Shown here: in pieces, positions 1-11,134 of the stretch
Numbering within the stretch: position 1 is the stretch's first letter
How the letters are laid out: each line of letters begins with the position of its first letter
DNA from: a virus
Taxonomy: Duplodnaviria; Heunggongvirae; Uroviricota; Caudoviricetes
Reading direction: 5' to 3' (one strand)
IMG/VR virus record: IMGVR_UViG_3300000357_000123
Length of the DNA stretch: 11,134 nt
Notes under the pieces: generated by a model
Database searches by the model: none
What the model was told of the DNA's origin: nothing
What the model saw: only the letters and a program-made list of their open reading frames with translations
Made by a program: the position numbers and the translations under genes

Positions 1-40
1 TAGCGGTCATAAAACCGCCGCGAAGCAGTCGACCGATCAT
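1..40 (-). CDS. Possible 5' end of a flanking (host-side?) gene running off the left edge; N-terminus reads MIGRLLRGGFMTA
   Basis: ATG at 40..38 on the minus strand preceded by an AAGGTGG Shine-Dalgarno about 6 nt upstream; only 13 codons visible, product not recognised. Confidence 0.3.
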   Translation of the reverse strand, partial: MIGRLLRGGFMTA

Positions 41-206
41 TCGAGTTCCACCTTCTTATTCATAAGGCGGGACACTTTCAGGATTTTGAATTTATTCAAT
101 TTTTCCCTTTCTCCAAAATCTCTCCAAAACGTTTCCCCAAAACTAGGCCACGCATTTTACAACACTTTTTTCCTGAGATGGTGACGGATATTCCATATGG
201 TGTTTG

Positions 207-1325
207 TCAAATAACCAACTTAACCCATTCCTGACCTCGAGTATCGTTATAGCGATCGGTGGTTGCCTGGACTTTATGTCCTAGTAATGTTTTTGTATCG
301 ATACCCTGTGCACGGTACAGCCGTTCTGATAGAGAGCGTTGTTCATGAAATGTTGGCGAAGTTTTTCCTGCTGGTGGAATTATCCCAGCCAGATCCCGTG
401 CTTTGGCAAAGTAGTCGCTCAGGTTGTCTTTACTCATCGGCTTCGGTTGTTTCTGGTGCCGACTATGGATTAGATATGGACTTAATATTCTGTCTCGGCA
501 CCCATCAATAACTTCTTTTAACGTTATCCCAATGGCATCACAGCGTAGTGTAAGCGGTAACGCCAGACGCATTCCGGTTTTTCCCTGGGTGATATGCAAG
601 TGTTCGTTCCACACATCTGAAAAACGCATGTGGCAAATGTCATCACGGCGCTGACCAGTAACAATCGCAAGAAGCATTGCGTTACGGATAAAGTGTTTTT
701 CAGGCGTTGCATTGTAAATTTTTTGCCAGTCTTCCATGGTGAGCCTGGCTCTGGTTACTTTAGGGATCGGTTTACGGGTAGCCTCCGGAGGATTCCATCC
801 AGGAGGAACTTCCCCTGCATGCTGTGCTTCTTTATAAATATCAACCCATAATCCACGATTTACTCTCGCTGTGCTGACCATGTCTTTATCCAGCCACTCA
901 TCCAGTATTAATGCAAAGTCTCTTACTTCCAGTTCTTTCAATGGGTGGTTTCCCAGACGGGAAACCAGGTATGCAGCCATTCGAGTTTTTTCTTTGTGAG
1001 TTGTAGCTGCAATATCTCCATTTTTCAGTCGCGTGTCCTGTATTTTCAGATATCGATCAACCCATGCCTTTAATCTGATACCCCGACGTTTTGTTGCTGA
1101 CGGACTTTCATCAATTTTGCGCATGAAATATTCAGCTTCTGCTGCAGCTATTCGCTGATTGGCTGTGGAAGCGATTTTTTCTGCCTTACCTTTGTCTGTT
1201 CCGAGTCCGTGAAATTTTCCAGTCACAGGATTTTTATACTGGTAGTAAACTCTGCCAGTTCTGCGATCAAACTTTTCGTAAAGACCGGCTACGTCAGTGC
1301 TGTTTTTTCGTGGCCTCGGTGACAT
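207..1325 (-). CDS. int: Lambda-family tyrosine integrase (site-specific recombinase)
   Basis: 372-aa ORF; C-terminal half aligns by eye with lambda Int (VTGQR, HEQRS, LLGHK, and the catalytic Tyr in TDRYNDTRG); AAGGAG RBS upstream of the ATG; the start lies within the 3' end of the upstream excisionase-like ORF if that ORF uses its alternative frame. Confidence 0.95.
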   Translation of the reverse strand: MSPRPRKNSTDVAGLYEKFDRRTGRVYYQYKNPVTGKFHGLGTDKGKAEKIASTANQRIAAAEAEYFMRKIDESPSATKRRGIRLKAWVDRYLKIQDTRLKNGDIAATTHKEKTRMAAYLVSRLGNHPLKELEVRDFALILDEWLDKDMVSTARVNRGLWVDIYKEAQHAGEVPPGWNPPEATRKPIPKVTRARLTMEDWQKIYNATPEKHFIRNAMLLAIVTGQRRDDICHMRFSDVWNEHLHITQGKTGMRLALPLTLRCDAIGITLKEVIDGCRDRILSPYLIHSRHQKQPKPMSKDNLSDYFAKARDLAGIIPPAGKTSPTFHEQRSLSERLYRAQGIDTKTLLGHKVQATTDRYNDTRGQEWVKLVI

Positions 1326-1340
1326 GAGTTAAAATCTCCT

Positions 1341-1643
1341 TCAGTGCATCATCATCGCCAGTATGAATTTCCGGCGCAATTCCCGTTTCACCAGGCCCAA
1401 CAAATACTGCTCGGCGATCTNNNNNNNNNNNNNNNNNNNNNNNNNNNNNNNNNNNNNNNNNNNNNNNNNNNNNNNNNNNNNNNNNNNNNNNNNNNNNNNN
1501 NNNNNNNNACGCCCACGAATTTTTTGTGGCCTTGGAACGATGTATCCTAGTTTTCCGTATTTCACCAGGGTAGTGTTTGTTATTGGGAGACTGAACCGTT
1601 TTGGTTTCCACTCGTCGAGCGTTATCAGGTACTGTTCGCTCAT
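1341..1643 (-). CDS. xis: Excisionase (Xis-like), interrupted by an N-run
   Basis: N-terminus MSEQYLITLDEWKPKRFSLPITNTTLVKYGKLGYIVPRPQKIRGR resembles lambda Xis (YLTLQEW ... IFPPPVKDGREYLF); ATG at 1643 with GGAG upstream; position immediately upstream of int. The C-terminus is uncertain because of the 1421-1508 gap: stop at 1341 in the gap-preserved frame, or at 1294 in the alternative frame that overlaps int. Confidence 0.7.
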   Translation of the reverse strand: MSEQYLITLDEWKPKRFSLPITNTTLVKYGKLGYIVPRPQKIRGRXXXXXXXXXXXXXXXXXXXXXXXXXXXXXXIAEQYLLGLVKRELRRKFILAMMMH

Positions 1644-1704
1644 GGCTATCACTCCGGAACGCGCCAGTTGCAGAATATCAACGACAACTGGCGACGGTTG
1701 AACA

Positions 1705-4146
1705 TTAAAAATCAGCCTGACTCGGGATCAGTTTTTGCCAGATAACTGAAACGTATTTTGCCTGGTAACGGGCGTCATCAAGTGCATTATGGCGCTCACC
1801 TTCGAATGGAATAGCCGTTCTGGCATCGAAGTCTATGGCTTTCCCCAGCTCAACGATTGTGCGTACATCGCGATCGTTGTAGTAACGCCACGGGCAGGGG
1901 ATCCCCTGCCGTTCGTATGAACGGCGCAAAATCGTGTTGTCGAAGTTGGCTCCATTTCCCCAGACCTGAACAAAAAATTCACCGGAGTTTTCGTCGATAA
2001 ATTCCCGCAATTGTAACAGTGCATCATCTAACGGGATTTCATCGGTCATAATGGCAGATTGCGCTTCGCGTGATTGCTTAAGCCACCATTTAATGGTGTC
2101 CCGATCAATGACTCCGCCAGCAGTTTCCAGATCGATAGTCTTACTAAATTCCGGTCCCATATCTCCGGTTTGCGGATCGAAAAATATTGCACCTATTGAG
2201 ATGATCGGGGCATCAGGATTTTTTCCCATGGTTTCAAGGTCGATCATTAGATGGTCACACGTCCTGCTGGTGGATGTGATTTCTTGATGACCGTTCACCT
2301 TAATTGAGTGATCTGCCGTCTCGCCAGTTTCATTATCGCTATCGTGATGCTGATTGCCGCCAGTGTTCTCCTTGTGTGGATGTTCAGCGCCTTCCATTTC
2401 CTCCGGATCATCTTCCTGAACTTCAACCTGATACTCTTCATCGAATGTTTCCTGGTATGTTGCGTCGCCCATCACCGCGCCACAATCAGGGCAGTTGCCG
2501 CCGCCGGTCTGACCGCAGGCGGTGCAGACTTTTTCCACTTCCTGTTGCGCCACTGGTTCGGATTGTTTCGTTTCTGGCTCGTTTTGTAACGCATTTGGGC
2601 TGTTTTGTTCCGCTTTTTGGTCGTTCCGTTCCGATTCATGCTGGTTCTGGTTCACAGAATCGCGAGTCTGGATCCCTTTGACCCATTTCGGATCATTAGG
2701 GTCGCTAATCCCCTCAACAAATTCACCACGCGATACAGCAAGTAACTTATCGGCGTCAGGCTGGCTGATATTGGCTGCCTGCATAATTTTGTTTACTTCG
2801 TCAGCGGTGACTTTTACTTGGTTAGCGGAACTCACCTGCGACTGAGCATCCAGCGACTGCGCGTTCTGGCCATGTTCAGTTGTATCCGGTTCCATTGTTT
2901 CAGTTGTTGCCTGTTCACCTGCCATTGCGTCAGATGGTTGTGGTTTTTCTTCTTCTGTTTCACGCTCAGTAACCACCTCGCGGTTAATTTCTTCCAGGAT
3001 ATCTTTTTCCGGCGTATGCCGGGCAGCTGTGAGAGTTTCCTTGCTGGGGTTCTCGTGATCAGTTTCCGTCAAATAGGCGTTGATATACCCCTGAAGGCGT
3101 CCCGGGTAGTGATAAAATTCAGGGTGTGCGCTTCGGATAAGTGCAAAAATAGCGGCGCGGGAATAGTCCAGAATACCCGGGGTTGCACGAAGTGCTGCGG
3201 ACCATTCTTTGAACGGACTTTCTTTGTTCAGGACTACTTCTTTTGCGCGACGATAAACGCTGCCCGGAATTTCATAAATATTAAAATCCATCGGAAGTGT
3301 GGCTGCTGCAATCTCCACATCCAGTGTGTCGAGGGTGTGTACTAAATTCGGATTGCGATCGGTTTTGTTCCCACCGCCAGCATTAGCACCGGAAGCCGTG
3401 CGGGTGATGCGTGAAACACGATTTCCTTTCATCCACTCTTTTGTCAGCAAACCCCGATCAGTGTAGTCAGCGTCTAGGTATGCTTCGAAAAAAGCAGTTA
3501 TTAGTCCCAGGTCTGAATTACCAGGATTAGGGAAAACTTTGTCAGTGTCACGAACCAGTTTGTGGAGGTCGCGAATCTCCAGCGAGTCGAGCAGACTGGT
3601 TTTATGCGAAATAGCCAGGGCAGTAACAGCCGGTAGTTCTTCAGCCCGTGCAATGTGTAATGCCTGGAGTTCGTCGCGTGAAACGTGCGTTACTGGTTTT
3701 TCGCTGCCGTGTTGAGCAAGCCAACGAATGGGCAGTTCCTGACCGGAGACAGGCAGAAGCATGCTCTCCTCAATCTCAGTCATGGCTTCGCCGTTGATGT
3801 TGGTATTGTCAGTGCTGGCTGGTTTGTCCTGAACAGAGGGGGAAGGGCCGATAAATGTCATTGTGATGCCATCTTTCCCGCCTTTTTCATAGCGATTGCA
3901 GAATTCAGTATCAAACACGCCTTCTGGCGGAAGGTCGTCAACAACGGGCAAATTGACGCGGACGGGTTTTTTAAAGTCGTCTTCATCATAATCGTTGTCA
4001 TCCATTGCGGTAATGCAGCGGGAGATTGCAACAGATAATTTTTTTGCTGTAGTCCAGTAAAAACCACCTTTAATTCCTAGGCGTTTTCTTACTTTGTCAT
4101 TTTTTGCTTCGCAATATAGTGCAAATTCTTCTTTATCAGTGCTCAT
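1705..4146 (-). CDS. RecE-like (exodeoxyribonuclease VIII-like) N-terminal region fused to a C-terminal DEDDh (DnaQ-like) 3'-5' exonuclease domain; probable intact counterpart of Qin YdfE
   Basis: 813-aa ORF. The C-terminal 184 aa (about 1708-2259) carry the three classical DEDDh motifs: MIDLETMG (Exo I), [10 protein letters not shown] (Exo II), [11 protein letters not shown] (Exo III). A C-x2-C-x7-C-x2-C motif ([16 protein letters not shown], about 2479-2528) and an acidic/Q-rich low-complexity linker precede it. The N-terminal region resembles RecE-family prophage proteins from memory. The annotated ATG at 4146 lies 4 nt from the 4151-4247 N-run with no in-frame stop between, so the true N-terminus may be longer. 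Confidence 0.85.
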
Positions 4147-4330
4147 TATTNNNNNNNNNNNNNNNNNNNNNNNNNNNNNNNNNNNNNNNNNNNNNNNNNN
4201 NNNNNNNNNNNNNNNNNNNNNNNNNNNNNNNNNNNNNNNNNNNNNNNCCTCATCACAGATTTAAGGGTGAACAAATCTCTGCCATTGCTGACATATAAGA
4301 ATGAAACTGGATATTTATTACGGTGCTGTT

Positions 4331-4524
4331 TTAAAATCCTGCCGGGATTTCGTTATTATCCTGGTGAATAACTTTATCGACCGGATAACAGTTGCCTGGA
4401 ATTTTCTGTTCGGTTGCTGCTGCCATACATTCCTGCATTGTTCTGTGAACACTGACTGNNNNNNNNNNACTGACTCTCCGGAAACAAGAAAAACCGTCAG
4501 AATAAGTGCAAATACTGGATTCAT
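4331..4524 (-). CDS. ydfD: YdfD-like small protein with hydrophobic N-terminal segment (Qin YdfD lysis-protein family), interrupted by a 10-nt N-run
   Basis: ATG at 4524 overlaps the dicB stop (ATGA) and has an AGGA RBS; N-terminus MNPVFALILTVFLVSGES is TM/signal-like. After the 4459-4468 gap the protein-like frame is the one ending at 4331 (VSVHRTMQECMAAATEQKIPGNCYPVDKVIHQDNNEIPAGF); the gap-preserved frame ending at 4318 is K/R-rich and looks spurious. Confidence 0.55.
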
Positions 4525-4791
4525 TGTGCACATCCTTTTGGCATCAGACGTAAACGGGCCAGCATTGAAACAATGCATACTTTATTTAATAACTCCCNNN
4601 NNNNNNNNNNNNNNNNNNNNNNNNNNNNNNNNNNNNNNNNNNNNNNNNNNNNNNNNNNNNNNNNNNNNNNNNNNNNNNNNNNNNNNNNNNNNNNNNNNNN
4701 NNNNNNNNNNNNTAAATACAGGATTACTGATAGTGACACCAATTTCAAAACAACCTTCAGACGTATTAACGTTTGGTAATAACGTTTTCAT
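4521..4791 (-). CDS. dicB: Cell-division inhibitor DicB (MinC-activating), interrupted by an N-run
   Basis: N-terminus MKTLLPNVNTSEGCFEIGVTISNPVF and C-terminus ELLNKVCIVSMLARLRLMPKGCAQ match E. coli DicB as I recall it; GAGGG RBS 7 nt upstream of the ATG at 4791; sits immediately downstream of DicF as in the Qin dicB operon. The 115-nt N-run is longer than the roughly 33 nt expected for a 62-aa DicB. Confidence 0.8.
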
Positions 4792-5049
4792 TATCGCGCC
4801 CTCAACAATGAGTTTTGTGATGCGGTGCCTGGTGCCTCCAGGTGACGTTAACCAGTTAACAATTAACGCCGGATACAGAGAATCCACCCATAACACTGTT
4901 TTTGGTTTTAACTGTTCCGCGTGCGCTTANNNNNNNNNNNNNNNNNNNNNNNNNNNNNNNNNNNNNNNNNNNNNNNNNNNNNNNNNNNNNNNNNNNNNNN
5001 NNNNNNNNNNNNNNNNNNNNNNNNNNNNCCGCATCACAAAATTCACTTT

Positions 5050-5107
5050 AAAAAGGGCGGCAGAGCAGTCACGGAGTAAAACTGATACCGCCAAACGTCA
5101 CCAGAAA
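5050..5107 (-). ncRNA. dicF: DicF small regulatory RNA (Hfq-dependent; targets ftsZ and other mRNAs) with its rho-independent terminator
   Basis: Minus-strand sequence TTTCTGGTGACGTTTGGCGGTATCAGTTTTACTCCGTGACTGCTCTGCCGCCCTTTTT matches the E. coli DicF sequence from memory, including the GC stem (GGCGG...CCGCC) followed by a U-run; flanking sequence (AAAGTGAATTTTGTGATG) also matches the remembered dicF-dicB spacer. Confidence 0.85.
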
Positions 5108-5448
5108 ATTGATAACAGAGGGCGTTGCAGTGGGGTTGTCACTTAAGCGTATGGTCAACCTGACAACCCGGTGTCCTCAACGGGGGAAGGAATAACCCCG
5201 CCATACTTACCGCCGCGCCATTTCGCGGATTGCCACAACCGGAAGCGCACGGTCGACGAAAATTTAACGACAGGCTATCTATGAACCAGCTACCTCGCCG
5301 TGCGCTTTCGCGTTATGGTCTGACTTTTCAGGGAAATATCCTTTCAGTAAACTGTCAGTGCCGGATGCTCACCCGTGTCCGGCGCACGCACTCCACCTCA
5401 CCCGTGGAGAACTCCTTAATTACCAACCTTAGCTTCGTTGGTTATCTA

Positions 5449-5752
5449 TTAACGCGGGTATGTAATCATTCTGGCAATGCTTAATGCCGCTGCTTTTTCC
5501 AGCCTGGTGATATCCTGCTCCAGAGCGGACAGATTTTCAGCCTGCTTAGCTCTGGCTTCATNNNNNNNNNNNNNNNNNNNNNNNNNNNNNNNNNNNNNNN
5601 NNNNNNNNNNNNNNNNNNNNNNNNNNNNNNNNNNNNNNNNNNNNNNNNNNNCATTTCAGATCCTGCGCTGCATTAATTTTCTGGCGCATCCACTCATAAA
5701 GTTCATCATCGGTATAGTCTGGCGCGATGATGACGGGTTCTCGTTTCTGCAT
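5449..5752 (-). CDS. ydfC: YdfC-like small protein of the dicB operon, interrupted by an N-run
   Basis: ATG at 5752 with a GAGGA RBS 6 nt upstream; N-terminus MQKREPVIIAPDYTDDELYEWMRQKINAAQDLK; after the 5562-5651 gap the only protein-like frame reads EARAKQAENLSALEQDITRLEKAAALSIARMITYPR and stops at 5449. Visible residues sum to 68, close to the roughly 72 aa I recall for YdfC, so the real gap is probably about 12 nt rather than 90. Confidence 0.6.
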
Positions 5753-5781
5753 ACTGATTCCTCGCGGTGCTGTTTCGCTTA

Positions 5782-5991
5782 TCAGCCGTTAGATTTTGCC
5801 GAACTGGAAAGCGCCTGTTTAAATTCGTTGAAGCTGTGAGCTTCTTCGCCTTCGGCAAGGCCTTCGAAGNNNNNNNNNNNNNNNNNNNNNNNNNNNNNNN
5901 NNNNNNNNNNNNNNNNNNNNNNNNNNNNNNNNNNNNNNNNNNNNNNNNNNNNNNNNNNNNNNNNNNNTTCCATGATTGTGTCAAAATCCAT
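5782..5991 (-). CDS. ydfB: YdfB-like small protein of the dicB operon, interrupted by an N-run
   Basis: ATG at 5991 is 1 nt downstream of the ydfA-like stop (TGAtATG) with a GGTGAG RBS; N-terminus MDFDTIME; after the 5870-5967 gap the frame reads FEGLAEGEEAHSFNEFKQALSSSAKSNG and stops at 5782. Confidence 0.5.
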   Translation of the reverse strand: MDFDTIMEXXXXXXXXXXXXXXXXXXXXXXXXXXXXXXXXXFEGLAEGEEAHSFNEFKQALSSSAKSNG

Positions 5992-5992
5992 A

Positions 5993-6148
5993 TCACTCAC
6001 CTGAGTTTCTTTCCAGCCAGCGACGGGCACCATTTTCGGTTTTAAACGTTTTGCTTTTTGTATACGTCATTGCGGTGAAGGTGCCGTCCTGGTTTGGAAA
6101 CACGCCGTACACCAGAGATTCGTTGTTGCCAAGATCGATAGTATCCAT
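5993..6148 (-). CDS. ydfA: YdfA-like small protein (DUF1391-type), first gene of the dicB-type operon
   Basis: 51-aa reading MDTIDLGNNESLVYGVFPNQDGTFTAMTYTKSKTFKTENGARRWLERNSGE from the ATG at 6148 with a GAGG RBS 7 nt upstream. An in-frame upstream ATG at 6229 (also with GAGG) would give a 78-aa form. Confidence 0.6.
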   Translation of the reverse strand: MDTIDLGNNESLVYGVFPNQDGTFTAMTYTKSKTFKTENGARRWLERNSGE

Positions 6149-6327
6149 GCTGACCTCATTTCCCCTTAACGCCGGGGTAGCGGAACAAAAACCTGCTGCA
6201 TAGTTATTAAAGTTGAACCCTGCCGTCATGTTCTTACGCCTCGGGCTGGCTACTTAACCCCTGACCACTGCCTGGTAACTCGAAGTATTGCCCTGCATTC
6301 TGTAGGATGGGGTGAGGGAATGAATGA

Positions 6328-6356
6328 AGTTTAGAAAAACGAACTTTTCAGGTCAA
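6328..6356 (-). promoter_or_regulatory. Candidate leftward (pL-like) promoter for the dicB-type operon
   Basis: On the minus strand: TTGACC (-35, 6356..6351), 17-nt spacer, TAAACT (-10, 6333..6328). A GTTTTGAT motif (6373..6366) lies just upstream of the -35, mirroring the arrangement at the rightward promoter. Confidence 0.35.
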
Positions 6357-6610
6357 TGTTTTTTTATCAAAACATTTTAAGCAGGCAGCTGTTAAGCCAT
6401 CACCACGATGGCATACAGTTAATCAAATAGATGAGGTTGGTTAAATATCTTGTTGAATTTTAAAGCATACGCCCAATATGCAAGATAGATCATCCAGCAT
6501 AATTGAAGGGTAGCGAGGATTCGTGGGGACTAAAAGAATATCCGGCCCTTCTATCTCCAGTTTACGAATGACAGGTGTTGTGGTCCCTTTGGGTAAGGCA
6601 AGGACAATAT

Positions 6611-7165
6611 TTACTGGTTGTACGGTTCGATCNNNNNNNNNNNNNNNNNNNNNNNNNNNNNNNNNNNNNNNNNNNNNNNNNNNNNNNNNNNNNNNNNNNN
6701 NNNNNNNNNNNNNNNNNNNNNNNNNNNNNNNNNTGTTGAACCATTTGGGATGGAAACTCCCCCACCAGATGTTGACATACTGTCACTCTCTAGAACAACT
6801 GCAAAGGTATTGACCGGGATTTCTCCGACAAGCTGCACACAAGAGGTTATTGAGGAATTTTTCATATAATCACTCCAGCTTGCTGCCTGCTGAAGTGATA
6901 GTAGCGGAACCGTTTTTATCGGCGGTAAAGATAGATCAAGCGAATCACCTGTATTTAACTCTCCTCCATTAAGAAGCCAATTTTCGTTTACTTTCAATAT
7001 TTTTGCCAGTGAACTTATGTAACGCGAGGACGGCGCTCCTCCACCGTTCATCCATTGACTTACGGAGCCTTTTGATGCGCCAGTGCCATTGACAAGGTCT
7101 TTGCCTTTCAGGTTTAGCGCATGCATACGTTGGGTTATGCGTTCAGATATAGTTTGCTTGCTCAT
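6611..7165 (-). CDS. cI: CI-type prophage repressor (XRE-family HTH N-terminal domain plus S24 LexA-like autopeptidase C-terminal domain), interrupted by an N-run
   Basis: 184-aa ORF; HTH signature (GTGASKGSVSQWMNGGGAPSSRYISSLAKILKVNENWLLNG); S24 catalytic-serine motif ESDSM followed by the glycine-rich loop. Divergent from the cro-like gene across a 91-bp region. The C-terminal domain looks too short (about 54 aa after the Ser), so the 6633-6733 N-run probably hides more sequence than its length. Confidence 0.85.
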   Translation of the reverse strand: MSKQTISERITQRMHALNLKGKDLVNGTGASKGSVSQWMNGGGAPSSRYISSLAKILKVNENWLLNGGELNTGDSLDLSLPPIKTVPLLSLQQAASWSDYMKNSSITSCVQLVGEIPVNTFAVVLESDSMSTSGGGVSIPNGSTXXXXXXXXXXXXXXXXXXXXXXXXXXXXXXXXXXIEPYNQ

Positions 7166-7256
7166 GTTTTGATTTTAAAACACAGATGGTTTTGTTTCTT
7201 GACTTTCTTTGGTTTTGATTATTAAACTTTTGACGTTCAGTTTTATGGAGCGACTC
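7166..7256. promoter_or_regulatory. Divergent immunity control region (OR-like): rightward promoter and candidate operators between cI and the cro-like gene
   Basis: TTGACT (7199-7204) with TATTAA (7220-7225) 15 nt downstream as a candidate pR; GTTTTGAT(T) repeated at 7166-7174 and 7212-7220 and GGTTTTG at 7188-7194; palindromic TTTTAAAA at 7174-7181. Confidence 0.5.
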
Positions 7257-7576
7257 ATGAAAAAATCAGAAGTATTAGGCTATTTTGNNNNNNNNNNNNN
7301 NNNNNNNNNNNNNNNNNNNNNNNNNNNNNNNNNNNNNNNNNNNNNNNNNNNNNNNNNNNNNNNNNNNNNNNNNNNNNNNNNNNNNNNNNNCTAGGAACGT
7401 CAAAAACCACAGTCAGCATGTGGGGGGAAGAGGTTCCGTGGAAATGGGCGTTGCTAATTCAGGCAGTCACTGCCGGGGCGCTCAAATATGAGTTACACAT
7501 ACCGACGGTTGTCATTCCCGGTTCTGATCATAATCCGCCTTCTAACCAAGGGGGGATTCATGAAAATCAAGCATGA
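7257..7576 (+). CDS. Cro/YdaS-like small HTH regulator, interrupted by an N-run
   Basis: ATG at 7257 with GGAG 6 nt upstream (MKKSEVLGYF...); after the 7288-7390 gap the protein-like frame reads LGTSKTTVSMWGEEVPWKWALLIQAVTAGALKYELHIPTVVIPGSDHNPPSNQGGIHENQA with TGA at 7574-7576; first gene rightward of the repressor. Confidence 0.6.
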
Positions 7577-7985
7577 ACACATCCGCATGGCGATGAATGC
7601 CTGGGCGCATCCGGACGGCGAAAAAGTACCGGCTGCGAAAATTACCAAAGCGTATTTCGAGCTGGGAATGACGTTCCCGGAACTGTATGACGACAGCCAT
7701 CCGGAAGCCCTGGCTCGCAATACCCAGAAAATTTTCCGCTGGGTAGAGAAAGACACCCCTGATGCAGTTGAAAAAATTCAGGCGTTGTTACCAGCGATCG
7801 AAAAGGCAATGCCACCTTTGCTGGTGGCCAGAATGCGCAGCCACAGTTCAGCTTATTTTCGGGAGCTGGTGGAGACGCGGGAGCGACTGGTGAGAGACGC
7901 TGATGATTTTGTCGCAGTGGCAATCGCCGGTTTCAATCAGATGAACCGTGGTGGCCCGGCAGGAAATGCTGTGGCAGTACATTGA
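7560..7985 (+). CDS. YdaT-like protein (Rac-prophage YdaT family; proposed CII-like regulator or toxin)
   Basis: 141-aa ORF from the ATG at 7560 with a strong AAGGGGGG RBS; starts MKIKHEHI as I recall Rac YdaT does; overlaps the upstream cro-like gene by 17 nt. Confidence 0.75.
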   Translation: MKIKHEHIRMAMNAWAHPDGEKVPAAKITKAYFELGMTFPELYDDSHPEALARNTQKIFRWVEKDTPDAVEKIQALLPAIEKAMPPLLVARMRSHSSAYFRELVETRERLVRDADDFVAVAIAGFNQMNRGGPAGNAVAVH

Positions 7986-8056
7986 CTGACAATAGCCATA
8001 TCGAATCGCTTCCGGCAACTCGTGAGTAAAAAGATTCGGTATCAGAAGAGGTGAGT

Positions 8057-9210
8057 ATGGCTAACGCCTGGCTCAGATTATGGCATGACATGCCAAATGA
8101 CCCTAAGTGGCGAACAATTGCCAGGGTGTCAGGGCAGCCAATTGCAACAGTGATGGCAGTGTATATCCACCTCCTGGTGAGCGCGTCACGAAATGTCACG
8201 CGAGGTCACATTGATGTCACGACAGAAGATTTGGCAAGTGCGCTCGACGTGACAGAAGAGGTAATTGATTCAATTTTGCAGACGATGCAGGGGCGGGTAC
8301 TTGATGGTGATTTAATCACTGGATGGGAAAAACGCCAGGTGCTGAAAGAGGACAACGGCAATATTTCGCAAACCGCAAAATCTCCGGCAGAGCGCAAGAG
8401 GGCGCAGCGAGAGAGGGAAAGAAAGCGGGAACAAAATGGCGATTGTCACGGCGAGTCACGAAATGTCACGCACATGTCACGACGAGTCACGACAGATAAA
8501 GATACAGATAAAGATACAGATCAAGAAGATCAAAACACTATGGTCCATGGCGTAAAAAACGCCACGAACCAGGCAGGGGATGTTCAGACCGTCACTCCTG
8601 GCCAGCCCGCAGGCACGACACCGGAAGCCGATTCAGCGTATGCGCTGAAAGCCGATTCGGGCGCTGTGCAGCAGGTGATGACCGCAAGGCAGGAGCAATC
8701 ACACCAACTTCAGCAGCCTGAAGCCGATTCCGCCATTCAGCGGGAAGCCGATCGGGTAGTCCCGGAAAACACCGGGCAGCCTGTGGGACGAGTGGATTAT
8801 CCTGATGTGTTCGAACAGGTCTGGCGGGAATACCCGTTGCGTGCCGGGGCAAACCCGAAGAANNNNNNNNNNNNNNNNNNNNNNNNNNNNNNNNNNNNNN
8901 NNNNNNNNNNNNNNNNNNNNNNNNNNNNNNNNNNNNNNNNNNNNNNNNNNNNNNNNNNNNNNNNNNNNNNNNNTTACGCGAGGGGGTGCCACCAGAGGCC
9001 ATGCTGGATGGCGTGAGGCGTTACGCAAGATACCTTGCGGCTACCGGGAAAACGGGAACGGAATTTGTTCAGCGAGCGACGACGTTTTTTGGACCGGACC
9101 GGAATTTTGAAAACCCCTGGCTGCTCCCGGTAAGCGGCACGAACAACCAGCGTTGTGTGAATCATATTTCTGAACCGGATAACGAAATTCCGCCGGGCTT
9201 CAGGGGGTAA
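8057..9210 (+). CDS. Replication initiation / replisome-organizer protein (YdaU/DUF1376-like N-terminus) containing the probable origin iterons, interrupted by an N-run
   Basis: ATG at 8057 after GAGGTG; N-terminus MANAWLRLWHDMPNDPKWRTIARV fits the phage replisome-organizer N-terminal pattern (W.KL... DPK) as I recall it. After the 8863-8973 gap the protein-like frame (LREGVPPEAMLDGVRRYARYLAATGKTGTEFVQRATTFFGPDRNFENPWLLP...) runs to TAA at 9208-9210. The gap-preserved frame ends at 9016, so one gene versus two is unresolved. Confidence 0.6.
8185..8221 (+). repeat. Iteron array 1: four direct GTCAC(G/A) repeats at 10-11 bp spacing
   Basis: GTCACG at 8185, 8195 and 8216 and GTCACA at 8205; an inverted copy CGTGAC at 8248-8253; the 17-mer GTCACGAAATGTCACGC is repeated exactly at 8455-8471. 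Confidence 0.5.
8445..8516 (+). repeat. Iteron array 2: five direct GTCACG repeats at 10-11 bp spacing followed by a tandem 12-bp A-rich repeat
   Basis: GTCACG at 8445, 8455, 8465, 8476 and 8486; then GATAAAGATACA twice (8493-8516) and an A-rich stretch, resembling an iteron-plus-AT-rich origin layout. Confidence 0.5.
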
Positions 9211-9250
9211 GTGTTAATTTCTGGTCATGAGGTAATTTTCAGGAGGGCTT

Positions 9251-9673
9251 GTGGCAAAAGTTTTTACACAAGAAGAGCGGGAAAAAATTAAAGGACAGGT
9301 TCTTGAACTCGTACGCCAGAGTGGGCGCGAGACGTTACGACAACTGGAAGCTAAAACTGGGGCAACAAGATATCTGATGAGCGTTCTGGCCAGAGAGCTG
9401 GTTGCCAGTGGCGATGTATACAATTCTGGCTACGGGTTATTCCCGTCTGAACAGGCTCGTAAAGACTGGCAAAATGCCCGCAAAAAATTATCGAGGGCAA
9501 AGCTGAAGAAACCGGTTGTGGTTGATCCGGACCTTATCTGGTCGTTACCTGACGGAGAAATACGTCGCTACGACAGTCGCCTAAACATAATCTGTCGCGA
9601 GTGCCGGAAGAGTGAAGCTATGCAGCGTGTACTGGCTTTCTATCAGGGTAATTTTCAGGAGGCGGTACTGTGA
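9251..9673 (+). CDS. Hypothetical protein (140 aa) downstream of the replication initiator
   Basis: GTG start at 9251 preceded by AGGAGG (9241-9246); uninterrupted 140-aa ORF; no family recognised. Confidence 0.6.
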   Translation: MAKVFTQEEREKIKGQVLELVRQSGRETLRQLEAKTGATRYLMSVLARELVASGDVYNSGYGLFPSEQARKDWQNARKKLSRAKLKKPVVVDPDLIWSLPDGEIRRYDSRLNIICRECRKSEAMQRVLAFYQGNFQEAVL

Positions 9674-9730
9674 GTGAAATTAGCTATCAGGCTTCAATTA
9701 CCGCTGGCATTCGCATCAAAGGAGAGGAGC

Positions 9731-10087
9731 ATGGAAATAAAACCAGAGGATGAGTTAAGCAATATCGTTTTATTTCCGGTAAAAGAGGATGACCCTCGTA
9801 ATCAGGTTAATTTTCTTTATGAGCCATCGGAAAGACCATATTGTCATCACGCCTCTGTCCGGGTTGACGAAAAAGAGCGTCAGGTCCGCTGTAAAATCTG
9901 CGGTGCAGTTGTGGAGCCATTTGACTGGATGCTCTCTGTGGCGAAAAGAGAAACCAGACTGGCAGATGATGTAAGGCTCTTGCGTCAGGAGGAGCGGGAA
10001 AGGCGAAAAAATATAGAAAAGCTAATTCAGATTGAGCGTAACGCGAAAGCGCGGATACGCAGGGCGACAAAATCCAGAACTGAATAA
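9731..10087 (+). CDS. Hypothetical small protein with a putative zinc-binding motif and a basic, coiled-coil-like C-terminal tail
   Basis: ATG at 9731 with GGAGAGGAG immediately upstream; 118 aa; motif CHH-x14-C-x2-C (PYCHHASVRVDEKERQVRCKICG) followed by a K/R/E-rich tail. An alternative GTG start at 9674 abuts the upstream stop but lacks an RBS. Confidence 0.6.
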   Translation: MEIKPEDELSNIVLFPVKEDDPRNQVNFLYEPSERPYCHHASVRVDEKERQVRCKICGAVVEPFDWMLSVAKRETRLADDVRLLRQEERERRKNIEKLIQIERNAKARIRRATKSRTE

Positions 10088-10156
10088 TTAAATTTAGCTC
10101 TGTTAAAAATTTAATCCTTAACCGGAGGGATTTCTGCACCCTCAGAACATCAGGAG

Positions 10157-10174
10157 GCCGCCCGAAAGGGCGGT
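10157..10174 (+). promoter_or_regulatory. Stable GC hairpin with GAAA tetraloop between the Shine-Dalgarno and the start codon of the next gene
   Basis: CCGCCC (10158-10163) pairs with GGGCGG (10168-10173) around a GAAA loop; AGGAGG at 10152-10157 immediately 5'; ATG at 10181. Confidence 0.4.
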
Positions 10175-10180
10175 AGTTAA

Positions 10181-10363
10181 ATGCGAAAGTTTAAAATAAT
10201 TATTGAAACGGGAATAGCCGGTGGAGATTTCGAGGATGAATTCGAAGTGGATGATGATGCGACGCCTGATGAAATACATGACGAAGCAAAAGATATTTTC
10301 TTTAACTACTGCAATTACTCATATCACGAAATAAAAGACAAAGAGGAAGAACAAAATGGCTGA
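10181..10363 (+). CDS. Small highly acidic hypothetical protein (60 aa)
   Basis: Uninterrupted ORF MRKFKIIIETGIAGGDFEDEFEVDDDATPDEIHDEAKDIFFNYCNYSYHEIKDKEEEQNG with 19 Asp/Glu against 6 Lys/Arg; start context described in the hairpin feature. Confidence 0.55.
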   Translation: MRKFKIIIETGIAGGDFEDEFEVDDDATPDEIHDEAKDIFFNYCNYSYHEIKDKEEEQNG

Positions 10364-10610
10364 TTTTGGTTCAACTAAATACAACGTCAGTTTTGAAGAA
10401 TGGCATGAACTGTTANNNNNNNNNNNNNNNNNNNNNNNNNNNNNNNNNNNNNNNNNNNNNNNNNNNNNNNNNNNNNNNNNNNNNNNNNNNNNNNNNNNNN
10501 NNNNNNNNNNNNNTGGTGGCAGTGCTGCTGATGCTGAAGCATGGCGTGATGATTATGAAGCAGGAAAAACTCCGGTCGAAGCATATTGTGATGAGTGGGG
10601 CGATGAATGA
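10356..10610 (+). CDS. Small acidic hypothetical protein, interrupted by an N-run
   Basis: ATG at 10356 with an AGAGGA RBS 8 nt upstream, overlapping the previous stop; visible parts MADFGSTKYNVSFEEWHELL and GGSAADAEAWRDDYEAGKTPVEAYCDEWGDE; stop TGA at 10608-10610 overlaps the next ATG (ATGA). Frame across the 10416-10513 gap is unverified. Confidence 0.5.
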   Translation: MADFGSTKYNVSFEEWHELLXXXXXXXXXXXXXXXXXXXXXXXXXXXXXXXXXGGSAADAEAWRDDYEAGKTPVEAYCDEWGDE

Positions 10611-10864
10611 GCGAGGTTAATTATCAGGAAGGGCATGAAACGGCGGGGCAAGCAAAAACAGTGGCATGGCGATATCGCTACGTGAAAAAAAAGGCGTTAC
10701 GGACTTTCAGGGGAAGTAGTGGTCTGGTGACTGGAAATATGTACCGAAAAAAGAGGATTGTAACGACAGGCCGAACTATGAAATTCAGGCCTTATTCACT
10801 GCCTCGCCAGTCCCGGTTACATCAGAAGAACTGGTTAAAGCTGTGCACTTTTATGAACAACTAA
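10607..10864 (+). CDS. Hypothetical ORF (85 aa) with possible recoding or decay; product uncertain
   Basis: ATG at 10607 coupled to the upstream stop. The N-terminal part is plausible, but the C-terminal part is K/R-rich and overlaps a better-looking open frame (10720-10920, -1 frame, no start codon). Two A_AAA_AAG heptamers lie in frame at 10687-10693 and 10747-10753. Confidence 0.3.
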   Translation: MSEVNYQEGHETAGQAKTVAWRYRYVKKKALRTFRGSSGLVTGNMYRKKRIVTTGRTMKFRPYSLPRQSRLHQKNWLKLCTFMNN

Positions 10865-11093
10865 AACGCGAAAATCCACCAGCATCCGGAAACCTGATTA
10901 CAGATTCCCAGATAAGGCAATGAGCTACCTGGCGCAGAACGGGCTGATAAGTATGGGGAATGTTTTACGATGAATATTTAGACTAAAGAGTTTGTAACGC
11001 TATGTAAGTGATTTTTTCTGGTTTAGATATTTATATGTCCGGCCAAACTGAGGTGTGTTTAAATGTAATTGCACATTGATTGTAGGAGGAATA

Positions 11094-11134
11094 ATGAAAA
11101 ACGCATTGCAGTTTTTGTTTGTTGCGTTCTGGTT
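11094..11134 (+). CDS. 5' end of a gene encoding a protein with a hydrophobic N-terminus (MKNALQFLFVAFW...), running off the right edge
   Basis: ATG at 11094 preceded by AGGAGGA (11084-11090); follows a roughly 170-bp AT-rich non-coding stretch. Confidence 0.4.
   Translation, partial: MKNALQFLFVAFW

Follow-up and report, generated by a model that had tools for sequence, protein, structure and literature searches.

Positions 4331-6148 on the minus strand of the window (the whole stretch of 11,134 nucleotides of viral DNA that was analysed) are a dicBF operon, of the well-known type carried in the early-left arm of E. coli lambda-like prophages. We consider it quite probable (about 85%) that the operon forms the first part of a repressor-controlled early-left unit, the equivalent of that driven by PL, in a lambdoid prophage at potB/potC, and that after derepression it would block cell division and ManXYZ. 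The original prediction of a dicB-type operon was upheld: the order is that of the K-12 Qin prophage, ydfA-ydfB-ydfC-DicF-dicB-ydfD, all on one strand, and the predicted bounds were exact, with the ydfD stop codon at 4331 and the ydfA start codon at 6148.

The gene ydfA (5993-6148) encodes a DUF1391 protein of 51 amino acids (Pfam, E-value 2e-28), which is identical to K-12 YdfA at all 51 positions and 86% identical to Rac YdaF. The products of ydfB (5782-5991, 42 aa) and ydfC (5449-5752, 72 aa) match their K-12 counterparts at 40 and 71 residues, respectively. The DicF small RNA was identified at 5055-5106 with Rfam model RF00039 (76.7 bits against a gathering score of 48, E-value 6e-16, full model 1-52); its sequence is identical to K-12 dicF, with a 3' hairpin and then a T-run. 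The 5' untranslated region of dicB (4792-5054) lies downstream of this terminator, the T-run of which is at approximately 5050-5054; it shows 97-98% identity to Qin and about 80% identity to the region upstream of Rac kilR. DicB (4521-4791, 62 aa, 60 of them identical to K-12), with 33 masked gene bases taken from E. coli EcPF5, scored 135.4 bits with Pfam PF05358 (cut-off 27) and 134.3 bits with NCBIfam NF049927 CellDivInhibDicB (cut-off 100). The product of ydfD (4331-4524, 63 aa) is a DUF1482 protein (Pfam, E-value 9e-25) sharing 55 residues with K-12 YdfD, and exactly this protein occurs in at least 1,000 public contigs. All these features are on the minus strand. After filling of the masked stretches, protein identities to Qin ranged from 87 to 100%. 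At the DNA level homology to Qin extends over 4150-6186 (96.4% over 1,602 nt); it breaks off 38 nt upstream of ydfA at one end and shortly beyond ydfD at the other.

Five runs of N interrupt the operon: 4459-4468 (in ydfD), 4598-4712 (dicB), 4930-5028, 5562-5651 (ydfC) and 5870-5967 (ydfB). Based on the spacing of their flanks in relatives, they stand for 8, 33, 10, 5 and 17 real bases, respectively. Elsewhere, the masks at 1421-1508 (xis), 6633-6733 (repressor) and 7288-7390 (Cro-like gene) stand for 8, 15 and 26 bases. Since flanks map just 5-33 bases apart, the runs are far too long, and a frame read through any of them in the raw window has no meaning. Open reading frames taken straight from the raw window were rejected as artefacts of runs about 100 letters long, and gene sequences were rebuilt from relatives across the masks. 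Because the masked bases are unseen in the window, we infer the intactness of the operon, which had been called "apparently intact", from EcPF5; in this sequence a single one of the 10,124 unmasked bases differs from the window, and all five operon genes are annotated as open. It is highly improbable that the masks hide a disruption in any of the genes, even with four of the five masks lying inside coding sequence, as the lengths found in relatives keep every gene in frame and the near-identical EcPF5 is open throughout.

A consensus scan identified a candidate PL-type promoter on the minus strand, 180 nt before ydfA (TTGACC at 6356-6351, a 17-nt spacer, TAAACT at 6333-6328). Adjoining its -35 hexamer is a candidate left operator, ATGTTTTGATAAAAAAACAT, at 6376-6357 (promoter and operator together, 6328-6376), which was the one convincing operator site at the left promoter. 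An OR-like region (7164-7229, plus strand) contains three sites with GTTTTG(A/T)T, which begin at 7164, 7187 and 7210 and are thus spaced 23 nt apart, together with a candidate PR-like promoter (TTGACT at 7199-7204, an 18-nt spacer, TAAACT at 7223-7228). The inverted repeat ATGTTTT..AAAACAT is common to the cI-ydfA and cI-cro spacers. As the A/T-rich GTTTTGAT-type pattern was counted no more often in the window than expected from shuffled sequence, the putative operators were assigned on position, the 23-nt spacing and the palindrome.

The putative leader of the early-left transcript (6149-6327, minus strand) is Rac-like over 6161-6314, a stretch common to phage Tritos; it is 85% identical to the Rac ydaG-racR spacer. 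The 174-nt leader folded no better than shuffled sequences (z +0.9), and a permissive Rfam search of 4100-7600 for an antitermination RNA or structured element added only STnc100 at 18 bits, below threshold. Lambda uses N antitermination; no N-like antiterminator was found here, and that transcription continues beyond the DicF terminator into dicB, exo, xis and int is therefore assumed from Qin.

The order PL/OL-cI-OR-cro makes up an immunity cassette of 1.24 kb (6315-7554), the homology to Tritos having its boundaries at 6314 and 7555. Because the boundaries fall at these points, the promoter and operators appear to travel with the repressor. The predicted mosaic character of the element was thereby made specific, the cassette, ydfA promoter included, having been exchanged as a whole in comparison with phages that are near-identical elsewhere. 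Alignment against K-12 Qin and Rac left the identity of the operon standing and showed how far homology extends; the two breakpoints of the cassette come from the comparison with Tritos.

A CI-type repressor with an S24 peptidase domain, in place of DicA, had been predicted and was found upstream of the operon on the same strand (6441-7165, 212 aa, full length). Peptidase_S24 scored 43.3 bits against a cut-off of 23.3 and HTH_3 20.8 bits, under its cut-off of 23; lambda CI aligns over residues 13-204 (E-value 1e-8), and the reading frame is open in three relatives. Similarity to DicA is confined to the HTH (35% identity over 65 aa). The catalytic serine and lysine are present, with "ESDSM" corresponding to lambda "EGNSM" and "VIRKL" to "TFKKL" (S149 and K192 in lambda CI).

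The cleavage site is less conventional. Ala94-Ala95 stands opposite lambda Ala111-Gly112 ("LQQAASW" vs "HVQAGMF"); neither Ala-Gly nor Cys-Gly was found in the linker, and all relatives aligned likewise have Ala-Ala. In addition, the window has a private G156V substitution (position 6613), where lambda CI and all relatives keep the glycine of the "PGD/PGN" turn. The exact V156 repressor is absent from a collection of 15 billion proteins, and none of 5,426 complete genomes matches its stretch at 100%; the G156 form occurs in at least 1,000 contigs. These features could mean that the repressor is unable to cleave itself, so that the prophage would be locked, neither it nor the operon responding to DNA damage, and the element would be heading towards the cryptic state of Qin. 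We regard this as unlikely, since the catalytic serine (DSM) and lysine (RKL) align with those of lambda CI, G156V could be a sequencing error, and induction by an antirepressor, as by Rem for DicA, is conceivable. The Ala-Ala form is common in a widespread repressor and is therefore probably functional in some way. The element may be inducible, as was predicted, the dipeptide and G156V adding doubt. When isolated phages were searched for the S24 repressor by tblastn, only two in-silico records and one unannotated record matched. The near-identical "phage" records ON470612 and ON470619 were rejected as proof of inducibility: they are in-silico prophages, the record being a "partial genome" entry with host potC, potD, ymfA and ycfZ, and the sole paper naming it concerns phages "located in" clinical isolates.

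The left end of the prophage is included in the window. Positions 1-62 (minus strand) are host DNA, consisting of the 5' end of potC (start codon at 40) and the potB/potC junction, the region of the attachment site; they are 100% identical to the potC-potB junction of strains that lack the prophage, 536 among them, and in the EcPF5 annotation potC runs up to the left prophage end. Genes for integrase and excisionase were both full length, as predicted. The integrase (207-1325, minus strand, 372 aa) is free of masks and has arm-binding and catalytic domains (Pfam Arm-DNA-bind_1, E-value 4e-21; Phage_integrase, E-value 2.5e-18). The excisionase (1294-1643, minus strand) is a protein of 89 aa after its mask is reduced to 8 bases; it scored 23.2 bits with Pfam Exc (cut-off 23) and is so annotated in EcPF5 and MCJCHV-1. 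The int, xis and immunity regions are intact in the window, and the remainder of the prophage lies outside it. In the near-identical EcPF5 the prophage extends from potB to potC over approximately 46.5 kb and has genes for Q, holin, lysozyme, terminase, portal, capsid, tail and J, along with a few pseudogene fragments.

Between xis and the operon lies a gene for an 813-aa exonuclease (1705-4146, minus strand), in which a RecE-like N-terminal region (Exonuc_VIII, aa 57-189) is fused to a DEDDh (Rv2179c-like) 3'-5' exonuclease domain (aa 632-803, E-value 1e-67). It is 58.6% identical to Rac RecE over aa 50-591, the non-catalytic N-terminal part of that protein, and the NCBIfam exoVIII model aligned over positions 1-602 of 877 only (944 bits, below the cut-off of 1,269). 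No recT was found between exo and xis. The exonuclease had been called ydfE-like, a description that has to be abandoned, as the protein gave no tblastn match (E-value 1e-3) to the K-12 ydfE/Qin locus; integrase and excisionase likewise gave no tblastn match to this locus with its ydfE and intQ pseudogenes. Judged by domains and alignment, it is neither YdfE nor catalytic RecE.

To the right of the repressor gene, a Cro-like regulator of 80 aa (7257-7576, plus strand) belongs to the P22_Cro family (Pfam, E-value 1e-15), as does K-12 DicC, to which it has no BLASTP match; it gave no match to YdaS_toxin (PF15943), with which the K-12 YdaS control scored 107.7 bits. The next gene (7560-7985, plus strand), in the position of a CII-like gene, encodes a YdaT-family protein of 141 aa (YdaT_toxin PF06254, E-value 7e-10, 39.6 bits against a cut-off of 21), which is 33% identical to Rac YdaT and 37% to Qin YdfX. 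The 356-aa replication protein had no Pfam match, DUF1376 included, and resembles YdaU in its last 19 aa only. Of the Rac-like ydaS/ydaT/ydaU right arm first proposed, the YdaT-family gene thus stands, while the other two members are a P22_Cro protein and a replication protein of another kind.

In the lysogen, the CI-type repressor would bind GTTTTGAT-type operators both at OR and next to the -35 hexamer of TTGACC-17-TAAACT (6356-6328), keeping the operon off. On loss of the repressor, leftward transcription would proceed through ydfA-ydfB-ydfC, and DicF would be set free either where transcription terminates at its own hairpin or when RNase III/RNase E process the transcript. Read-through would give dicB and ydfD, and would probably continue into exo-xis-int. 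By analogy with Qin, the expected outcome of DicF and DicB activity is filamentation and an injection block for phages using ManYZ. The phage would most likely benefit from a transient division block and superinfection exclusion in early lytic growth, a role which would parallel those of lambda Kil, from the PL operon, and Rac kilR.

Published work on Qin supports this scheme. There, dicBp, the counterpart of PL, is under repression by DicA, RNase III/E process DicF, and derepression results in filamentation through DicB and DicF (PMC10448788). DicF is published to pair with the ftsZ and manX mRNAs, and DicB together with MinC to block the Z-ring and inhibit ManXYZ. In uropathogenic E. coli UTI89, the homologous region exoO-dicB-dicF-ydfC-ydfB-ydfA-dicA-dicC scored in an expression screen as inhibiting division and caused filamentation when expressed (PMC6206680). 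Division inhibition by the present operon is predicted from sequence identity together with these studies (PMC10448788, PMC6832061, PMC6206680).

The suggestion that the module acts in exclusion is a restatement of published work, in which ManYZ is inhibited by DicB-MinC and protection from lambda and other phages that depend on ManYZ is confined to conditions of operon expression (PMC6832061). With the repressor active in a lysogen, exclusion activity would be mostly off. The operon might still be kept mainly for the host, with low-level or subpopulation expression protecting the lysogen through DicB-MinC inhibition of ManYZ. Besides the published protection, this reading draws on the spontaneous derepression of dicBp in about 1% of K-12 cells (PMC10448788) and on the wide occurrence of the module, which 4,758 of 5,426 complete E. 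coli genomes carry, frequently as multiple copies. Nevertheless, we find it rather unlikely. The operon lies behind a full-length repressor and its own candidate operator-bearing promoter, the near-identical EcPF5 prophage has a complete structural gene set, and the module is carried by isolated, propagating phages, one of them the functional mEp460_ev081 (PMC10448788); because of these three points, an early function serving the phage is enough to account for its being kept, with no need of an advantage to the host. Moreover, protection was demonstrated on induced expression only.

Earlier publications cover the operon, the activities of its products, its occurrence in many prophages of pathogenic E. 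coli as well as in temperate phages that are functional, and its PL-like control. The junction of the operon with an S24 cI was detected in 785 of the 5,426 complete E. coli genomes, and since the same arrangement is already present in hundreds of sequenced genomes, it is ordinary and already known. Two points retain value. One is the S24 cassette with its non-canonical cleavage-site dipeptide; the other is the occurrence of the dicBF module under interchangeable immunity cassettes, so that the inducing signal should differ between strains. With a LexA-like S24 repressor over dicBF in about one-seventh of E. coli genomes, inactivation by DNA damage may provide an SOS-coupled block of division and ManXYZ that is independent of SulA, or the Ala-Ala family may sense something other than RecA*; both are offered tentatively and with considerable doubt. 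SOS coupling, if true, would have consequences in extraintestinal pathogenic strains, affecting filamentation in urinary infection and responses to quinolones.

Compared with known systems, the operon is closest in content to that of K-12 Qin, which has the same six elements in the same order. The two differ in their surroundings: Qin has a DicA repressor of 135 aa and an unlike promoter/operator region, ydfE and intQ pseudogenes downstream where the window has an intact, unrelated exonuclease, xis and int, and an integration site other than potB/potC. The UTI89 prophage has the same operon and a neighbouring exonuclease, with DicA/DicC immunity rather than an S24 CI.

Four isolated temperate coliphages, Tritos (OV696610), PhiR42_1 (PV340562), mEp460_ev081 (LR597641) and HannyBb (PP925841), share the layout of the window, namely int-xis-exo-ydfD-dicB-DicF-ydfC-...-repressor-cro-YdaT/CII-like-O-like. 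Tritos, in which DicF is annotated, is 96-98% identical to the window over 1661-2816, 4142-6314 and 7555-9656. Integrases and the central part of the exonuclease differ from those of the window in all four, and their repressors are short and DicA/C2-like (135-152 aa, without S24 as judged by annotated length), those of PhiR42_1 and mEp460_ev081 having the 135 aa of DicA. With the same left arm and short repressors, these phages are closer to the Qin layout than the present element, which is a mosaic and not the ancestor of Qin; the description "ancestor-like" is therefore not retained.

Lambda kil, although without sequence relationship to the operon, is likewise a repressor-controlled division inhibitor gene of the early-left (PL) region; its product is described as a small FtsZ-directed inhibitor from the PL operon (PMC3961180). 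The early-left arm of Rac (racR-ydaG-ydaF-sieB-kilS-kilR ... recE recT) differs in having RacR as repressor, KilR in the place of DicB, a different 5' part of KilS and a true RecE/RecT pair, and it has a small RNA followed by a division inhibitor in the same position.

Eleven runs of N, 10-115 N each, occur in the 11,134-base window; placing its unmasked segments on close relatives left only 5-33 bases between the two sides of every run. Runs 1421-1508, 4151-4247, 4459-4468 and 4598-4712 stand for 8, 6, 8 and 33 real bases, respectively; 4930-5028, 5562-5651, 5870-5967 and 6633-6733 for 10, 5, 17 and 15; and 7288-7390, 8863-8973 and 10416-10513 for 26, 28 and 20. Window coordinates are inflated by about 830 bases, and since any ORF crossing a run in the raw window has an arbitrary, meaningless frame, such calls were rejected. 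ORFs were called instead on a rebuild of 10,300 bases with short fills from E. coli MCJCHV-1. The fills are well founded because the prophage of E. coli strain EcPF5 (NZ_CP054236.1; isolated from urine) equals the window at all unmasked bases but one.

The minus-strand operon predicted at 4331-6148 is real, and the span runs exactly from the ydfD stop codon to the ydfA start codon. On the rebuild, ydfD (4331-4524), dicB (4521-4791), ydfC (5449-5752), ydfB (5782-5991) and ydfA (5993-6148) were called in the K-12 order, with DicF at 5055-5106 (minus strand). The Rfam match to DicF scored 76.7 bits against a gathering score of 48 (E 6e-16) and covered the whole model, and the sequence is identical to that of K-12 DicF. 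Identities to the K-12 Qin proteins were 51/51 for YdfA, 40/42 for YdfB, 71/72 for YdfC, 60/62 for DicB and 55/63 for YdfD. YdfA (DUF1391), DicB (DicB family) and YdfD (DUF1482) matched their Pfam or NCBIfam families above curated cut-offs. The operon is apparently intact, as had been proposed, but 73 masked bases within it can be read in relatives only. The Rfam search found no further RNA family; a sub-threshold STnc100 match in the dicB 5' UTR (4814-4902, minus strand; 18.4 bits against 47, E 0.6) is probably due to chance.

Starting at an in-frame ATG at 6229 would lengthen the ydfA product to 78 aa (added stretch 6149-6229, minus strand), the form annotated in the isolated temperate coliphage Tritos. 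The short 51-aa product is the conserved form, since K-12 homology begins only at 6186. In phage record ON470612 (L001, 8324-8765) about 440 bp with an unrelated 118-aa ORF replace ydfA and ydfB, with junctions near window 5752 and 6159, while the rest of the prophage is 99.7% identical. On this comparison, exchange evidently extends to the operon's first genes themselves.

Alignment to K-12 Qin showed homology limited to 4150-6186 (96.4%). The mosaic nature of the element was borne out. Tritos shares 96-98% identity with the window at 1661-2816, 4142-6314 and 7555-9656, and is unrelated in the central part of the exonuclease gene and in 6315-7554. The latter is a 1.24-kb immunity cassette comprising the promoter before ydfA, the repressor, a divergent control region and cro. 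The same left arm is carried by Tritos, PhiR42_1, mEp460_ev081 and HannyBb, whose repressors are 135-152 aa long as annotated; those of PhiR42_1 and mEp460_ev081 have 135 aa, the length of DicA. Qin's layout is nearer to these short-repressor phages than to the present element, which argues against the proposal that the latter is ancestor-like. The alignments indicate an ordinary lambdoid mosaic, not a Qin ancestor.

Host DNA at 1-62 corresponds to the potB/potC junction. The predicted full-length integrase (207-1325; lambda-type Arm-binding and catalytic domains), excisionase (1294-1643; Pfam Exc) and CI-type repressor (6441-7165; HTH and Peptidase_S24), all on the minus strand, were recognized by their domains. 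The 813-aa exonuclease (1705-4146, minus strand) had been called ydfE-like; it gave no tblastn match to the K-12 Qin locus, and is instead a fusion of a RecE-related N-terminal part (58.6% identical to Rac RecE residues 50-591) and a C-terminal Rv2179c-like DEDDh 3'-5' exonuclease domain (E 1e-67). It matches only positions 1-602 of 877 of the NCBIfam exoVIII model, below cut-off, and no recT partner is present. Its gene is intact in the window and EcPF5 and frameshifted in MCJCHV-1 (L002, 3607-6047). Of the Rac-like ydaS/ydaT/ydaU right arm only one gene in three stood: the plus-strand gene next to cro belongs to the YdaT family (33% identical to YdaT), but the plus-strand Cro-like protein is of the P22_Cro family, as is K-12 DicC, with no match to the YdaS family, and the 356-aa replication protein lacks DUF1376 and resembles YdaU in its last 19 residues only.

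The 212-aa repressor aligns with lambda CI over residues 13-204, including the catalytic Ser and Lys, and its frame is open in all three relatives examined. PGAP/RefSeq annotates the C-terminal 112 aa only, as a "LexA family protein" (MCJCHV-1, L002 7912-8550; EcPF5, L005 25431-26069), which looks like an under-called start site. Opposite the Ala111-Gly112 cleavage site of lambda CI lies Ala94-Ala95 (about 6880-6885), common to the whole widespread S24 repressor family; the linker contains no Ala-Gly or Cys-Gly. The sole unmasked base differing from EcPF5, at 6613, changes codon 156 from Gly to Val, in the window alone; the aligned lambda CI residue is the Gly of "EPGD". The exact V156 protein was absent from a collection of 15 billion proteins, in which the G156 form occurs on at least 1,000 contigs, and none of 5,426 complete E. 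coli genomes matched the stretch at 100%. The change could impair the repressor, or be a sequencing error.

The EcPF5 prophage extends about 46.5 kb from potB to potC, with Q, J, lysis, terminase, portal, capsid and tail genes and only a few pseudogene fragments. This gene content makes a functional phage plausible, with caution owing to Ala94-Ala95 and Val156. Records ON470612 and ON470619 (99.7% match) were rejected as evidence of induction: they are partial and include host genes, and the study behind them dealt with phages located in clinical isolates. No isolated phage with this S24 repressor was present in the collection searched.

Some part of the dicB region occurs in 4,758 of the 5,426 genomes, the ydfB-ydfA-promoter-S24 cI junction in 785 (at least 80% coverage) and at least 80% of the whole window in 315; 18 phage records carry at least 80% of the dicB-DicF-ydfC core. 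Proteins identical to the window's DicB, YdfD and exonuclease occur, each of them, on 1,000 or more public contigs. The operon is correctly named and already known: many E. coli have conserved dicBF, frequently with several dicBF-bearing prophages in one genome (PMC6832061, PMC10448788), and a functional temperate phage carries it (PMC10448788). Whether dicBF is SOS-coupled in the many strains with this cassette would depend on the signal that inactivates the Ala-Ala S24 repressor.

A candidate sigma 70-like left promoter (TTGACC, 17 nt, TAAACT; 6356-6328, minus strand) precedes ydfA by 180 nt, its -35 hexamer adjoined by the 20-bp palindrome ATGTTTTGATAAAAAAACAT (6376-6357). The half-site recurs three times in the cI-cro spacer (starts 7164, 7187 and 7210, spacing 23 nt), overlapping a PR-like promoter (TTGACT, 18 nt, TAAACT). 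This A/T-rich motif is no more frequent in the window than chance predicts; position, spacing and travel inside the swapped cassette suggest candidate operators. Neither an N-like gene nor a structured leader was found. CI would repress the left promoter, and its loss would allow transcription through ydfABC. DicF may be released by termination at its own hairpin or by RNase III/E processing, and read-through would yield DicB and YdfD, probably with the exonuclease, Xis and Int.

In Qin, dicBp is a PL analogue repressed by DicA, and its derepression leads to filamentation through DicB and DicF (PMC10448788). DicB with MinC inhibits ManYZ, blocking lambda infection (PMC6832061), and the homologous UTI89 region was scored as inhibiting division (PMC6206680). 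For a phage, the operon most plausibly serves to block division early in lytic growth and to exclude superinfecting phages, a role analogous to that of lambda Kil. The leader (6161-6314) and ydfA are Rac-like, and the dicB 5' UTR shares about 80% identity with the sequence preceding Rac kilR, where the KilS sRNA takes the position that DicF has upstream of dicB. KilS (K-12 Rac, L004 7385-7510) shares exactly the DicF terminator hairpin arms and 26 downstream bases with window 5029-5125, whereas its 5' part differs. The "sRNA plus division inhibitor" modules of Rac and dicBF appear to have diverged from a single cassette.

Follow-up and report, generated by a model that had tools for sequence, protein, structure and literature searches.

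The window analysed here, a stretch of 11,134 nucleotides of viral DNA, is a Rac-like lambdoid prophage of E. coli, and on sequence grounds its segment 8185–8571 is probably (at a rough probability of 0.8) the vegetative replication origin of that prophage, placed within the gene of its own initiator. A preliminary description had proposed two iteron arrays embedded in the replication-initiator coding sequence, and this placement held: the gene carrying them belongs to phrog_3729, and is named 'phage replisome organizer'. The features used below are as follows, with positions counted from the first letter of the window.

207–1325, minus strand: integrase gene
1705–4146, minus strand: recE-like exonuclease gene
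6611–7165, minus strand: LexA/CI-like repressor gene
7199–7228, plus strand: promoter-like site (pR-like), found by consensus scan only, 9/12 matches
Upstream of the YdaT/CII-like gene, plus strand: cro-like ORF
7560–7985, plus strand: YdaT/CII-like gene (PF06254, phrog_163)
8057–9210, plus strand: replication initiator (replisome organizer) gene, 356 aa, phrog_3729
8185–8221, plus strand: array 1, four GTCAC(G/A) cores at 8185, 8195, 8205 and 8216, spaced by 10, 10 and 11 bp
8248–8253, minus strand: inverted core copy (GTGAC on the plus strand), 27 bp after array 1
8445–8491, plus strand: array 2, five GTCACG cores at 8445, 8455, 8465, 8476 and 8486, spaced by 10, 10, 11 and 10 bp
8492–8537, plus strand: A-rich, purine-rich tract directly after array 2, a candidate DNA-unwinding element
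8541–8571, no strand assigned: imperfect inverted repeat directly after the A-rich tract, a hairpin of the form TGGTCCATGGCGT-AAAAA-ACGCCACGAACCA
9251–9673, plus strand: DUF977/Ren-like gene

A zinc-ribbon ORF also lies 3' of the initiator gene in the window, and no phage helicase or loader gene was found after the initiator gene within the window. If the promoter-like site at 7199–7228 is real, the cro-like, YdaT/CII-like and initiator genes would all be downstream of it and transcription would cross the arrays; the number of promoter-like matches in the consensus scan equals the shuffle expectation. The window contains several runs of N. One of them, 8864–8973 (110 N), falls in the initiator gene and masks only 27 real bases, its size being given by a 1901-nt query span that aligns to 1818 nt in 100%-identical genomes. 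The apparent frame change in the initiator gene arises because these 110 N stand for 27 bases, and the gene is a single ORF of 356 codons. Consistently, its two halves match positions 1–268 and 279–356 of phrog_3729 'replication initiation protein', in agreement with one ORF of that length. An identical, unmasked copy is present in E. coli CFSAN061763, with recE, kilR, ydaE and hokD as neighbours. Isolated phages, among them Evi, Tritos and vB_EcoS-640R1, have this gene at 98–100% identity, which places the module in phages known from genomes deposited as complete.

Exact search recovered all nine direct GTCAC(G/A) copies of the preliminary description, in two clusters at 10–11 bp spacing. Elsewhere in the window, GTCACR occurs as just four scattered copies in the remaining ~10.8 kb, and no further phased array was found in the 11-kb window. 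The 17-mer said to be common to both clusters was likewise recovered, GTCACGAAATGTCACGC being identical at 8185–8201 and 8455–8471. Same-strand GTCACR pairs 10–11 nt apart number 7; 2000 dinucleotide shuffles of the window had 0.02 on average and never more than 2, and in 300 shuffles no 5-mer reached more than 2 pairs at this distance. Chance is thus excluded as the source of the phased repeats.

Array 2 is followed, as had been described, by a tandem 12-bp repeat and an A-rich tract: the 12-mer ACAGATAAAGAT is present in 2.9 copies at 8492–8526, and the whole tract 8492–8537 encodes the acidic low-complexity stretch DKDTDKDTDQEDQ. GC content falls to 0.33 at 8500–8559, compared with 0.50–0.68 nearby. 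Two GATC sites lie in the tract (8519–8522 and 8528–8531), and hand inspection of it for a DnaA box, an IHF site and oriC 13-mers gave weak partial matches only, none of which we put forward. The DNA fold of the hairpin at 8541–8571 has a predicted energy of -8.7 kcal/mol (z = -3.9), and none of 200 shuffles was as stable. This hairpin and the inverted core copy are parts that the earlier description had not listed. The hairpin also scored as terminator-like on the minus strand, and Rfam and tRNA scans returned no known RNA in the region.

The initiator carries a DnaD-like winged-helix N-domain, and the protein was divided as follows.

aa ~5–97: N-terminal winged-helix domain
aa 110–126: basic helix
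aa ~129–255: disordered linker
aa ~250–316: helical C-terminal domain

When the DNA elements were placed on the model of the protein, array 1 was found to encode A43–T55, that is, the end of helix 29–45 and the loop 46–55 that precedes helix 56–63, and the inverted copy to encode V65–T66 in the turn of the helix-turn-helix. Array 2 encodes aa 130–145, and together with the purine tract it makes up the start of the linker (aa 130–160). On this model, the DNA signals sit in structurally permissive parts of the protein. The preliminary description had suggested that the DNA repeat constrains the protein linker, which agrees with array 2 in the disordered linker but not with array 1, which lies in a loop of the folded DNA-binding domain. 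A profile search against PDB sequences gave no match. The C-terminal part is an exchangeable module: many E. coli O157 alleles, like pAEv1818, have a DnaT domain (PF17948) in its place, and the C-terminal part of the window's protein is found in Shigella and Stx phages behind sequence that does not match the window's N-terminal part.

We then compared homologues taken from phage records and from one genome per species (80 loci), of which 73 could be evaluated; these cover Gamma-, Beta- and Alphaproteobacteria, several other phyla (MAGs) and phages. Homologues with 30–70% protein identity keep the nucleotide repeats, the ~10-bp phase and the A-rich tract, the comparison that the preliminary description had proposed as a check. 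In nearly all of the 73 loci, array 2 is present as 3–6 cores at 10–11 bp in gene nt ~330–470. The 50 nt that follow it are richer in AT (0.59 versus 0.42 for the gene, p~1e-13) and in purines (0.71 versus 0.56, p~1e-13). Averaged over these loci, the single-strand folding profile is least self-structured at the purine tract (about -0.8 kcal/mol), and hairpin propensity is strongest 35–50 nt after array 2 (about -6.2 versus a background of -4.4); the hairpin of the window at 8541–8571 conforms to this profile. An equivalent of array 1, with at least three copies of the same core in gene nt 60–230, was detected in 44 of the 73 loci, and about 40% of family members lack it. A Xanthomonadales clade has array 1 at nt 87–107 and not at 129–165.

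The layout is retained even where the core differs. Pseudomonas phage phita81A and Aeromonas phage pAEv1818, at ~70% identity, have both arrays, the inverted copy (gene nt 193) and a GATAAAGA-type tract at the gene coordinates of the window. More distant members show the same layout with another core: GCAACG in Ralstonia phage Hennie (4 + 4 copies), (C)GAACGC in two spring-water phages, and GTAACG, GGAACGC or GTGACGC at other loci. A 3' ACG is common to the cores of all clades. The array-1 zone contains on average 2.60 copies of the locus's own array-2 core versus 0.33 copies of foreign cores (p = 1e-10). That arrays 1 and 2 share the clade's core and invariably switch core jointly points to one sequence-specific reader.

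The closest model for this arrangement is oriL of Bacillus phage SPP1. Lying within gene 38, oriL consists of repeats bound by G38P and an AT-rich unwinding element, and a 356-bp oriL fragment drives reconstituted theta replication (PMC5737612, PMC6316719). G38P also binds oriR, a non-initiating site at which it may stall forks (PMC3485210). In gene 38 we located GACA(C) at gene nt 366, 377, 388 and 399, an 11-bp phase within a repeat block at 366–403, and directly after these repeats an A-rich tract at nt 405–470 that contains 9-bp tandem repeats. We take the block at nt 366–470 to be oriL, as it is the sole combination of repeats and A-rich sequence in gene 38. The array 2 cores of the window (gene nt 389–435) and the A-rich tract (436–481) have the same place and order, and in both proteins an N-domain of the DnaD/replisome-organizer type is followed by a linker and then by a C-terminal partner-binding domain. 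The two systems differ in that SPP1 has no array in the part coding for the N-domain, where the window has array 1, and in that SPP1 has the second site oriR. Moreover, the loader and helicase genes of SPP1 (G39P, G40P) lie directly downstream, whereas the window has DUF977 there, and the core is GACAC in SPP1 and GTCACG in the window. Similarity of sequence is below threshold. PF09681 (Phage_rep_org_N) aligned aa 5–122 to positions 1–118 of its 121-position profile with E 0.12 and 12.8 bits against a cut-off of 23.3, TIGR01714 gave E 0.015 and 15.5 bits against a cut-off of 49.8, and hhalign of G38P against the family profile gave a probability of 0.4, which is not significant. What ties the window to SPP1 is therefore fold class together with layout.

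Lambda had been named as the precedent in the preliminary description. There, and in Stx phages, iterons and an AT-rich tract make up an ori in the middle part of gene O, and Stx-phage variants exist with six iterons, the extra iterons adding residues to O (PMC7466680). The window resembles lambda in having repeats and an AT-rich tract inside the initiator gene, and in its context of immunity region, cro, CII-like gene and initiator. In lambda, an inverted repeat lies beyond the AT-rich region, and transcription through ori is required. The lambda iterons are ~19 bp long, internally symmetric, ~24 bp apart and arranged in one array. The units of the window are instead asymmetric cores of 5–7 bp at 10–11 bp, in two arrays 260 bp apart with an inverted copy, and the window has no P-like loader gene. 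Searches with the initiator and four homologues gave no lambda-O-type Pfam family at E<=10. The comparison thus stood as regards a position inside the initiator gene but not as regards kinship; because the initiator is not a member of the lambda-O family, SPP1 oriL rather than lambda ori is the nearer precedent. Among plasmids, RepA of staphylococcal multiresistance plasmids is a winged-helix Rep protein with a DnaD-like N-domain. Theta-plasmid iterons are usually units of 17–22 bp in non-coding DNA; the arrays of the window differ in lying in coding sequence, in their much shorter units and in their phase of one helical turn.

Recurrent peptides within a coding sequence naturally raise the possibility that the repeats are a by-product of a peptide repeat, of codon bias or of chance, with no function at the DNA level. 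VT and SR do recur in the translation, as had been noted (VT four times, SR three times, with a single GH and a single CH), and the part of the protein that array 1 encodes is conserved. However, a peptide repeat cannot give a 10–11 nt period: steps of 10 or 11 nt, neither divisible by three, shift the frame from one core to the next, and the hexamer is in fact read in all three (xxG-TCA-CGx as S-R, GTC-ACG as V-T, xGT-CAC as G/C-H). We resampled synonymous codons over gene nt 1–600, keeping the protein fixed and redrawing codons from local codon usage in 20000 trials. The resampled genes averaged 1.7 GTCAC copies and 0.13 phased pairs, with no more than 4 phased pairs in any trial, compared with 10 and 7 observed, which together with the shuffles rules out codon bias and chance. 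The codons of conserved residues were then compared among 22 species-level homologues with the GTCAC core. The share of the top codon was 0.98 for the codons of array 1 (n=8) versus 0.51 for 35 others (Mann–Whitney p = 7e-6). Inside the cores, Val47 is GTC, Thr48 is ACG and Gly50 is GGT in 22/22 homologues each; outside them, Val32 uses GTG, GTC, GTT and GTA in 5, 8, 7 and 2 of the 22, and Arg49, situated between two cores, varies freely among four codons. In the inverted copy, the third-position G is retained in 19/22 species. Array 1 of E. albertii has six cores through a 21-nt in-frame insertion, equal to two repeat units and seven codons, and in near-identical E. coli contigs SNPs lie mostly in the spacers between cores. 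A scan of viral contigs with the initiator protein returned only 99–100% identical E. coli contigs and was of no use for divergence. Synonymous loss of the repeats in homologues, which the preliminary description had named as evidence against itself, was looked for, and the opposite was found, the synonymous sites of the motif being frozen, and only inside the cores. The frozen sites and the E. albertii insertion, gained as one event of two units, indicate that the repeats are selected as DNA. The repeats, which selection on the DNA maintains in more than 70 bacterial species, are a DNA signal and not a protein repeat; explanations by peptide repeat or chance are refuted by the frozen sites, the resampling and the shuffles, and we give a by-product practically no weight.

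Which protein reads this signal bears on two further explanations. The repeats could bind another factor (the CII/YdaT-like protein, Cro/CI, DUF977 or a host protein) and serve transcription control, packaging or recombination, and in favour of this array 2 itself forms a weak minus-strand promoter-like match (8469–8442, 9/12), and two GATC sites lie in the A-rich tract. However, of the coding elements found within ±1.5 kb of the arrays, the N-domain of the initiator alone is constant, being present at 71/71 loci, while a YdaT-like gene accompanies the arrays at 4/71, DUF977 and a cro-like gene at 0/71 each and the window's C-domain at 3/71. Clade-specific cores argue against a conserved host factor, and promoter-like matches are no more numerous than expected from shuffles; we therefore consider another reader very improbable. 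It is less improbable, though still unlikely, that the arrays are binding sites of the initiator with a mainly regulatory role (autoregulation of initiator transcription or translation, a roadblock, or copy-number control through handcuffing of arrays 1 and 2), the true origin lying elsewhere. Two separated arrays with the same core would suit such a role, the absence of array 1 in ~40% of relatives makes it dispensable for the basic function, and G38P of SPP1 likewise binds the second, non-initiating site oriR (PMC3485210). Against it, array 2 always adjoins an A-rich purine tract and a hairpin, a combination that marks an unwinding element and not an operator, the equivalent block of SPP1 is an active origin (PMC5737612), and the 11-kb window has no second phased array of this kind beyond those described. 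Array 1 may be regulatory on top of an origin function, which is compatible with array 2 as the origin. In a search for specificity residues by mutual information, the top columns simply corresponded to the stretches that array 1 and the inverted copy encode; outside the loop encoded by the array, no N-domain residue that tracks the core could be demonstrated, the remaining signal being confounded by phylogeny.

For the origin within the initiator gene, we propose a mechanism in which the DnaD-like winged-helix N-domain of the initiator would recognise the GTCAC(G) cores. As the cores are one helical turn apart, monomers would be placed on one face of the DNA and could oligomerise there. Initiator assembled on array 2, perhaps with a bridge to array 1 lying 260 bp upstream, would then strain the A-rich purine tract at 8492–8537, which would melt. 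The exchangeable C-terminal domain would recruit the host's helicase-loading machinery, a step proposed because the window lacks a phage helicase or loader gene downstream of the initiator, and transcription from an upstream early promoter would pass the origin, as in lambda. Binding, melting and helicase recruitment are proposed by analogy with SPP1 and lambda. At other loci the downstream partners are DnaB (Ralstonia phage Hennie and Cy-LDV1) or a DnaC-like loader (pAEv1818), and in a Pseudomonas phage an unannotated 609-aa ORF adjoins the organizer gene.

An origin inside the initiator gene is a textbook principle, and the present result extends known biology and overturns nothing. In the literature open to search we found no account of an origin for this replication module, and judged from its sequence this is a new and very widespread proteobacterial case of an initiator-embedded candidate origin. 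What distinguishes it is a core of 5–7 bp repeated at one helical turn, a second array that encodes part of a loop in the DNA-binding domain, one core in inverted orientation, and cores that are clade-specific. Phased ..ACG cores followed by a purine tract and then a hairpin, at one set position within the organizer gene, form a sequence rule that locates the likely origin family-wide and defines a fragment for replication assays. The clade-specific cores could explain replication incompatibility or immunity between co-resident prophages. The module also illustrates very cleanly how a protein code and a DNA code can overlap, its synonymous sites being frozen in three reading frames. More speculatively, and in our view improbably, array 1 might be more than a set of spare sites: as the loop it encodes belongs to the very DNA-binding domain that reads it, a change of specificity would have to alter array 1, array 2 and part of the reader protein together. 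If this were true, origin specificity and initiator sequence would be physically coupled in one stretch of DNA, and Proteobacteria would hold dozens of mutually orthogonal, predictable pairs of origin and initiator. The arrays could also pair via initiator oligomers, loop out the 260 bp and give a built-in control of firing.

Of 5,426 complete E. coli genomes, about 1,600 contain the gene with its arrays at a coverage of at least 80%, and the module is also carried by phages and prophages of Shigella, Pseudomonas, Aeromonas, Ralstonia, Bordetella, Serratia and many others.

The number of cores in array 1, the first of the two GTCAC(G/A) arrays lying inside the initiator gene, varies among related loci. 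In the Escherichia albertii locus (L092), array 1 contains six cores instead of four at gene nt 129-186, and the extra cores stem from a 21-nt insertion that amounts to two repeat units, or seven codons, and encodes the peptide TCHGVSL. At the sequence level, this insertion shows that the copy number of array 1 shifts by steps that preserve the reading frame. The position of the first array differs as well. In a clade represented by Stenotrophomonas, Solilutibacter, Luteibacter, Noviluteimonas and Dyella (L143, L146, L149, L150 and L152), the first GTCAC array is found at gene nt 87-107, about 40 nt earlier than in E. coli and still within the region encoding the N-domain, and the Massilia-type loci (L153, L155-L157 and L166) have no array 1 and carry one lone core at nt 265. 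This distribution, early in one clade and absent in the Massilia-type loci, indicates that the first array shifted position or disappeared over evolution.

Among 80 near-identical E. coli viral contigs (L005-L084), 13 origin haplotypes were found, and the SNPs fell mostly in the inter-core spacers, such as GGCGAG/GGCGCG ahead of array 2's second core. In each of three singletons one core was destroyed, possibly through decay in defective prophages. One weak promoter-like match overlaps array 2:

8442-8469, minus strand: weak sigma-70-like match, GTGACA-16-GACAAT (9/12), made by the array 2 iterons themselves

Such sigma-70-like matches were not in excess, their count equalling the shuffle expectation.

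Directly past the purine tract, about 30-60 nt 3' of array 2, four loci from unrelated hosts (L086, L093, L108 and L134) share a near-identical hairpin loop/stem motif with complementary arms, CCTCACTACGTTCGG, and elements of the CCCCCCTTACCCCCC type occupy the same post-tract position in other loci. The hairpin of the window (8541-8571) differs from these. The post-tract hairpin motif may act as a signal for priming or loading that has been conserved.

Residues 333-356, the final 24 of the initiator (window 9139-9207), align to the extreme C-terminus of DnaT, a primosomal protein of E. coli (NF002770 positions 156-179), with an E-value of 7e-4 and far below the cut-off. The ..PPGF(R/N) tail also occurs in an Aeromonas phage protein (L003 3300-3343) despite its different C-domain, and may serve as a peptide through which a primosome protein of the host docks. 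In some distant homologues of the N-domain (P0144, P0146 and P0148-P0150), the same protein also bears HNH endonuclease Pfam domains (PF01844 and PF14279).

The stretch after the initiator, 9251-10087, has neither a helicase gene nor a helicase-loader gene and instead holds:

within 9251-10087: DUF977, Ren-like exclusion protein (phrog_142)
within 9251-10087: 137-aa zinc-ribbon ORF (phrog_1621)

In the Rac prophage of E. coli K-12, this position is occupied by ydaU/ydaV; the replication module has therefore been exchanged.

Several runs of N interrupt the window:

8864-8973: 110 N replacing 27 nt, inside the initiator gene
near 1400-1500, 4450-4460, 4600-4700, 4950-5050, 5560-5650, 5870-5970, 6630-6740 and 10420-10520: other N-runs

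These runs are masks whose length differs from that of the true sequence; since 110 N stand for 27 nt in the initiator gene, frame changes across masks in ORF lists are spurious.

The window also encodes DicF, a prophage-borne inhibitor of ftsZ translation:

5055-5106, minus strand: DicF antisense sRNA, full length (Rfam RF00039, 76.7 bits, E 6e-16)

DicF is likewise annotated in the isolated phage Tritos, adjoining the same replication module.

What the first reader, a model, noticed from the sequence alone, without database searches (positions are those of the whole stretch)
9251..10087. Replication module lacks a recognisable helicase loader; two small unknown proteins occupy that position
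In lambda, O is followed by P; in Rac, ydaU is followed by the DnaC-like ydaV. Here the initiator is followed by a 140-aa protein and a 118-aa protein with a CHH...CxxC motif and a basic coiled-coil-like tail. Neither shows a Walker A/B ATPase signature on reading. They may be an alternative helicase-recruitment pair or unrelated regulators. An AT-rich 8-bp inverted repeat (TTAAATTT, 11-nt spacer, AAATTTAA; 10088-10114) lies immediately after the second gene.
Basis: inference. Interest (0 to 1): 0.45.

Follow-up and report, generated by a model that had tools for sequence, protein, structure and literature searches.

The report
Loader-less prophage replication module, DnaT-like tail
This E. 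coli prophage really has no helicase-loader gene, but the two small genes in that spot are ordinary accessory genes, and the initiator itself ends in the 19-residue tail of the host protein DnaT, which probably lets it borrow the host's own helicase loader.

Summary
The ORFs, the CHH...CxxC motif, the lack of Walker motifs and the inverted repeat are all present. No DnaC-, P- or helicase-like gene exists in the window or in 20 kb of the identical prophage.

The reading "alternative loader pair" fails. The 140-aa protein is DUF977/LygF, the lambda Ren family, which follows the loader in lambda, Rac and Stx phages. The 118-aa protein is a zinc ribbon plus one long helix that turns up at varying positions in other phages. 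Both are equally frequent downstream of initiators with a DnaC-like loader and without one. The plaque-forming phage Tritos has a 98%-identical initiator, no loader and no zinc-ribbon gene.

The informative feature lies upstream. The initiator ends in RCVNHISEPDNEIPPGFRG, matching the C-terminal tail of host DnaT. This tail caps at least five unrelated initiator bodies. It preceded all 76 scorable phage DnaC-like loaders and none of 157 P-type loaders. Initiators 98-99.7% identical occur with or without a phage DnaC.

Best explanation, by inference: an initiator-only module whose disordered tail recruits host DnaB-DnaC. This suggests a testable role for the DnaT tail. The inverted repeat is at chance level.

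The parts
8057..9210 (+). Replication initiator ('phage replisome organizer'). The real protein is 356 aa; window bases 8864-8973 are a mask standing for 27 nt.
8185..8223 (.). Iteron cluster 1 inside the initiator gene: 4 x GTCAC(G), phased about every 10 nt.
   Evidence: GTCACGN4GTCAC gives 5 matches in the window, all here and in cluster 2, against 0.13 expected.
8445..8493 (.). Iteron cluster 2: 5 x GTCACG, phased every 10-11 nt.
8492..8527 (.). Three tandem A+T-rich 12-mers (ACAGATAAAGAT) directly after the iterons. Candidate DNA-unwinding element.
   Evidence: family D4. The role is inferred by analogy with lambda ori, which lies inside O (annotation).
8792..9150 (+). Conserved helical C-terminal domain of the initiator (YP..FE..W..YP.R.G.NPK...W.AR.R.G....L.GVRRY....GTEFV...TFFGP.R.F...W), interrupted by the mask.
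   Evidence: The alignment has 30 invariant columns and pLDDT is 70-85. There is no Pfam or PDB sequence match. It is not detectably related to the DnaT ssDNA-binding domain (hhalign probability 0.6%).
9151..9207 (+). DnaT-type C-terminal tail RCVNHISEPDNEIPPGFRG, followed by stop codon 9208-9210.
   Evidence: It matches the last 19-24 residues of DnaT: NCBIfam PRK02854 positions 156-179 and PDB chains 6aep, 2ru8 and 9zbt_D. pLDDT is below 50, i.e. predicted disordered. The same tail ends at least 5 different initiator bodies.
9211..9250 (+). 40-nt junction between the initiator and the DUF977 gene. Identical in loader-less modules that carry different initiator bodies.
   Evidence: Its last ~35 nt align with the 3' end of phage dnaC-like genes plus the DUF977 ribosome-binding site, so it may be a deletion scar.
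9251..9673 (+). DUF977 / LygF / Ren-family protein, 140 aa.
   Evidence: PF06163 E 3e-29. phrog_142 E 9e-48, the same family that lambda Ren hits at 1.6e-41. BLASTP to lambda Ren aligns the C-terminal motif, E 4e-7.
9731..10087 (+). Zinc-ribbon plus long-helix protein, 118 aa (phrog_1621, function unknown).
   Evidence: The AF2 model has two beta-hairpins (residues 43-61) followed by one helix (63-117), mean pLDDT 78. The best fold match is the TFIIB zinc ribbon, not significant.
10087..10115 (.). A+T-only 9-nt inverted repeat at the 3' flank of the zinc-ribbon gene. Probably without function.

Best explanation
The window carries an initiator-only ('initiator-solo') lambdoid replication module.

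The 356-aa initiator binds phased GTCACG iterons that lie inside its own gene, next to an A+T-rich repeat. A long disordered linker leads to a small helical domain and then to a disordered 19-residue C-terminal tail that matches the tail of the host primosomal protein DnaT.

I propose that this tail is the adaptor that brings the host DnaB-DnaC complex to the opened origin, so the phage needs no loader of its own. On this view it is the same contact used by DnaT in the host and by sister phages that encode their own DnaC paralogue.

The two small genes downstream are not part of helicase loading. One is a Ren-family (DUF977) winged-helix protein that normally follows the replication genes of lambdoid phages. 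The other is a mobile zinc-ribbon/coiled-helix accessory gene of unknown function.

Shown: gene identities, absence of a loader, tail identity, the tail/loader-type association, and the viability of a phage with this module. Inferred: that the tail binds DnaB-DnaC and that host DnaC is used.
For: (1) No loader. There is no DnaC-, P- or Walker-A protein in the window or in L001.

(2) The module works without one. Phage Tritos has a 98.3%-identical initiator followed 41 nt later by DUF977, and no DnaC, P or zinc-ribbon homologue in its 46 kb. It makes virions and plaques and was propagated on MG1655 hsdR- (PMC9928086). SPN1S and HannyBb, both complete genomes, also have a tail-bearing initiator and no helicase or loader.

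(3) Tail identity. RCVNHISEPDNEIPPGFRG aligns with DnaT RDVNTVSEPDSQIPPGFRG. The five residues upstream of the searched pattern (R-D/C-V-N-x-I/V-S-E) are also conserved in both host DnaT and phage initiators. The tail is predicted disordered.

(4) Portability. All 120 IMG/VR matches to a degenerate DNA pattern for the tail are in-frame C-termini of initiator-like ORFs of 260-400 aa. They have at least 5 different bodies: this C-terminal domain, a lambda-O-like C-terminal domain, Rac YdaU type, Gifsy type and a DnaT-CTD type.

(5) Loader-type specificity.
- Of 99 such loci with enough downstream DNA, 56 have a DnaC-like gene starting 3-7 nt after the stop, 0 have a P-like gene and 43 have none.
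- Reciprocally, all 76 scorable phage DnaC-like loci (of 80 fetched) have an upstream ORF ending in the tail.
- None of 78 lambda-P loci and none of 79 Rac-SA53 P-like loci do; those end in ...TDWIYGVDL or ...LDCTDWRDD instead.
- In 120 loci from species-representative genomes, nearly all named Enterobacterales, 73 are host dnaT followed by dnaC, 37 are initiator-like ORFs followed by a DnaC-like gene (several are host dnaT cut by the locus end), 6 have no loader, 4 have too little downstream DNA and 0 are P-like.

(6) The phage DnaC is optional. Initiators are 99.7% (type B) and 98.3% (type A) identical with and without it. Phage DnaC-likes are about 50% identical to host DnaC.

(7) The small genes are not loader substitutes.

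(8) No DnaA box with one mismatch or fewer occurs anywhere in the window.
Against: - No binding data exist. [quoted passage not shown]
- Ducos et al. 2026 (PMC13377028) suggest the DnaT N-terminal domain, not the tail, as the DnaB/DnaC recruiter, and show the DnaT C-terminal domain docking on PriA.
- Removing DnaT residues 154-179 mainly lowered ssDNA affinity and cooperativity in vitro (PMC4132743).
- The counts are not phylogenetically independent. Many loci are near-identical Enterobacteriaceae prophages, and the P-type control sets are essentially two lineages (97% identity or more to the queries).
- The DNA pattern required a stop codon right after ...FRG and fixed several residues, so divergent or internal tails were missed.
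- This particular prophage carries pseudogenes elsewhere and may not itself be inducible.
Confidence: 0.55

Rival explanations
1. The tail is a PriA/PriB (preprimosome) docking peptide. The initiator would mimic DnaT to pull the host restart primosome onto the melted phage origin, and DnaB-DnaC would then arrive through host DnaT.
For: The DnaT C-terminal domain docks on a hydrophobic, conserved surface of PriA HD2/CTD in the cryo-EM structures (PMC13377028). The tail has an acidic stretch followed by I-P-P-G-F, which resembles the SSB C-terminal peptide that PriA binds (own knowledge; PriA-SSB-Ct is mentioned in PMC4129139). The tail is confined to Enterobacterales, which have PriB and DnaT.
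Against: It does not explain why the tail is found upstream of every DnaC-type phage loader examined and of no P-type loader. It also does not explain why the tail sits directly before dnaC in the host operon. The papers read do not say that residues 160-179 form the PriA interface.
Confidence: 0.15
2. One reading: the DUF977 protein and the zinc-ribbon protein together recruit or load DnaB in place of a P- or DnaC-type loader.
For: They lie directly after the initiator in one operon. The zinc-ribbon protein has an almost invariant basic helix suggesting a conserved partner. DUF977 is present in nearly all E. coli-type loader-less modules.
Against: - Neither gene is enriched in loader-less modules: 38/49 against 32/38, and 13/49 against 10/38.
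- DUF977 is the Ren family and follows P in lambda and the DnaC-like gene in Rac, 75/02 Stx and many IMG/VR loci.
- The zinc-ribbon gene moves between the Ea22, nin and post-replication regions and is absent from the active phage Tritos.
- SPN1S-type loader-less modules have neither gene.
- Neither protein has an ATPase, DnaD-, P- or DnaC-like feature.
Confidence: 0.05
3. The module is a decayed remnant. A DnaC-like gene was deleted from an initiator-DnaC-DUF977 ancestor, and the prophage can no longer replicate autonomously.
For: The last ~35 nt of the 40-nt junction align with the 3' end of dnaC-like genes (ATG AGG TAA against GTG AAG TAA). The identical prophage in L001 has frameshifted and partial genes.
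Against: The same loader-less junction occurs with several initiator bodies, in 43 of 99 IMG/VR loci and in 658 complete E. coli genomes. Tritos, with the same junction and a 98%-identical initiator, forms plaques. A deletion origin is compatible with retained function.
Confidence: 0.15
4. The tail acts in cis on DNA, enhancing ssDNA binding or oligomerisation of the initiator at the unwound origin, rather than as a protein-recruitment peptide.
For: DnaT 84-153 binds dT30 about 2-3 times more weakly and less cooperatively than DnaT 84-179 (PMC4132743).
Against: The tail is attached to bodies unrelated to the DnaT ssDNA-binding domain. It is net acidic around SEPD. Its strict link with the loader type would be unexplained.
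Confidence: 0.1

Closest known systems
Phage lambda O-P-ren replication region
   Same: The origin (iterons plus an A+T-rich stretch) lies inside the initiator gene. A Ren-family gene follows the replication genes. All are transcribed rightward after cro and a cII-like gene.
   Different: There is no P. The initiator's N-terminal domain is a DnaD-like 'replisome organizer' winged helix, not lambda O. The C-terminus is the DnaT-type tail instead of lambda O's ...TDWIYGVDL end, which accompanies P-type loaders.
Rac / Gifsy / Shigella 75/02-Stx modules: initiator - DnaC-like loader - (DUF1627) - LygF/DUF977
   Same: They share the tail and the DUF977 gene. In 75/02-Stx gp15-type proteins the C-terminal domain is also the same, up to 96% identical.
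   Different: Here the DnaC-like gene and DUF1627 are missing, and DUF977 starts 41 nt after the initiator's stop.
Phage Tritos of E. coli LF82 (OV696610) and its relatives mEp460_ev081 and Evi
   Same: Initiator 98.3% identical, the same 41-nt junction, DUF977 92% identical, and no loader. Tritos is an experimentally active phage.
   Different: Tritos lacks the zinc-ribbon, DUF7167 and 58-aa gene trio.
E. coli dnaT-dnaC operon (primosomal protein DnaT)
   Same: The same 19-residue C-terminal tail. In the host it ends 2 nt before dnaC, as in the phage initiator-DnaC pairs.
   Different: The window protein has neither the DnaT N-terminal domain nor a detectable DnaT three-helix ssDNA-binding domain. 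It is an origin-binding initiator.
Initiator-only modules of epsilon15-like phages (SPN1S)
   Same: A single replication protein ending in the tail, with no helicase or loader in the genome.
   Different: The SPN1S initiator's C-terminal 94 residues are a full DnaT C-terminal-domain homologue (63% identity). Neither DUF977 nor the zinc-ribbon gene follows it.
DopC/DopE of Alteromonadales (Brezellec et al. 2017, PMC5509034)
   Same: An O-like protein carrying a 'DnaT C-terminal motif'.
   Different: DopC is paired with a P-like DopE and is chromosomal. Whether it has the PPGFRG tail or only the helical DnaT domain was not checked here.

Membership tests
DnaC/IstB-type AAA+ helicase loader | Walker A/B ATPase core and sequence similarity to DnaC | tested here: not met
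   There is no Walker A in either small protein or in any window ORF segment of 80 aa or more. tblastn with DnaC and three phage DnaC-likes finds nothing in the window or L001. There are no Pfam, NCBIfam or PHROG loader hits.
Lambda P family (PF06992) | Sequence similarity to P or P-like proteins | tested here: not met
   Pfam and PHROG scans and tblastn with lambda P and the Rac-SA53 P-like protein are all negative.
DnaD / DnaB(Bsu) / replisome-organizer family, for the two small proteins | DDBH1 or DDBH2 domains | tested here: not met
   No such hits in Pfam, PHROGs or PDB sequences. The zinc-ribbon model matches only generic zinc ribbons. No structure was predicted for DUF977.
Phage replisome organizer (PF09681 / TIGR01714), for the initiator | N-terminal DnaD-like winged helix that passes the family threshold | tested here: inconclusive
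Ren / DUF977 (PF06163, phrog_142) | Full-length match above the curated threshold, and the same family as lambda Ren | tested here: met
   102.3 bits against 22.1. phrog_142 at 9e-48, with lambda Ren at 1.6e-41. The shared motif is ECR.S.AM.RVLA.Y.
Ren / DUF977 | Function: protection from Rex exclusion, dispensable for replication (known for lambda Ren; own knowledge) | not testable with these tools
Zinc ribbon | Two knuckles supplying four Zn ligands on beta-hairpins | tested here: met
   C38, H40, C54 and C57 are invariant. Hairpins 43-46, 51-54 and 60-61 appear in the model. The Pfam TFIIB ribbon scores 21.6 bits, below its cut-off of 29, so it is not a member of that specific Pfam family.
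DnaT (primosomal protein I, PRK02854) | C-terminal tail ...VN.[IV]SEPD..IPPGFRG | tested here: met
DnaT (primosomal protein I) | Three-helix ssDNA-binding domain (PF17948) and the DnaT N-terminal oligomerisation domain | tested here: not met
   There is no PF17948 hit even at E <= 10. hhalign of the C-terminal-domain alignment against a DnaT-domain alignment gives probability 0.6%. The full-length NCBIfam score is 19 against 201. The protein is therefore not a DnaT; it only shares the tail.
Lambda-type origin inside the initiator gene | Clustered direct repeats (iterons) with helical phasing next to an A+T-rich region | tested here: met
   Nine GTCAC(G) copies in two clusters, 5 pattern matches against 0.13 expected, then 3 x ACAGATAAAGAT. 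Binding by the initiator is inferred.
Initiator-solo replication module (class described by Weigel and Seitz 2006; recalled, not read here) | Initiator and origin without a cognate phage helicase or loader | tested here: met
   with the active relative Tritos.

The most novel reading that the evidence does not exclude
The last ~19 residues of DnaT form a portable, disordered docking peptide for the DnaB6-DnaC6 complex (DnaC-type loaders), and DnaT itself is the domesticated C-terminal half of a phage initiator. Temperate enterobacterial phages graft this peptide onto unrelated origin-binding proteins. They can therefore keep or discard their own DnaC paralogue at will. P-type loaders use a different acidic '...TDW...' tail. 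This would answer how the PriA-PriB-DnaT preprimosome recruits the helicase, and how loader-less phage origins fire.
Probability: 0.45. Interest if true: 0.75.

Novelty: new variant of a known kind. Interest (0 to 1): 0.55.

Why it matters
The finding as written is mostly ordinary. The two small genes are a Ren-family gene and a mobile accessory gene, not a new loader.

Following it up exposes a clean natural experiment. One short C-terminal peptide, shared with host DnaT, tracks DnaC-type loaders across at least five unrelated initiator families, is never seen with P-type loaders, and suffices in phages with no loader at all.

How the DnaT-containing preprimosome hands over to DnaB-DnaC is stated to be unknown in the current literature (PMC11087952, PMC13377028). 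This comparative pattern nominates a specific 19-residue peptide that can be tested with simple binding and deletion experiments.

It also explains why many E. coli prophage 'O-like' genes are annotated 'primosomal protein I'. It further predicts that such phages depend on host dnaC.

Tried and rejected
- Pfam, NCBIfam, PHROG and PADLOC scans and PDB sequence searches of both small proteins found no loader, ATPase or defence-system hit.
- I tested whether the initiator's C-terminal domain is a diverged DnaT three-helix domain. hhalign probability was 0.6%, so this is rejected. A profile of the C-terminal domain against PDB and Pfam found nothing real; the only hit was to a designed repeat protein.
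- Foldseek of the zinc-ribbon model found only generic ribbons.
- A DnaA-box scan found none, so DnaA-assisted loading has no sequence support.
- The promoter/terminator scan found nothing above shuffle expectation and no terminator between the genes.
- I tested the A+T inverted repeat as a functional hairpin or operator. It is rejected on chance frequency, non-compensatory variation and absence from the minimum-energy fold.
- Literature searches for PPGFRG, DUF977, LygF and YdaW found nothing relevant.
- The 'phage' records vB_EcoS-640R1 and 813R8 could not serve as evidence of viability, because they are in-silico prophages.
- I considered using tail/DnaC covariation (IPT against IPP tails), but it is confounded by phylogeny and was not pursued.
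Full report
**What the window is.**
The window is the immunity, early and replication region of a lambdoid (Qin/Rac-like) prophage of E. coli inserted next to potC. Bases 8000-10200 are 100% identical to many complete E. coli genomes. Of 5,426 genomes, 658 carry at least 80% of this stretch. In the unmasked copy (L001 = NZ_CP023834.1 1190192-1210309) the gene order is:
- int, xis, exo, ydfD, dicB, ydfC on one side;
- a cI-like repressor, a cro-like gene and a YdaT/cII-like gene;
- a 356-aa 'hypothetical protein', which is the initiator;
- DUF977, a 118-aa hypothetical protein and DUF7167, then two small ORFs;
- hokD, DUF968, rusA, Q and the lysis genes.

The N runs in the window do not preserve length. 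The 110 N at 8864-8973 replace 27 bases.

**Observation check.**
Both ORFs are present as described.
- The second ORF is best read from ATG 9731 (118 aa), because its homologues begin there.
- The CHH...CxxC motif is real. C38, H40, C54 and C57 are invariant.
- Neither protein has a Walker A motif, and no ORF segment of 80 aa or more in the window has one.
- tblastn with E. coli DnaC, three phage DnaC-like proteins, lambda P and a P-like protein finds nothing in the window or in the 20-kb L001.
- The inverted repeat is 9+9 nt (10087-10095 / 10107-10115).

The repeat is of the kind expected about once per window by chance (mean 0.96 in simulations). It varies without compensation in related loci, and it is not in the predicted RNA fold. 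I regard it as not meaningful.

**The 140-aa protein.**
It is a full-length member of DUF977 (PF06163, 102 bits against a cut-off of 22) and of phrog_142, 'Ren-like exclusion protein'.
- Lambda Ren itself falls in phrog_142 (E 1.6e-41).
- The two proteins share the C-terminal motif ECR.S.AM.RVLA.Y (BLASTP E 4e-7).
- In phage records the gene is called lygF.

Its position is the key point. In lambda the order is O-P-ren. In Rac, Rac-SA53 and Shigella phage 75/02-Stx it is initiator, then a DnaC-like or P-like loader, then DUF1627, then lygF. The gene therefore sits in its usual place here, and it is the loader slot that is empty.

**The 118-aa protein.**
It belongs to phrog_1621, of unknown function. 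This is a small family seen only in Enterobacterales (150 hits).
- The AF2 model (mean pLDDT 78) is a zinc ribbon followed by a single 55-residue helix.
- That helix has an almost invariant sequence, LR.EE..RR.NIEKLIQIERNAKARIRR.
- Fold search gives only generic zinc ribbons such as TFIIB, not significant.

The gene is mobile. It is 99% identical in the Ea22 (early-left) region of Stx phage ArgO145, where it travels with the same DUF7167 gene and 58-aa ORF. A 44%-identical copy lies between ninG and Q in a Klebsiella phage.

**Distribution test.**
I scanned IMG/VR with a degenerate DNA pattern for the initiator's C-terminal peptide (see below) and examined 3.5 kb downstream of each hit.
- Among loci with at least 2.5 kb downstream, DUF977 or Ren follows in 38 of 49 modules that have a DnaC-like loader and in 32 of 38 that have none (Fisher p = 0.59).
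- The zinc-ribbon gene follows in 13 of 49 and 10 of 38 respectively (p = 1.0).
- Its distance from the initiator varies from +464 to about +3000 nt.

Neither gene shows the complementary distribution expected of a loader substitute.

**The initiator.**
The unmasked protein is phrog_3729, 'replication initiation protein' (E 7e-257).
- Two clusters of GTCACG repeats lie inside its gene, phased every 10-11 nt (8185-8223 and 8445-8493). There are 5 pattern matches against 0.13 expected. They are followed by three ACAGATAAAGAT repeats. This is the lambda-like layout of an origin within the initiator gene.
- No DnaA box with one mismatch or fewer occurs in the window.
- The helical domain is strongly conserved. 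It has no Pfam or PDB relative and is not detectably a DnaT ssDNA-binding domain (hhalign probability 0.6%).

**The tail.**
The last 19 residues, RCVNHISEPDNEIPPGFRG, match the extreme C-terminus of E. coli DnaT, RDVNTVSEPDSQIPPGFRG. The match covers NCBIfam PRK02854 positions 156-179 and PDB chains 6aep, 2ru8 and 9zbt_D.

The same tail ends initiators whose bodies are otherwise unrelated:
- 75/02-Stx gp15, with a different N-terminal domain;
- HannyBb, with a lambda-O-like body whose C-terminal domain resembles lambda O right up to the point where the tail replaces O's own end;
- Rac YdaU;
- Gifsy-2 and SPN3UB;
- SPN1S;
- Klebsiella phages.

All 120 IMG/VR matches to the DNA pattern are in-frame C-termini of ORFs of 260-400 aa. 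Residues upstream of the searched pattern (R-[DCQ]-[VI]-N-x-[IV]-S-[EQ]) are conserved in both phage and host proteins.

SPN1S-type initiators go further. Their last 94 residues are 63% identical to DnaT 86-179. DnaT therefore looks like the C-terminal half of such an initiator.

**Tail and loader type.**
- Of 99 tail-bearing IMG/VR loci with at least 1.5 kb downstream, 56 have a DnaC-like gene starting 3-7 nt after the stop, none has a P-like gene and 43 have no loader.
- Starting from the loaders instead, all 76 scorable DnaC-like loci (of 80 fetched) are preceded by a tail-bearing ORF.
- None of 78 lambda-P loci and none of 79 Rac-SA53 P-like loci are. Their initiators end in ...LDLTNTDWIYGVDL or ...ALDCTDWRDD.
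- The N-terminal domain of this window's initiator also occurs fused to a DnaT-like ssDNA-binding domain with the ...LDC[PT]DW.DD end. In two metagenomic gene calls that protein is fused to Pfam 'Replication protein P'.
- Serratia homologues keep this window's C-terminal domain but end in ...LDCQEW...FDDE. The tail is therefore a module separate from the domain in front of it.
- In 120 loci from species-representative genomes, nearly all named Enterobacterales, 73 are host dnaT followed by dnaC (2-nt gap in K-12). A further 37 are initiator-like ORFs followed by a DnaC-like gene, several of them host dnaT cut by the locus end. Six have no loader, 4 have too little downstream DNA and none is P-type.

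**The phage DnaC is optional.**
Initiators of one type are 99.7% identical (L037 against L038) or 98.3% identical (L088 against L032) with and without the DnaC-like gene. Phage DnaC-likes are about 50% identical to host DnaC.

In loader-less modules DUF977 always begins 41 nt after the initiator's stop, across different initiator bodies. The last ~35 nt of that junction align with the 3' end of dnaC-like genes. This is compatible with loss of the loader gene by deletion.

**Is a loader-less module functional?**
Yes, at least in close relatives.
- Phage Tritos of E. coli LF82 has an initiator 98.3% identical to this one, the same junction and DUF977. It has no DnaC, P or zinc-ribbon homologue in its 46 kb.
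- Tritos is spontaneously induced, was seen by electron microscopy, formed a plaque and was propagated on MG1655 hsdR- (PMC9928086).
- SPN1S and HannyBb, both complete genomes, also encode only a tail-bearing initiator.
- Tritos also shows that the zinc-ribbon gene is not needed for this type of module.

**Mechanism proposed.**
Shown: a self-contained origin plus initiator, no phage loader, a DnaT-type disordered tail, a tail linked to DnaC-type loaders, and a phage DnaC that is optional.

Established knowledge: E. coli DnaB is delivered to DNA as a DnaB6-DnaC6 complex, and lambda O recruits P-DnaB through its C-terminal part.

Inferred: the tail is the loader-specific adaptor. In this prophage it recruits host DnaB-DnaC to the iteron-bound, melted origin.

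I put about 0.5-0.6 on this, with most of the remainder on PriA/PriB docking or a cis DNA-binding role. I put about 0.9 on the statement that the two small proteins are not the loader.

**Relation to the literature.**
The papers I could read say that the way the preprimosome recruits DnaB-DnaC is unknown and that no direct DnaC contact with PriA, PriB or DnaT has been shown (PMC11087952). They favour the DnaT N-terminal domain by analogy with DnaA (PMC13377028).

Brezellec et al. noted a DnaT C-terminal motif in the O-like DopC (PMC5509034). No paper in the library contains the string PPGFRG in this context. The tail/loader-type rule appears not to have been described, but the library is incomplete.

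**Caveats.**
- The counts are inflated by near-identical Enterobacteriaceae prophages. Independent support amounts to about six tail-bearing initiator lineages plus host dnaT, against about three P-type lineages.
- The pattern fixes several residues and requires an immediate stop codon.
- I could not model complexes or DUF977.
- This prophage may itself be defective.

Noticed in passing
window 8185-8223, 8445-8493, 8492-8527: Two clusters of GTCACG iterons phased about every 10 nt, plus three ACAGATAAAGAT repeats, lie inside the initiator gene. This is a probable origin. It also encodes the odd peptide ...CHGESRNVTHMSRRVTTDKDTDKDTDQ.
   Followed up: partly
window 9211-9250; L028 1228-1321; L079 4243-4327: The last ~35 nt of the 40-nt initiator/DUF977 junction align with the 3' end of phage dnaC-like genes (ATG AGG TAA against GTG AAG TAA) plus the DUF977 ribosome-binding site. 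This may be the scar of a loader deletion.
   Followed up: partly
window 10152-10183: A G+C-rich hairpin with a GAAA loop (GCCGCCC-GAAA-GGGCGGT, 10158-10175) sits between an AGGAGG and the ATG of the DUF7167 gene. It dominates the predicted RNA fold and might bring the Shine-Dalgarno sequence close to the start codon or stabilise the mRNA.
   Followed up: no
L216-L375 (IMG/VR); L006 lambda O; L003 Rac-SA53 YdaU: Initiators upstream of P-type loaders share their own conserved acidic C-terminal end, ...LDLTNTDWIYGVDL or ...ALDCTDWRDD. This looks like a second tail type specific to P loaders.
   Followed up: partly
L011 2279-2560 (SPN1S); L065, L080, L090: The last 94 residues of epsilon15-like initiators are 63% identical to E. 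coli DnaT 86-179. DnaT therefore looks like the C-terminal half of a phage initiator placed in front of dnaC.
   Followed up: partly
window 9731-10610; L007 3001-4005 (ArgO145): The zinc-ribbon gene, the DUF7167 gene and a 58-aa ORF travel together as a cassette. The same three genes lie in the Ea22 region of Stx phage ArgO145.
   Followed up: partly
window 9731-10087: The C-terminal helix of the zinc-ribbon protein is almost invariant across Enterobacterales (NIEKLIQIERNAKARIRR). That is unusually strong conservation for a prophage accessory gene and suggests a conserved host target.
   Followed up: no
window 1705-4146 (- strand): An 813-aa 'exonuclease' has a very long, acidic, low-complexity N-terminal extension and a CxxC...CxxC stretch before the exonuclease domain.
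   Followed up: no
window, all N runs (e.g. 8864-8973): Masked runs do not preserve length: 110 N stand for 27 real bases. ORF lengths and reading frames across masks are therefore unreliable.
   Followed up: yes
P0077, P0081 (Serratia) in alignment A3: These homologues have this window's N-terminal and C-terminal domains but a long, different acidic tail (...LDCQEW...FDDE). They offer a natural tail swap for testing loader specificity.
   Followed up: no

Follow-up and report, generated by a model that had tools for sequence, protein, structure and literature searches.

Two conserved small acidic proteins from the early region of an E. coli lambdoid prophage as candidate inhibitors of host DNA-processing or defence proteins

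Background

T7 Ocr (116 aa) and plasmid ArdA (166 aa), both much larger than the proteins described here, are elongated dimers which imitate long stretches of DNA. The genes encoding lambda Gam and T7 gp5.9 adjoin phage exonuclease or recombination genes. T7 Gp2 is an RNA polymerase inhibitor with a negatively charged strip, and T4 Dmd is an antitoxin directed against RnlA/LsoA. Small size and high acidity are regarded as hallmarks of DNA mimicry; the gp5.9 dimer is a parallel coiled coil and that of Gam is helical, and P22 Arf, which is small, acidic and encoded in a recombination region, may be another DNA mimic (PMC9836394).

Here we describe two adjacent genes, ORF1 and ORF2, whose small acidic products were proposed in an initial annotation to be DNA mimics or anti-defence factors of the Ocr or ArdA kind. 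Both proteins resemble Ocr and ArdA in acidic charge density and early expression. With gp5.9 and Gam they share small size, high acidity, a non-enzymatic nature and an origin in the early genes of a phage, and gp5.9 is of about the same length (its residues 1-49 have been modelled; PMC9836394). They differ from gp5.9 and Gam in predicted fold (beta-beta-alpha-beta for ORF1, a three-helix bundle for ORF2) and in that they do not lie beside recombination genes in the DNA analysed here. P22 Arf is comparable as a small acidic protein, in its case encoded in a phage recombination region. By HMM score ORF1 and ORF2 are bona fide members of DUF7167, phrog_1997 and phrog_519, families without assigned function.

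Results and discussion

Setting of the acidic pair

The window (the whole 11,134-nucleotide stretch of DNA that was analysed) is the early region of a Rac/Qin-like lambdoid prophage of E. coli. Its genes run in the order integrase, excisionase, 813-aa exonuclease, dicB-dicF-ydfC, cI-like repressor, cro, YdaT-like, O-like and DUF977, followed by the acidic pair. The features discussed below are:

207-1325, minus strand: integrase
1705-4146, minus strand: 813-aa 'exonuclease VIII', a composite protein
5055-5106, minus strand: full-length DicF antisense sRNA (Rfam RF00039, 76.7 bits), adjoining dicB
9731-10087, plus strand: upstream companion, a 118-aa basic protein (pI about 8.5-8.9; phrog_1621, E 1.8e-56)
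10152-10183, plus strand: ORF1 leader, with AGGAGG at 10152-10157, a hairpin at 10157-10174 and the AUG at 10181
10181-10363, plus strand: ORF1, 60-aa DUF7167 protein, net charge -13, pI 4.13
10356-10610, plus strand: ORF2, phrog_519 family, 58 aa, net charge -12, pI 4.05
10607-10864, plus strand: ORF3, frameshifted remnant of the next cassette gene, with the frame shift at an A8 run near 10685

The presence of DicF beside dicB identifies the left arm of the window as a Qin-type dicBF cell-division-inhibition operon. The acidic pair occupies what we take, by analogy with lambda, to be the nin-type accessory region running from the replication genes to the Q antiterminator. A scan of the plus strand between 9000 and 11134 predicted neither a promoter nor a terminator, and ORF1 and ORF2 should therefore belong to the delayed-early rightward transcript. 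The early-region position attributed to the pair is supported, and can be specified as the delayed-early accessory region.

The 'exonuclease VIII' joins an Exonuc_VIII N-terminal region (residues 57-189) to a C-terminal Rv2179c-like 3'-5' exonuclease (residues 632-803) through a linker that is long, acidic and of low complexity. The gene is frameshifted in one of the genomes with 100 % identity.

True length of ORF2, acidity and coding status of the pair

Eleven runs of N interrupt the window (1421-1508, 4151-4247, 4459-4468, 4598-4712, 4930-5028, 5562-5651, 5870-5967, 6633-6733, 7288-7390, 8863-8973 and 10416-10513). Alignment of the window to records that are 99.7-100 % identical showed that the masks are padded in all eleven, 88-115 N standing for 5-33 real bases in every case measured, so that the length or frame of any ORF crossing a mask in the window is unreliable. 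ORF2 is one of these: its mask of 98 N at 10416-10513 replaces 20 real bases (atggactatgcagagttacg), and the real protein is 58 aa long (177 nt), MADFGSTKYNVSFEEWHELLMDYAELRGGSAADAEAWRDDYEAGKTPVEAYCDEWGDE, the length at which it is annotated in both RefSeq and GenBank. The start at 10356 and the stop at 10610 given in the initial annotation stand, and the length of 84 aa is an artefact of the masking.

The acidity claimed for both proteins is confirmed, in the case of ORF2 for the real 58-aa product. ORF1 contains 19 acidic and 6 basic residues (32 % D+E) and ORF2 16 and 4 (28 % D+E), making them the most acidic among the 24 annotated proteins of a near-identical prophage. Given the residue composition of the other 22 of these proteins, so low a net charge would be expected in a fraction of about 5e-4 (ORF1) or 1e-3 (ORF2) of equally long random proteins. 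In small size combined with strong acidity, both proteins match the DNA-mimic class.

Comparison of diverged copies gave pN/pS values of approximately 0.1 for ORF1 and 0-0.15 in most pairs of ORF2, from which we conclude that both are real protein-coding genes under purifying selection. The 8-nt overlap of ORF1 with ORF2 (ATGGCTGA) implies that their translation is coupled, and the stop of ORF2 overlaps the start of ORF3 (ATGA) in a manner typical of translational coupling.

Leader of ORF1

The AGGAGG upstream of ORF1 lies 23 nt from the AUG, a distance that is reduced to about 7 nt if the intervening hairpin is folded out. This hairpin has a 7-bp G+C stem and a GAAA loop (GCCGCCC-GAAA-GGGCGGU) and is present in the minimum free energy fold of 10120-10200 (-23.9 kcal/mol, z -2.2). 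It is ruled out as a terminator, since the terminator scan found no U-tract. An identical leader accompanies ORF1 in the nin and ea contexts alike, and among the copies compared no compensatory changes or covariation were found in the stem; DUF7167 genes in other genera lack this leader and have ordinary Shine-Dalgarno spacing. The arrangement recalls that of T4 gene 38.

Two families of small acidic proteins

ORF1 matches Pfam DUF7167 (PF23768) over the entire profile (positions 1-60 of 60) with 55.1 bits, compared to a cut-off of 24.4 (E 8.3e-15), and phrog_1997 with E 9.6e-31; the RefSeq protein identical to it is named 'DUF7167 family protein'. ORF2 matches phrog_519 (E 4.5e-23, 83.2 bits) at profile positions 76-137 of 143 only, and has no match in Pfam (E up to 5) or NCBIfam. 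The earlier statement that neither protein is recognisable by sequence therefore applies to ORF2 with respect to Pfam and NCBIfam, and is incorrect for ORF1.

Profile searches also detected DUF7167 in Klebsiella, Citrobacter, Yersinia and Pseudomonas genomes, and tblastn in large Enterococcus phages. All members are 51-64 aa long and share invariant or near-invariant elements, namely an N-terminal M-R-K/R, I-E-T, F-E-V, D-D-A-T-x-E-E-I and A-K-D-I-F, together with one conserved Cys and an acidic tail, with M1, R2, I8, E9, T10, E22, V23, A27, T28, I32, A36, F40 and C44 invariant when scored across members from E. coli, Klebsiella and Enterococcus phages. The acidity is itself conserved, with net charges of -10 to -16 in 35 members at down to 37 % identity. 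An EF-hand-like reading of the segment DDDATPDE was rejected by inspection, as the spacing is off by one and the segment fits a helix N-cap.

For the ORF2 family, an exhaustive profile search of 1.84 billion representatives returned only 67 relatives, nearly all of them stand-alone proteins of 48-70 aa, which share the motif F..W...L...A...G....D..AW..DY..G.TP.EA..DEWG. By tblastn the family is present in 202 phage records, mostly Ackermannviridae (Kuttervirus, Taipeivirus). Net charge ranges from -4 to -15, with a median of -10 (39 members). One 127-aa protein (P0145) carries the ORF2 domain at its C-terminus; it was checked as a possible ORF1-ORF2 fusion and is not one.

Homology to a structural or metabolic family, which would have spoken against an anti-defence role, was searched for and not found for either protein: no structural, metabolic or defence family was matched in Pfam, PHROG, NCBIfam or PADLOC, the last at E up to 1 for its defence-system HMMs. 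Searches of PDB chains with both proteins and with the ORF2-family profile returned nothing below E 0.1. A faint resemblance of the N-terminal half of ORF2 to the ribbon-helix-helix protein 2k9i (E 0.3) was set aside in view of the predicted three-helix bundle and of an acidity far too high for DNA binding. The literature search found no mention of DUF7167, the RefSeq accessions, phrog_1997 or the peptide sequences, and for phrog_519 found a single mention, a machine-learning prediction, in which PaCRISPR, without experiment, called the family an anti-CRISPR in Kuttervirus genomes (PMC9409062). Comparisons by Pfam and PHROG identifiers, accessions and peptide fragments found neither family in the EVADES anti-defence catalogue supplements, and comparisons by peptide fragment found neither in those of two large phage accessory-gene screens. 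The window contains no HTH gene directly 3' of ORF2 that would suggest an aca-type linkage.

Predicted folds

ORF1 is predicted by AlphaFold2 (mean pLDDT 78) to form a beta1(2-10)-beta2(15-23)-alpha(29-39)-beta3(45-51) domain followed by a disordered acidic tail, KDKEEEQNG. The prediction for ORF2 is a three-helix bundle with helices at 13-27, 34-42 and 47-55 (pLDDT 87, pTM 0.70). There is no room for a catalytic site in either protein. No sequence or fold similarity to Ocr, ArdA, Gam, gp5.9 or other solved DNA mimics was found for ORF1 or ORF2. The Pfam models for Ocr and ArdA are not matched at E up to 1 (ORF1) or 5 (ORF2), and the predicted folds are not of the elongated dimeric type found in those proteins, so that the proposed likeness to Ocr and ArdA fails on both sequence family and fold. 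Neither protein shows the helical dimer or coiled-coil fold of Gam and gp5.9, or homology to them.

The sole structural neighbours of ORF1 of the same size are weak matches to the early phage inhibitors T7 Gp2 and T4 Dmd, which like ORF1 combine a three-stranded sheet with one helix in ~60 aa. Both were rejected as homologues by hhalign, and ORF1 lacks the combination of fold, homology and jaw-binding arginines in strand 3 that marks the Gp2 family.

A mobile cassette in E. coli lambdoid phages

The cassette, as a 601-bp region, matches 2520 of 5426 complete E. coli genomes, at up to six places per genome. ORF1 and ORF2 occur together in all 80 close E. coli viral contigs, and their start-to-start offset is 175 nt in 79 of the 80 loci. 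The phrog_1621 gene upstream, whose product has a zinc-ribbon-like Cys/His cluster (weak Zn_Ribbon_TF match) and a C-terminal coiled-coil, is present in 78 of the 80. The Stx phage ArgO145 carries the same cassette, with the same overlap and with the phrog_1621 gene upstream, in its leftward (ea) accessory region, where the surrounding genes are Ead/Ea22-like or encode a methyltransferase, an anti-repressor and a toxin-antitoxin pair. Since it is found in both nin and ea regions, we regard it as a mobile early-accessory cassette of lambdoid phages. Between the zinc-ribbon gene and ORF1, ArgO145 also has gp16 (70 aa, net charge -7; locus L008, 4580-4792), which brings the small acidic genes there to three.

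Among 195 fetched loci, 138 carry both families, nearly all with the spacing of the E. coli-type cassette, 34 carry DUF7167 only and 22 the ORF2 family only. The two families are paired only in E. coli lambdoid phages. As they are apart in 56 of the 194 loci carrying either, and as both proteins are strongly negative, we take the two to have independent functions, and on the same grounds we rejected a functional ORF1-ORF2 complex.

Gene neighbours in other phage lineages

Outside the E. coli cassette, relatives of both proteins are found next to recombination genes in several lineages. In Klebsiella Guernseyvirinae the DUF7167 gene and the start of a DUF2800/PD-(D/E)XK nuclease gene overlap, with genes for an Enc34-type ssDNA-binding protein and a DNA polymerase coming next, and in a Klebsiella prophage DUF7167 follows genes for a Rad52-type annealase, SSB and an Rv2179c-like exonuclease. 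Genes of the ORF2 family directly follow RecT and a YqaJ exonuclease in locus L098, and are preceded by a DUF3799 nuclease and RecT in L097, by a DUF2800 nuclease and a weakly Enc34-like protein in L101, and in L115 by an AAA_24 (Sak4-like) ATPase and a gene whose sequence was read as that of an SSB. In this window and in Klebsiella nin regions, no recombination gene adjoins the pair or its relatives. The same holds for Ackermannviridae, whose ORF2 homologue is found in a cluster of small genes after the major capsid gene. No single partner gene was found to track either family across lineages. The association of both families with recombination genes is suggestive only, early operons being crowded with both types of gene.

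Genes encoding ASCH/DUF3850 proteins adjoin both DUF7167 (Enterococcus phages, locus L005, 2513-3013) and the ORF2 family (L098, 4140-4673), and in L114 a gene judged ASCH-like by eye (4626-4928) is separated by one gene from the ORF2 homologue upstream of it. The 'exonuclease' annotated beside DUF7167 in Enterococcus phages is a misnomer for such a DUF3850/ASCH protein.

Possible functions

What this analysis yields is a cleaned-up description of the pair, comprising a corrected length, families, predicted folds, distribution and context. With regard to function, the part of the initial proposal that survives is that both proteins are small, conservedly acidic and encoded at a delayed-early accessory position; any similarity to Ocr, ArdA or other solved mimics does not. 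The anti-defence reading is plausible, and no better supported than it would be for many small acidic phage ORFs. We consider the pair to be legitimate and fairly ordinary anti-defence candidates, whose main attraction is that the families are very widespread and uncharacterised.

The reading we favour, tentatively, is that ORF1 and ORF2 are stoichiometric acidic inhibitors of a host DNA-processing or defence protein, or of one belonging to a rival element. The two are independent, horizontally mobile, delayed-early accessory genes that, on this reading, have been joined as one coupled cassette in E. coli lambdoids. Each protein would be a stand-alone domain of ~50 residues, compact and non-enzymatic, in which the dense negative charge of the surface would itself be under selection. 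It would bind the nucleic-acid-binding surface of its target and so block the access of that target to phage DNA, a binding logic like that of Gam, gp5.9, Ocr and Gp2. The likeliest class of target would be a RecBCD-like nuclease acting on phage DNA ends or recombination intermediates, followed by restriction or DNA-sensing defence complexes. That the proteins inhibit by binding, which target they bind and whether they mimic DNA are matters of inference. The relatives that lie beside recombination genes occupy the slot of the RecBCD inhibitors Gam and gp5.9, which makes a RecBCD-type target at least as likely as a type I one; the context in other phages points, if weakly, to a Gam/gp5.9-like inhibition of host nucleases no less than to alleviation of type I restriction.

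Were the proteins instead Ocr/ArdA-like DNA mimics, they would relieve type I or other restriction by entering the DNA-binding groove of the R-M complex. We consider this quite improbable, given the lack of Pfam matches at permissive E-values and of fold similarity to DNA mimics noted above; moreover, ~50 structured residues are far shorter than the DNA segment that Ocr and ArdA imitate, so that a monomer would need to oligomerise, and lambdoid phages normally alleviate restriction via Ral/Lar. In its favour are the orphan DNA methyltransferases encoded close to the cassette in ArgO145, which are a further kind of anti-restriction device, the methyltransferase genes, read from motifs, near ORF2-family genes in L097 and L098, and the fact that the size of the proteins and their 28-32 % D+E are within the range of known DNA mimics (PMC9836394). 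Another possibility is that both proteins inhibit host machinery without mimicry, ORF1 as a Gp2-like RNA polymerase binder or a Dmd-like antidote to a host toxin or RNase and ORF2 as a small helical adaptor, in which case the acidity would serve solubility or docking to a basic patch. We think this unlikely.

It is likewise unlikely that the two are phage-intrinsic accessory factors, that is, Arf-like acidic partners or regulators of phage recombination or replication proteins. The recurrence of both families beside exonuclease, annealase and SSB genes in several lineages would fit such a role, as would the location of the pair directly downstream of the replication genes in the window, and the conservation of DUF7167 from enterobacterial to Enterococcus phages is what would be expected with a partner on the phage side. 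However, the adjoining systems are unrelated to one another (RecT/YqaJ, DUF2800/Enc34, Rad52/SSB, AAA_24), so that there is no single co-varying phage partner, recombination genes are not adjacent in the window or in Ackermannviridae, and the cassette is often lost or pseudogenised where its neighbours are kept, as expected of dispensable accessory genes. Antitoxin- or chaperone-like neutralisation of the basic zinc-ribbon/coiled-coil protein encoded at 9731-10087 is suggested by its co-occurrence with the pair in the E. coli loci and by the opposite charges, which would favour binding. We hold this to be highly improbable, since the phrog_1621 gene accompanies neither acidic family outside E. 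coli and is separated from ORF1 by the inserted gene in ArgO145. There is a small chance that the functions lie beyond all of these readings.

Returning to inhibition by stoichiometric binding, its most far-reaching form would be that DUF7167 and the mini-domain of phrog_519 represent two new families without structural precedent, whose acidic members, perhaps acting as DNA mimics, inhibit a host nuclease or a complex of DNA-sensing defence, with RecBCD and restriction/BREX-type systems as examples. We regard this as doubtful. If true, such inhibitors would be carried by approximately half of E. coli genomes and, apart from each other, by phages of Klebsiella and Enterococcus and by Ackermannviridae, and would be among the most widespread uncharacterised anti-defence genes of enterobacterial prophages. 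Should either protein prove to block a nuclease or a defence system of the host, the few known DNA-mimic and acidic inhibitors would be joined by one with a new fold, a DUF found in about half of the E. coli genomes sequenced would gain a function, and inhibitor-sensing defences (PARIS, retron Ec48) would have a new probe or trigger.

Decay and unusual records of the cassette

Premature stops are present in a few copies of the cassette from cryptic prophages, including W37* in ORF2 of vB_EcoM-606R7 (locus L013, 1676-1852) and K37* in ORF1 of PhiR42_1 (L014, 1501-1683). Purifying selection overall notwithstanding, these point to continuing decay of the cassette in some cryptic prophages. The equivalent of ORF3 is labelled 'frameshifted; internal stop' in RefSeq, and its intact relatives, in L116 and L117, are 171 aa long and have no Pfam match. 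A phage record attributed to Actinobacillus pleuropneumoniae (PP818812.1, 'Actinobacillus phage vB_Apl-pPE4'; L016, 1501-1852) contains a copy of the E. coli cassette that is ~91 % identical in DNA and encodes the same ORF2 protein as E. coli, and reflects either a wrongly assigned host or contamination by an E. coli prophage.

Follow-up and report, generated by a model that had tools for sequence, protein, structure and literature searches.

The closest described systems to the locus considered here are the Escherichia coli dnaX site, where the slippery heptamer A_AAA_AAG is accompanied by an upstream Shine–Dalgarno (SD) sequence and a downstream stem-loop, and the orfA–orfB arrangement of IS3 and IS911, where the same heptamer serves an overlapping second ORF. 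Stimulators of frameshifting usually lie about 5–8 nt downstream of the slip site. Heptamers without stimulators have also been surveyed in E. coli by Sharma et al. (2014; PMC4066793), who reported frameshifting that exceeded the background (about 0.055%) by 2- to 10-fold, with unstimulated rates of about 0.1–0.5%, and listed A_AAA_AAG with those motifs that pass 0.10% when no stimulator is present. The same work discussed AAAAAAA as a possible source of mRNA indels through transcriptional slippage.

Two copies of this heptamer occur in a sequence assigned to a tailed virus (IMG/VR record IMGVR_UViG_3300000357_000123), the whole 11,134-nt stretch of which is called the window; all window coordinates given here refer to the plus strand. 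An ORF of 85 aa (10607–10864) opens with an ATG at 10607–10609 that overlaps the TGA of the upstream ORF (10356–10610) as ATGA, and it contains an A8 homopolymer at 10685–10692. Read directly from the window sequence, both AAAAAAG copies, heptamer 1 at 10687–10693 and heptamer 2 at 10747–10753, lie in X_XXY_YYZ phase with the 10607 frame. A TAG at 10717–10719 interrupts the −1 frame (phase 10609), which from there on is open to the TGA at 10921–10923 and encodes a peptide of 67 aa. A sequence-only reading of this DNA had drawn attention to precisely this geometry and proposed programmed frameshifting, with a pseudogene or a homopolymer sequencing error as alternatives. The ORF, the A8 run, the two phased heptamers, the TAG and the TGA are all located where that reading had placed them, and the −1 frame encodes exactly the 67-aa peptide that it quoted. 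Its description of the product of slippage at heptamer 2 was correct in the 56 codons taken from the −1 frame, but the zero-frame portion amounts to 49 codons instead of about 47; the predicted product has 105 aa, with the junction peptide ...NMYRKKEDCNDRPNYEIQALF... (...NMYRKK, then EDCNDR...).

The interval 10607–10973 is almost certainly a pseudogene, judged by its homology to intact genes: the decayed copy of a small early-region phrog_660 gene of an E. coli lambdoid prophage of the DicB/YdaT/Hok type. The alignment of loci from seven E. coli and two phages identified intact single ORFs in the same context (DUF7167 gene, small gene, target, hok) in strains AVS0225 and 99-3311, whose DNA is approximately 91–94% identical to the window. 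The AVS0225 allele (315 nt, 104 aa, WP_001529162.1) has CTG at the position of the TAG, and that of 99-3311 (516 nt, 171 aa, WP_001289995.1) has CAG; both carry A6 where the window has A8, and both read CCG ACA AAA GAG at heptamer 2. A protein search found homologues of 171 aa to be numerous. Since these orthologues are continuous ORFs with a different A-run, they speak against recoding on the terms of the sequence-only reading itself, which had anticipated a difference of one A; the single ORF was found as anticipated, but the difference consists of two As plus a nonsense substitution.

Pairwise alignment with the 171-aa gene resolves the decay into five changes. The first is the gain of two As, by which GTG AAA AAA GGC became GTG A8 GGC; the A8 homopolymer thus corresponds to an ancestral A6 (AAA AAA, Lys-Lys) and appears as a 2-nt gap against the intact gene. 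The second is a C-to-T nonsense substitution, CAG to TAG, at 10717–10719, a codon that specifies Gln (CAG) or Leu (CTG) in the intact E. coli orthologues. The third, ACA to AAA at 10748–10750 (Thr to Lys), created the second AAAAAAG, where the native codons now read CCG AAA AAA GAG. The remaining two are deletions: one of 90 nt (30 codons, in frame) with its junction at 10868/10869, where the direct repeat AATCC(G/A)CCAG flanks the missing segment in the 171-aa form, and one of 61 nt (out of frame) at 10888/10889, which put the native C-terminus into a third frame. The 171-aa form consequently contains 151 nt that are absent from the window.

Remnants of the ancestral ORF are therefore found in all three frames: the zero frame up to the A-run, the −1 frame from 10693 to 10888, and the +1 frame thereafter. 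The native N-terminal remnant (10607–10692, MSEVNYQEGHETAGQAKTVAWRYRYVKK followed by K) is read in the ATG frame and aligns with the intact orthologues and with phrog_660 positions 34–63; only about the first 31 residues of the zero-frame ORF have homology. Between the A-run and the stop lies the native-frame stretch GVTDFQGK (10693–10716), which is conserved in intact homologues. The middle of the native frame (10720–10920, WSGDWKYVPKKEDCNDRPNYEIQALF...), the portion previously described as the −1 frame, runs on past the 61-nt deletion as a non-native tail that ends at the TGA at 10921–10923. Finally, the native C-terminal tail, DKAMSYLAQNGLISMGNVLR with its TGA (10911–10973), is stranded in the +1 frame (phase 10608), cut off from the ORF.

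Protein-level comparison was based on the best 120 of 1564 homologous protein clusters. All 33 homologous proteins in that set that span the site have VKK at the A-run, and in the same 33 the residue at the TAG position is P, Q, M, L or R, the shared motif being VKK-(G/D)VTDF...-X-W.GDWKY with X standing for those five residues. At the heptamer 2 site, 101 of 102 homologous proteins carry T (TKED or TKEG) and one carries K (KKED). Among the E. coli and phage alleles, PKKE is present in all seven TAG alleles sampled and PTKE in both intact ones, and the co-occurrence of ACA-to-AAA with TAG is probably due to linkage within one pseudogene lineage. The seven TAG alleles differ at two synonymous and two non-synonymous codons, which are too few to test selection.

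The AVS0225 allele itself departs from the 171-aa form. Its 104-aa gene (locus L005, 601–915, equivalent to window 10607–10923) has both the 90-nt and the 61-nt deletion, so that it is missing the conserved C-terminal half and matches phrog_660 positions 34–124 only; from this truncation, the "intact" 104-aa gene may itself be non-functional. Substitutions are also concentrated in it around the position of the TAG (GAGAATCTGTGGGTT against GGGAAGTAGTGGTCT), a pattern suggestive of a recombination patch.

Judged by profile homology, the target is a copy of phrog_660, a family in the PHROG category "function unknown". In a PHROG scan the 171-aa orthologue matched it with E = 6.4e-72 over profile positions 34–193 of 193. 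When the window sequence was repaired, with A6 in place of A8 and Q in place of the stop, residues 2–99 matched positions 34–124 continuously (97 bits, E = 2.7e-27). The 85-aa zero-frame ORF reached 17.6 bits, over residues 2–31 only, and the trans-frame product of heptamer 2 reached 82.7 bits, below the simple repair. The stranded +1-frame tail matched positions 174–193, the last 20 of the profile (E = 3.8e-4). Because phrog_660 homology runs through heptamer 1 and across the TAG, a mutated single ORF fits the data and recoding between two ORFs does not.

Searches of the 171-aa orthologue against Pfam, NCBIfam and PADLOC returned nothing significant; an AphA_like match was rejected as sub-threshold (14.7 bits against a cutoff of 27). 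A sequence-profile search of the PDB found no relatives. AlphaFold2 modeling of a 171-aa homologue (P0004, with a 47-sequence alignment) gave a poor model with a mean pLDDT of 55 and a pTM of 0.33, in which only residues ~20–62, a small β-sheet, reached a pLDDT of about 80, which is moderate confidence. The family is also mosaic: some of the listed phrog_660 homologues, which range from 109 to 264 aa, additionally bear ead/Ea22-like (PF13935) or DUF551 (PF04448) domains, with query coverage of about 60–67%.

The A-tract is polymorphic across E. coli. Alleles were counted with allele-specific 81–84-mers as megablast queries against complete E. coli genomes, and the counts are given as ranges, since the band of at least 99% identity holds approximately 17–27 partial alignments, as shown by the A9 query. 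A6+TAG is the commonest allele (about 470–488 records), followed by A8+TAG (about 336–353 records, 83-mer query), A7+TAG (about 58–75 records) and A9+TAG (one record), and the TAG is present in every A6–A9 allele sampled or counted. Translation of these alleles would give 36–37 aa from A6 or A9, about 40 aa from A7 and 85 aa from A8, with no full-length product from any of them. Dead alleles are also carried by sequenced phages: vB_EcoS-640R1 carries A8+TAG, and PhiR42_1 combines A6+TAG with further stops, so that the gene would be dispensable if these are viable phages. The alleles of strain WG5 and of PhiR42_1 contain additional stops and a 4-nt deletion. Such variation of the lesions among alleles, with A6–A9 on a TAG background and extra stops, is what is expected without selection.

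Programmed −1 frameshifting of the dnaX/IS3 type, by which slippage at heptamer 2 would produce a functional 105-aa fusion and slippage at heptamer 1 a short gamma-like product, was the lead idea of the sequence-only reading and has become very improbable. In its favor stand the correct phasing of both heptamers, an open and protein-like −1 frame, and the membership of A_AAA_AAG in the efficient class (PMC4066793). The phasing and the open frame have another origin, however: the "−1 frame" is protein-like because it is the native frame of the ancestral gene, and the heptamers stand in slip phase because two inserted As have moved the upstream frame out of register. A ribosome displaced by two additional As meets any native AAA AAA G as A_AAA_AAG, and a −1 slip restores the native frame. 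Heptamer 1 is in fact the native AAA AAA G, which is slip-phased only with respect to the displaced upstream frame. Since both copies are native-frame AAA-AAA-G, that is, Lys-Lys followed by a G-initial codon, their occurrence in phase 60 nt apart is not an independent coincidence. Furthermore, AAAAAAG is not enriched in the window: counting both strands it occurs four times, and dinucleotide shuffles predict 3.94 ± 2.0.

Conservation also argues against a programmed event. The slip phase exists in the A8 allele only; A6 and A7 alleles are common, and ribosomes on the A6+TAG allele, commoner than A8+TAG, or on A7+TAG are left out of that frame. Heptamer 2 is missing from the intact orthologues and from all but one of the homologues compared. 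Homology continuing past heptamer 1 and the TAG indicates that the native protein was not a trans-frame product; the fusion would include 20 non-homologous residues and scores below the simple repair, and the C-terminal half of the native protein has in any case been removed or cut off.

The search for stimulators was also unfavorable. A weak hairpin at 10768–10792 (GGCCGAA...UUCAGGCC, −8.7 kcal/mol, z = −2.05) starts 14 nt past heptamer 2 and might be counted for frameshifting, but this spacer itself weighs against such a role, the hairpin falls within RPNYEIQAL, a highly conserved stretch of coding sequence, and it does not convince as a stimulator. Folds after heptamer 1 were no better than shuffled sequences (z = −0.14 and +0.40), neither heptamer has an SD-like GGAG or AGGA in the 20 nt or so before it, and an Rfam scan of 10300–11134 at E ≤ 1 yielded no frameshift element, only a chance snoRNA match. 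A_AAA_AAG belongs to the most slip-prone class of E. coli heptamers, and on physical grounds a small amount of −1 product from heptamer 2 is likely; given the low unstimulated rates (PMC4066793), at most a trace of slipped product would be expected here.

A phase-variable (contingency) or transcriptional-slippage switch, in which expression is toggled as the A-tract, in DNA or mRNA, changes length, is hardly credible. Tract polymorphism from A6 to A9 across E. coli would suit such a switch, as would the possible generation of mRNA indels at AAAAAAA (PMC4066793); yet the TAG lies downstream in all tract alleles, so that no length restores a full-length product, the intact alleles are uniformly A6 (33 of 33), and the C-terminal half is lost as well.

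The chance that the A8 run is a homopolymer sequencing or assembly error hiding a true tract of A6 or A9, the second alternative of the sequence-only reading, is negligible: homopolymers are error-prone and A6–A9 variants do occur among assemblies, but the A8+TAG 83-mer recurs unchanged in about 336–353 independent complete genomes, produced by many different laboratories, as well as in a sequenced phage, the entire 621-nt flank is 100% identical in 21 genomes, and the gene would still be broken with A6 or A9, since the TAG stays. A8 is a real, inherited allele.

The decayed prophage gene therefore remains the best explanation, and a plausible course of its decay can be outlined. The nonsense mutation would have come first, and the A-tract would then have drifted by replication slippage in an already dead gene under relaxed selection; we infer this order from allele frequencies, not phylogeny, A6+TAG being the commonest allele. 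In the A8 allele, ribosomes that start at the ATG at 10607, probably by translational coupling with the upstream gene across the ATGA overlap, would now make a junk peptide of 85 aa. A 37-aa fragment equivalent to the A6+TAG product with one additional Lys would result from A9 transcripts or from occasional −1 slips at heptamer 1, and rare −1 events at heptamer 2 would give the 105-aa chimera, with 20 junk residues and without the native C-terminal half. Selection on any of these three products is unlikely. It is a long shot that in the A8 lineage (approximately 340–350 complete genomes) unstimulated −1 slippage at heptamer 2, or slippage by RNA polymerase on A8, supplies a little 105-aa chimera with residual activity, a "pseudo-pseudogene". 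If this were true, the chimera would keep the β-rich core of the phrog_660 protein, and the locus would represent rescue by adventitious recoding.

The pseudogene status of this locus is already known from RefSeq annotation, and no new biology is implied. The window derives from E. coli: the segment 10514–11134 (621 nt) is 100% identical in at least 21 complete genomes of this species, and 2185 of 5426 genomes contain related sequence; about 109 DNA matches of the target lie on plasmids. In strain EcPF5 the locus belongs to a lambdoid prophage inserted next to potCD, whose genes run int, xis, exo, dicB, ydfABC, a LexA-family repressor-like gene with cro/cI, ydaT, DUF977, DUF7167, a 58-aa gene, the target and sok/hokD. 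There, RefSeq/PGAP lists HR070_RS25405 (NZ_CP054236.1, 3220790–3221106) as a pseudogene, "hypothetical protein; frameshifted; internal stop". This entry (locus L001, 11094–11410) corresponds to window 10607–10923 and has the same boundaries as the interval singled out by the sequence-only reading, whose pseudogene alternative is borne out both by this annotation and by the intact A6 orthologues with CAG or CTG. The 317 nt are 100% identical in the two sequences, as is the flank 10514–11134, and they stand in the same context; the entry represents this very locus in a second strain, with no differences. For the A7 alleles of strains EH01 and JX21, the PGAP pseudogene extends to the distal TGA, equivalent to 10973.

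Several further observations concern the neighborhood. In strain EC07 (locus L004, 475–915) an A6+TAG copy directly follows a fragment of the DUF977 gene, and PGAP merges the fragment and the dead gene into one pseudogene, "DUF977 family protein, internal stop"; the abutment of the two indicates a different rearrangement upstream of the same dead gene. Past the end of the window, at 11850–12021 of L001, Rfam identifies the sok antitoxin RNA (106.7 bits) immediately upstream of hokD and overlapping its start, an arrangement that is the hok/sok module expected for a DicB/Hok-type prophage. A hydrophobic ORF of 59 aa (MKNALQFLFVAFWLFVSCMPIIFTARYMEKVDVLILIFGYINALFLGVFMAVMCIEYWR), whose ATG has a strong SD (GTAGGAGGAATAATG), lies between the pseudogene and sok/hokD; it occupies window 11095–11134 (+), runs off the window end and continues in L001 (11582–11760). 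This ORF is unannotated by PGAP in EcPF5 and may be a small membrane protein. The window also contains eleven runs of N, mostly of about 90–115 nt (1421–1508, 4151–4247, 4459–4468, 4598–4712, 4930–5028, 5562–5651, 5870–5967, 6633–6733, 7288–7390, 8863–8973 and 10416–10513), the last of which interrupts the gene at 10356–10610 just upstream of the pseudogene. As the unmasked parts match EcPF5 at 99.9%, these runs look like deliberate masking and not like assembly gaps.

The significance of the negative result lies in how the signal arose. A frameshift mutation within a Lys-Lys AAA AAA G tract mimics a dnaX-like heptamer followed by a protein-like −1 frame, and after such an indel every later native AAA-AAA-G also resembles a slip site. 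Recoding scans should accordingly treat this geometry as a signature of homopolymer indels unless orthologues conserve the two-frame arrangement.

Compared with the known systems, the locus thus shares the A_AAA_AAG heptamer, in correct phase, with the dnaX site and with IS3/IS911 orfA–orfB, and the stop that closes the −1 frame soon after heptamer 1 recalls the short gamma product of dnaX. Unlike dnaX and IS3, its heptamer and phase are not conserved, and neither an SD-like element nor a convincing stem-loop accompanies them. Moreover, while the −1 frame of IS3 and IS911 is an overlapping second ORF, the −1 frame here is the single frame of the ancestral gene.
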